Source of the DNA: Escherichia coli
Lineage (GTDB): Bacteria > Pseudomonadota > Gammaproteobacteria > Enterobacterales > Enterobacteriaceae
Reading direction: 5' to 3' (one strand)
Length of the DNA stretch: 64,000 nucleotides
Assembly: GCF_001677475.2 (NCBI RefSeq)
Contig: NZ_CP015229.1
Positions 1 through 64,000 of the stretch are shown here, in pieces. Below the pieces are notes generated by a model. It was not told the origin of the DNA. It saw only the letters and a list, made by a program, of their open reading frames with translations, and ran no database searches. The position numbers and the translations under genes were made by a program. Numbering within the stretch: the first letter of the stretch is position 1; each line of letters starts with the position of its first letter.

Positions 1-3000
1 GTTCGTATAGGTACCGACAAAATCAATGCTATAGCCTGACTCTGTAGTCTGAACGCCGTATGAGTCAGTGATTTTGATCATGCCGCGCTGCTGGAAACGG
101 TAGAAATCGTCACAGGAAATGATGTCGTTAATCCCGGCGATGGAGACGCCACCACTGATTTTCTGCATAACAGCATCTTCATCGGGAGTTACATCCACCT
201 GTTTATCCAGCGTCTTCACATCCCAGTTACCCGATTTGGTGCCTTTGAAGGTAAAGATAATCTCCACGTCTGCGCGCTGGCTGTCGAAGTCCAGCGACTT
301 AATGCGAACGATATCACCGGCACAATCGTAGTATTGGCCTACACGCCATGAGCGATCGCCGATAACAAGGAACTCATTCGCATGGTTAACCAGATCAGGA
401 TCAACATCCAGAATGCCTTTATTTATTGCATCCTCCACCAGCGGGCGCAGGCGTTTGATATCCGTCGCGGCCTTCTGAGTACGGTTCAATAATTTCTCAT
501 AGCGGGAAATGGCTTGAGAGATATTAGCCTTGCGCTGAATGGCGCTTTTCAACGACGCGCGATACTGTGCTAACAACATACGGTCTGTGTGATGGACACT
601 CCCCCAGCGGGCCTTCCAGTCTGCGTTATCAGCTGCTTTGGCCATTACCGCCTGTTTGAATTTAGCTACCTCGTCGGTGCTCTTTTCAAATTCCGCTTTG
701 CTTCGCTCTAATTCAGCGGTAAGTACCTCCACATCCTCGCCAGCTGCGTGCTGCGCCTTGATGTAGTTCTGAAGGTCGATAGTAGCCTGTTCTTTCTGGC
801 GAGCGCGTTGCGCGGCTTTCGCCTTATCCATTTGAACCTGCATCATTGCCAGACGTTCGCCATCATCCTTAGCGGTATACATCTGCATTTCGATCATATC
901 GTTGGCGTCGGCGTTCTCCATTTCTGACTTATCTGAACGGAGGATATCGGAGATCCAGCCTGCTTTACGCTTCAGCGTCTTAAGTCGGTATTCATCGAAA
1001 GAACCCTTGCCGCAGTAGTAATGAACGCGAACGCTTGCACGGTTGGAGCCAACTCGGGCACCGCGACCGTTACGCTGTGCGATACTGGCTGGTGTCCATG
1101 GCAACGTCAGATGATGGATGTCAGTCGTTCCTCGATGCAGGTTGATACCCACCTCTGCCTTTTTGTTGCAGATGATGATCGGAGTCCAGCCCTCCTGGAA
1201 GTCGGCTGCAATCTTTTCCAGACCGCCCAACGACATTTCATTTTGCTGCGCGATATAGGCGTCATACAGAGCCATTTGCTCGTTGTATTTCGCTATCTGT
1301 GCATCTGTTGGTTCATCCGGTAGCTCTTTCGGCGGTTTAACAGCTTTCAGTTTCTGACCGGTTTTGCCTGCCTCGGCAACCGTCTGAGCATTCAGGATCC
1401 CCACCTTTGAAGGTTCAAGGTTAAGAGCATTGCAGATAATGCGTTTGAGCTTCTGGTGTTGCGTTTTTTCATCGGTGAAGATGATTTGCTTACCTTCCGG
1501 GAAAAACTCCTTCAGCGTGGCGATCAGCTTCGCGTATTTGGGCGTAACGGGGTGAGTTACGGTCTGTTCGTCAATGCCAAACTTGGCCAGGCGCTTATTC
1601 ACTTCCTGCTCAAACGCTTCCGGAACCTGCAACTGAATAAACTCGCCCTTATCTATCAGGGAGTATTGCGATTGCTGCGTGATTGAATCATCACTGTCGT
1701 CGTCTTCGCTGGTGGCTTGTTTAGGCAAACTGTCCGCCAGCTGCTGCACCGCATCGGCGTACTCCGGCAGGAAACGATAGGTGATCCGGCGATAGTACAG
1801 GTCCATGTCAGTACATACGCGGTCCATATCCCTGATTATTGAGAAGATCGGACGGGCTTTCTCGTGCTCAATCACGCCGTCTTCATTAACCGAGGTCGTT
1901 ACGCCATTGTTGGCTTTTGCTGCCGCTTCCGCCTGCTGACGCAATTCTTCATACGCCGCCAGTTGTTCTTCAGTAAGTGGTGCATCCTGCTGGTGTTCGT
2001 CCAGCTCCGGGATCTCCACGGTATCCTTAACGTCTTCCGCCGTTTTAAGCGTTACCCAGCGATGGAATATACCGCGCAGCGCATCAAGGTTTTCAAAGCC
2101 CACCAGCGCCATTTTTTCTTCAACTTCACCGCTGATTTTCTGTACCGTTTCCAGCCTGGTCTTGCCGAAGAATTTAACGAAGTCATCAGGACCGTAGATC
2201 CCCATCTTCTGCCAGTATTCCTTCGGCAGAACATGAGAAAGCATGTTGTATGCATCGATCGGGGTGTTAACGACTGGCGTTGCAGTCAGGAGAACCGGTC
2301 CGCGCCCGCCATTCTTTTTCATCAGGTACGCGTTTTTAATTGCCATATCCCGCGCCGATTGCGCCACCGCACTGGTGGGCAGATAGGCCAGTTGTGACGC
2401 TTCGCGACCATTTTTATAGCTATTGCGGTAGTTGTGGCCTTCGTCGGCGATCACGCTGTCGAAGCCCATATCCTCAAAGTACGGATACTTCTCTGCTTTT
2501 TCGGTACCGGTATCTGAATACTCCGACAATACCCGGCGACGCGCCGCCTCTTTGCGATGGGAATCGGAATCCATTGCGCTGGCCACACGTCCGGCAGCAA
2601 CGAAGTCATAAAGCATGTCTTGTGCATGCTCATCTACGGTGTCATCACGTAGCGGAATGCGGGCGTATTGTTCTTTGGTAAACACGACTGCACGGTAATT
2701 TGAGTGCGGGATCGCATTCATCCGCGCCGTGATAGTGGCTTCATCTGCCAGCTTAAGAGCATCGCGCATAACTGGAGTGCCATCAGCACCAAGAACAGGT
2801 TTACCGTTCTCATCGAGCACCGGCACCTGGCGAATCTGATCGCCATCCATCAGCACATCAAGACCGACGAACAGGTAGTTACTGAATGCCTCTTCACTCA
2901 GGAATTCTTTTGCTTCGTAATACCAGTTTTCCAGCACTGATTTAGGCACTACATACGCAGTACGGGTGGAGCGACCGTTCTCATAGTTGAACGCCTCAAG

Positions 3001-5598
3001 TGCCAGCGCGGTCGTGGTTTTACCCAGCCCGGTGCCGAAGCCCAGGATGCCGCGCCCATCTTCGGACAGTCGGCGCACCTCGCTATTCTGGTAATCAAAT
3101 GGCTGACGCTTACCGCTTAATCCCTTCAACCCAAGCGGATCGCCAGAGTGTTCATACGGGATATTGCTATTGAACACATCGTTGTATTTGGCAACCAGCT
3201 CATCGTAGCGATCGTGCGTCTTGATCCACTTATTGAACTGGTCCTCAAGCAGTGCCATCTGCTCGCGGTAGCCGTTCGCCGTCGCGCTATCTTTGCCACC
3301 GATACGCGCACCATTGAGATACTTTTCCAGCTGTGCCGGGAACCCGGTCGCGTTTTCACCTGATTTACGGTCCCACTCGTAGCGGATCTCGCCTGTTTCT
3401 TTATCCTTGCGCTGGACGACACCGTATCGGTGCCCGACGAACAGACCATCACCACCGTGATAGGTGTCAGAAACCATTTCGTCGCCTTCCAGCTGCACTG
3501 ACTGCACATAGCGCAGATCCGGATAGCCGTTTTTCTGCAAAAACTCCAGAATGACGGAGCGGTCGAACCAACGGCTATTGAGCTTAAAGCGGATATTCTC
3601 TGCTGGCGTCTTGATGCGCTTCTCTTCGATCGCTGCCAGCTGATTAAGGACGTTGTTCTTTACTGGACCGTCGGGGAGTGTGGCAAGGAATTCCTGTTTT
3701 GGAGCCACTATCTCGTTAATGTCGCCGCTGGTGGCGCGGGCGAACGGAACAATCCCGCCATACGGTGAAACCGCAATACCAGGGGTGCTGGCCAATAAAT
3801 TAAGCAACTCTTCATCACTGGCTGGCAGTTCGCCGGTAAACGCAAGGCGGAAATCATCGAGCTGGATTGGATCGCGGGTAAGATCGCTATAGAGATAACG
3901 CAGGGTGTCCTGATAGCTGGTGGAGTCATAACTGGCGCTGGAATCATGCGTAACCAGCTTTCCTGTCAGCTCGTCAGAAATAGTGCCATCCAGCTTAATT
4001 GCCCCACGGAAAGCAAACCAGGCGCGCGCACCGCTTCCCGATAATTTAGCTATCGGACCGCGACCGGGGTTACCAAAACGGTCAATCTCTGCCTGCAAAC
4101 GGGATACCAGAGAAAGGCGCTTCTGTTCGATTTGTTCAGCACTATGCCCGGCGGCCTTCATATCCTGATATTCAATTAACATCCGGCCAATCATCGCCCC
4201 GCGATACAAGCGTTCACGGTATTTTTCAGGCTGGCTGTTAATCCAGTCCACCAGCTGCACCATATCGTCGCTGATTGATGTGGTGTACTTATCGCGGACA
4301 TTTGCCATCTGGGTAAATGTCATACCGAGACGGCCTTCTGTTGTAGTCAGGTTACGCTGAAGAGCCTCCCAGCTATCCGCGCCATAACTGGCAGCATCAA
4401 TCTTAAGCTCCTTACCAGCATCAGCTTCAATCCAGCGACCACCAGCATATTTTTGCCATACGCCATTAATCAGGCGCATTTCCCCTTCATCAACAACATC
4501 TGCGGTCGGTGACGGTTCAGCCATATCGAGCAAAGACCAGTCGATACGACTTTCGAAACGATGAATCAGCTTCGCTTTAAGAGCCTGGTTATCAATCTGC
4601 CCGTCGGCACGAACCTCAATACGCCCCTGGAAGCCCTTTTCCTGGGTACCATGAACAAACCGGCGGCCATCCTTTTCAAACCACTTGCCAGAAATAAACG
4701 TTGGCCAAAGCACATTTGCCGATTCAAGAGTGCTTTCATCCACCAGGGGGATTTTCTCAGCCATCTCTGCCGGATGTTTGCGCATCAGCACCACATCAAC
4801 GACTGTACTGGTCCCGTTTGCGTCAAAAGTACCGGTAGGCAAGCGGTGGGCACCAAGAAATTCAGCTTTCCGTGATAGGCGCAGGCGTAACCGCTTCATG
4901 TTTGAACCTGAAACAATGGACGGCGGCACAATCACGCACATGAATCCGCCTGGCTTTATCTTGTCCAGCATGCGGAGCATGAAGTAAGAACCCATGTCCG
5001 TTTCTTCTGCGTAAGGCTTATCGATGTTGCGTGTGTTATCACGACCGCCGAACGGAACGTTACCCACAACATGGTCGAATGAATCGTTAGGTGTGCTTAT
5101 AGCCAGCTGTTCGAACGGGGAAATCTGTACGCTGTCTTCCGGGTGTAACAACTGGTTTATACGACCGGAAACACTGCTGATCTCAGTCGCGGTCATCACC
5201 GTACCAACCGGTTTTGTCTCATTAAAAACGCCAGTTCCCGCCGATGGTTCCAGAGTGTTACCTACGTCCGCGCCGTAGAGCTTCATGATCTCCCAGACAC
5301 CTTCAGCGATCGGCTTTGGTGTGTAATATTCGGAGACGGACCCGCCAATGCCGCCTTCACCGGTGTACCCAGCCAGGATCTGGCGCTGTTCATCTGTCAG
5401 TGTCGCGCCGTCCACCAGCGAATTAAGCAAATCTATCGCCTTCTGATTCGCCTCCCGGCGCAGTCGGTCATAGCTTTTGCCTTCCACCTTTTCCACGCCG
5501 TATTTAATCGGCGCTCGGTGAGATGTTATTGCCCTAATGTATTTCAATATTTCGCTGACACTTGAACAGCGAAACACCCCCATAGATAGCTTGTTCAT
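1..5598 (-). CDS. darB: DarB-like antirestriction protein, N-terminal methyltransferase plus helicase domains; partial, C-terminus lies beyond window start
   Basis: Reverse-strand frame opens at ATG 5598 behind an AAGGA RBS and stays open to position 1; it is absent from the ORF track because it has no stop in the window. Translation shows an amino-methyltransferase-like motif (GNVPFG), Walker A (GFGTGLGKTT) and DEGH helicase motif. Position next to portal/protease/lyz/ssb matches P1 order. Confidence 0.75.
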   Translation of the reverse strand, partial: MNKLSMGVFRCSSVSEILKYIRAITSHRAPIKYGVEKVEGKSYDRLRREANQKAIDLLNSLVDGATLTDEQRQILAGYTGEGGIGGSVSEYYTPKPIAEGVWEIMKLYGADVGNTLEPSAGTGVFNETKPVGTVMTATEISSVSGRINQLLHPEDSVQISPFEQLAISTPNDSFDHVVGNVPFGGRDNTRNIDKPYAEETDMGSYFMLRMLDKIKPGGFMCVIVPPSIVSGSNMKRLRLRLSRKAEFLGAHRLPTGTFDANGTSTVVDVVLMRKHPAEMAEKIPLVDESTLESANVLWPTFISGKWFEKDGRRFVHGTQEKGFQGRIEVRADGQIDNQALKAKLIHRFESRIDWSLLDMAEPSPTADVVDEGEMRLINGVWQKYAGGRWIEADAGKELKIDAASYGADSWEALQRNLTTTEGRLGMTFTQMANVRDKYTTSISDDMVQLVDWINSQPEKYRERLYRGAMIGRMLIEYQDMKAAGHSAEQIEQKRLSLVSRLQAEIDRFGNPGRGPIAKLSGSGARAWFAFRGAIKLDGTISDELTGKLVTHDSSASYDSTSYQDTLRYLYSDLTRDPIQLDDFRLAFTGELPASDEELLNLLASTPGIAVSPYGGIVPFARATSGDINEIVAPKQEFLATLPDGPVKNNVLNQLAAIEEKRIKTPAENIRFKLNSRWFDRSVILEFLQKNGYPDLRYVQSVQLEGDEMVSDTYHGGDGLFVGHRYGVVQRKDKETGEIRYEWDRKSGENATGFPAQLEKYLNGARIGGKDSATANGYREQMALLEDQFNKWIKTHDRYDELVAKYNDVFNSNIPYEHSGDPLGLKGLSGKRQPFDYQNSEVRRLSEDGRGILGFGTGLGKTTTALALEAFNYENGRSTRTAYVVPKSVLENWYYEAKEFLSEEAFSNYLFVGLDVLMDGDQIRQVPVLDENGKPVLGADGTPVMRDALKLADEATITARMNAIPHSNYRAVVFTKEQYARIPLRDDTVDEHAQDMLYDFVAAGRVASAMDSDSHRKEAARRRVLSEYSDTGTEKAEKYPYFEDMGFDSVIADEGHNYRNSYKNGREASQLAYLPTSAVAQSARDMAIKNAYLMKKNGGRGPVLLTATPVVNTPIDAYNMLSHVLPKEYWQKMGIYGPDDFVKFFGKTRLETVQKISGEVEEKMALVGFENLDALRGIFHRWVTLKTAEDVKDTVEIPELDEHQQDAPLTEEQLAAYEELRQQAEAAAKANNGVTTSVNEDGVIEHEKARPIFSIIRDMDRVCTDMDLYYRRITYRFLPEYADAVQQLADSLPKQATSEDDDSDDSITQQSQYSLIDKGEFIQLQVPEAFEQEVNKRLAKFGIDEQTVTHPVTPKYAKLIATLKEFFPEGKQIIFTDEKTQHQKLKRIICNALNLEPSKVGILNAQTVAEAGKTGQKLKAVKPPKELPDEPTDAQIAKYNEQMALYDAYIAQQNEMSLGGLEKIAADFQEGWTPIIICNKKAEVGINLHRGTTDIHHLTLPWTPASIAQRNGRGARVGSNRASVRVHYYCGKGSFDEYRLKTLKRKAGWISDILRSDKSEMENADANDMIEMQMYTAKDDGERLAMMQVQMDKAKAAQRARQKEQATIDLQNYIKAQHAAGEDVEVLTAELERSKAEFEKSTDEVAKFKQAVMAKAADNADWKARWGSVHHTDRMLLAQYRASLKSAIQRKANISQAISRYEKLLNRTQKAATDIKRLRPLVEDAINKGILDVDPDLVNHANEFLVIGDRSWRVGQYYDCAGDIVRIKSLDFDSQRADVEIIFTFKGTKSGNWDVKTLDKQVDVTPDEDAVMQKISGGVSIAGINDIISCDDFYRFQQRGMIKITDSYGVQTTESGYSIDFVGTYTN

Positions 5599-5664
5599 TG
5601 GTAATCCTTAACAAGTGACTAGTGTTAAATTCCGTTAAAACACGATGCGAATTATTCTAATTAA

Positions 5665-8395
<2,731 letters not shown>

Positions 8396-8424
8396 CCACC
8401 AAAAATAACCCCGGCGGCTGCCGG
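8396..8424. terminator. bidirectional intrinsic terminator between convergent pro-like and lysis genes
   Basis: GC-rich hairpin CCCCGGC-GGCT-GCCGGGG flanked by A/T runs on both strands. Confidence 0.6.
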
Positions 8425-8439
8425 GGTTCTCGTTAACTA

Positions 8440-8694
8440 TTATCTCCTTCGCCTGCGTGCCATATATTTGCGCACCGCGCGGCGTGGACAATCTGAAGCA
8501 GTTTCTTTCTGCTGCATCAATCTCGCAGCCATGCTCAAAAATGTCAGGCACAGCCGAAGCCCGGCATACAATAGCGGTTCCAGTGGCCACGTCTCATTGA
8601 GCACATATACCGCCATGAAAATCGAGTCAAAAACTATCGCCGCCAGCGATAACTTCATTGTCGAAAGTCGGCGGAGCTGCCGGAGTTTATTCAT
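8440..8694 (-). CDS. hypothetical small membrane protein with Arg-rich C-terminal tail, downstream of lyz
   Basis: Track ORF with hydrophobic stretches; ends just before the terminator; could be spurious. Confidence 0.3.
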   Translation of the reverse strand: MNKLRQLRRLSTMKLSLAAIVFDSIFMAVYVLNETWPLEPLLYAGLRLCLTFLSMAARLMQQKETASDCPRRAVRKYMARRRRR

Positions 8695-9244
8695 TGACCA
8701 GTCCCGTCAGGCAAAGCTGGCGTTCTTTTTCACGGCGAATCTTTAAACCTCGCAGGGGCACGCCGTTACTGTTCACGAAATCAGGGAGATGGTTACACAT
8801 ATTCACCCATTCCCCTTTCTGCGCCCACTTGTGGATGGACGTTTCAACTCGCATGCCTCGCGCTTTGCTGTAGTAGGTCCGTAAGCTATTGCATCCCATA
8901 TTGAATGCCGCGCTTGTCATTGCACTGAAGGCATTATCGGGCATGTCTTTGCCCCGGAAGTGCTGATTAATACAGCGTTCAGCGATCAGGATATTCTTTT
9001 CCCAATCAGCGGCGATTTGCTGGTCTGTTTTTCGCACACCCGGCGTTACCCCGTGTGTATTACCGATCCCGTCAGTCCATACCCCCGCCGGGCACATGTA
9101 TGGATCACGTCGGCAACCTTCAGCGTTTCCGATAAGCTCAAGCCCCGCCTGGTTGGTTCGCACATTGCCATTACCCATCACGATGGTAATCATCACCGCG
9201 ATAGCGCAAATTGCACCGCCTCCTGCGGCTGTTTTTCCCTTCAT
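8687..9244 (-). CDS. lyz: SAR endolysin (T4-lysozyme-like muramidase with N-terminal signal-anchor-release segment), 185 aa
   Basis: Track ORF trimmed to internal ATG behind a GAGG RBS; N-terminal Gly/Ala-rich hydrophobic SAR segment (AAGGGAICAIAVMITIVMG) followed by catalytic Glu/Asp/Thr motifs (GNAEGC, RRDPY, WTDGIGNT); length equals P1 Lyz. Confidence 0.85.
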   Translation of the reverse strand: MKGKTAAGGGAICAIAVMITIVMGNGNVRTNQAGLELIGNAEGCRRDPYMCPAGVWTDGIGNTHGVTPGVRKTDQQIAADWEKNILIAERCINQHFRGKDMPDNAFSAMTSAAFNMGCNSLRTYYSKARGMRVETSIHKWAQKGEWVNMCNHLPDFVNSNGVPLRGLKIRREKERQLCLTGLVNE

Positions 9245-9377
9245 AAAGACCTCATAAGCGAATTTTTTACGCTCCAGGACAAACACCCATTCACAGCCAA
9301 TACCGACTGACTCGATCCCTTTAGAAGGTACAGGATAATGCAAATCACTTGTTAGCTACGTTTCAAAGATATACATT

Positions 9378-9394
9378 ATTGCTCTAATTAATTT
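9378..9394 (+). promoter_or_regulatory. P1 C1-repressor operator-like site upstream of ssb
   Basis: ATTGCTCTAATTAATTT matches the recalled C1 operator consensus ATTGCTCTAATAAATTT at 16 of 17 positions. Confidence 0.5.
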
Positions 9395-9413
9395 ATTTTA
9401 TTAGGTAAGATAA

Positions 9414-10046
9414 GTGGCACAACGCGGTGTAAACAAAGTCATCCTGATTGGTACCCTGGGGCAAGACCCGGAGATCAGGTATATACCAAATGGCGGCGCG
9501 GTCGGAAGACTCAGCATCGCAACGAATGAATCATGGCGCGACAAGCAAACGGACCAACAGAAAGAGCAAACAGAATGGCATAAAGTCGTTTTGTTCGGAA
9601 AACTTGCTGAAATTGCGAGTGAGTATTTACGAAAAGGTTCTCAGGTCTACATCGAAGGGAAACTTAAAACCCGTAAGTGGACAGATGACGCCGGTGTAGA
9701 ACGTTACACGACGGAAATTATCGTCAGCCAGGGCGGCACCATGCAAATGATCGGCGCTCGCCGTGACGATTCACAGTCCTCAAATGGCTGGGGGCAATCA
9801 AACCAACCTCAAAACCACCAGCAATACAGTGGTGGCGGTAAACCTCAGAGCAACGCCAATAACGAACCTCCAATGGACTTTGACGACGATATTCAAAAAC
9901 GACTGAAAGAAAAGCGGTGGTCCAGACGCCGACAAAAGCACGAACTCGCTAAAAAACGCCAAAGCTGGCAATGGCACGCGCTTTTCACGAAAAGAACACC
10001 CCGAGGCATTGCTTTCGCTGGTGGGAAAACATTCCTCCCCACCTGA
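9414..10046 (+). CDS. ssb: single-stranded DNA-binding protein with non-canonical C-terminus (basic 50-aa extension after DFDDDI instead of terminal PF)
   Basis: Track ORF; OB-fold region closely resembles E. coli/P1 SSB (VNKVILIG...TEWH...MDFDDDI); reading continues [14 protein letters not shown]... to a stop at 10046. Confidence 0.85.
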
Positions 10047-10083
10047 AGGCGCAATACATCAAATTTTAAGCAGAGAAAAGACT

Positions 10084-10737
10084 ATGAATAAAATGGCAAC
10101 GAAAGAGCTTTTTAAGTTCCTTCCCAAATACAAAGCTCACAAAATCGTTAGTGCATCGAAAATCAAAGATATCGAGATTATCTCATTGATTGATAATACC
10201 CCTGCTTGTGGCTATATCACATTAATGGACCCCCAAGGCGTAACGGTTCGTGTTGATGCAGCGTTTTTGCAAAAACACCGACCAGATACTGGCGGCTATC
10301 TGCTCGGTTATGAGGACGGTTATCTGTCCTATTCACCAGAAAAAACATTTGAAGAAGGCTTTAGTCGGACTAACGACTTCTTCGAAAATGAGGTATCGCT
10401 TAGCATTGAAGGTCACAATGGGGTGACATTCATTACAGCCAGGGACGTAACTATTGCTGCCGGTGGCATCATTACCACACAAGAAGAAATCGACCTTGAA
10501 GCAGCCGACTTCTCTGACGCGCTAATGTGGTTGAAGGAAGGCAAGAAAGTTGCCCGACGCGAGTGGAAAGGCGAAAAGCAATTCTGCTGGTTAGTTCTCG
10601 CTGGAAGCGTCAATTTACACGGCATTCACGTTCCTTATGGTGACCATTTTGTATTGAAAGATGCACAAAATATGGACAGCGTTTGGTTGCCGTCTGTGGA
10701 TGATTTACTGGCATGTGACTGGTTTGTAGTGGAGTGA
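10084..10737 (+). CDS. two-domain protein: unknown N-terminal domain plus C-terminal DUF2829-like (Tad2-family-like) domain
   Basis: Track ORF 10009-10737 trimmed to the ATG in frame; C-terminal motif ALMWLKEGKKVARREWKG ... DWFVVE resembles DUF2829. Confidence 0.55.
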   Translation: MNKMATKELFKFLPKYKAHKIVSASKIKDIEIISLIDNTPACGYITLMDPQGVTVRVDAAFLQKHRPDTGGYLLGYEDGYLSYSPEKTFEEGFSRTNDFFENEVSLSIEGHNGVTFITARDVTIAAGGIITTQEEIDLEAADFSDALMWLKEGKKVARREWKGEKQFCWLVLAGSVNLHGIHVPYGDHFVLKDAQNMDSVWLPSVDDLLACDWFVVE

Positions 10738-10743
10738 TTTAAC

Positions 10744-11526
10744 GTGGAAAATACTAAAGCAATTCAATACCGCCTGCGTAATGGTCAGAGTGTCGAAGTG
10801 ACCATCAATAATGATGGTGTGCCTGGCGAAAAGGTTTCGATCTCTGATCTGGCTATCGAAAAAACCATCATGTGCCACCTTGGCTTTACTGAAGAAGTGA
10901 GCAAAAAGCATGGTGTAGCAATCTGGAGCGCAATGGATACTGGTATGCGCAGATTCATTACTGCTCGTACCCCAGGGATGACCATGATGGACCTCATGCA
11001 GATTGCGCCGCTGTTTGAATGTGAGCCTTTAGATGTATTCAGCAATCCAGCTATCTGCCAGCAGTTATATGGTGAGATGAAACTCGCGGTTACCCCCATT
11101 GTGCTGCATGAAGGATCGCTTGCTGGCGTGTGGAAAGTGGAGCGTATTTCAAGCTACATGCCTTTCCATGTCAACGGCGTAATCACTGGTGAAAATCAAC
11201 CTGTTTCCGTTATAAAGTCAGACCTCAAGCGCGCAATTCTTGAAGCAAGTTGTCGAGTTGTCGGCCTGGGCAAACAGTCTTATGTTTCCTTCCCGGCTGG
11301 CCCTGAAGGCCCGGCAGAAATTCTGATTATGGATGCCGATCTGCTATGGCAAATACAGTTTCTGATTGGCAAAAGCATCATCCGCGCTGAAGAACTCGAT
11401 CAGTACATTACCTGCACGATGACGGATGAAGTCAAAAGTGTGGCTATAGCCAATGCCCGGAACCTATGTCGTGCTGCATTAACAGAACTGCAAGAAAACA
11501 CCACGGAAGAGGTGGAAAGTGATTAA
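10744..11526 (+). CDS. hypothetical protein, 260 aa
   Basis: Track ORF; GTG start behind a GGAG RBS; tightly packed with neighbours. Confidence 0.5.
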   Translation: MENTKAIQYRLRNGQSVEVTINNDGVPGEKVSISDLAIEKTIMCHLGFTEEVSKKHGVAIWSAMDTGMRRFITARTPGMTMMDLMQIAPLFECEPLDVFSNPAICQQLYGEMKLAVTPIVLHEGSLAGVWKVERISSYMPFHVNGVITGENQPVSVIKSDLKRAILEASCRVVGLGKQSYVSFPAGPEGPAEILIMDADLLWQIQFLIGKSIIRAEELDQYITCTMTDEVKSVAIANARNLCRAALTELQENTTEEVESD

Positions 11527-12613
11527 TCGTATACAGAATGAATCTGCCTGGTTAGCACTGATAGAACGGTATAAAGACAATTGGGAACTGGCAGCAAAAG
11601 AGTTGCTTGATATTGAGTTAACACCTCATCAAGCAAAAATTATTAACGCGATAAAGAACACCGGAGCCAAAGTCACTGCCACCACACCACATGGTATTGG
11701 GGAAACCTCTATTGTGGCAGTGATTAGCATCCTGCAAACAATACTGTATTCGTGTTCCCGTACAGTGGTTGTTTCTCCTGCGATTAACGATAGTCGAAAA
11801 ACAATAATTGACTATATGTTCCGTTATTGGGAGCGAGTTACCCAAAAACACCCTTTTCTTGGCAATTATTTCAGAATACACCCTGACAAAGGGTTGGTGC
11901 ATATCAGTGAAACATGGGGATGCGTCTATATAACCTATTGTCTGAATAACGAAGAGTCTCTGGCTGGTTTTACTGGACCGCACGATCTTTTCATCGTTAT
12001 TAACTCGGCGGAAATCAGCGATCGCGCTCATGCAGTGATAACTGGCAATTTAACCAATTATGACTCGCGCCTGCTGTTGCTGTCGAAACCATCGGAACGC
12101 GAGAAAGGGTACTTTTATGATTCGCATCACCGGTTGGCCCATAGTAAAAACAATCCTGCTGGTTTTTTCACGGCGATAACTCTAAACACAGAGGATTCAC
12201 CTCTCGTTTCTGAAGCATATCTTGAATTCAAAGCCAAAGAGTTTGGTGGACGCAATAGCGATGAATATCGCCGATTGATCTTGGGGAAATTCCCCGGGAT
12301 TCGGGAGTTGATGGAAAAGTCATCTGTTCCCCGTAATATGCACTTCACAATGACTGACGGTAGTAAATGGGTAGTGCCTACGATCGTGATCGCCAAACAC
12401 CATGCGAAACATCACGCTCAAAAACACAACTCCAGCACATTAGACTGGCTGAAGGCCTATACAATACCGTTATTCTCGGCAAACCATAACGCTATAACTG
12501 AATGGGCTAAACAAATCCCCTGGCAGGATGTGGCTGAAGAGGCGTTTGTCGAAAAACCACCAAGAGATTTGCACGAGCACTGTTGGCTGACATCAGAAAA
12601 AAGCTTCTCGTGA
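11519..12613 (+). CDS. hypothetical protein with terminase-large-subunit-ATPase-like region and non-canonical P-loop (GIGETS)
   Basis: Track ORF; local pattern LTPHQ ... TTPHGIGETS ... DLFIVINSAE ... ITGN parallels the Q-motif/Walker A/Walker B/motif III spacing of large terminases, but the Walker A lysine is replaced by Glu. Confidence 0.45.
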   Translation: MINRIQNESAWLALIERYKDNWELAAKELLDIELTPHQAKIINAIKNTGAKVTATTPHGIGETSIVAVISILQTILYSCSRTVVVSPAINDSRKTIIDYMFRYWERVTQKHPFLGNYFRIHPDKGLVHISETWGCVYITYCLNNEESLAGFTGPHDLFIVINSAEISDRAHAVITGNLTNYDSRLLLLSKPSEREKGYFYDSHHRLAHSKNNPAGFFTAITLNTEDSPLVSEAYLEFKAKEFGGRNSDEYRRLILGKFPGIRELMEKSSVPRNMHFTMTDGSKWVVPTIVIAKHHAKHHAQKHNSSTLDWLKAYTIPLFSANHNAITEWAKQIPWQDVAEEAFVEKPPRDLHEHCWLTSEKSFS

Positions 12614-12616
12614 GGT

Positions 12617-12643
12617 AAAAATCCCGCCGATTGGCGGGATTTC
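12617..12643. terminator. bidirectional intrinsic terminator between the accessory module and the dar operon end
   Basis: Hairpin ATCCCGCC-GATT-GGCGGGAT with flanking A and T runs. Confidence 0.6.
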
Positions 12644-12644
12644 T

Positions 12645-12953
12645 TCAATATACGATCTGGTCTACATGATCACCAAAATCATCGTCGTCGTCCTCATCGC
12701 CACCATCTACTGCTGGCCAATCAACAAACCAGCCAGCGTAAAGATGCAGCGTTCGGAGAACATCACTTGCGGGAGCATCAAGGGTGTTAACGAATCCCAT
12801 ATAGCTATTGGGATTTGCTCCAGCTATGGCTTCAGCGATCATGTCCTCGGTAATGTCACCGGAGATAATGCTTAAACGCCCGGAAACTTCTTCATTATCA
12901 TCAAATTCGATAATGGCATCTCCACCTAATGGCGCTGCGATTTTAATCTGCAT
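12645..12953 (-). CDS. small highly acidic protein (C-terminal DGGDEDDDDDFGDHVDQIVY), last gene of the dar operon
   Basis: Track ORF; overlaps the ddrB-like stop by 11 nt; function unknown. Confidence 0.5.
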   Translation of the reverse strand: MQIKIAAPLGGDAIIEFDDNEEVSGRLSIISGDITEDMIAEAIAGANPNSYMGFVNTLDAPASDVLRTLHLYAGWFVDWPAVDGGDEDDDDDFGDHVDQIVY

Positions 12954-13724
12954 TATTTAGCTCCTTTGCCACACCTAATAACAGTTCCAGCAATCCGTCA
13001 CCATTCATCAGTGATGCGGCAGCGGCCTCTTTGTCATGATACAACTGAAGAGCCATAGAGAATACTTCCGTTGCTGACGTTTTGGAAATAGTCGGTGATT
13101 TCTGCCGAATTTTCCCGGTGTTACTTACTGAGGCTGGCGGGTATACCTTCGCCATATAAATATTACTCAATCGAGATCTGAAGCACCATTCAGGCTTGCC
13201 ACGCCCACCGATATTGACGAAAGATGGCTTATCCCCTTCAACATTGGCCTTCAGGAATGACCGGGCTTTCTCTAACAAACCAGGGTTACTGTACTCAAGA
13301 TGATGACCCAGCTCGTGCCACAGTGCACTTGCATTTTCATCGTTCAAATTGACAGCAACAACACCATTTAGATTTGCATATGCCCTTCCCTGGTGGTGAA
13401 CTACCTTTGATAAGGTCGATATTTTCCCGCCGGTCAGGCGATAAATATCAGCAAGTTCCTTGCGCAGGTCTATCCCACCATTCTGTCCAGCGCGGGCTTC
13501 TTCCACTTCTTCTGTGATAAAAGAGTCGGCCCACTCAAGAGCTTTTTCTTCAGATACGGATGAGTTTGCGATCGCACTGTTCATGGCAGATAACACTTTC
13601 TCGTGGACCGAACCCATACTTCGCTGATTCATTTGCCAGCGTGTCTGCGGGTTATATGAGAATCGCTTAAGTAGTTGGTCAAGCTGCTCAAGTTCTTCTT
13701 CACTGACATACTTTTTAGCCTCAC
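12943..13724 (-). pseudogene. ddrB: 3' fragment of IS-interrupted ddrB-like gene (carries HELGHH zincin-like motif)
   Basis: Reading across the IS target duplication rejoins this frame to the upstream fragment (...PGIIGE|AKKYVSEEELEQL...). Confidence 0.6.
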
Positions 13725-13789
13725 TATTAGACGTCAACTAGTTTTGCCGACTCGCGCCAACTATACTGGCCGCACCCTTCAGGGCGACA

Positions 13790-14545
13790 TCAAGTCGCGC
13801 TTGTTACTGCCTTCGCTGTCTTTTTCCTGTAGCTTTCCCCTTTCAGTTCGAACATATATCCGTGATGGATCAGCCTGTCTGCCGCAGCCACCGCCATAGT
13901 CTCATCCACGAAGATGCTGCCCCACATGCTGAACGGATGGTTACTGGTTATCACCAGGCTCCCACGTTCATAGCGATGCGCTATTAACTCGAACAGCACA
14001 CCCGTTTCGGCACTATCGCGTTTGACATAGCCAAGATCATCCACCACTATCACCCGGTAGCGATCCAGTTTCAGTAGCAGCTCATTCAGTTTCAACTGAG
14101 CTCTGGCTTTACGTAGTTCCTGCAACAGCTCTCCTGCGCTGTAGAACCGGGCCCGGTAGCCCTGACCTACTACGCCATCCACGATCGCTGCCGCCAGATG
14201 GCTTTTCCCCAACCCGCTGGCTCCGAACAGCAGAACGTTTTCTCCTGCATCAACCCAGTCTGTCGTTTCACAGAGTTGCCGGAACTGAGCTCCATTCAGT
14301 TCCGGCACCTGACTGAAGTCGTATTCGCTCAGCGTTTTGGCAACTGGCAACCGGGCCTCCTTTTTATAACGACGCAGTTTTTCACTCTCGCGCCACAGGA
14401 GTTCTTCATTGCATAGCGTCAGAAGATAGCGCGATGGTGTCCAGCCTTCTGCCAGCGCTCGTTTTTCCAGAGCGTGCCATTCAGCTCCAACTCGTGTCAG
14501 GCGTAGTTTACGCAGGCTATGTTCAAGGTGATGGATATTGCTCAC
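13790..14545 (-). CDS. istB: IS21-family helper ATPase IstB
   Basis: Walker A GASGLGKSH, Walker B VIVVDDLGY, ITSNHPFSMW motif typical of IstB/DnaC-like AAA+ proteins. Confidence 0.9.
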   Translation of the reverse strand: MSNIHHLEHSLRKLRLTRVGAEWHALEKRALAEGWTPSRYLLTLCNEELLWRESEKLRRYKKEARLPVAKTLSEYDFSQVPELNGAQFRQLCETTDWVDAGENVLLFGASGLGKSHLAAAIVDGVVGQGYRARFYSAGELLQELRKARAQLKLNELLLKLDRYRVIVVDDLGYVKRDSAETGVLFELIAHRYERGSLVITSNHPFSMWGSIFVDETMAVAAADRLIHHGYMFELKGESYRKKTAKAVTSAT

Positions 14546-16041
14546 TGCGAACCTCCCTTGCCACGCAGTAGTTGCTCATAACTGCTCAGGTTATGCTGTA
14601 TCACATTGACTACCGGCAACGCCTTTTCTTTTATACCCAGGAAGCGCATCAGCCGGTGCAGATCCACGTTTCCCGGGGTATTCAGCATCTGCTCCATACC
14701 TTTTGCCACGACTGAGATATCGTCGTATCCTGCAGCCAGTTTCAGGGCATGTACCATCAGCCTTCCTGCCATATCGGGCTCCAGATGATTACATAAGCGA
14801 CGCCACAGCCTCCGCCATTCATCGTCCGGCAGGATGTCATTTCTCAGCGTTGCATGGCAGAACGCACCGGGCTTTTTTGCCAGACTGTCGATCACATGTC
14901 GGAAGTCGATACGACGGGCCCGCGTCTTCCCTTTTTCTGGTCTGACGCGAGGGCAGCTCATGACCTCGCTGCTGCCAACGTAACAGCTCAGACGATCGTC
15001 CCATAACCTGACCCGTAACAGTTGACCTACAAGCCGGGAAGGTACGCTGTAGACGACGTGCTTCACATTGATGGTACTGCTGCGACTAACCCTCACAGTC
15101 AGCTCATCATAGTCAGCACTGCGACGAAGCGGCAGCGGTTTCAGATGAAGACGTTCTTCCTTGACCAGATCCTGATTGTTACGGTTGTGCCGCATAACCT
15201 GCTGAGTGATGAAGGCCTGATATTCTTCTATGGTGCTGAAGTCGTTACTGCCCCGCAGTATCAGCGCCTGACAGATACGCCTTTTCAGATGTCCGTGGGC
15301 ACTTTCAACCGAGCCATTTTCGTGGCCCCGACCGGCATTATTGTGTACGCCCTGCATTCCGTAGTGCTGACAGAGAGTAGCATAACGCTCAGTCAGCTCG
15401 CGGCGTCCATCTTCGCCCTGTTGTTTCCATGCTGCCCTCAGGCTGTCCGTTTTATGTTCTACCGGCACTCCGCCCAGTTGTCCGAGGGCTTCCTGCAGGC
15501 CTTCAGCCAGAGCAGAGAAGCTCTCACCACCCAGAACAACCCGCATCCAGCTCCAGTGGCTCCATTCCAGACGGAAGTGATACAACTTATGCGCCAACAA
15601 CTTACCGGCGATGGTGACAACTACACCTTTCAGTTCAGTAAAGTCCGACAGGCCTCGCAGGCCGGGCTGATGTTGCTGGCGGAACATGACCTCCTGCTCT
15701 GTACCATACTGTAGTTTCCATTCGCGAACCCGCCGTTGCATTGTTCTTCGAAGGCTGTTGGGGTACTGGCCGGGATATTTATCCTGTAGCATCTCCAGTA
15801 GAGTTGTTGGTGTCAGAGCCGGCCTCTCTTTCAACAGAGGAACAAGCATGCTGTCCCACACAGCTTCCAGAGGATCTTTGCGTGTGCGCCAGTGCCGAAC
15901 ACTGTTTTTTGCCCACTCTCCTTTTTCGATCCGACGACCAGAACGGACTGAGATACCAGCCTTCATGGCCGAGATATGCTGAGTTATACCTTTCTTACGC
16001 TGAGTCATATAGTAACTGACCTGAGAAGTATTGAGCGTCAC
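14542..16041 (-). CDS. istA: IS21-family transposase IstA (true start may be an internal ATG)
   Basis: N-terminal HTH pattern like IS21 IstA, overlaps istB start in the typical istA-istB arrangement. Confidence 0.8.
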   Translation of the reverse strand: MTLNTSQVSYYMTQRKKGITQHISAMKAGISVRSGRRIEKGEWAKNSVRHWRTRKDPLEAVWDSMLVPLLKERPALTPTTLLEMLQDKYPGQYPNSLRRTMQRRVREWKLQYGTEQEVMFRQQHQPGLRGLSDFTELKGVVVTIAGKLLAHKLYHFRLEWSHWSWMRVVLGGESFSALAEGLQEALGQLGGVPVEHKTDSLRAAWKQQGEDGRRELTERYATLCQHYGMQGVHNNAGRGHENGSVESAHGHLKRRICQALILRGSNDFSTIEEYQAFITQQVMRHNRNNQDLVKEERLHLKPLPLRRSADYDELTVRVSRSSTINVKHVVYSVPSRLVGQLLRVRLWDDRLSCYVGSSEVMSCPRVRPEKGKTRARRIDFRHVIDSLAKKPGAFCHATLRNDILPDDEWRRLWRRLCNHLEPDMAGRLMVHALKLAAGYDDISVVAKGMEQMLNTPGNVDLHRLMRFLGIKEKALPVVNVIQHNLSSYEQLLRGKGGSQ

Positions 16042-16129
16042 GCCATTTCCTGTTGGATCATGTAAATGACACTCAGGTTACAAAACCGGCCAGAATAATC
16101 GGCGCCAGGCGGACTGAGTTATTGTCGTC

Positions 16130-18346
16130 TCATACCTCACCAATAATGCCAGGGAGAATATTGCCGTTAGGATTAAACGCTCGCGAAAGGAAGAGTTTCA
16201 GCGCCCCCATGCCCTCCGATGCTTCAATATCACCAATAACCCGGTTAACAATGGCCGCACTCTTCGGATTAGCATCCGCCAACGCTCTGGCTACAATTTG
16301 CAGGGACGATACGACCTCACGCTGCATATCCGTCCTGATCTCATCAATAAACTCTGGCGTTATGCCGTGCTCTTTAAGAATATCCCTGCCTTCCGCCGTT
16401 ACCCCATCGATATCACCGACATGTTTATTAACCCGACTTTGCAATGCCTTAAATGCCTTCAGAATTCCACGGGAATCATCCGCTTTACTAACGGCCTTCC
16501 TGAATGCTGGCAAGAAGTCTGAGTTAACCTCATTTTGTTGATCGGCCCACTGAATGGAGGCTTCTTTCATCTCGTCCAGAGTCAGATCACCCAACGCGGT
16601 ATGGTCTGTGAATATGAGCGACAACCTCTGAACCATTTCTGCCAATGGTGATGCCGAATGCGCCGCGCTAAGGAATGCTTTCACCCTGGTTGGGCGAATG
16701 GAAAACCAGTCAATAGCTGGTGGCATATCTCCGTTTTGTATCGCCTGCGCTATCTCATCAAAGCCGTCGCGCCCAAGGGAGGATGCGTGATTTAACAATC
16801 CGCGAAGTAACGAATTGCTGATACCGAATAATCGGCACCATTTATTCACGTCGGCAACAGGCATTCGAACAAAATGCGCAAGCACTTGTACAAGCTGTTC
16901 ATCCTGGGGATCTGTACGGGAAAGCAGCCTGATCAGATGAATAATGTCTTTGATGCCGGATGCCCGATGTAATAGCAAGCTGGTATATGGAGCAACACCG
17001 TTGTAACTACCGCCGGAAACGGACTCGAAAAGACCGCCGGATATCCCTTGCATGCCTTCGTTTTCCAGTTCCTGAGACACCTGGCGAAGGATATCCTGTA
17101 ACGACACATCGCCGCCGCCAAACATATCCCCCAGCGCCTGGCCCTGGTGCTGTAACTCATCATTGATACGTTGAGCCATCAACTTAAAGGCGGTGGCCAT
17201 ACGCTTCGCGCTACGGTTATTCGCGACGATGAACAACGCGAGTGCTTTCACTTCCGGGGCCGTTTCGCTGAACATATCCCCCTGAGCAATAACATCGGTA
17301 ATATGCTGGCCTGACTCCTTCGATTGCCTTACCAGGTCTACCGCATCTTTCAATGCCGCCAGCGCCTTTTTATCGAGGCTATCCGCTGTCTCAATGCCAT
17401 CAACAATAGTTGTCACAGCCTGCTTGTGCGCTTCTCCTGATAAAGCCTGCATCTGGACAAAATCATTGGCTGCCGCATTAAGCGCCGTCAGAACATTACG
17501 CATATCCGGATCAGGTTCTTCTGCAACCATCCTTACCAGGCGCGCATCCTTATATGCCTTGGCAAAGATCGCGTTTTGTATACGGTCAACAAGTTGCCGC
17601 GTTGGTCGCCCATCTTCCGTTACAAGGCCAGCAGCCTGTGTGGCACCAACTTGCGTCATGAATCCGCGAATAAACGCGTCATTACTGCGGCTAAGCAGAT
17701 CTCCGCTTTCTGACGGATTAAACAGCGCCATCATCGCCGGTGTTATGCTGTCGGCATCAACAAAAGCCTTTTCACTGGCTGCCATTTCCTGAAGATCAGA
17801 AATATTTGAGTCCTTGGCAAACTGAACGCGGTCAACCTTAGTTAACCGGCGGCGCACCAATACAGGAGCCGTCATTGATTCAACCTTTTCAGGTCGTATG
17901 CCGAATTCGGTCGCATGTTCAATCAGGTACTCACGATACCGATCCGCATTGCCGTCCTGATAGGCTTTAATGATTCCCATGGTCCGTCCATTACCTGACT
18001 CAACGGCATTGTCCTCACCAATTATCGGCGCGCCATGGCTGGATAAACCGGAATCGGTAAGCTGAGCAGGCCGCAAATCTTTGGATATCTGGTTAACCTG
18101 AAGAAGGCTGGATGCGCGGGTCCGGTCGCGCGGCTGAAGTTCCTGGGGATAGTCAGGATTAATTTTCCCATCCAGAGTATTGGATACCAAAAGAGCTGAG
18201 GCATCGACGATATCAAACGCTGTTTTTACCTCGTCTCCCTTCGCTGTCACCACATACGAAACCCGCCCATAATCGGGCAGGTTCTTAAGCAGCTCGATCA
18301 GCGTTTCTATGCTGGTGGCAATTACCACCTGATCGCTTAAGCTCAT
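16130..18346 (-). pseudogene. ddrB: 5' fragment of IS-interrupted ddrB-like gene; 738-codon ORF ending with an IS-encoded Val-stop
   Basis: ORF runs from the dar operon into the IS terminus and stops 2 codons inside; position after darA-ddrA matches P1. Confidence 0.6.
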
Positions 18347-18358
18347 CCCTGTTACGCC

Positions 18359-18724
18359 TTATGCTGCCTCTTCAATGTTGGCGGCTATCCATGCCGCCGT
18401 GTGCTGTTTAACCTGGTCCAGGTCGATGTATGTGCCAACATATTGACTCAAGTCCTGCAAGGTACCGATAAATGCATCTGTGCTCTGATCGACGAATTTA
18501 TCAGCCAGGAAATCAGCAACCAGTTTTGGCACACCATCATGTTCCGAAGGTTGTTTTTCCTCGCCACTACCACCGCCGGACGCGCCGTACCCCATCTGTT
18601 GCATGATCTGGTCAATTTCATCGCTGATATCCAGCAACTCCATGCCACTCGCGGTAGCAGCTTTGGACATCAGAGAATCCAACTTGTCGCTGAGGTCCAT
18701 TAACTCAATAGCTGATAGTGTCAT
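18359..18724 (-). CDS. DdrA-like small acidic protein
   Basis: Track ORF, overlaps darA stop; assigned by position. Confidence 0.4.
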   Translation of the reverse strand: MTLSAIELMDLSDKLDSLMSKAATASGMELLDISDEIDQIMQQMGYGASGGGSGEEKQPSEHDGVPKLVADFLADKFVDQSTDAFIGTLQDLSQYVGTYIDLDQVKQHTAAWIAANIEEAA

Positions 18725-20640
18725 GCCGCTACCCCCGCTTTCTGGATTGCTACCAGCAGATCAGCCAGGTGGCGAGCAGCGCCATTAACCAGCTCTTCGT
18801 TTTCCTCAAAACGCCCGGCAGCCTGAAGGGCTGCAATCGCTTCCCGGACATTACCCCGGGCGTTACGGATCTCCGCCATGTCAGTGCTTTGCATATCCAT
18901 CACGTTATTGAGATATTCAATGGCTTTATTAGCCTCTGCATCTGCTTCGCTAACCGTTTCATCAGGCTGTGCCGGGGCAGGTTCTGGCTGAGTAATCTCA
19001 CCGACTTCGGCCTGCAATGCATTGATCATGCTCTGCACCATTTTCTCGGTGCCAGCGCCCCCCGGAAACGCAATATTGGGGAAAGTTTTTTGAAACTGAG
19101 TTTTCAGCATTACGCGGAACTCGTCTGGTGAGCTGGTGGCCAGCTCCAGAGCTTTTTGTGCATATTTGCCAAACGGACCATTAGTAAGTGTCTTCGCCAG
19201 GAAGTCGAAAGAATCCTCGCGAGGCAATAACTTCAGGTCGTACTCACTCATTTGCTGATCAGAAAGCGGGGTATCGTAAGTAGCAATGCCGTAGCGTGCA
19301 TATTCATAATACGGGTCACCTTCATCAGGGCGCGGCAGAATTGCTTTGTTACCTTCAGGTATTGCGCCAGGGGCCGCCGGACGCATTTGCAGGGCATATC
19401 GATATGCACCTACAGAGACTTCTGGTTCAGGCGAAGAGCTACCGGTATCCTCCGCTGGTTCAGGTTCGACGTTTTCCGGTTTATGTTCTTCTGGTTGGAC
19501 CAGGTATTCCGATACATTACCCGCTTTATAGGCTTTAAACAGCTTGCCGATCGCATCTGCCATGTCCACACCCTGTATGGATTTAGCCTTGATCATGTAC
19601 ACGCTGCCATCCGAATCGGTTAACTGGATATACCCTTCGCCGTCCTCAATGAATTGCTTCATTGATGCTCCATTACTGAGCGTCACTTCCCCGTTCATAT
19701 GCATACGATTTTTGATACTGGCAAGGCGATCCGTCAGCGCGCGCGAGTGCCCACCAGTCATCCCCGCTGGATCAATGGTATCGCGCCCACCTGTGCGATT
19801 GAGCTGATCAATCTCCGTCTGCAAACGCTCATTCTCTTCATAAAGAGAATCCGCTTCCGATGCAACAGCGTTAATTTTCTGCTCCAGATCTACCTTCTGC
19901 CCTTCTACCGCTGCCACCTGATCCGCGAGGTCGCTCATGGCATCCTCTTTCTGGTCACTGTCAGCCTGTAGTTGGGTTATTTCATCAACCAGGGCTTTTT
20001 TCTTCTTCTGCGCACGCTGGAATTTTGCCGAGTTTTTCTCTGCAAGGTTGGCAAGTTTCATGGTGACCTGCGCCAGCGTCATATCACGTCCACTCATCGG
20101 AGCAACGGTGTGAGTAACGTCTTTTTTATTCAGTAAGAACTGGAAAGCAACCAGCGTATCGCTATTGGTGATCCGGTTTTCCGCTGTCGGGCTATGAAAC
20201 AGAATGCTGATAGTCTGACCATCACTGAGCGGAATAATGGCTGGCAGGACCGGCAGCCCGTTAACGTTACGTGCCCGGCCAATTTCAGCACCGCCGATCG
20301 CGCGCGCGCCGCTCTGGGCCACCTCCCCCGTTTTATCACTCCCCGCAGAGATTCCGGTACCATTCAGCTTCTGGTTCAATGCCCGGACAAATGCCTGCAT
20401 GGTCCGGTGTAACTGCAAACGAGTAGAACTAATCGCCTCCAGTAAATCCGTAGCACACCAGTGGATCGGCGTGTCATAGAAGAACGTAGCCTCGATTTCC
20501 TCCAGGGTGTTGGATTCCGTCATCAGATAGCGGTCCTCACCGGCCATTAATGCGCGATATTCATCATCAGTCACTGGCGGGGGAAGCACGTCAAGCCCAG
20601 GCTTGATCGTCACCCCTTTATTGATATTTAACTGTTCCAT
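18721..20640 (-). CDS. darA: DarA-like capsid-delivered antirestriction protein, 639 aa
   Basis: Size and position (hdf-darA-ddrA-ddrB) match P1; coiled-coil central region. Confidence 0.6.
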   Translation of the reverse strand: MEQLNINKGVTIKPGLDVLPPPVTDDEYRALMAGEDRYLMTESNTLEEIEATFFYDTPIHWCATDLLEAISSTRLQLHRTMQAFVRALNQKLNGTGISAGSDKTGEVAQSGARAIGGAEIGRARNVNGLPVLPAIIPLSDGQTISILFHSPTAENRITNSDTLVAFQFLLNKKDVTHTVAPMSGRDMTLAQVTMKLANLAEKNSAKFQRAQKKKKALVDEITQLQADSDQKEDAMSDLADQVAAVEGQKVDLEQKINAVASEADSLYEENERLQTEIDQLNRTGGRDTIDPAGMTGGHSRALTDRLASIKNRMHMNGEVTLSNGASMKQFIEDGEGYIQLTDSDGSVYMIKAKSIQGVDMADAIGKLFKAYKAGNVSEYLVQPEEHKPENVEPEPAEDTGSSSPEPEVSVGAYRYALQMRPAAPGAIPEGNKAILPRPDEGDPYYEYARYGIATYDTPLSDQQMSEYDLKLLPREDSFDFLAKTLTNGPFGKYAQKALELATSSPDEFRVMLKTQFQKTFPNIAFPGGAGTEKMVQSMINALQAEVGEITQPEPAPAQPDETVSEADAEANKAIEYLNNVMDMQSTDMAEIRNARGNVREAIAALQAAGRFEENEELVNGAARHLADLLVAIQKAGVAA

Positions 20641-20641
20641 G

Positions 20642-21253
20642 TTAATTTCCTGCTTTCAGTTGCTTAAGACGACGTTTGAGTTCGCCATTCCGTGCCTTTT
20701 CGTTATTGAGTCGGCCCGTCTCCTTATCCAGCTTCGCCCGCAAATCAGTGATCTGCTGTTGATTGAAAGACACCGAATTCTGCGCGGACTTATAAGCGGC
20801 AACCACCTGAGCATTCCGCTGTTTTGCTTCTTGCAGGCGCTGAAAGTTGGATTTAACTGCCGGTTTCTTGTCTACCGGATTGGCAACACGCTTCGCTTTG
20901 GCGATCAGTGATTTCTGGAATTTTGCGGAGTTTTTGCGGGCCGCCTGTCCCATGACGGTACCAAGCGTCTTGATATCCGGCGACTGAGCGTTAGGAATAG
21001 CTTTTCCATTCAGTTTCACAGACGATATATCGCCAGTATCGTTTACCTGTATGGCAAGAATTTGTCCGTCGTTAAGAACCAGCTTTGCGGTTTTAACTTT
21101 AACGCCATCTTTCGTTGTTGCGCGGTTGCTGGAGTCAACCTCAATTACCGTAACACCGGTTTTATTGATCGCCGCGATAAGGGATTTCAGCCCCTTTTCA
21201 TTAACCTGGTCAAAATCGACCGTTGCATACTTATTTTTCGTCATCTGACACAT
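20642..21253 (-). CDS. Hdf-like protein (dar operon)
   Basis: Track ORF directly upstream of darA; coiled-coil basic protein. Confidence 0.45.
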   Translation of the reverse strand: MCQMTKNKYATVDFDQVNEKGLKSLIAAINKTGVTVIEVDSSNRATTKDGVKVKTAKLVLNDGQILAIQVNDTGDISSVKLNGKAIPNAQSPDIKTLGTVMGQAARKNSAKFQKSLIAKAKRVANPVDKKPAVKSNFQRLQEAKQRNAQVVAAYKSAQNSVSFNQQQITDLRAKLDKETGRLNNEKARNGELKRRLKQLKAGN

Positions 21254-21674
21254 CCTGTGCGAGATTTATTACGTAACTTCTGCGGATTTGCTGAGTAACA
21301 GGGAAAATCCGATACAACGGGTTAATGAACGAGTCGCCATGCGTAACCATGACGTTGAAATGCCACAGTCGCTCTCCTTTACCCATATATTCAGTGGGTA
21401 TGTACAACCATTCACTGTTTTCGCCCTGTTCAGCTGACGTCAGACAACGTTGTTCGCCTTCAATCACTGTCGTCGGCTTCTGAACATCGCGGATCCAATA
21501 TCTGACCGTTGCGCCGCGCAAAAACGGGAATTTAGACCGGTATTTGAACGGCACCCGGATGAAACCCGGTTTAATTTCCACATCACCAAGTTCTAAATGC
21601 GTGATGTCCTTGCGTTTTAGCAAATAGCGATCGGCTAAGGCTAACGCAAGAACGCATACACCCCAGCCAATCAT
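21231..21674 (-). CDS. LydB-like putative antiholin/lysis regulator with N-terminal signal-anchor
   Basis: Position after holin-like gene at the head of the dar operon. Confidence 0.4.
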   Translation of the reverse strand: MIGWGVCVLALALADRYLLKRKDITHLELGDVEIKPGFIRVPFKYRSKFPFLRGATVRYWIRDVQKPTTVIEGEQRCLTSAEQGENSEWLYIPTEYMGKGERLWHFNVMVTHGDSFINPLYRIFPVTQQIRRSYVINLAQDVSDDEK

Positions 21675-22000
21675 TTCCCGCCTCCCTTTTTCACCAAACT
21701 TGTAAGAACATTCAGAATGCTATCGATATTCACTCGTTTCATCCCTGAAATCACCTCATGACCGTTATTGCTGGCTATCGTTACCATTAAGTACGTAATT
21801 GATAACTCCCAGCCCTCGTGTTGCCCCAATAGGTACGCCACCGCGCCAGCTGTCACTGCAACAAAGATCTCCGTAACCAATCCCAACAAATTGCCAGACT
21901 GGCGACCGTCTCGGACATCCATCAGGAACGTGCCTATCCCACCAATTACTGAAAGCAGGAGCGCAATAGCAACTGGAGCTAATTCCTGTGTGTCAAGCAC
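21671..22000 (-). CDS. putative holin (LydA-like), three predicted transmembrane segments
   Basis: 109 aa, hydrophobic helices, charged C-terminus. Confidence 0.5.
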   Translation of the reverse strand: MLDTQELAPVAIALLLSVIGGIGTFLMDVRDGRQSGNLLGLVTEIFVAVTAGAVAYLLGQHEGWELSITYLMVTIASNNGHEVISGMKRVNIDSILNVLTSLVKKGGGK

Positions 22001-22060
22001 AAGTTCCCTCCTACGTTGTCAGGAGGTAATGGTATGCAAAGTAACTTCTCATCTGGTTGT

Positions 22061-22345
22061 TCATAATTTGCCAATACATTCGTAAATCAAGTGAAAAACC
22101 CATATTTTGGTTATTCTTAATACAAAATGGCTATTCCAACTACATATCAAAAAAGCAACCACATTCAAAAATGAGTTTCCCCACTGAACTTCTGCAAGAC
22201 AAAAACCAACAAAACCACCTTTTATGGCAAGCAGCCATGCTTCAAGCCAATGTAAAAAACATGGCTTATAAGCTCCACGCCTAACTCCAGTAAGAAATAA
22301 ATAGGTTCCACTAATAATGGACATTAAAAAAATCAAAATCTGCAT
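22061..22345 (-). CDS. hypothetical small membrane protein
   Basis: ATG behind a strong GGGAGGAG RBS; three hydrophobic segments; sits in the AT-rich region upstream of the dar operon. Confidence 0.45.
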   Translation of the reverse strand: MQILIFLMSIISGTYLFLTGVRRGAYKPCFLHWLEAWLLAIKGGFVGFCLAEVQWGNSFLNVVAFLICSWNSHFVLRITKIWVFHLIYECIGKL

Positions 22346-22466
22346 AAGCTCCTCCCGGATCTAACAAAAATCAAGCAGGAACCTATTCAGATTGTTATTT
22401 CTGTGCATAACGCTTTGTTCTTTAAAATTCGCAGACTCATAAGAACAACGCATTAGAGTAAAAATC

Positions 22467-23027
22467 ATGCTGATCGGCTATGTACGCGTATCAACAAATG
22501 AACAAAACACTGCTTTGCAACGAAATGCCCTTGAAAGCGCAGGATGTGAGCTAATTTTTGAGGATAAGGCGAGCGGCAAAAAGACTGAACGCCCTGGGCT
22601 AAAAAAGGTTTTGCGTATGCTTTCCAGAGGTGACACCCTGGTCGTATGGAAGTTAGATCGTCTTGGGCGCAGCATGCGTCACTTGGTTGTGCTGGTGGAA
22701 GAGCTGCGTGACAGAGGAATTAATTTCCGGAGTCTCACTGACTCTATCGACACCAGTACACCAATGGGGCGTTTTTTCTTTCACGTAATGGGGGCGCTGG
22801 CTGAAATGGAACGCGAGCTTATCGTTGAACGTACACGCGCTGGACTTGATGCAGCTCGCGCAGAAGGTCGAATAGGAGGCCGTCGGCCTAAATACCAAGA
22901 AGAAACATGGCAGCAAATGCGTCGATTGCTGGAGAATGGCATCCCCCGTAAGCAGGTTGCAATCATCTATGATGTTGCTGTTTCCACGCTTTATAAAAAG
23001 TTTCCTGCGTCATCATTTCAATCCTAA
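22467..23027 (+). CDS. cin: Cin/Gin/Hin-family serine DNA invertase, 186 aa
   Basis: Resolvase catalytic N-terminus (GYVRVSTNEQ), C-terminal HTH; sits beside an invertible tail-fibre segment. Confidence 0.95.
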   Translation: MLIGYVRVSTNEQNTALQRNALESAGCELIFEDKASGKKTERPGLKKVLRMLSRGDTLVVWKLDRLGRSMRHLVVLVEELRDRGINFRSLTDSIDTSTPMGRFFFHVMGALAEMERELIVERTRAGLDAARAEGRIGGRRPKYQEETWQQMRRLLENGIPRKQVAIIYDVAVSTLYKKFPASSFQS

Positions 23028-23046
23028 ACCTTGGTTTAAGAGAACT
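23020..23046. other. cix-like recombination site (left)
   Basis: Imperfect palindrome TCCTAAACC-TT-GGTTTAAGA resembling gix/cix crossover sites, at the exact point where Sv-prime homology to S begins. Confidence 0.65.
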
Positions 23047-23074
23047 CGGTACCAGCGGTGAAAAGATCCCCCTG

Positions 23075-24676
23075 TTGAGCACGGCTAACACATGGAGTGC
23101 GCGCCAGACTTTCAACGGCGGGATCACCGGAGCGCTGACAGGGAACGCCGATACCGCAACGAAATTGAAAACAGCCAGAAACATTAATGGCGTCAGGTTC
23201 GATGGTTCTGGTGACATTAATATCAATACTATGGTATCGCGTGGTCGCGTAACGGCTCTGGGGGCGAATGCACAGGGGACATCCGGGATTCAGCTGTATG
23301 AGGCATACAACAATGGCTACCCTTCCCCCTATGGCAATGTGCTTCACCTTAAAGGTGCCACCGCTGCTGGCGAAGGTGAGTTATTCATTGGCTGGAGTGG
23401 CACGAGTGGTGACCATGCGCCCGTACATATCCGTTCGCGGCGGGATACTGATTCTGCTAACTGGTCTGAATGGGCGCAGGTCTATACGTCAAAAGATTCC
23501 GTTCCCGGCGTTAATGCCAAAGGGAATCAGGACACCTCTGGTAATGCGGCTACAGCGACTAAATTGCAGACAGCATGTACTATTAACGGTGTCTCGTTTG
23601 ATGGTTCTAAAAACATTGAGTTAACGGCGGAAGATTTAAATCTACAGGAATTCATTAATAAAGCAAATAATGCCGTTCAGCGTTCAGGCGATATCTTGTC
23701 CGGCGGGCTTACTTTTGAAAATGACTCAATCCTTGCCTGGATTCGAAATACTGACTGGGCAAAGATTGGATTTAAAAATGATGCCGACAGCGATACTGAT
23801 TCATACATGTGGTTTGAAACAGGCGACAACGGAAATGAATATTTCAAATGGAGAAGCCGCCAGAGCACCACAACAAAAGACCTGATGAATCTTAAATGGG
23901 ATGCTTTGTCTGTCCTTGTTAAAGCCCTTTTCAGCAGTGAAGTAAAAATATCGACAGTCAATGCACTGAGGATATTTAATTCATCTTTTGGTGCTATTTT
24001 TCGTCGCTCTGAAGAATGCCTGCATATCATCCCTACACGAGAGAATGAGGGAGAAAATGGTGATATAGGGCCACTACGCCCCTTTACGCTTAATCTCAGA
24101 ACTGGTCGGATAAGCATGGGGCATGGTCTGGATGTTACAGGAGATATAACAACTAACGCCTGGGTGTATGCAAACAGGTTTGCTATTAATAGTGGCTCAA
24201 CCTCATGGATTGATATGCGAAACCAGAATGTCATTTTTGGTAGAAACGCAGTATCAACAAGTTCTGCGCAGGCTTTGTTAAGACAAGACCATGCAGAACG
24301 CAAATTTTTTGTCGGTGGACTTGGTAACTACCAGTTTGGTTTTTACATGATTAATAATTCAAGGACAGCCAATGGCACCGATGGTCAGGCGTACATGGAT
24401 AATAACGGAAACTGGCTTTGCGGTGCGCAAGTTATTCCCGGCAACTATGGCAATTTTGATTCCAGATATGTGAAAGATGTTCGACTTGGTTCACAGCAAT
24501 ATTATGGAGTGAACAACTGGCAAACATGGAATTTCCAGTGCCCGTCAGGTCATGTATTGTCTGGTATTAATGTTCAGGATACAGGGTCCAACTCTGCCGA
24601 TAATATAGCTGGCGTTTATTACAGACCCGTTCAAAAGTATATAAATGGCACCTGGTATAATGTAGCGAGCGTTTAA
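23075..24676 (+). CDS. alternative tail-fibre variable part (Sv-prime), promoterless in this orientation
   Basis: First about 190 aa are about 80 percent identical to the matching region of S; open frame extends upstream to the cix-like site. Confidence 0.75.
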
Positions 24677-24677
24677 T

Positions 24678-25205
24678 ATGATGCACTTAAAGAACATAAA
24701 AGCGGGTAACGCTAAAACACTGGAACAGTATGAGTTAACAAAGAAACACGGAGTTATCTGGCTTTACTCTGAGGACGGAAAAAACTGGTATGAGGAAGTG
24801 AAAAACTTTCAGCCAGACACAATAAAGATTGTTTACGATGCAAATAATATTATTGTCGCCATCACTAAAGATGCCTCCACGCTTAACCCTGAAGGTTTTA
24901 GCGTCGTTGAGGTTCCCGATATAACAGCCAACCGCCGCGCTGATGATTCAGGAAAGTGGATGTTTAAGGATGGAGCTGTAGTTAAACGGATTTATACGGC
25001 AGACGAACAGCAACAACAAGCCGAATCACAAAAGGCCGCATTGCTTTCCGAAGCTGAATCAGTCATTCAGCCGCTGGAACGCGCTGTCAGGCTGAATATG
25101 GCAACAGACGAGGAACGCACACGACTGGAAGCATGGGAACGCTACAGTGTTCTGGTCAGCCGTGTGGATACGGCAAATCCTGAATGGCCACAAAAGCCTG
25201 AATAA
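24678..25205 (+). CDS. alternative tail-fibre assembly chaperone (U-prime)
   Basis: Paralogue of the U protein on the opposite strand (MMHLKNI...NWYEE...[13 protein letters not shown]). Confidence 0.8.
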
Positions 25206-25210
25206 AAATT

Positions 25211-25230
25211 AAGGCCCGCTATCGGGCCTT
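25211..25230. terminator. bidirectional hairpin between convergent U-prime and U
   Basis: AAGGCCCG-CTAT-CGGGCCTT. Confidence 0.55.
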
Positions 25231-25233
25231 GTC

Positions 25234-25767
25234 TCATTCAGGTTGTTCGGGAAATGTTACTGGCAGGCTGGAGGTGTCTGTAGATTCGACTTTCTGCGCA
25301 TAGAGCATCCACTCGGTTAATTTTTGTTTATTCTCGTCGGAAAGGATGCCCAGCCGTAGCTGTGAGTCCCATAGCTGGGTTTTATCCCTGACAAGTTGCA
25401 ACAGGCTTTGCTTTTCATTCTCTGCCTGCTGCCTCTGTTCCTCCTCGGTATAAGTTCGCTTTATCACTACGCCATCTTTGAACATCCATTTACCCGAAAT
25501 ATCAGCCCGGCGATTTGCTGTAATATCAGGAACCTCAACGACGCTTGCGCCTTCTGGATTAATTGCTGAAACATCCTTTTCAATACAAATAATAACGTTG
25601 TTGTGGTCATAGACCATTTTCAACGTATCAGGCTGAAAGTTCTTTTGTTCCTCATACCAGTTTTTCCCATCCTCTGTATAAAGCCATTTGATGTTAAATT
25701 GTTTCGTTAGCTGGTATTGCTCTTTTGTTTTAGGGTTGCCAGCAGTAATATTTTTTAAGTGCATCAT
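25234..25767 (-). CDS. tail-fibre assembly chaperone (U)
   Basis: Downstream of S, paralogous to U-prime. Confidence 0.8.
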
Positions 25768-25769
25768 AA

Positions 25770-28691
25770 TTAAATACTCCCCGCGTTATACCACGTTCCA
25801 TTAATGCAATACTGAATTGGCCTTGCCTGAGTTGTATCAATTAATTCATCACGGTTTCCGTTAACTGAACCCGTAACGACATAACCTGACCTGTCAGACC
25901 AGCCGGGACCATTCCATGTCTGAACAGATGACAGACCGCCAAGGCGAATACCTGTAATAAACCTTGAGTTACATTCTGCCTGCGTATATGCACCAACATC
26001 TCCTGCTGATGGCTTGCGTGTTGTGGTGTAAAATTCTGACCAGTCAGCTTCGAATCCGTAACCATCACGCGCTGAACGATAAAAAATACCACCGTTCCTG
26101 TAATTCACGCGGAACTGTACAGCAGGGCAGCTCCCCGTATTCATATTGAAGTGGAGGATTAATGTCGATGCGCCACCAATGATTGCGTTATAGACCCCGC
26201 TATTCCAGTTCCAGCCAACAGCTTTATCATTTCCGACAGTGCTTCCTGTTTGCCCTAAAGCAAATGCAGGTTGCTGATTTTTCGTGTTGTAGTCACGCCG
26301 CCAGCCTGGCGCATAATCTCCACCGTGGTTTATATAAGTAAATTGTGCATTAGTAGTTCCGCCACCGCTGGAAGTGCTTGGTGTTGTTACACGGATGGTC
26401 ATGGCACCTTTATTACCCATAACCTCAATAACGCAACCTGCAAGATGAATAGTTCCACAGCCAGTATCGGTAATAATTTTATTATTGCCGTATGACCATG
26501 AACATTTGCACATCCAGTATGGGTGATTGAATGCCCCTTGAGAATCCAGCCATTCAATCAATTGTGCTGTTGTCCAGTTACCTGCCCCTGTACTAATAGC
26601 ACTGTGAAAAGCGCGACATGCACCAATATTTTTGGTGAAGGTATCTTTTCCTGGAATATCCGCGCCGTTCTGGTTTTTCTGTAATGCTCCTACGGCTAAT
26701 TCTACGGTTTGCTCAAGATTTAAATCTTCCGCCGTTAGCTCAATGTTTTTAGAACCATCAAACGAGACACCGTTAATAGTACGTGCTGTCTGCAATTTGG
26801 TCGCTGTAGCCGCATTACCAGAGGTGTCCTGATTCCCTTTGGCATTAACGCCGGGAACGGAGTCTTTTGACGTATAGATCTGTGCCCATTCGGACCATGC
26901 CGCAGCAGTGCTATCTCTTTTGGATCGAATGAAAGCAGGTGCATGAGCGCCATTTGTGCCACTCCAGCCAATGAGCAACTCGCCTTCACCAGTTGATGCA
27001 GCTCCCTTCAGGTGAAGTACATTCCCGTAAGTCGTCGGATAACCATTGTTGTATGCCTCATACATCTGCAATCCAGTAGCAGCACCTTGCGTTGTACCGG
27101 TAAGCGCAGTAACGCGTCCTCTAGACGTAATTGTTGGTATCGAAATGTTCGTAGAACCATCGAACCTGACGCCATTAATATTTATGGCTGTTTTTAATTT
27201 CGTCGCGGTGTCGGCGTTCCCTGTCAGCGCCCCGGTGATCCCGCCGTTGAAAGTCTGGCGCGCACTCCATGTGTTAGCCGTACTCAACAGGGGGATCTTT
27301 TCACCGCTGGTACCGAGTTCTCTTAAACCAAGGTATTGGATAACGGCCAGTGTGCTTGTTTTAGCCAGAATATCGCGACCGACTGACGTTAAATCAGTCT
27401 GAGCTACCGTATCCTTACCAGTAAAATAAGGCAGTTTGTTTGCACCAGTCGCAAGGGCCGCGAGAGCGGTTAAAGTTGCATCCAGAGGCTGTTTGCCTGC
27501 CAGCGCATTTGTCATTGTTGTCGCAAAGTTCGGGTCATTGCCAAGTGCTGCGGCAAGCTCATTCAGGGTATCAAGAGCTTCTGGTGATGAACCAACCAGT
27601 GCGGATATGGCAGCTCTTACATAAGCGGTCGTAGCAATCTGCGTATTATTTGTGCCCTGTGCGGCGGTCGGCGCAGTAGGGACACCCGTTAATGCAGGGC
27701 TTGCCAAAGGCGCTTTGAGAGCCAGGGCATTGTTGATAGTTGTGCTGAAATTCGGGTCGTTATTGATCGCAGCCGCTATTTCTTTCAGCGTATCCAGTGT
27801 GCCAGGCGCACCGTTGATAAGTGCAGTTATAGCTGCCTTAACAAAGGCTGTATTTGCGATCTGCGTGCTGTTTGTACCTTGCGCTGCCGTCGGCGCGGTT
27901 GGCGTTCCTGTCAGACTCGGGCTTTCTATTGGCGCTTTGGTATCAGCCAGATCCTTTACAGACTTAACGGCTTTAGGGGTCGCCGCCATTGTTTCGCTGT
28001 CGCTGTTAGTTTCGCTACTGAGCTGAACTAATCCCTTTTGCGTTGTGCTTGCATCCTGCGCCGTATACTTGCTTTTTGCCAGATCGTAGGCTTTTTTAAC
28101 TGCCAGCGAACTTGCAGCAACATCACTTCTACTACTGGTTACAGAGTCTGAAATATCAATGCCGATCGTGCGGTTAATACGCTCGGATGTATCAATCATC
28201 TCCTGGGTAATGGCTGATACGCCAGCAGGGATATTCACCGTACAAACAAGCAGCTCCCCATCTCCTAACTGATATGAATCGGTATAGGTTCTGGCAACAA
28301 ATTCAGCCGCATGAATATGTGACGCGGTATTAACCTGATAGGTATCCTCTCCAAGGAGGTATCTTCCCTTCAGCACAATTGCATATTTCTTGCCTGCACT
28401 AAGTGCAAGAGAAATATCCTTACGGTGCTGAATAGTTACCTGGTAGAATTCACCAATATCCACCGACGCCGCGCCTGCGGTTTTATCACCATCCACTGAG
28501 GTGATTAACAGGTTCATCCCACCGCCAGGCTTAGGTAAGAAACCGGCATAAAATCCCGGGTCAACAATCCCCCTGAATTTTCGGTTTAGCGCGGCTGACA
28601 GATATGGTTCGTGGTATTGCACATCAGCCACCAGAGCCAACGACTCGGGTGATGGGGAAGTAACCGATGTGACAACTGTAACGTCATTCAT
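25770..28691 (-). CDS. tail fibre protein S (constant N-terminal part plus variable part), about 973 aa
   Basis: Track ORF trimmed to the ATG behind an AAGGA RBS; internal tandem Ala/Thr-rich repeats; crosses the right cix-like site. Confidence 0.8.
27316..27343. other. cix-like recombination site (right), inside S
   Basis: TTCTCTTAAACC-AA-GGTATTGGATAAC, inverted relative to the left site. Confidence 0.65.
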
Positions 28692-28702
28692 CAAACATAT
28701 CC

Positions 28703-29137
28703 TTATGCTGTAGTCGTGTTTATGGCCATAACTGCGGTATATGTTTTGCCCACATACAGCGAGTCTTCCTGGACACAAATAATGGCGATTGGCTTGTTCT
28801 CGTTATCCAGAACAACCAGAGTGTTGAATGGGTAGTTTTTCCCTTCCTGCAACTGGCTTTGATCAAGGTCCATTCGGACAGTAATTATCCCGCCTGAGTA
28901 GGTTGGGACGAGGTTGATGGTGCAAAATTGACTGGTCAGTTCTGCCAGATCGAAAGCCTTTGGCAGTTCTCCAATCTCATAAGTGCCATCTCCTTTCTTA
29001 GTAACCAGTGAACTGGTACCGAAAACGGCCTTGCTGATTAAAAATCGAGAGCCTTTGTTAATGGACGATTCAGCGCGCCGCTGATAGTAATAGTCCAACA
29101 ACTGACTCTTATAGAGGTTTGTTGAGACGTCAGACAT
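28703..29137 (-). CDS. tail fibre-associated protein (P1 R position)
   Basis: Track ORF immediately upstream of S. Confidence 0.45.
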   Translation of the reverse strand: MSDVSTNLYKSQLLDYYYQRRAESSINKGSRFLISKAVFGTSSLVTKKGDGTYEIGELPKAFDLAELTSQFCTINLVPTYSGGIITVRMDLDQSQLQEGKNYPFNTLVVLDNENKPIAIICVQEDSLYVGKTYTAVMAINTTTA

Positions 29138-29215
29138 GATTTTCCCTAATCAATGTTGTGAAGCCTCATTGTAAGAGAAGTAACTTGTCACCCCGCCCTG
29201 CGGACGGGGTGATTG

Positions 29216-30055
29216 TCAGGCGTCGCTATCCAGCAACAAATCATCTGCGCGTGTGCGATCAAACGTAGGTGTCGCTTTCACAATAGTGCCACCCGGCGTT
29301 GCGGTGATAGGGGCGCTAATCGACGTAACTCCAGTAAGCGAAGTTGTATCCGAAGTTTCAAACCAGCAGAATGCTTTTTCGGTATCAGAAATCTCGTTCA
29401 AGGTGATCATGTCGGCCTGTTCATTTACAACAACCGACAAATAGAGCGTAAGCCCATCAAACACTATATGCAGTGGCAGTAGAGGCTTTACGAACTGATT
29501 AAACTTTCTGAGAATTTCTTCTGTAATTGCTGACTGATCTATCGTGCCAGTAATACCCATTGTCCGGGCCAGGTCGTTTATGGGAATACTGATCATCCCT
29601 CTGGAAGTCAGAAACATCTCGCCGAATGTGCCGCCGGTAGTCTCCAGTGTGCTTTCTGGTATTAGAACTGTGCCATAGGGATGACGCTCAAGGTCCACCG
29701 GTGCATATATCGGATCCCATAAAACAGAAATACCGTTAAATTCGCGGTAAATTGTCTGGTTTATAGGGCGTTCAGTTCCCTTAAAGTGAATCTCATCAAG
29801 ACGCTGTTGTAACAACATCGGAACGGAAGATGAGTTCGACGTTCTGATAGTAAAGAACTGGCCAAGTTCATTTGTCCTGGTCTCCAGATCCTCCTTGCTC
29901 ATGGAAAAAATAGACTTCCGGTTGGTAATTCGCTCCAACCATGGGTCAACAAAGGTATCCATCATTAACTGAACCAAATCAGCCAATGATTTATAGAGCA
30001 ATGACTTTTGCTTAGCTGATGTAAGCCGGTTATTAAACCAGGAACGCTGCATCAC
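29216..30055 (-). CDS. baseplate protein (P1 gene 16 position)
   Basis: Synteny only. Confidence 0.45.
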   Translation of the reverse strand: MMQRSWFNNRLTSAKQKSLLYKSLADLVQLMMDTFVDPWLERITNRKSIFSMSKEDLETRTNELGQFFTIRTSNSSSVPMLLQQRLDEIHFKGTERPINQTIYREFNGISVLWDPIYAPVDLERHPYGTVLIPESTLETTGGTFGEMFLTSRGMISIPINDLARTMGITGTIDQSAITEEILRKFNQFVKPLLPLHIVFDGLTLYLSVVVNEQADMITLNEISDTEKAFCWFETSDTTSLTGVTSISAPITATPGGTIVKATPTFDRTRADDLLLDSDA

Positions 30056-31485
30056 TCCTCCTCATACGAAATATTAAAGGTGGAGTTTTCTGTATCCAGA
30101 TAAACGAAATCGTAAAAGCCGTTGGACTCATTCCACTCGACAAATTCCAGATAAAAGTCGCGGAAATAACCCAGCGTTTCGATAAATGCCCAAACGTCTT
30201 TTTTCTTAATCAGGATGTACTTGCCGACACGGTTCGGATCAAAGAAAGTTGAGTCACGCCCAAATTTTGTTTCCAGTGCCGACTTCAGCTCATCGGTCAC
30301 GTTCTCAATGGTCAGGCTTGCCGATATCCGCCCGGTGATGGTGATCTTAAAGGGTAGTTTTCTGACCTCTTTATACGAGAATTTCTTGTTCAACTCATTC
30401 GGCACCTTCTTAAAGGCAGCCAGGATCATTTCTTCAAGCTCTGACTGGCTTTTGTTTGGATGCCATCCTGAAATAAATATCCTATTGATATTCCGAATAT
30501 TATAAGCACCATCTAATTTCTCTTGCTGGCCTTCGCCCCATGCCTTTACCCAGGACAGTCCCGGGATGTTACGCACCAGAAAATACGTATAGTCCCCGCC
30601 CCATACGACCTGATCATCATAGGCAAGGTAATATTGTGCACGGTTACGTGTGATCTCCGTTGTTTCAGCATCGGTACCTGCGGTTATAGGTGTCGTTGTC
30701 TTAACTGAAATCAAATTAGCTAAATTAGCCGCAGAATCGACAGGCGTCAGGTTTTGGCCAGCAACCAGGGTTATATCGCCGTTGGTGCACCATACCTTAA
30801 GCGTAATTGTCGAGCCTTCTGGCGGTATTTGCCCAATTAGCCCATCGCCGAATCGAACCCCCAACTGCTCGGATGGTTTATAAAACTCAACGTAGACCTG
30901 GCTTTTACTACCGGCTAACCGGAACATAGTGCTGGAAGACCACTGCGTGGTCTTACCATCGGTCGTCACGAATACTTCCAGCTTATAGCAGACAGCAGTG
31001 AGAGCCTTTGATAACACGACTTCCAGAAATTCTTTGGCTGCCGTAACGGTATATGTCACCTCCTGGATTTCCAACTGTGCCACTTCTACCGTACCGGTGC
31101 CGTCAACCAATCTGCATACATCCATAGTCATGTAAGGGTACTGGTCGTCAGATATTAAAGGCATGTTTTTGGGGATTACCGCTGGAGCATCTTCACTTGT
31201 GGCTGTGATCTCAATCATCCCCGATGACGGTGTTGGCTTGGTACCAACATAACTGTTCGTTTCTGCCGCAGCCAGGATAGAGGAACGCCGCGTCGCAGTC
31301 GATATAAAGCCTTCAGCCAGCGCAGCATCGGCATATTGAAAACACCTGTATACAATCTGGGTAATAAACAATGTCAGCATCGAGACAAATTGAGAGCCGA
31401 CAAACTTCGACCAGAATGAATCTTTCTCGACAAGCTCTTCAAACTCTGCACGAATACTGTCTTTAGTCGGTGTTGTTTTACTCAT
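30052..31485 (-). CDS. baseplate wedge protein (BplA-like)
   Basis: 477 aa, overlapping starts with neighbours; synteny. Confidence 0.5.
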   Translation of the reverse strand: MSKTTPTKDSIRAEFEELVEKDSFWSKFVGSQFVSMLTLFITQIVYRCFQYADAALAEGFISTATRRSSILAAAETNSYVGTKPTPSSGMIEITATSEDAPAVIPKNMPLISDDQYPYMTMDVCRLVDGTGTVEVAQLEIQEVTYTVTAAKEFLEVVLSKALTAVCYKLEVFVTTDGKTTQWSSSTMFRLAGSKSQVYVEFYKPSEQLGVRFGDGLIGQIPPEGSTITLKVWCTNGDITLVAGQNLTPVDSAANLANLISVKTTTPITAGTDAETTEITRNRAQYYLAYDDQVVWGGDYTYFLVRNIPGLSWVKAWGEGQQEKLDGAYNIRNINRIFISGWHPNKSQSELEEMILAAFKKVPNELNKKFSYKEVRKLPFKITITGRISASLTIENVTDELKSALETKFGRDSTFFDPNRVGKYILIKKKDVWAFIETLGYFRDFYLEFVEWNESNGFYDFVYLDTENSTFNISYEEE

Positions 31486-31841
31486 AGCACCACGTCCTGT
31501 GTGATAGTTATATCCCTGATACGAATGGATATTTTCAACTTATCAAAAGCATCTCCCTCGGCTACTGACAAGCCAGAAATCGGTATGTCGGGTAAATCTA
31601 CCGTCAGTTTTTGCAAAAGCATTGCCTCAACCGCAATTTGAACATACGACAAGTTGGTCGGTTCGTGTTTAAACTGCGGTAAAACATTGCCCCATGACGG
31701 ATCTCCGTATACCTCACCCTGATAAGTGTTTAGCCACTCATATAAACGAGCGCCCCAGGCCTCCTCCTGGGACTCATACGTTTTTACGCCGGATAACTCC
31801 AGCGTCAGTAAAGGATCAATTTCGTTATTGTTGGCCATCAA
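31482..31841 (-). CDS. small baseplate protein (PmgA / gp25-like position)
   Basis: Synteny and size. Confidence 0.45.
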   Translation of the reverse strand: MMANNNEIDPLLTLELSGVKTYESQEEAWGARLYEWLNTYQGEVYGDPSWGNVLPQFKHEPTNLSYVQIAVEAMLLQKLTVDLPDIPISGLSVAEGDAFDKLKISIRIRDITITQDVVL

Positions 31842-34800
31842 TCAACTCTCGCGTAGTCATTCATCAACGGATCATCAATTGACAGTGGCACCGTGCGCAT
31901 AACGCCCGGTTGAGGCGTGCTGACCTTTACGACAGTTCCCTGGCCTTTCGCCGAGTCTTTGGTGTGCTCTTCAATCCTGGCAAGCAATGAGGTCATCTGC
32001 GCAAACAGCCGCTTCGTTTCACCATCAAGTGAAACGGTATTATCAGCCAACTGCATTGTCGGCTTAGCACCGGAACCGCCAAGGTCACTAATAACCTGCC
32101 CGTCTATCTGCATACGACCGGTTGGTTGCTGCAAATCGTTGGCGGCAGTCGTCACCTGGGACGTGGAGGCTGGTTGAGGAGAATTATTTGAGCGCATTCC
32201 CCGGGCATTAATGAGTTTGTCATACAGCCCATCAATCCCCATTTGTGCACCGAGTTGGTCAAAGTAACTTGAGTTGTTTGCTACCGGACGTGCCTCTTCA
32301 ACTGGCATAGGTGTATCAACATACACATTGCCAGCTGCCGTTGCGGTTCCCCTTCCTCGTGCACGTTCTTCGAGGGTTCCCTGAACGACTTCCCGACGCA
32401 TCCCCCGGCCATTCATGAATTTGTTGACCAGATCGTTAACGCCAACAGCATTGCCGATTTTGTCTACCAGACCGCCTTTCTCAAACGGGCTATCACCAGG
32501 GGTAAACGCCAGGCCAGTAGACTGATCGATAACAGCGTTATCAGGCAGTGGTCCCCTCACTCCATATTGCGCCCCACCCTGTGCTCCTGCTCCAGGTGTA
32601 TAGATTTCACCACCCAAATAGCGAGCACGATGAGTATTGACCTTGATCGCGTACTCACGGTTTTCTTTCGATAAGTCACCTGTGCCTTTTTTCCACTTAT
32701 TGATAGTGCCAAACCCAGCGTTATATGCAGTGATGGCCTCGTTTAAGTCTCCATTGGCTTGCTTCAGATACTTGCTCATGAGAAGAGCCGCAGCTTCTGC
32801 CGATTTCACAGGATCAAATGCATCCGGTTCCGATATCCCTGTCTCTTTACGAGCAATACTCGTGAACTGGAACATCCCGAGTGCGCCACCACTTAACTTT
32901 CCATCTGGTGATCTTGTAAGCGGAGACTTTGCGTTAGGATCCCCTCCTGATTCAGTTGCAGCAATCGCGTAAAGAGTGCCTTCTGGAAGACCATATTTAT
33001 TCTCTAGTTCAGCAAAATATGGAGCCAACTTATCGAGATTTGCCTTACCTTCAGCGCCAAGACTTCCTACTTTTACATCCAAGTTGCCATTGTTGTAGGT
33101 ATCCGCAGCTTTCTGAATATCATTCCTGGTTCCAGTAGTATTACGCGACGATGATGACGAGCTATTTTGACCAATGGCTTTATCAATTTTCTGCAACGCG
33201 CGATTGCCCGTTTCTACGGCATTTGCATTGATAATCTGATTAGCAGTTTCTTTAACTGTTTTATTGCTATCTTTCGCCGTATCTAAGGATGCATTTACAA
33301 CACGAGTGACAATATTAGCCTTTTTAGGGGTATATTCAGTCTTAGGAGCATTGCCCTCCTGACGTTCTTTAGCAGGTGTTTTTAATTCAGGTGTAACCTC
33401 TTTCGCATCCGCTTTATTGACTAGCTTTGATGCAACCCAGGCCACAGGGGTGCTCTGAACAGCGGCATCAGCAACCTCACCTGAAAGCTCTTTTGCGGCA
33501 CTCCATAGATTACTGCCAGCCTCTTTAATGTATTTCCCCGGGTTCTTAATGAAATCAATTGCACTATCAATTGCATCACTGAAAACCTTTTTCAGGTTAT
33601 CGACAGTAAAGAAGTCTTTGATGGCGTCTAATTTTTCGTTCAGACTCTTGGTTGTGTCACTGAACCAAGCTGAAATAGCATCGCCAATCTTGGCTGTGTA
33701 ATCGTTGAATGTTGTGGATATGGTGTCACCAAGGTTAGAAATGTATGTTTCTAAATTGGTAATCCCACTATCAATGGCCTGTGCAATACTTTCCGTCGAA
33801 AATGATTGCAACATATTGCCGATATCCTCAAATCCAAGTGATTTGAGAACGCCACCAATGGCACTGCTAATACCAGATACCAGTCCTCCCATATCGAGAA
33901 CGTTAGCCAGTGTATAAGCCGCTTTTTGCTGAAAAGATGGATCTTCCCCATCCTTAAGCCCAAAGGTCCGACGTTGTGCTTCTGTATCATTCCAACCGGT
34001 TACCGCATCATAGATACCTCCAGCCACCGTGCCGACTAGCGGAATTGCGCGTAAAACCCCCTTTGCAAGTGCCTTAACACCTAGTTTCCCCAATCCCTTA
34101 GTTGCAAGTTTTCCGGCACCGCGAGTAGCCAATTCGCCAGCTTCTTTGGCAGCAGCTTTTTTCCCACCAAAGCCCAATAAGCTTGCAACTTTTTTTATAC
34201 CTAAAGCGCCTAGTGCCATCGAGCCAACTTTCTTTAGTGCCCCACGGCCAAAAATGAGGGAAGCAATACCACCGGCCCCCTTCCCTAACAGGCTAAATAA
34301 TTTGGACAGCAAGCCGCCCTTCTTTTTCCCGGTGTTTTTGGCTATCTGATCAAGGGCGCTGAGAATCTTGTCATTGCCCTCTTTAATTTCGCTGGTCTGA
34401 TCCTGAAGTTCCTGAACCGTCCGTTTTTGGGTGTTAACCTGAACGACATCGGCACTACTTTGCGATTTACGCCTAAAAAAACCTTTTTTACGGCTGTTAT
34501 CGTCATTGCCACGAATCACATCGGCAATAGACTTTCTGGCACCATTAAGCGATCCGCCAACTTCTTTTGATATCCCGCCAAGCTCCTTCCCTGCGGCCCA
34601 CAATGGACCAGCAACGGCATAACCTAACGCATCGACGGCACGAGTCTCTGAAGGGTTACCTATGCCTTCAGCTACTTTTGACAGTTTTTTTAATAAACCT
34701 GATTCAGCATTTAGACGCTCATCATCCTCTTTTCGCCTGGCCTTTTCTGCTCGTTCAGCATGGGCATCTTCCGCTGCGGCCTTACTCCCTGACTTTCCAA

Positions 34801-35266
34801 TAAAACGACCACGCGCATCGCGTTGGTTTTGGCTTTTTTGCGCACCGCCTTTTTGACCGAACATTTCGCGAGCGTGTTCGGCTGCTTCGGTCCGTTGCGC
34901 CTTTACATCCTCTGGTATAGCCTTCCTGCGTCGTTTTTTACCCTTTGGTGTGGTTGATTTGGCCCGCTGTTCCTGTTGAGCAACATCTTCCTGAACTACA
35001 CGAGAAACGTCCCCTAAATTAAGCCGTTTCATTGCGTCAACAATAGGGTCTACTGATGGCGCTTTGGCCACAAAGTCAGGCCGGGAATTTTCGATTGTGC
35101 GATTTAATGCCGACACGCTGCGAGAGACAGGATCAACAGTAGCAACTCGCCCACCTTTCAAATCTTCAACAGCTTCCCGGATACCAGCAAGCTCTTCCAG
35201 CTCTTTTGCGCTGGCGGTTTCAACTGTCCTTATAACATCGTCAATGTTGGCGTTTTTTCTTTCCAT
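31838..35266 (-). CDS. sit: tail tape-measure-like injection protein with lytic transglycosylase domain (Sit-like), 1142 aa
   Basis: SLT-like motif (TESGGDPNAKS ... GALGMFQFTS); size matches P1 Sit. Confidence 0.8.
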   Translation of the reverse strand: MERKNANIDDVIRTVETASAKELEELAGIREAVEDLKGGRVATVDPVSRSVSALNRTIENSRPDFVAKAPSVDPIVDAMKRLNLGDVSRVVQEDVAQQEQRAKSTTPKGKKRRRKAIPEDVKAQRTEAAEHAREMFGQKGGAQKSQNQRDARGRFIGKSGSKAAAEDAHAERAEKARRKEDDERLNAESGLLKKLSKVAEGIGNPSETRAVDALGYAVAGPLWAAGKELGGISKEVGGSLNGARKSIADVIRGNDDNSRKKGFFRRKSQSSADVVQVNTQKRTVQELQDQTSEIKEGNDKILSALDQIAKNTGKKKGGLLSKLFSLLGKGAGGIASLIFGRGALKKVGSMALGALGIKKVASLLGFGGKKAAAKEAGELATRGAGKLATKGLGKLGVKALAKGVLRAIPLVGTVAGGIYDAVTGWNDTEAQRRTFGLKDGEDPSFQQKAAYTLANVLDMGGLVSGISSAIGGVLKSLGFEDIGNMLQSFSTESIAQAIDSGITNLETYISNLGDTISTTFNDYTAKIGDAISAWFSDTTKSLNEKLDAIKDFFTVDNLKKVFSDAIDSAIDFIKNPGKYIKEAGSNLWSAAKELSGEVADAAVQSTPVAWVASKLVNKADAKEVTPELKTPAKERQEGNAPKTEYTPKKANIVTRVVNASLDTAKDSNKTVKETANQIINANAVETGNRALQKIDKAIGQNSSSSSSRNTTGTRNDIQKAADTYNNGNLDVKVGSLGAEGKANLDKLAPYFAELENKYGLPEGTLYAIAATESGGDPNAKSPLTRSPDGKLSGGALGMFQFTSIARKETGISEPDAFDPVKSAEAAALLMSKYLKQANGDLNEAITAYNAGFGTINKWKKGTGDLSKENREYAIKVNTHRARYLGGEIYTPGAGAQGGAQYGVRGPLPDNAVIDQSTGLAFTPGDSPFEKGGLVDKIGNAVGVNDLVNKFMNGRGMRREVVQGTLEERARGRGTATAAGNVYVDTPMPVEEARPVANNSSYFDQLGAQMGIDGLYDKLINARGMRSNNSPQPASTSQVTTAANDLQQPTGRMQIDGQVISDLGGSGAKPTMQLADNTVSLDGETKRLFAQMTSLLARIEEHTKDSAKGQGTVVKVSTPQPGVMRTVPLSIDDPLMNDYARVD

Positions 35267-35347
35267 GATCTTATCGCCTACCGTTTCGGTTTAAGTTTTT
35301 CTTCCAGTTTCTCCAACAGGAAAAACGCATAGGATTCAGTGAGCCTT

Positions 35348-36229
35348 TCAGCGTCCTGAATCGGTATACCCCCATACAAAACCAGGTTGGACACTAAGGT
35401 CTGATAGCTTTTCAATCCCCACCTGTGGAATGAAGTCGGTAGCCCGAAAGGGCACCCACAGACGGGTATATGCACCCTCTGTGGACTCCTTTTTATCCTG
35501 ATTTGGGCATTTATGCGGCGGGAGACGAAGACGCATTTCACCTTTATCGATGTAGCACGGTAAACCATGTTCGAGCTTTTCATGAGCCAGTCGGATGTGT
35601 GCCGCCAGCTTCATAAATTCAGTATCAATGGCCATCCGTTTAATCGTTTCATAACGACGCTCAGCCTGATCTTCACGAGTACCGCTAACATCGTTATAAA
35701 GCTCACACTGATAAGCGAATTCCCAAAAACGCAAATCAACGATCGCTTCTTTGAATTCCGCGTCGTCTTCAGGTGGCAATGCTGCACGGCGCATCTCCAG
35801 CATTTCCATTGCCCAACCATCAAGCGGCACGATACGCCATTGATAAGGTACTCCCTCTACAGACACCTCAATATCGTCAATGAAAGGTTCCACTTCCAGG
35901 ACCTGGATATCTTCAGCCAGAGCATTCATATCACAATCGTAATAATGCTCTTTACCACAATGTTTACAGGTGTAGGTGAATGTCTCGACCGGTGTTTCAC
36001 GGGAGCCGGTAAATATCCACCATAACGCGGTAATCCGGTCCTGCGCCGTCCATGTCAGGGGATCATGTTTCGCGGGTTCAGCCAGCAAGGCTTTTAAATA
36101 CGCCGTTGTCTGTTGTTCTTGTTCCTCCGGTGTTATCGAGTTGAAACGCATCGCATCAGCAATATTTGGCTGACGGAACTGGATCAATTCAGTTGGCCGC
36201 GATGGTAGCGGGAAAAGAGGTAAAAGCAT
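35348..36229 (-). CDS. tail morphogenesis protein (PmgB-like position), contains CxxC pair
   Basis: Synteny only. Confidence 0.4.
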   Translation of the reverse strand: MLLPLFPLPSRPTELIQFRQPNIADAMRFNSITPEEQEQQTTAYLKALLAEPAKHDPLTWTAQDRITALWWIFTGSRETPVETFTYTCKHCGKEHYYDCDMNALAEDIQVLEVEPFIDDIEVSVEGVPYQWRIVPLDGWAMEMLEMRRAALPPEDDAEFKEAIVDLRFWEFAYQCELYNDVSGTREDQAERRYETIKRMAIDTEFMKLAAHIRLAHEKLEHGLPCYIDKGEMRLRLPPHKCPNQDKKESTEGAYTRLWVPFRATDFIPQVGIEKLSDLSVQPGFVWGYTDSGR

Positions 36230-36243
36230 CCTTGCTCCTTAAT

Positions 36244-36855
36244 TCAAAGAGAAAAGCTAAAGCCCAGAAGGGAAGCCAAAGAACTTGAGGATTGGTTAAA
36301 CGTGCTGTGCAATGCGAAGGTCATTGGGAATGACTTAAATTCAGTAACCTGATCTCGCGCATAGGTGACATCGCCGGTAGTGACCGGGAATACCGTCATC
36401 TCATTTTCCAGTTTGGTTAAACCGGAAGACAGTAACCGATAAATACGCACATTGAGCAAATATTTAGACGGTATATTCCCAGTACCGTCCGGATTAATCA
36501 CCCGACTTTTTGCCGTCTTAAACCAGTCCAAAACGAGGCCATCAACGGTATCCCTGACCATCATTGTTATCTGCCCAGGCGAACGCTCCGTTGGCTGAAG
36601 GATATTCCCTCCGCCGATTTTAATCGTTTCATATTCGATGCTGTAATCGTGGTAGGTAATGTCTTTGGCAAAGAAGTCTGCCCCCTCCAGTCCATCAACT
36701 TCGACAGAGAACTGCCATCCTTGCGCGAACAGCATTTTGTTCATGATGATTGACGTCAGCTTACCAACTTCCCGCTCACCAACGCCGGAGCCAAATAATG
36801 TCGTCGTTAATGCCGAAGATACATAAGACTTTACTGATGCAACATTAAGTCCCAT
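36244..36855 (-). CDS. putative tail tube protein (Tub-like position)
   Basis: Synteny and size. Confidence 0.4.
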   Translation of the reverse strand: MGLNVASVKSYVSSALTTTLFGSGVGEREVGKLTSIIMNKMLFAQGWQFSVEVDGLEGADFFAKDITYHDYSIEYETIKIGGGNILQPTERSPGQITMMVRDTVDGLVLDWFKTAKSRVINPDGTGNIPSKYLLNVRIYRLLSSGLTKLENEMTVFPVTTGDVTYARDQVTEFKSFPMTFALHSTFNQSSSSLASLLGFSFSL

Positions 36856-36865
36856 ATCAACGACC

Positions 36866-37310
<445 letters not shown>

Positions 37311-37400
37311 GTTATTTCAAGCCTTTTAAGCCCCTTCAAAAATGCCCGCATCTCCTTTTAAAGCGAATTTTAAAGAAGCTCCAAAAGCAGGTCAATTAAG

Positions 37401-37916
37401 TCAACCTGCCTTTGCTTTTACGCTGTGTGAGAGAATACTTGCTTCAATTTCTTCCAAAATCTCTCTGACTTGCTCGTCGGACATATCAACCAACATCAAT
37501 GCAGCCAGGCGTTTACGACCCTCTAGTTGCAGCAGTTCTTGAGTATCTTTGTCCAATAAGCGTAGTACCGTTTCAACGCCTTTCCTTGCGAACATGCTGG
37601 TAAGAGCCTCTCGTTCTTCACTAGTAAGAAACGAGAGCATCTCAGTTAGCTGATCGCCTTGACTTAAACTGCTTTGTGATTCTTGTATTTTTGGTGGGTT
37701 TCCGTTGCCTGTTTTTAACCATTCAAGACTAACACCTTCACTTTCTGCAATGCGTACCAATATGCTTTCTCGAGGTTCTGGTGTGTTTCCCTTTTTAAAA
37801 TAGCTTTGTAACGTATTGATATTTATTCCCCAGGCTCTGGCTGCAGCACTTCTTGATGGATACCGTCTAATAAGATATGCCATGCGCTCTACGATAGGTT
37901 CTTTTGCTTGCTCCAT
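37401..37916 (-). CDS. Mu-like prophage repressor (c-like), N-terminal HTH
   Basis: Leftward gene divergent from ner/A/B; HTH-like segment RSAAARAWGININTLQSY. Confidence 0.6.
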   Translation of the reverse strand: MEQAKEPIVERMAYLIRRYPSRSAAARAWGININTLQSYFKKGNTPEPRESILVRIAESEGVSLEWLKTGNGNPPKIQESQSSLSQGDQLTEMLSFLTSEEREALTSMFARKGVETVLRLLDKDTQELLQLEGRKRLAALMLVDMSDEQVREILEEIEASILSHSVKAKAG

Positions 37917-38107
37917 AAAAGTACCTCTAGGTATTTTTCTGCATAAAGGTTCTTTTCCATCTATCTAATTGAATAGAAAGGAAAATTCAAAAATACAAAC
38001 AAAATACAAAAAATACCTTGTAATGGTACTTTTTGTGATCTACGATTTTATCCATACGGATATCCGACCGGATATCCGCGCGGGTAACTTTGTAGGGTAA
38101 AGGAAAG
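37917..38107. promoter_or_regulatory. divergent early promoter/operator region with tandem palindromes CGGATATCCG and AAATACAAA repeats
   Basis: Two copies of the 10-bp palindrome separated by 2 bp just upstream of ner. Confidence 0.5.
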
Positions 38108-38359
38108 ATGAGACAAAGAGAAGATCGCGACCGCGATTGGCCTTCGCTAAAGATTCAGCTGGCGCTCAAAGATAATGGGTGGTCTTCCTTCCGGGAGCTT
38201 TCACTCCATGCTGGTTATGCTCAGGATTCACTGAAAGCGGTAGTTCGTACACCGAACAAAAAATACGAACGCGTAATTTCTGACGCTATAGGTGTACCGC
38301 CAGAAATCATCTGGCCCAGCCGGTATCGTAACGATGGATTTATCAGGAAGGCGTCGTGA
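38108..38359 (+). CDS. ner: Ner-like DNA-binding protein
   Basis: Pattern DW...L...SL.ALS...GY...L......P...E.II...L...PE.IWPSRY matches Mu Ner/Nlp. Confidence 0.8.
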   Translation: MRQREDRDRDWPSLKIQLALKDNGWSSFRELSLHAGYAQDSLKAVVRTPNKKYERVISDAIGVPPEIIWPSRYRNDGFIRKAS

Positions 38360-38360
38360 T

Positions 38361-40457
38361 ATGCAGTTGTACGTTACCGCAAACGACTTGCTCGGCGTAC
38401 CAGGAATGCCAGTCACTGCAAAAGGTATCCGTCAGGCGTTACAGCGTTTTGCCCATGGGCGCAATGACGTTAGCCGCCGACGTGAAGGCACAAAAGCCAT
38501 TGAATACCACATCGATTGCCTGCCAGAGGTAACTCAAAGGGCACTGCGTGAACGCTATGTGGAACAGCTGGTGGCTACAGAGAACAATGTTTCTGAAGTG
38601 AAGGTTGTTACCAGGAAGGCTCGTAATCCTGATGCAGTCCAGGCAATCGAAGCATATCGCGGTTCTCCACAACTGATGGAAGAACGCCTGAACGCGTTGA
38701 CCGAAAACCAGCGCCGGGTATCTGAAGCAAGATCTGCGCTGGTGGTGGAAGTGCTGAGGCTGGAAAGAGACGGTGATCTCGGGCGACTGAAAGCCATTAA
38801 CTTTCTTGTCGAAAAAGCCCGTAAAGGTGAACTACCGGAACGCCTGCAACAGGCCGCAGTTAACGCCAATGCAAAACGTGGTGCTAATCGCACCATCAGT
38901 CGTGACCCACTTTATCAGTGGGTGCTGAAGTACAACCAGTCACAGAACGCCGCAGAACGGCTGCTGTTACTGGCACCAGGAAAACGCGACGAAATAAAAC
39001 CGGAGGAAATTAGCTGGCTACCTGAATTTCTGGCGCAGTATCGCCAGGCGAATGGCAGACCTATGTCAGAAGCCTACGAAGATTTTGTCGCGGAATGGCA
39101 GCGTCGCCATGCAGACGAACCCTACATGATAGAGGTGATGCCCTCTTACGATGTGGTTCGTTATGCCATGAAGAAATTGCCGGAAGTGGTGAAACAAAAA
39201 GGCCGTGTTACCGGCAGTGAATACCGTCAGCTTGAAGGATTCACCCGCCGCGACTGGACAGCTATGCCGGTGAATTATGTCTGGATTGGTGACGGTCACG
39301 GTATGAAGCTGAAATGTGCGCATCCGATCCACGGGCGTCCATTCTCACCAGAAGTCACGTTTGTGATCGACGGTGGAACCCGGTTTGTTGTTGGCTGGAG
39401 TCTTGATCTTGCCGAGAACGTTTTCGCCGTTGCCGGAGCGATACAGCACGGCATTCGCAACCACGGAAAACCGTTCCTGTATTACTCGGATAACGGTTCT
39501 GGTGAAACGGCTGACATGCTTGACAAAGAGGTCGTGGGTATTCTGCCCCGCCTGGGGATTAAACACCCAACAGGTATTGCCGGTAATCCACAGGGGCGCG
39601 GCATTATTGAACGCCTGAACCGGACACTGCCGATGCGTATAGCCAGGAGGTATCGCACCTATTTTGGCAAGGGTGCTGACCGGGAATCGTTGCGTGTACT
39701 TAACCGTGATCTGCGTTCAGCGTTTAACGCCCTGCAACAGGACAAGCCTCTGAACGACCGCCAGAAAGCTGCAATGCGCGAGCTACCATCGTGGGCGGAG
39801 CTTATTGAGGCTATTCGTGAAGGCGTGGAATGGTACAACAACCGCCCGCATTCTGAGCTGCCTATGAAACCGAACGGGCGGCATTACAGCCCGGCAGAGT
39901 TCAGAAAAAAACGCCTGGCAGAAGAAGACACCGAAATTGAGTGGCTGAGTGATCTTGAGCTGCGCGACATGTTCCGCCCGATGGTGGAGCGTCCGGTAAA
40001 ACGCTGTGAAATCAAATGGCTTGGCAATATTTATTACGCGCCGGAGCTGCGTGACGAACACGGTCGCAAAGTGCTTATCAGTTATGACATTCATGACGCC
40101 GAGCGAATTACGGTACGTCGCAAGGACGGCAGCTTTATCTGTGAGGCGATATGGAACGGCAATAAACGCGCAGCCTTCCCTGTCAGTGCGGAATATCACA
40201 AACAACAGCAGCGTATTAAAGGGATGCGCAAACGCGCTGAGGAAAAAATTCGCGATGCTGAAGATGAAGGTATTCAGATTCTGGAACACAAACAGGCTGA
40301 ACCCTGGCTGGATAATGTTTATCGCCCGGTTGGTAATGTGGTGGCCGTTCAGCAACCGGAATATGAAGAAGAGCATGACGAAGAATTTGAACGCGATTTC
40401 AGACTGGGGATGCAAAAACTTTTTGCCATGCAGGAAGAAGATGATCCGCTGGCCTGA
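38361..40457 (+). CDS. Mu-type DDE transposase A
   Basis: Track ORF 38292-40457 trimmed to the ATG; N-terminus parallels Mu A (PG.P.T..G......KGGKAIEY); about 700 aa. Confidence 0.85.
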   Translation: MQLYVTANDLLGVPGMPVTAKGIRQALQRFAHGRNDVSRRREGTKAIEYHIDCLPEVTQRALRERYVEQLVATENNVSEVKVVTRKARNPDAVQAIEAYRGSPQLMEERLNALTENQRRVSEARSALVVEVLRLERDGDLGRLKAINFLVEKARKGELPERLQQAAVNANAKRGANRTISRDPLYQWVLKYNQSQNAAERLLLLAPGKRDEIKPEEISWLPEFLAQYRQANGRPMSEAYEDFVAEWQRRHADEPYMIEVMPSYDVVRYAMKKLPEVVKQKGRVTGSEYRQLEGFTRRDWTAMPVNYVWIGDGHGMKLKCAHPIHGRPFSPEVTFVIDGGTRFVVGWSLDLAENVFAVAGAIQHGIRNHGKPFLYYSDNGSGETADMLDKEVVGILPRLGIKHPTGIAGNPQGRGIIERLNRTLPMRIARRYRTYFGKGADRESLRVLNRDLRSAFNALQQDKPLNDRQKAAMRELPSWAELIEAIREGVEWYNNRPHSELPMKPNGRHYSPAEFRKKRLAEEDTEIEWLSDLELRDMFRPMVERPVKRCEIKWLGNIYYAPELRDEHGRKVLISYDIHDAERITVRRKDGSFICEAIWNGNKRAAFPVSAEYHKQQQRIKGMRKRAEEKIRDAEDEGIQILEHKQAEPWLDNVYRPVGNVVAVQQPEYEEEHDEEFERDFRLGMQKLFAMQEEDDPLA

Positions 40458-40532
40458 ATAAAAAAACAGTCCGCGGGAACGGACTGTTAAACAAGGAAAA
40501 CAAAGTGAATCTGTAATGATGGAGGAAATACT

Positions 40533-41486
40533 ATGACTGATATTGATGATGTTTTCAACACTATTAATACGTTGATCAACGAGGGCGACAAGCCCCAGGA
40601 AGATATTGCTGATGAGGCCGGAATGTCTCCGGCAACACTCTCGGCTCTGCGTAAAGGAGAATACAAAGGCAATGTCGAAGGTATGCATGACAAATTACAG
40701 GAATGGTATCGGGTCTGGCAAAAAGGGCAGAATTTGTCAGGTGCCCCCGGCGTTGTGAAGACCCAGACATTTTGTGATTTGCATGAGCTGTTTAAAACAG
40801 TGCGCTCACTCGGGATTATCAGTGTTGTTGTTGGCGTACCGGGTGTCGGCAAAACTTTTGCTGCACGGGAATATTGCCGCAAGACAGCTAATGCCTGGAT
40901 GGTGACGCTTGCACCGGCACATTCGAGCGTAACGGAATGCCTCCTTGAAATAGCATATGCGCTGGAAATTAATAATCCGGGAAGAAATAAGGGGAATATA
41001 ACCCGCGCCATTCGCAGAAAACTGGGCGGTGGTAAAGAAACCAGTGGCCGTGTTAACCCCCTGCTGATTATTGATGAAGCTGATCACTTAAGTGTGGATG
41101 GTCTGGAGCAATTACGCGCCATTCAGGATGCTACTGGCGTGGGGATGGTTTTAATTGGCAACCCGAAACAGATGGCGGATGCCACCCGTCGTGGGACTGA
41201 TGAACTGGCTCGTTTGTTCAGCCGTTTTGCCATGACAAAACAACTGCGCAAAGTGAAAAAGACTGATGTGATGGCTGTAGCCAAAGCATGGGGAGTAACA
41301 CAGGAAGATGAGCTGGATCTGCTGATGAGGGTTGCCGAAAAGCCCGGGGGATTGCGTGTATTAACTCACACACTGAATCATGCGTGGCTGGCGGCGAAAG
41401 GTGCTGGTTCATCCCTGAATAAAAGTCACATAAAAGCGGCTTTTAAGGAGGCTTACAGCAACCCTAAGTTGCTGAACTGGCAGTAA
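40533..41486 (+). CDS. Mu B-type AAA+ target-DNA activator
   Basis: Walker A GVPGVGKT, Walker B LLIIDEADHL; directly after transposase. Confidence 0.85.
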   Translation: MTDIDDVFNTINTLINEGDKPQEDIADEAGMSPATLSALRKGEYKGNVEGMHDKLQEWYRVWQKGQNLSGAPGVVKTQTFCDLHELFKTVRSLGIISVVVGVPGVGKTFAAREYCRKTANAWMVTLAPAHSSVTECLLEIAYALEINNPGRNKGNITRAIRRKLGGGKETSGRVNPLLIIDEADHLSVDGLEQLRAIQDATGVGMVLIGNPKQMADATRRGTDELARLFSRFAMTKQLRKVKKTDVMAVAKAWGVTQEDELDLLMRVAEKPGGLRVLTHTLNHAWLAAKGAGSSLNKSHIKAAFKEAYSNPKLLNWQ

Positions 41487-41498
41487 GGGGCATAAACC

Positions 41499-41726
41499 AT
41501 GATGTCACGGAATATCAAAATGGCAACGGAAGTAAAGACCTGGTTACAGGAGCGCGGCAGCCACGTCAACGAATCCTGGCTGGGCGTGGCCCGCCCGGTG
41601 CTTGAAATCACCTGCCCGCCACCAGAGCTGGTCAGAAACGCTGTCAGGATTATGGAGCATAAATCCGGGGTTGCCCGTTCAGTATGGACGGCCCGTCTTA
41701 ATGGTTGTCAGATTATCTGGAGATAA
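41499..41726 (+). CDS. hypothetical early protein (Mu kil position)
   Basis: Position only. Confidence 0.35.
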
Positions 41727-41728
41727 CG

Positions 41729-41959
41729 ATGAGTATCAGGTCTGGAAAATATATTGAGTGGGTTAAACATTGTCAGCGCCACGGAGTGCCTTTGACGACA
41801 TATAAATGCCCAGGATGTGGCAAACAACTTATGACGCAAAGTTCCCCCGAAAATGAAGTATGGGACTCCTTCACATGTTGTCCGTGGTGTAGTGGTGTTT
41901 TCTTTAAACAGGTAGAAGGCGCGAAAATAAAGGTCAGCGCAGTTATTCAGAATCAATAA
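41729..41959 (+). CDS. zinc-ribbon protein (CPGCG ... CCPWCSG)
   Basis: Two Cys pairs; track ORF trimmed to the ATG. Confidence 0.45.
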   Translation: MSIRSGKYIEWVKHCQRHGVPLTTYKCPGCGKQLMTQSSPENEVWDSFTCCPWCSGVFFKQVEGAKIKVSAVIQNQ

Positions 41960-41970
41960 GGAGAAACAAA

Positions 41971-42240
41971 ATGGCAAAAGTAATCTTTGAATTTAACCGC
42001 ATGGAAGATGTTGAGTTTCAGAAAAAAGGAGGTTTCTTTGTAGGAATGAGTGTGCAACTGGAAGAACGGTCTCCTAAGGAGCAAATCGGACCACATGACG
42101 TAATGGCAGGCATTATCAAGAGCATGGCTCCTGAAATTATTGAAAAAGCAACCCAGGAGTTGTTGAAGTCAGCCAGACAACTTGGACTGGAAGCCGAAGG
42201 CGAGTTATTCCGGTATAAACCGGATGCAGCCAAACATTAA
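41971..42240 (+). CDS. hypothetical early protein
   Basis: Track ORF in a tight same-strand array. Confidence 0.4.
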   Translation: MAKVIFEFNRMEDVEFQKKGGFFVGMSVQLEERSPKEQIGPHDVMAGIIKSMAPEIIEKATQELLKSARQLGLEAEGELFRYKPDAAKH

Positions 42241-42260
42241 TTCATAAAGGAACTCTGACA

Positions 42261-42680
42261 ATGAAAGCCAAAATCAGAAACGAAATTCAGGCATTAATTC
42301 GAATTAAAATGCGTAATAACAATGGCAGAGACTTACGCGAGTTTATTTGCGCGCGCGAAGTTGAGGGGTATGGCGAAAAGACTTACCTGATTGCATTTGA
42401 CCATTACAGCATTTGTGCGCGTTATTGCGGGGAGGCGGTATTCCGCGCCATTACGTTTGGCAATGCCTTCAATGTGGATTTATGGGAATACGTCATGGAC
42501 CGCGAATACATCAGCGCGTCAGACCCGGACGCACGGGAGCAGTGGAAGAACATCTGGCGCGATTACCGGCAAATGGCGAAAGGCTGGACGCAGGGGACGT
42601 ATTCTTCCCTTGCCCTGAAAGCGGTTCAGCTATCTGTGCGGCATATGCTGTCGGCACGATTCGAACTCCCGGTGCACTGA
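42261..42680 (+). CDS. hypothetical early protein
   Basis: Track ORF. Confidence 0.4.
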   Translation: MKAKIRNEIQALIRIKMRNNNGRDLREFICAREVEGYGEKTYLIAFDHYSICARYCGEAVFRAITFGNAFNVDLWEYVMDREYISASDPDAREQWKNIWRDYRQMAKGWTQGTYSSLALKAVQLSVRHMLSARFELPVH

Positions 42681-42696
42681 TAAGGAGGGCATCATC

Positions 42697-42984
42697 ATGA
42701 TAATCCCTCGCAAAAGATGGTCACGTGAAGACCGGGAATTTATCGAAGCCAGTGTCGGGAAAATGACTGTTGAAGAAATGGCGAAAAAACTGAACGTTGC
42801 CACAAGCGCCCTGCGGGCACATGCCAGAAGGTACGGAATATCGTTGTGTGTATACAAAATCAGTGAGCACGACAAATATTTGTGTCGTGAACTTTATAAA
42901 GAAGGGGTGGCTATTCATGTCATTGCCCAAAAGATGGAATTAAGCAATCGGGCTGTATCCAGCATTGTATACAGAGAATATTAA
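42697..42984 (+). CDS. hypothetical early protein, possible HTH
   Basis: Track ORF. Confidence 0.4.
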   Translation: MIIPRKRWSREDREFIEASVGKMTVEEMAKKLNVATSALRAHARRYGISLCVYKISEHDKYLCRELYKEGVAIHVIAQKMELSNRAVSSIVYREY

Positions 42985-43004
42985 TTAACAGGAGCTTTAT
43001 TTAT

Positions 43005-43529
43005 ATGGCTAAACCAGCAAAACGAATCAGGAATGCCGCAGCAGCTTATGTTCCTCAATCCCGGGATGCCGTGGTGTGTGATATTCGCTGGATTGGTGAC
43101 CTGCAACGCGAAGCGGTACGACTTGAAACGGAAATGAATGACGCTATTGCTGAAATTACGGAGAAATACGCCTCACGGATTGCGCCGCTTAAAACCCGTA
43201 TTGAAACCCTTTCAAAAGGCGTTCAGGGGTGGTGTGAAGCGAACCGTGACGAACTGACGAACGGCGGCAAGGTGAAGACGGCCAACCTGGTAACCGGCGA
43301 TGTGTCATGGCGTCAGCGCCCACCATCGGTAAGTATTCGCGGTGTGGATGCGGTGATGGAAACGCTGGAGCGTCTTGGCCTGCAACGCTTTATTCGCACG
43401 AAACAGGAAATCAACAAGGAAGCGATTTTACTGGAACCGAAAGCGGTCGCAGGTGTTGCCGGAATTACAGTTAAATCGGGCATTGAAGATTTTTCTATTA
43501 TTCCGTTTGAACAGGAAGCCGGTATTTAA
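43005..43529 (+). CDS. gam: Gam host-nuclease inhibitor (Ku-like DNA end-binding protein), 174 aa
   Basis: Near-identical over most of its length to Mu Gam as recalled (MAKPAKRI ... IIPFEQEAGI). Confidence 0.9.
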   Translation: MAKPAKRIRNAAAAYVPQSRDAVVCDIRWIGDLQREAVRLETEMNDAIAEITEKYASRIAPLKTRIETLSKGVQGWCEANRDELTNGGKVKTANLVTGDVSWRQRPPSVSIRGVDAVMETLERLGLQRFIRTKQEINKEAILLEPKAVAGVAGITVKSGIEDFSIIPFEQEAGI

Positions 43530-43627
43530 TACCACCACAAATATTTAATTAGTTCACTTTCTTTTAATTATGGCGCGATGCGTCAGGGGATTGCTCGCGC
43601 CTGAATCTGATATACGGGATATAAAAA

Positions 43628-44170
43628 ATGATTAATACAAAAGTTCTGAGCGGCGTCAGCACATTATTACAGGTTTACGGGCGTCTGACCTGCGGCGTTC
43701 TGGCTGAAAAAATGAAGATGCCACCTTCCTCAATGGTGTATTTCCTGCGTGATGCGGTTGATGCCGGAGTTCTCACTGAATGCAACGGATTTTATGACGT
43801 TCCGCGCCCTCGTCCAACGCCGCCAGTAAGACGAAACGCAACAACTGAACACCCCGATGTTGATGATGCTCAATGGTGCGCGTTCCGCCGCTCTTTGCCC
43901 TGGCTGGAAGGCAATGCCATTCCGGCACTGGCAAAAGAATTCGCGACAGGCGTACTGACCTGCGAGTCGGTTTACATCGTTGCTGAAGTGGATGACGAGA
44001 TGTGCAAACAGGGAATGCCCCGTTTTGTGATGGCTTATATCGATATCCGGCTGGGTCGTTTTATTTGTGGCTCCAGTGGCTGGAATATCACCGACCACAT
44101 CCTGCGCTATCTCATTCTTGATTATTCACCGGTTCCGGCAGAAACACAGGAAATCAGCGAGCATGGTTAA
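43628..44170 (+). CDS. hypothetical early protein, 180 aa
   Basis: Track ORF. Confidence 0.4.
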   Translation: MINTKVLSGVSTLLQVYGRLTCGVLAEKMKMPPSSMVYFLRDAVDAGVLTECNGFYDVPRPRPTPPVRRNATTEHPDVDDAQWCAFRRSLPWLEGNAIPALAKEFATGVLTCESVYIVAEVDDEMCKQGMPRFVMAYIDIRLGRFICGSSGWNITDHILRYLILDYSPVPAETQEISEHG

Positions 44171-44337
44171 GTCAACTGGCTTTGTCCTGCTGGTTGGCAC
44201 CTGCGGGAATGATGCCTGTGATGCCATTCCGGTAACGGAAAAAATCTGGCCCACAGAGCAGACATGTATGCAGGTGCAGGAACGCTTACAAAAACGCTAT
44301 CCCGGTGAAGTTTTTTATTGCGAAGAGGTATTACGAA

Positions 44338-44700
44338 ATGAGTAAGCATATTTATGACGACCCTAAATATCGGGCTGAAATGCGGGCGCAACTGGTTGTC
44401 AGTGGATATACACCGGAGCAGGCCGATACAACTATGACAGAACTGATGGGACAGCTTCCATTTGATGAAGCTGAATATGAATACTGGCTGAAGCGGTACA
44501 AGCTGGAAATTATGGAAAATACCACACTTCCATCGCTGATCAGAATAATAAAAAGCGTTGTCGACAATGCTTGTTATAGCGGTGATTGTCTGGCCGCAGC
44601 AATTGCGACCCATGCTCTGGTGAATCTGCTGGAGGTTACCGGCGCAGTTTTCCTGAATCCTGAAAAGGTATTAAGAGATGAAAATACAGATGATTACTGA
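44338..44700 (+). CDS. hypothetical early protein
   Basis: Track ORF trimmed to the ATG. Confidence 0.4.
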   Translation: MSKHIYDDPKYRAEMRAQLVVSGYTPEQADTTMTELMGQLPFDEAEYEYWLKRYKLEIMENTTLPSLIRIIKSVVDNACYSGDCLAAAIATHALVNLLEVTGAVFLNPEKVLRDENTDDY

Positions 44701-45013
44701 TGCTGATTTAATGGCTGCAACCTTAGTTTCCAGTGGCATGTCAGAACAAAAGGTAAATGATTTTCTGGATAATGTCGTATACCAACACTATGAGCAGGCC
44801 AGAGAAAATTTAATTTCGGAAAAGCTCACGATGATTGCTGAATCATTAAGCCCTGCATGGATTATCGAAGAGTTGCGGGGAATCATTGCCAGCCATGATA
44901 AAGTGGCGGCAGTTGCCGCCCTCGATGTGCTACAGCGAATGAGTAAAGAGCTATTCAACACTGAATTAATTTTTAAATCCGGGGGACATAATGAGCCGCA
45001 CATCCCTGATTAA
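44678..45013 (+). CDS. hypothetical early protein
   Basis: Track ORF. Confidence 0.4.
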   Translation: MKIQMITDADLMAATLVSSGMSEQKVNDFLDNVVYQHYEQARENLISEKLTMIAESLSPAWIIEELRGIIASHDKVAAVAALDVLQRMSKELFNTELIFKSGGHNEPHIPD

Positions 45014-45542
45014 ATTAATTCATGTTGCCCGTCGGGAGTTGCAACTCGACGATGACACTTACCGCGCCTTTCTGGTGCAGTGCACAGGCAAGACCAGTTG
45101 CCGCGAGCTGACCTTCGCACAACTGGAACTGGTGCTCGATGCCATGAAAGAGCGCGGTTTTAAGAAGCAGAAAAAACATCCCCGCCGTCGCTTTAAGGGG
45201 CATGTCACACCACGCGAGAAGATTTACAAAATCTGGCAGCAGATGTTTCTTGATGGTTTCGTCTCCGATATCAGCGACGCCGCGCTGGACAAATACGTTG
45301 AACGCCTGACGGCCAGACGTAATGGCGGTCAGGGTGTTTCCACGCTGGTCTGGTGTCACGGGGAATCGTTGCAGGTTGTGCTCGAAACGCTCAAGCAGTG
45401 GCACATGCGCTGCATCCGGGAAGCCTTTGCCCGACATGGTGTGCCGTTACCTGCAAGCCCATCCGGGCGGGAACTACGCGGATATGATGCACTGACCAGT
45501 GCATATGCCCGCGCACGAAACAGCGGGAGAATTGCTGTATGA
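44991..45542 (+). CDS. GemA-like regulatory protein (DUF1018-like)
   Basis: Position immediately before the Mor/C-like gene; size. Confidence 0.5.
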   Translation: MSRTSLIKLIHVARRELQLDDDTYRAFLVQCTGKTSCRELTFAQLELVLDAMKERGFKKQKKHPRRRFKGHVTPREKIYKIWQQMFLDGFVSDISDAALDKYVERLTARRNGGQGVSTLVWCHGESLQVVLETLKQWHMRCIREAFARHGVPLPASPSGRELRGYDALTSAYARARNSGRIAV

Positions 45543-45988
45543 AACAGATGAAAGAGCAGGATTTATTCGAAGACCTTCGGGACGACAGCGTTCTGGAATA
45601 TCTTCATGATTACCAGGAAAACACCGCTTATCCGGCGTTACTTTCTGAACTGAACGCACTGCTGCGTAAAGAGCTGGCCCGGATTGGCGCAGACCCTGCT
45701 CATTCCCTTGAGCTGGTTGTGGCGATTTGTCGCCATATCGGCGGGATGCAGGTTTATGTTCCGAGGGGGAATATTCTGGAGAATCTTGTCCGGGATATGC
45801 GTATCTGGCGTGATTTTAACGGTCATAATATTCCTGAACTGGTTCAGCGTTACGGGGTGACGTATAAAACCGTCTACAAGGCCATCAAACGGATGCGACG
45901 TCTGGAGCGCAATAAATACCAGCCGGATTTGTTTTACCCCTCCCCGAACCTGCCTCACCCCGTTCGTCGTCCACCACGACGCCCTTAA
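45539..45988 (+). CDS. Mor/C-family transcriptional activator
   Basis: C-terminal HTH with preceding Gly-rich turn, position before the lysis/late block. Confidence 0.65.
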   Translation: MKQMKEQDLFEDLRDDSVLEYLHDYQENTAYPALLSELNALLRKELARIGADPAHSLELVVAICRHIGGMQVYVPRGNILENLVRDMRIWRDFNGHNIPELVQRYGVTYKTVYKAIKRMRRLERNKYQPDLFYPSPNLPHPVRRPPRRP

Positions 45989-45993
45989 TCAAT

Positions 45994-46018
45994 GAAGCCG
46001 GTAAATCCGGCTTTTTTT
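45994..46018 (+). terminator. intrinsic terminator after the early operon
   Basis: GAAGCCGG-TAAA-TCCGGCTT followed by a run of seven T. Confidence 0.75.
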
Positions 46019-46073
46019 ATGCCTCCGGCACCATGAAGCAGACCACGTTTAAATCTGCTTCACAGGTGCTTTT

Positions 46074-46670
46074 ATGGAAAATCAAAAATTCTCCCCGGCC
46101 TTTGAACATGCGCTGAATTTCATTCTGCGTCCCGATATCGAAGGCGTCTATGCCAATGACCCCACTGACCGTGGCGGTGAAACCAAATACGGCATTTCTG
46201 ACCGCCGCGACGGTGTGACTGACGGCAAAACCGATGTCAACGGCGACGGCAAACCGGATACCCGCATCAGGGATTTAACCCGCGAACAGGTTGCTCAGAT
46301 TTACTGGCGCGATTACTGGCTGCCTGCCGGATGTGACCAGTGGCCTGATGGCGTGGCGATGTTTGTGTTCGATGCGGCGGTTCAGCATGGCGTTAAAAAA
46401 GCTATCAGGATTTTGCAGGAAGCCGCGGATGTGGATGCTGACGGCATCATCGGCCCCCGTACCCGTAAGGCCGTGAGCCTGTCCACCCCGGACTGGCTGC
46501 TGGCCCGCTGCATTGTCCGTCGTTCCCGCTTTTATGCCGACATCATCAAGTCCAAACCCGCCCAGGGCAAATACCTGAACGGCTGGTTTAACCGCATGGA
46601 AAAGCTGACCGACGCCTGTCTGGAAATCATCGATACCCCTCCAGGCATCATGTCCGCCACGCGGGGGTGA
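46074..46670 (+). CDS. endolysin, GH108-type muramidase with peptidoglycan-binding C-terminal region
   Basis: N-terminal motif ANDPTDRGGETKYGI typical of glycoside hydrolase family 108. Confidence 0.7.
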   Translation: MENQKFSPAFEHALNFILRPDIEGVYANDPTDRGGETKYGISDRRDGVTDGKTDVNGDGKPDTRIRDLTREQVAQIYWRDYWLPAGCDQWPDGVAMFVFDAAVQHGVKKAIRILQEAADVDADGIIGPRTRKAVSLSTPDWLLARCIVRRSRFYADIIKSKPAQGKYLNGWFNRMEKLTDACLEIIDTPPGIMSATRG

Positions 46671-46897
46671 TATGGGCAAAGGCTGGGATGCCTCTCTGAA
46701 AGCCGGGCGGCGCGACCGCCTGCGTCAGGAGGTTCTGCACCGCATGGCCGGAGGTCCGCCCCCGAAACCGCTGGACTATACCGGCCATGACGGCACACAC
46801 GCCAGCTACTACATGCGTGGCTGGAACTCCGTGGATACACGGGACATTTTCTGGCAGTGCCAGAAGTACAGGGAAAAATTCAATGTGGAAAAAGGTT

Positions 46898-47308
46898 ATG
46901 AACAAAATTTTAAAACTGTGTGACTGGCTGATTTGTTCCCGACTGATGAGAACCCCATGGCCGCTGGCCGGACTGACGCTCTGTATGTTCATCATCAGCA
47001 TGTTATGTGGCTGGCGATCGTTCGTGTTGATGTTGTTGTCCTTTGCCGGGGTGGTGTTGTTTTCATACAGCGCAAGCCTCGGGAATGTGCCATTTCGCCT
47101 GCTGCCTGAGGTCCGTTACCGGGCTTTTGGTCGCCACATCATCGTGTGGTCATGGGTGGTCTGGGCGCTGGGATATTTCTGCTGCGTCTTCAGCACGCTG
47201 ATGATGATGTCACCGGCACACCCGGTGTTCTGGCTGTGTGGTGGCGGTTGCGGCGCTCTGCTCTGTCTTCAGCGTTATCTGTATGGAGGTTTCCCGTGGA
47301 TCCGTTAA
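46898..47308 (+). CDS. putative holin / lysis membrane protein
   Basis: Track ORF trimmed to the ATG behind a GTGGAAAAAGG RBS; multiple transmembrane segments. Confidence 0.4.
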   Translation: MNKILKLCDWLICSRLMRTPWPLAGLTLCMFIISMLCGWRSFVLMLLSFAGVVLFSYSASLGNVPFRLLPEVRYRAFGRHIIVWSWVVWALGYFCCVFSTLMMMSPAHPVFWLCGGGCGALLCLQRYLYGGFPWIR

Positions 47309-47904
47309 CCCTTTCAGGCATCGCCTCCGTTCTGCTGAAAGCCGGGCCGGGGCTGATTCGTTCCGTCGGGCGCTGGTTTGGTGGCGGTACATCTGCCGCC
47401 GCTGACTCGGTGGCCGGTATGGTGGAAAGCGTCCGGGAAAGCCTGCCGGTGGCTGAACAGCAGCGCGTTCTGGAACAGAAGATGGCGATGTTACCACCGG
47501 AACAACAGATACAACTGGAAACCCTGAAAATTCAGCTGCAACAACTGGAGGTGGAGCGGCAGAAGCTGGTGCTGGCTGACCAGCAGGCCGCACACCACGA
47601 ACAGCAGGAAACCATCCGCAATGGTGACAACGCCACGGACAGCTATGTGCGCCAGACGCGCCCGCTGCTGGCCCGCCTTTCCTGTTACAGCGGTCTGGCC
47701 TATGTGCTGTTGCTCTCCTGCGGCCAGATTGCCGGAGCCGTTGCCGGTGCCAGAGGTATCACGCTGCATATGCCAACACCGGACTGGGATATCACGCTGA
47801 TGTTGCTTACCCCTGCGCTGGGCTATCTCGGCGTGCGAACCCTTGACGGCTTTGCCCGTTACAGCAAATCAAGCCGTCACAAAATGTCTGCGGGGCTGAA
47901 ATGA
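47296..47904 (+). CDS. membrane protein with coiled-coil, possible spanin-like lysis component
   Basis: GTG after a GGAGG RBS; N- and C-terminal hydrophobic segments flank a Gln/Glu-rich coil. Confidence 0.35.
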   Translation: MDPLTLSGIASVLLKAGPGLIRSVGRWFGGGTSAAADSVAGMVESVRESLPVAEQQRVLEQKMAMLPPEQQIQLETLKIQLQQLEVERQKLVLADQQAAHHEQQETIRNGDNATDSYVRQTRPLLARLSCYSGLAYVLLLSCGQIAGAVAGARGITLHMPTPDWDITLMLLTPALGYLGVRTLDGFARYSKSSRHKMSAGLK

Positions 47905-48128
47905 CCGATGAAATCGACCGCATCAGTGAAGTGGTTCTGAACGAGCGTCAGTGCGTCGTTAAAGCCTGGCAGACGCGGACAAAAGAAGCGCCCCACAGTC
48001 GGGGCTTCTGCAATGACTGCGGGAACGTTATTCCGGCACAGCGCCTTGCGGCGCTGCCGGATGTGGTGACCTGTATTGACTGCCAGCAGATGCGTGAGCG
48101 CAGGAGGAAGACATGTCCTGGGAAGTGA
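47901..48128 (+). CDS. TraR/DksA-family C4 zinc-finger protein
   Basis: CNDCG ... CIDCQ spacing. Confidence 0.6.
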   Translation: MTDEIDRISEVVLNERQCVVKAWQTRTKEAPHSRGFCNDCGNVIPAQRLAALPDVVTCIDCQQMRERRRKTCPGK

Positions 48129-48418
48129 TCCGGGCCAACTGGCCCATTTTATGGGCGCTGTTGATGACAGCGATAAATTTGCTTCAGCTGATTCTGGCAA
48201 AGACTTACGTCAAACGCGAAGAGTTTGATTCGCTGCGTTCCCGTGTGTCGGTGATGGAAGGTCTGGTGAATCAGCTCCCCGACCGCAATGAATTTCACCG
48301 CCTGCAACTGGATATCAGCAACCTGCGGGGCGAAATCCGGGAACTGGGGCCATCCATACGCCAGGTTTCCCGCATCAGTGATTTGTTATTAGAGAACGAG
48401 TTAAAGGTAAAAAATTAA
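48113..48418 (+). CDS. small membrane protein
   Basis: Track ORF, N-terminal TM helix. Confidence 0.4.
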   Translation: MSWEVIRANWPILWALLMTAINLLQLILAKTYVKREEFDSLRSRVSVMEGLVNQLPDRNEFHRLQLDISNLRGEIRELGPSIRQVSRISDLLLENELKVKN

Positions 48419-48711
48419 TGGCGATGAAAGAGATCCTCACTGAAGACCGTCGTCTGGTGTTGCTGCGTTCCCTGCTGGACTGTGGCGACAGCGCGAATGA
48501 ATCCGTGTTGCAGACCTGCCTTCAGGCTTATGGTCATAAGGTATCCCGTGATGTGGTGCGCACCCAGCTTGCATGGCTTCGCGAGCAGGGGTTGGTTCGT
48601 CTGTCTGATGTGGGCGGCTGTTACGTGGCTGAAATCACCGGCAGCGGCGAGGATGTGGCAAACGGCCTGTCCAGCGTTCCGGGCGTTAAAAAACCCCGTG
48701 CGAGGGGCTGA
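48418..48711 (+). CDS. hypothetical protein
   Basis: Track ORF. Confidence 0.4.
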   Translation: MAMKEILTEDRRLVLLRSLLDCGDSANESVLQTCLQAYGHKVSRDVVRTQLAWLREQGLVRLSDVGGCYVAEITGSGEDVANGLSSVPGVKKPRARG

Positions 48712-48713
48712 GC

Positions 48714-49013
48714 ATGGCCCGAAAACTGAAGCCGTTAAGTCGCGGAGAACGGGCCGTCGTGCGGCAACTGGCGTACTGCCTTGTGCTGGCAGATATTGAG
48801 CAAAACGCCATTGTCCGTGCATACGAACAACAGACCGGAAAGCCCTGGAGCCCGGATGCACCGGACAGCCCCATGAAACGCTTTCTGCGGTCATCACCGG
48901 CATGTGCGCGGCTGTGGAAGCTGCTGGGTAAGGATATCCGGTCCGTTCGCGAAGAAATATACGCCGGTCTGAAAACACCGGGAACTGAAGACGGGGGCCG
49001 TCGTGAACCGTAA
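48714..49013 (+). CDS. hypothetical protein
   Basis: Track ORF. Confidence 0.4.
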   Translation: MARKLKPLSRGERAVVRQLAYCLVLADIEQNAIVRAYEQQTGKPWSPDAPDSPMKRFLRSSPACARLWKLLGKDIRSVREEIYAGLKTPGTEDGGRREP

Positions 49014-49129
49014 AAAGAATCCGATAAGTAAAGCGTCCCGTGATGAACTCCGCCGTCTGGCGCACAACCTGACATGGCGGGAAATCCAGAGCGGCGCGCT
49101 GAAATCTGCATACGAAAGTTTACAGCGTA

Positions 49130-49732
49130 GTGAGCAACAGGAGGGCAAACATGGAAAATGAACAACGCCCCACCCGTGGCCGTCTTTCCAAAGTGGATTT
49201 ACTCCCGGACAGCATCCGGGAGCAGTTGCATCAGATGCTGCGGGAAAAGCGGCACACGCAGGAAGAAATCCGCGAAGCCATCAACGCCCTGATTGACGAA
49301 CACAACCTGCCGGAAGAGATGCAGTTAAGCCGGACGGGTTTAAACCGTTATGCCAGCCGCATGGAAAAAGTCGGGGCCAAAATCCGCGCCTCCCGCGAAA
49401 TGGCCGAAGTCTGGGCGGCAAAGCTGGGTTCCGCGCCAACATCAGACGTCGGCAGGCTGCTGATGGAGTTTGTAAAAACGCTGGCCTTTGAAACGTCCAT
49501 GTCGATGGCAGAAGACGACAAACCTGTAGCACCAAAGGCGCTGGGGCAACTGGCGCTGGTTGCCCAGCGTCTGGAAGCGGCAGCCATGACCAGCCATAAA
49601 CGCGAGAAAGCGATCCGCGATGCGTTTGCACAGGAGATGGCTGAGAAAACCGAAGAGCTGGTCAGAACGGGTGGTCTGTCAGGCGGTGCGGCTGACACCA
49701 TCAAACGAGACATTCTGGGGATTAGCGCATGA
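49130..49732 (+). CDS. putative terminase small subunit (Mu gp27-like position)
   Basis: Immediately upstream of and overlapping the large terminase. Confidence 0.5.
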   Translation: MSNRRANMENEQRPTRGRLSKVDLLPDSIREQLHQMLREKRHTQEEIREAINALIDEHNLPEEMQLSRTGLNRYASRMEKVGAKIRASREMAEVWAAKLGSAPTSDVGRLLMEFVKTLAFETSMSMAEDDKPVAPKALGQLALVAQRLEAAAMTSHKREKAIRDAFAQEMAEKTEELVRTGGLSGGAADTIKRDILGISA

Positions 49733-51264
49733 CACAGATGAACACGTTCAGTGAATCCGATGTTCTGCTGCCGTATCAGAAACGCTGGGTGGCGGATGAT
49801 TCAAAACTGAAAATCGCCGAGAAATCACGCCGTACCGGGTTAACCTGGGCGGAAGCGGCAGATGCAGCACTGACCGCATCACTGAAGAAGGAAAACGGCG
49901 GGCGCGATCACTTTTATATCGGTTCGAATAAGGAGATGGCCCGCGAATTTATCGACGCCGTAGCGATGTGGGCGAAAGCGTTTAATGCGGCAGCGGAAGA
50001 AATCCGCGAGGAAGTGATCACCGACGAAGACATGGACATTCTGACGTTCGTCGTGTACTTCGCCAGCGGTTTTAAGGTCAAGGCGCTGTCCAGCAATCCG
50101 GGCAACATTCGCGGGATGCAGGGGAATGTCACCATCGACGAAGCGGCGTTTCATGAAAAACTGGATGAGGTACTCAAGGCGGTCACACCACTGACCACGT
50201 GGGGCGGTAAGGTTCGCCTTATCTCCACCCATGACGGCGTGGACAACCCGTTTAACCAGCTGATTCAGGAGAGCCGCGCAGGCAAAAAAGATTACCGTAT
50301 TCACACCATCACGCTGGATGACGCCTGCAGTGACGGGCTGTACCGGCGTATCTGTCAGGTACGCGGCATGGAGTGGTCACCGGAGGCCGAGGCGGAATGG
50401 AAAGAAGGCCTGCTGCGAAATACCGCCACCCGCGAAGACGCCCTGGAGGAATATTACTGCGTCCCGAAAAACGGCGGCGGCACGTATATCCCCCGCTCAA
50501 TGCGTGAACGTGCAGCCCGTGGCACCGGAAAAGTGTTGCGCTTTACCGGCACACCGGAATTTAACGCACTGACGGAAAGCCAGCGCCGGGCAGATATCCG
50601 GGAATGGCTGGAAACGGTGGTGCGCCCTGAACTGGAAAAACTCCCACAGAACCTGCGCCACTGTCTGGGGGAAGACTTTGCGCGTTCGGGTGACCTGACT
50701 GTGCTGGCCCCGGTGACGGTGAACGACGACACCACCCGCGAGGTGCCGTTCCTGGTTGAGCTTGCCAATGTGCCGTTTAAACAGCAGGAGCAGGTACTGT
50801 TCTGGCTTTGCGATCGTCTGCCCCGTCGTGACGGCATCAAAATGGATGCGCGGGGGAATGGTCAGTATCTGGCAGAACAGGCGGCGGAGCGGTACGGCGA
50901 CGAGGTGGAACAGGTGATGCTGTCCGTGGCGTTTTACCGTGAAAACATGCCCCGTTTCCGTGCGGCGTTTGAAGATGATGAGCTGATCCTTCCGAAGCAT
51001 GAAGACGTGATCAATGACCTCGGGGCCATTCAGTTACTGCGTGGCGTTCCCGGCATTGATGATTCACGAACCAGAGGCAGCGACGGTCACAAACGTCACG
51101 GCGACGCCGCTGTGGCCATTTTCCTGGGCTTCCTTGCCAGTAAAGATGACTGCCACCGTTACGAACTGCACCGTCTGAACCGCCCGGCGAAACCGGAAGA
51201 ACGCAACGCGCGCCGCCAGCTGAAGCTGACGCGCGGCCTGAAAAATGAGGGAGGTTTACTGTGA
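49729..51264 (+). CDS. terminase large subunit
   Basis: N-terminal LPYQKRW motif, 511 aa, followed by portal. Confidence 0.7.
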   Translation: MTQMNTFSESDVLLPYQKRWVADDSKLKIAEKSRRTGLTWAEAADAALTASLKKENGGRDHFYIGSNKEMAREFIDAVAMWAKAFNAAAEEIREEVITDEDMDILTFVVYFASGFKVKALSSNPGNIRGMQGNVTIDEAAFHEKLDEVLKAVTPLTTWGGKVRLISTHDGVDNPFNQLIQESRAGKKDYRIHTITLDDACSDGLYRRICQVRGMEWSPEAEAEWKEGLLRNTATREDALEEYYCVPKNGGGTYIPRSMRERAARGTGKVLRFTGTPEFNALTESQRRADIREWLETVVRPELEKLPQNLRHCLGEDFARSGDLTVLAPVTVNDDTTREVPFLVELANVPFKQQEQVLFWLCDRLPRRDGIKMDARGNGQYLAEQAAERYGDEVEQVMLSVAFYRENMPRFRAAFEDDELILPKHEDVINDLGAIQLLRGVPGIDDSRTRGSDGHKRHGDAAVAIFLGFLASKDDCHRYELHRLNRPAKPEERNARRQLKLTRGLKNEGGLL

Positions 51265-52832
51265 ACCAGAAACAACAGGCCGGGGCCGCACGCCGTCTGC
51301 TGAACCCGGCAACCGGTGAGGAAGACACGCTGAAAAAAGAGGCGCTCAACGAAGCACAGGCCCGTCCGCGTCAGGCTGGCGTGCGTCCGGCCTCGCCGGG
51401 CATCAGCATCGCCTCCGGGCTGAATCCCGGCAGGCTGGCAGGCATTCTGCGCAATGCCGCCAACGGTATCACGCGTGATTTTTTTATCCTTGCCGAAGAG
51501 ATGGAAGAACGCGATTTGCATTACGCCTCGGTGCTGCGCACCCGCAAGCTGACGGTGGCGGGTATTGAACCGGTGGTGGTGGCTGCCAGTGATGACGATG
51601 CCGACGTACAGCTGGCGGATGCCATACGTGCGCTGATGGAAGCCCCGCAAATCCCCGAGCTGATGTTTGATTTGCTCGACGGGCTGGGAAAAGGCGTGGC
51701 GGTCTGTGAAATTTTGTGGAACACCCGCAACAACCACTGGGTGCCCCGTGATTATGAGTGGGTTGATCCCCGTTTTCTGAAAGCCGAAAAGCCCACTCTG
51801 CGCCGGTTCCGCCTGCTGACTGACGATGAACCGGTGGATGGCGTACCGCTGACACCGGGAAAATTCATTGTTCACCAGCCGCGTCTGAAATCCGGTCTGC
51901 CGCTGCGTAACGGTCTGGCCCGTCTGGTGGCTGTGATGTATATGCTGAAATCCTTTACCGTGCGTGACTGGTGGGCATTTGCGGAAAAATTCGGCATTCC
52001 GGTTACGGTGGGGAAATACGGTCCCAACGCCACGGAGGAGCAAATCCGCGTGCTGATTGATGCGATTGCCTCCATTGCCTCAGATGCCGGGTGTGCCATT
52101 CCGCAGTCCATGCAACTGGAGATGCAGGAAACCGCCAGCCGGAATAACGGCGGCGCGCTGTTCCGTGAAATGGCTGAATGGTGCGATGCGCAAATCAGTA
52201 AAGCCGTACTGGGGCAGACCATGACCACAGATAATGGCAGTTCGCGTTCACAGGCGGACGTGCACAATCAGGTGCGCATGGACATTGTGCGCTGGGACGC
52301 GCGACAGCTGGCTAACACGCTGAATGAATATCTGGTGCGTCCCTACATCGAGGCCAACTACGGGCCACAGGCGCACTATCCCCGTGTTGTTCTGCGTATC
52401 AGTGAAGCCGAAGATCTGAAGGCGCTGACTGATGCTCTGGTGCCACTGATTGACCGGGGGATGCGGGTTCAGGAATCGGAGCTGCGGGATCGGTTCGGCC
52501 TGGCGGAACCGGACGAAGGGGCTGATGTTCTGCATCCGGTGTCTGCCGGAATGTCAGGTGATATGGCGATGAACCACGAGCGCGTCGCCCTGAACCGGGA
52601 ACACCCCGACGAACTGGCACAGATGGTGGATGATGCCCTGCGTGACTGGCAGAAAACCGGCGAGGCGTTCACAAACCCGGTGCTGACACTGGCGCAGGAA
52701 TGCGACAGTTTTGATGACTTTCTGAAACGCCTGCCTGAGCTTCAGGAAACGCTGAACGCGGACGACTTTGCCCTGCAACTGGCGGAGGTGTGCTTTAAGG
52801 CCCGTGCGCTGGGAGACACTGGTCATGCGTGA
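51261..52832 (+). CDS. portal protein (Mu gp29/DUF935-like)
   Basis: 523 aa between terminase and F-like gene. Confidence 0.7.
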   Translation: MNQKQQAGAARRLLNPATGEEDTLKKEALNEAQARPRQAGVRPASPGISIASGLNPGRLAGILRNAANGITRDFFILAEEMEERDLHYASVLRTRKLTVAGIEPVVVAASDDDADVQLADAIRALMEAPQIPELMFDLLDGLGKGVAVCEILWNTRNNHWVPRDYEWVDPRFLKAEKPTLRRFRLLTDDEPVDGVPLTPGKFIVHQPRLKSGLPLRNGLARLVAVMYMLKSFTVRDWWAFAEKFGIPVTVGKYGPNATEEQIRVLIDAIASIASDAGCAIPQSMQLEMQETASRNNGGALFREMAEWCDAQISKAVLGQTMTTDNGSSRSQADVHNQVRMDIVRWDARQLANTLNEYLVRPYIEANYGPQAHYPRVVLRISEAEDLKALTDALVPLIDRGMRVQESELRDRFGLAEPDEGADVLHPVSAGMSGDMAMNHERVALNREHPDELAQMVDDALRDWQKTGEAFTNPVLTLAQECDSFDDFLKRLPELQETLNADDFALQLAEVCFKARALGDTGHA

Positions 52833-53589
52833 AACCCTCATCCCGAAAGAGGCGCTGGCGTGGCTGAAGGCGAAGAAGCTGCGCCCCGGTTTTGATTACC
52901 GGGATGTGTGGCGGGAAGAACACCGGAACAGCTTCACCGTGGCAAAAATGCTGCAACTGGATTTGTTGTCGGATGTGAAATCCCTTGTGGAAGACGCCCT
53001 GCAAAGCGGGCAGACGTTCAGCGAGTTCCGGGAGATGCTGCAACCGCTGCTGATAAAACGCGGATGGTGGGGCGTACAGGAGATGGATGATCCGCTGACG
53101 GGCGAAAGGCGCACCGTGCAACTGGGCAGCGACCGCCGCCTCCGCACGATTTTTGACACCAACATGCGCACCGCCCGCGCGGCGGGCCAGTGGGAACGCA
53201 TTCAGCGGACAAAGCGGGCCATGCCGTATCTGATTTATGAGCTGGGGCCATCCCGCGAGCACCGGGCGGAGCATGTGAAATGGGCGCGTCTGTGTCTGCC
53301 TGTAGACCACCCGTTCTGGCAGACGCATTTCGCCCCTAACGGCTGGGGCTGCAAATGCACCATCCGTCAGGTCAGCCGTGGTGAGTATGCGCAACTGGCG
53401 GCACAGGGCACCATTCACACCGAAGCGCCGGAAATCAGGACTGTCCGCTGGGTGAACAAACGTACGGGCGAAGAGGAAGAGGTGCCGGAAGGGATTGATC
53501 CGGGCTGGAACTACAATCCCGGTATAAACCGTGAGCAGGAGCTGGCGCGCCAGCTGGCGACAAAACAGGCCCGTTTTGACAGTGAGTAA
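52825..53589 (+). CDS. Mu F-like head morphogenesis protein
   Basis: C-terminal GWGCKC motif typical of the phage Mu F-like family. Confidence 0.65.
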   Translation: MRETLIPKEALAWLKAKKLRPGFDYRDVWREEHRNSFTVAKMLQLDLLSDVKSLVEDALQSGQTFSEFREMLQPLLIKRGWWGVQEMDDPLTGERRTVQLGSDRRLRTIFDTNMRTARAAGQWERIQRTKRAMPYLIYELGPSREHRAEHVKWARLCLPVDHPFWQTHFAPNGWGCKCTIRQVSRGEYAQLAAQGTIHTEAPEIRTVRWVNKRTGEEEEVPEGIDPGWNYNPGINREQELARQLATKQARFDSE

Positions 53590-63300: not shown

Positions 63301-64000
63301 TGGGATCCGTGATTCTTACCGTTGACGGCAAACTGTGGGAAGGCTGGACGGAAATGTCTGTCAGTCGTTCCCTGAAGGCGATTGCCGGTGAGTTTGAGCT
63401 CAGTGTAACAACCCGCTGGTCATCGGCGGCACCGCGCGTGATTCGTGAGGGGCAACCCTGCACGGTCAGGCTGGGTGCAGATACCGTGCTGACGGGGTAT
63501 ATCGATGATTTTATCCCCAGCTATGACGCAAACAGCGTGGAGATTCGCGTCATGGGGCGCGATAAAACCGGCGACCTGGTGGACTGCTCTGTGGTGCATT
63601 CGTCCGGGAAATGGAAAGGCGTGCGGCTTGAACAGGTGGCGGCTGATGTCTGCCGCCCGTTCGGGATAACCGTCATCACGGAAAACCCGACCGGGGAGGC
63701 GTTTGCGTCCGTTGTTCTGGAACAGGGTGAAACGGGTTTTGAACTGCTCGACCGGCTGGCAAAACAGCGCGGCGTTCTGCTGACGTCTGACGGGGCGGGT
63801 AATCTGATTATCACCCGCGCCTCTTCCGTTCGCGCGGGCGTGTCACTGGTGCTGGGAAAAAATATCCTCGCCGCCCGTGGGCGCTTCAGCTGGCGGGAGC
63901 GTAACAGTCAGTACATCATCAAGGGCACCACCAGTGCCGGTGGCAGAGTGTGGGACAGCCAGCCTGCCCCGATGGTGGGCGGTCGCCAGTACATCATCGA
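63300..64000 (+). CDS. baseplate hub protein (Mu gp44 / P2 gpD-like), partial, continues beyond window
   Basis: ATG overlapping the previous stop; frame open to the window end. Confidence 0.55.
   Translation, partial: MGSVILTVDGKLWEGWTEMSVSRSLKAIAGEFELSVTTRWSSAAPRVIREGQPCTVRLGADTVLTGYIDDFIPSYDANSVEIRVMGRDKTGDLVDCSVVHSSGKWKGVRLEQVAADVCRPFGITVITENPTGEAFASVVLEQGETGFELLDRLAKQRGVLLTSDGAGNLIITRASSVRAGVSLVLGKNILAARGRFSWRERNSQYIIKGTTSAGGRVWDSQPAPMVGGRQYII

Follow-up and report, generated by a model that had tools for sequence, protein, structure and literature searches.

A Pm-like site between a single Mor-type activator gene and a GH108 endolysin candidate in a Mu-like prophage of Escherichia coli

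The window, as the whole 64,000-nucleotide stretch of DNA analyzed here is called, carries a Mu-like prophage in which a single activator gene of the Mor/C family is followed by a hairpin and then by the gene for a GH108 muramidase. A first-pass annotation had described this succession of activator and GH108 endolysin genes; both open reading frames are present and both family assignments hold. The prophage is plasmid-borne, and the end of the window cuts it. The features from gemA to the muramidase gene are these:

44991..45542, + strand: GemA (Mu gp16) homolog (Pfam GemA, 2.1e-31; 81% identity to Mu GemA)
45539..45988, + strand: single Mor/C-family activator of 149 aa, Mu Mor ortholog (Pfam Mor, motifs in the alignment)
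45991..46006, + strand: predicted Mor-binding dyad AATGA-AGCCGG-TAAAT, corresponding to Mu Pm -51 to -36 (AGTAA-AGCCGG-TTAAT)
45994..46018, + strand: terminator-like hairpin GAAGCCGG-TAAAT-CCGGCTTT with T7 (terminator scan and folding; the Mu equivalent is annotated)
46029..46034, + strand: predicted -10 hexamer CACCAT, placed 22 nt downstream of the dyad and aligned with the Mu Pm -10, TATCCT
46035..46062, + strand: inverted repeat GAAGCAGA-n11-TCTGCTTC, directly after the -10 and ending 2 nt before the SD AGGTG (46064-46068)
46074..46670, + strand: GH108 muramidase of 198 aa with a C-terminal PG_binding_3 domain (Pfam; PDB relatives 2IKB, 2IS5, 7DNP and 6V40)

The 149-aa activator belongs to the Pfam family Mor (PF08765, E=3.6e-30, 104.6 bits, cutoff 24.9), its residues 31-131 covering positions 3-107 of the 107 in the profile, and PHROG 532, labeled 'late transcriptional activator', matches it too (5e-41). 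Its ATG at 45539 overlaps the stop of gemA, the gene just before it, at 45542, as in Mu. It is 63% identical to Mu Mor versus 32% to Mu C. The higher identity and the same overlapping slot after gemA indicate, on sequence grounds, that the activator is an ortholog of Mor and not of C. Residues 94-121 give sub-threshold matches to HTH_28 and HTH_23, align with the helix-turn-helix of Mor and C, and are assigned to that fold. The recognition-helix region (TVYKAIKRMRR) is nearly identical to that of Mu Mor (TVYKAIRRMRR).

The clamp-binding motifs of the Mor/C family are an N-terminal x[D/E][L/M]F and a C-terminal QPDLF, and late transcription by MuC requires the QPDLF motif (PMC12867686). The activator has an N-terminal DLF (EQDLF), a C-terminal QPDLF of the MuC type and a 17-residue C-terminal tail rich in Pro and Arg. 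Mu Mor lacks both QPDLF and the tail; clamp binding is predicted for the activator, which appears to pair a Mor-type DNA-reading region with a C-type clamp-binding tail. QPDLF is shared with Mu C, and the role proposed below, direct activation of the lysis and head operons, is the role of C in Mu. However, the identity to C is low, the C gene is missing, and the upstream activator site is of the Pm type, not the C type.

The alignment of the sequence after the activator to Mu Pm is gapless from the dyad through the T-run to the -10; the dyad matches Mu 9173-9188 and is kept in 72 distinct lys-type flanks. In the Mu annotation Pm occupies 9163-9233 and a terminator 9179-9200, after mor. The Mor dyad in Pm has been defined at -51 to -36; its sequence was reconstructed here from the published coordinates, and the numbering was checked by the published -57 G (PMC4390567, PMC4287176). 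The prophage shares with Mu the activator slot after gemA, the AGCCGG spacer, A/T-rich half-sites, a -10 in the same place and the overlap with a terminator. The half-sites differ, being AATGA or AGTGA with TAAAT in the prophage and AGTAA with TTAAT in Mu.

The hairpin proper (45994-46014) has an 8-bp stem with five G-C pairs, is followed by T7 as in an intrinsic terminator, and has a folding energy of -12.6 kcal/mol (z=-3.2). It probably ends the early transcript, like the Mu terminator after mor. The predicted Mor dyad consists of the left arm and loop of the hairpin, so that the two elements overlap. The terminator previously noted after the activator is therefore present, but it is not only a terminator: most likely, as judged from the alignment, it is also the activator's own promoter, a homolog of the Mor-dependent Pm of Mu. 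The predicted -10 matches TATAAT at 3/6 positions, and the predicted start is near 46042. A generic sigma-70 scan of 45000-49500, which is uninformative for promoters that have no -35, found no promoter; the blank is expected at this site and lends no support either.

The box occurs 113 times in 89 IMG/VR contigs, about 85 times between a Mor gene and a GH108 gene and about 25 times between a minor head protein gene and a protease gene. Its 22 central bases were set by the search pattern, and their 100% conservation is by construction. Outside the bases so fixed, the 72 distinct lys-type sequences conserve -51 A (100%), -21 G (94%), -19 C (98%), -12 A (98%), -8 T (97%) and -7 G (95%) in Mu numbering, percentages that overstate the independent evidence because the contigs are related. 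The flanks upstream of the box are near background. In nine contigs and in Klebsiella phage Kp4866-3 the head site has lost the right arm and the T-run and keeps the dyad and a CACACT or GACACT hexamer 22-23 nt apart; the head-site hexamer is conserved as CACACT/CATACT at that spacing even without the hairpin. This footprint fits a promoter.

A second copy of the element lies ahead of the head protease gene:

53726..53741, + strand: second predicted Mor dyad, of sequence AGTGA-AGCCGG-TAAAT, lying between the genes for the minor head protein and the protease, the position of PI in Mu
53729..53753, + strand: second terminator-like hairpin with T7 (-12.8 kcal/mol, z=-3.9), overlapping the second dyad
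53764..53769, + strand: predicted head-operon -10, CATACT, at the 22-nt spacing of the first site and of Mu Pm

The whole copy spans 53726-53769, where Mu has the C-dependent promoter PI. Its predicted start is near 53777, an inverted repeat CCGTCG-n11-CGACGG lies at 53772-53794, and the ATG of the protease gene is at 53803. The common core (the -10 and the downstream inverted repeat) and the leader are shared with PI; the activator site differs. The search for activator sites upstream of the late operons, which had been proposed as a check, thus returned two Pm-type sites, 45991-46006 and 53726-53741. A position-weight scan, trained on the same sites that it scored, found only these two strong sites in the window, against the four late promoters of Mu. 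The same pair is present in the STEC1575 prophage and in Kp4866-3. Mu itself has only the Pm site of the Mor type, and the C-less phages carry both. Beyond the window, one weak candidate is found in a relative (L001:39322, score 19 versus 36-38), and there is no clear dyad upstream of com in the relative.

The operon continues after the muramidase gene as follows:

46672..46923, + strand: Mu gp18 homolog (69% identity to Mu gp18, the product of the first middle-operon gene of Mu)
46883..47308, + strand: 141-aa membrane protein, holin-type candidate, with at least three TM-like segments by hydropathy, in the position of Mu gp19
47296..47904, + strand: 202-aa protein with one TM-like segment (PHROG 1544 at 1e-57)
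47901..48128, + strand: TraR/DksA-type zinc-finger protein (PF01258 at 6.5e-11)
48113..48418, + strand: DUF2730 protein with an N-terminal TM segment at residues 11-29 (PF10805 at 1.6e-29)
48418..48711: gp26-like winged-helix protein, a gp26 homolog encoded in the first late operon

The 198-aa protein contains a GH108 domain (Glyco_hydro_108, PF05838, E=3.2e-23, 82.5 bits, cutoff 21.2) and matches PG_binding_3 (PF09374, 3.2e-17, 62.9 bits, cutoff 24.6). Its nearest solved relative is NMB1012 (PDB 2IKB, 5.5e-21), whose HEGGY aligns with its IEGVY. The Glu is conserved, and we take the N-terminal Glu of the GH108 EGGY motif to be catalytic. No SAR or signal segment is found in the protein (maximum 19-residue hydropathy 0.91), which is therefore predicted to be soluble. 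PHROG 315 labels its family as endolysin, and it shares 73% identity with the protein from the gene that opens the middle operon in Yersinia phage vB_YpM_5. No other muralytic domain occurs in the ORFs scanned 3' of the gene, no Mu Lys homolog in the window, and no other lysozyme in the STEC1575 annotation. The protein is the sole recognized endolysin candidate of the prophage, and we infer from its sequence that it may serve as the working endolysin. The 141-aa membrane protein has no Pfam match and no tblastn similarity to Mu gp19, and the 202-aa protein has a weak, sub-threshold match to GTA_holin_3TM (PF11351, 20.6 bits, cutoff 24.8). DUF2730 is the family of the Mu gp25 'releasin' (PMC9239132). 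A lipobox search of the + strand frames of 46600-49200 found no outer-membrane spanin.

The gene order of Mu is gemA-mor-gp18-gp19-gp20-C-lys, and Mu Lys is of the T4-lysozyme type (PF00959) and unrelated to the GH108 protein; both points agree with the earlier statement that Mu has separate mor and C activators and a T4-lysozyme-type endolysin. Mu uses Pm to express gp18-gp19-gp20-C, after which C switches on Plys, PI, PP and Pmom, the late promoters. Unlike in Mu, the Pm-type promoter of the prophage is predicted to drive the endolysin and packaging genes directly, its second copy replacing PI. The six-frame translation of the 64-kb window contains no second Mor/C homolog; Mu and vB_YpM_5 served as positive controls, with two each. 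The window stops about 12 kb short of the end of the prophage, where absence of an activator rests on the complete, 97.8%-identical STEC1575 prophage, which has no second Mor/C gene; nor is there one in the first 18 kb of Kp4866-3. The prophage does not have the C gene in the Pm-driven operon that marks a three-tier cascade of the Mu type, nor C-type sites ahead of its late operons, the head operon being preceded by a Pm-type dyad. Among viral loci, a Mor gene of the window type or another type is accompanied by GH108 and by neither C nor Mu Lys in 22/22 informative cases, and a Mu-type Mor by C and Mu Lys in 3/3 loci with enough DNA. In vB_YpM_5 and two IMG/VR Muvirus contigs, mor-Pm-GH108 occurs together with C and a Mu-type Lys. 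The Yersinia phage, a Muvirus, resembles the prophage in having gemA-mor-Pm followed directly by a GH108 gene and a gp18 homolog. It keeps C and a GH24 SAR endolysin downstream, so that its GH108 gene belongs to the middle operon; the lineage of the prophage has neither.

Comparison with Mu, D108 and Mu-like phages, as the first-pass annotation had recommended, reveals a mosaic. Gam (43005-43529) is indeed almost identical to Mu Gam, with 92% protein identity and about 86% DNA identity, and the early segment from kil to gemA has 78-92% protein identity to Mu. Megablast against Mu and D108 matches only Gam-gp11, at 86%; the rest is distant (A 25%, B 41% and late genes 25-50% identity to Mu), and the genome-wide nucleotide similarity to Mu that characterizes Muvirus (Mu, D108, SfMu) is lacking. 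TerL is about 67-70% identical to those of Kp4866-3, Shewanella MuM16-2 and Vibrio martha-like phages. By these identities the backbone (transposase, head, tail) is a distant relative of Mu, closest to single-activator Mu-like phages such as Kp4866-3. The gene-by-gene profile bears out the suggested module exchange, but in the reverse direction: the Gam-containing kil-gemA segment is the Mu-like, insert-like part, and the backbone is the distant one. A second activator together with a close Mu or D108 match across the region, named beforehand as evidence against exchange, was looked for, and neither was found.

Kp4866-3, the Vibrio martha 12B12 group, Shewanella MuM16-2, Burkholderia BcepMu and Haemophilus SuMu have one Mor/C-family gene per genome, like the prophage. 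SuMu is reported to have gp16, Mor and, in the lysis position, a peptidoglycan hydrolase that is not the Mu one, and Kp4866-3 has the identical Mor-box-GH108 order and a second dyad before the protease gene. The activators of Vibrio, Burkholderia and other single-activator phages are 30-39% identical to that of the prophage, which is much closer to Mu Mor, and what the prophage has in addition to these phages is the Mu-like kil-gemA segment. In 50 complete E. coli genomes the layout recurs, its annotated genes intact. The single-activator layout is common and largely ordinary among Mu relatives. What is new, as read from the alignments, is that the 'terminator' is a Pm-like site with a dyad and a -10 at the spacing of Mu; the layout itself was known.

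These features suggest a two-tier switch from early to late transcription, in which the Mor ortholog directly activates the lysis and head operons; we put its probability at roughly 0.7. Sequence analysis gives the gene families, the lack of C, and both sites with their conservation pattern; from these we infer that the 149-aa protein binds the dyads and where transcription starts. The early operon would end with gemA and the single Mor ortholog, and the hairpin and T-run would then probably stop early transcription. The activator would bind the first dyad, centered about 43 bp (-43.5) upstream of the start in a promoter without a -35, and would recruit sigma-70 RNA polymerase there, giving transcription of the lysis and packaging operon with the gene for the soluble GH108 endolysin first. 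It would act likewise at the nearly identical second site, in front of the gene for the head protease, with no middle operon and no C protein involved. The GH108 endolysin would be released by the holin-type membrane protein encoded just downstream. The two-tier switch is the preferred explanation because the dyad and the -10 are conserved despite decay of the terminator, and because C-less phages have both sites and Mu only one.

The hairpins could instead be only terminators or insulators, the late genes being switched on by the TraR/DksA-type protein, the gp26-like protein or a host factor. Both elements are good hairpins with T7, the annotation of Mu calls the equivalent element a terminator, and the first late operon encodes the zinc-finger protein and the gp26 homolog. 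The TraR-like gene, however, is downstream of the first site and therefore cannot start that operon. In ten independent head-site sequences the right arm and the T-run are gone but the dyad and -10 remain at fixed spacing, conservation peaks at the two key -10 positions, and the element is homologous, without gaps, to a Mor-dependent promoter mapped by experiment (PMC4390567, PMC4287176), all of which makes this explanation improbable. There is also only a small chance that GH108 is an accessory gene and that the real endolysin is elsewhere or missing. The homolog in vB_YpM_5 does lie in the middle operon beside a separate GH24 endolysin, as in the two IMG/VR Muvirus contigs, but neither the window nor any of the 22 C-less loci contains a Mu Lys homolog, and neither the ORFs scanned after the gene nor the STEC1575 annotation supplies another muralytic domain. 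Moreover, PHROG 315 is labeled endolysin, and genes for membrane proteins and a DUF2730 protein follow, as in Mu-like lysis cassettes (PMC9239132).

In this copy a 1-bp deletion shifts the reading frame of the head protease gene, and this particular prophage may be non-functional. The frameshift, the plasmid location and the truncation by the window end could be taken to mean that the layout arose by decay, a deletion having removed gp19-gp20-C-Plys-lys from a Mu-type prophage that no longer works as a phage. This is very improbable: the C-less layout recurs in all 22 informative viral contigs, in the deposited phage genome of Kp4866-3 and, with intact annotated genes, in the 50 E. coli genomes; simple deletion would not create the matching Mor site at the head operon; and the backbone is not of the Mu type.

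The inverted repeat downstream of the first -10 folds at -10.6 kcal/mol, and an equivalent stem of different sequence is found in 18/18 diverse leaders. Sequestration of the ribosome site by the repeat in read-through RNA is unsupported for the leader in the window (unpaired probability 0.46 for read-through, 0.52 from +1 and 0.47 with shuffled upstream sequence). The mean SD-to-AUG unpaired probability is 0.36 for read-through and 0.49 from +1; shuffling the upstream sequence gives 0.43 (p=0.09 versus shuffled). A broader and speculative proposal, which we think rather unlikely, is that activator sites are swappable on conserved late cores. A Pm-type Mor dyad with its terminator would have been grafted onto cores served by C, reducing three tiers to two, and every such promoter, Mu PI included, would have a structure-conserved repeat with a left arm that occupies the stretch from the -10 to the start, so that only read-through RNA, and not activator-initiated RNA, could form the hairpin. 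If this is true, the repeat could restrict expression of the late genes to transcripts begun at the activator-dependent start. Such a device would have an analogue in the T4 lysozyme gene, where the ribosome site is sequestered.

The value of these observations is mainly for annotation and comparison, and the general understanding of Mu-like phages is unchanged. For this widespread enterobacterial group of Mu-like prophages, the annotation of the hairpin after mor should give a promoter and its activator site, not a terminator alone. The same core promoter with a C site in Mu and a Mor site here would be a natural experiment on Mor/C specificity. Two questions of the Mu field, the promoter specificity of Mor versus C and the coupling of the clamp with late function, could be tested in this simpler two-tier system.

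From about 37155 onwards the window is taken up by a Mu-like transposable prophage, whose right ~12 kb lie beyond it. The first-pass annotation had described a Mor/C-type gene followed by a terminator and a GH108 endolysin gene. Both ORFs are present with family assignments far above threshold, and a hairpin with a run of seven T residues lies between them.

Features of the prophage
37401-37916, minus strand, repressor-like gene
38292-40457, Mu-type transposase
40533-41486, MuB-type ATPase
between the MuB-type ATPase and Gam, homologs of kil, gp6, gp8 and gp9
43005-43529, Gam, with gp11 next
44991-45542, GemA
45539-45988, Mor-family gene (activator)
45991-46006, predicted Mor dyad AATGA-AGCCGG-TAAAT, equivalent of the Mu dyad
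46029-46034, hexamer CACCAT, aligned with the Mu -10 TATCCT
near 46042, predicted start
46074-46670, GH108 gene
downstream of GH108, gp18 homolog
downstream of GH108, in the slot of Mu gp19, 141-aa protein, three or more TM-like segments
downstream of GH108, 202-aa protein, GTA_holin_3TM match below threshold
downstream of GH108, TraR/DksA zinc-finger protein
downstream of GH108, DUF2730 protein of the Mu gp25 family
after GH108, block of lysis and packaging genes, followed by those for head and tail

A search with a small Mor/C profile gives one gene in the window, in agreement with the single activator claimed earlier, one in the complete prophage of E. coli STEC1575 (97.8% identical to the window across this region), one in the first 18 kb of Klebsiella phage Kp4866-3, and two each in Mu and Yersinia phage vB_YpM_5. 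Mu does have separate mor and C genes, as stated earlier, in the order gemA-mor-gp18-gp19-gp20-C-lys. The window activator is a Mor ortholog, with 63% identity to Mor versus 32% to C. Late transcription by MuC requires two clamp-binding motifs, QHDLF and QPDLF, and Mu Mor has the N-terminal DLF only (Ho and Harshey, PMC12867686). The window activator carries an N-terminal DLF and a C-terminal QPDLF, a set that fits, and at most suggests, a protein with the job of C and the DNA-reading region of Mor.

The DNA 3' of the activator gene (AATGAAGCCGGTAAATCCGGCTTTTTTT...) matches that 3' of Mu mor (AGTAAAGCCGGTTAATCCGGCTTTTTTT...) in a gap-free alignment, and the aligned Mu stretch is the Mor-dependent middle promoter Pm. 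The Mor site at Pm is a 16-bp dyad from -51 to -36, in which two 5-bp repeats flank a G/C-rich hexamer (PMC4390567, PMC4287176). Pm is placed at 9163-9233 in the curated Mu record and the published -57 G coincides with a G in the sequence, which together set the Mu +1 at 9224 and the Mu dyad as AGTAA-AGCCGG-TTAAT. In the hairpin, a dyad of this type provides both the left arm and the loop. Judged by sequence, the "terminator" is a homolog of Pm, with predicted binding, start sites and activation.

A search for activator-binding sites upstream of the late operons predicts a second site, before the head operon. The window contains one further exact copy of the core GCCGGTAAATCCGGC, at 53732. This copy lies between the minor head protein and protease genes, the location of the C-dependent promoter PI in Mu. 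It is followed by the hexamer CATACT (53764-53769), at the same 22-nt spacing as at the first site, and by the protease ATG at 53803. A position-weight scan gave just these two strong sites in the window. STEC1575 has both copies, Kp4866-3 has the first and a degenerate second (GGGAAAGCGGTTAATCCACTTTC...GACACT), and Mu has one site only. An alignment of the gap before the protease gene from Mu, the window and Kp4866-3 shows gyrase-site-like repeats in each of them and a homologous core downstream (Mu CGCAAACTGAC...GACATG versus window CGCATACTGAC...GACATG). Mu and the window diverge in the segment upstream of the -10, where the window has a Pm-type dyad and Mu another sequence. No paper on a duplicated Pm-type site before head genes was found in the literature covered, which was incomplete.

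The repeats just upstream of the second box (53640-53725; GGCGTTTTTGAAGGGGTTTTGAAGGGGG) resemble the central strong gyrase site region of Mu (ACGGGATTTTTAAACCGGTATTTAACGG) and have the same position in the window, Mu and Kp4866-3. Compared with STEC1575, the head protease/scaffold gene, a homolog of Mu I, lacks one base of a G run near 53914 (CACC-GGCGCG versus CACCGGGCGCG), a frameshift that reflects either a sequencing error in the homopolymer or an inactivating mutation; in the latter case this prophage copy would be defective. A weak third candidate site lies beyond the window end within the baseplate gene block of STEC1575 (L001 39322-39385; AGGGAAAACGGTAAATCT, with TATTAT 23 nt further on). 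It scores close to chance and is possibly the counterpart of Mu PP.

A scan of IMG/VR for the central 22-mer of the box, whose bases are hence fixed by the search, returned 113 instances on 89 contigs. About 85 lie between activator and GH108 genes and about 25 between minor head protein and protease genes, and the usual distance between the two types is 7.6-7.8 kb, which also holds for the window. Flanks anchored on the box (72 distinct lys-type, before GH108, and 16 head-type) come from related contigs, so the percentages are non-independent counts. Conservation outside the fixed bases is highest at -51 A (100%), -21 G (94%), -19 C (98%), -12 A (98%), -8 T (97%) and -7 G (95%); of these, -12 and -8 correspond to positions 2 and 6 in the mapped Mu -10 hexamer. 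The flanks upstream of the box show background conservation. All nine contigs with a head region and no exact 22-mer have a degenerate box, which has lost the right arm of the hairpin and the T-run and retains the dyad AGTGA-AGCCGG-TWAAT-CC, followed at 22-23 nt by a hexamer, CACACT or CATGCT. This loss of half the hairpin argues that the conserved function is that of an activator site and promoter, not termination. Among loci with enough DNA for judging, Mu-type Mor occurs with C and Mu Lys (3/3), and window-type or other Mor occurs without either (22/22).

Every Pm-type promoter examined, and Mu PI, also has an inverted repeat from just after the -10 hexamer to just before the Shine-Dalgarno sequence (window 46035-46062 and 53772-53794; Mu PI, L007 ~9525-9549). 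Its pairing is retained in 18 of 18 diverse leaders, although its sequence differs from phage to phage and also between both promoters of a single phage. With starts placed as in Mu Pm, activator-initiated RNA would lack the left arm. A test of ribosome-site sequestration by this repeat was unconvincing.

The GH108 protein is unrelated to Mu Lys, which is of the T4-lysozyme type (PF00959) as the first-pass annotation held. It has no hydrophobic N-terminal segment and should therefore need a holin-type partner. In vB_YpM_5 the first gene after Pm is likewise a GH108 gene (73% identical), yet C and a GH24 endolysin are retained, so GH108 directly after Mor is not peculiar to phages without C. 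A GH108 muramidase gene replaces Mu gp18-gp20 at the head of the middle operon in vB_YpM_5 (L004 4612-5395) and IMG/VR loci L087 and L111, all true Muviruses keeping C and the GH24 SAR endolysin; such phages thus have a pair of muralytic enzymes that differ in their time of expression. Comparison with the solved homolog NMB1012 shows that GH108 residues ~42-63 (46185-46260) contain an Asp/Gly-rich insertion of ~12 residues (DGVTDGKTDVNGDGKPDT), also present in the vB_YpM_5 homolog, that looks by sequence like a calcium-binding loop. The N-terminal part of PHROG 2121 (284 positions) matches the 83-aa gp18 homolog, and the C-terminal part matches the 47146-47904 ORF, so the two are apparently a single protein in some phages. 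They stand apart in the window (46672-47904), where the 141-aa membrane ORF (46883-47308, other frame) overlaps the 3' end of the former and the 5' end of the latter.

Protein identity to Mu was measured gene by gene along the prophage.

Identity to Mu proteins
c, no match
ner, 35%
A, 25%
B, 41%
kil to gp11, 78-92%
gp12-gp15, absent
gemA, 81%
mor, 63%
gp18, 69%
gp19, gp20, C, lys, gp23, gp24 and gp25, no match
gp26, 60%
head and tail proteins, 25-50%

Gam, noted earlier as almost identical to Mu Gam, has 92% identity. The nearest relatives of the large terminase (~70%) are Kp4866-3, Shewanella MuM16-2 and the Vibrio martha 12B12 group, which have one Mor/C gene each, and the backbone is accordingly assigned to a distant single-activator relative of Mu. 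The proposed module exchange stands as a mosaic reading, with "foreign" and "native" the reverse of what had been implied: on these comparisons the Mu-resembling part is the kil-gemA early segment.

The DNA left of the prophage (1-37152; junction near 37153-37155) is non-chromosomal and resembles the ~90-100 kb IncY P1-like phage-plasmids of E. coli, with matches at 526 places on plasmids versus 14 on chromosomes (best, pNADC1036IncYphage, 98.9%). The match ends within the homolog of a 188-aa gene (remnant 36866-37174), which indicates that the prophage is nested in a P1-like phage-plasmid. The junction is shared by none of the complete E. coli genomes in the collection searched. The likely left end (37155-37300) begins TGACCAAGTAAATTATTCAAGATAA; TTCAAGATAA, repeated at ~37170 and ~37241, and TTCAAGATAG at ~37292 are probably transposase end-binding repeats.

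The Mor-GH108 junction occurs in 50 of 5,426 complete E. coli genomes, where RefSeq annotates it as such, in the ~85 IMG/VR instances and in one deposited phage genome. A single-Mor Mu-like phage with a different endolysin, SuMu, is already in the literature, and endolysin diversity paired with DUF2730 proteins has been described in Mu-like phages (PMC9239132). The prophage switch is a known type of system, and the gain is in its mechanistic annotation.
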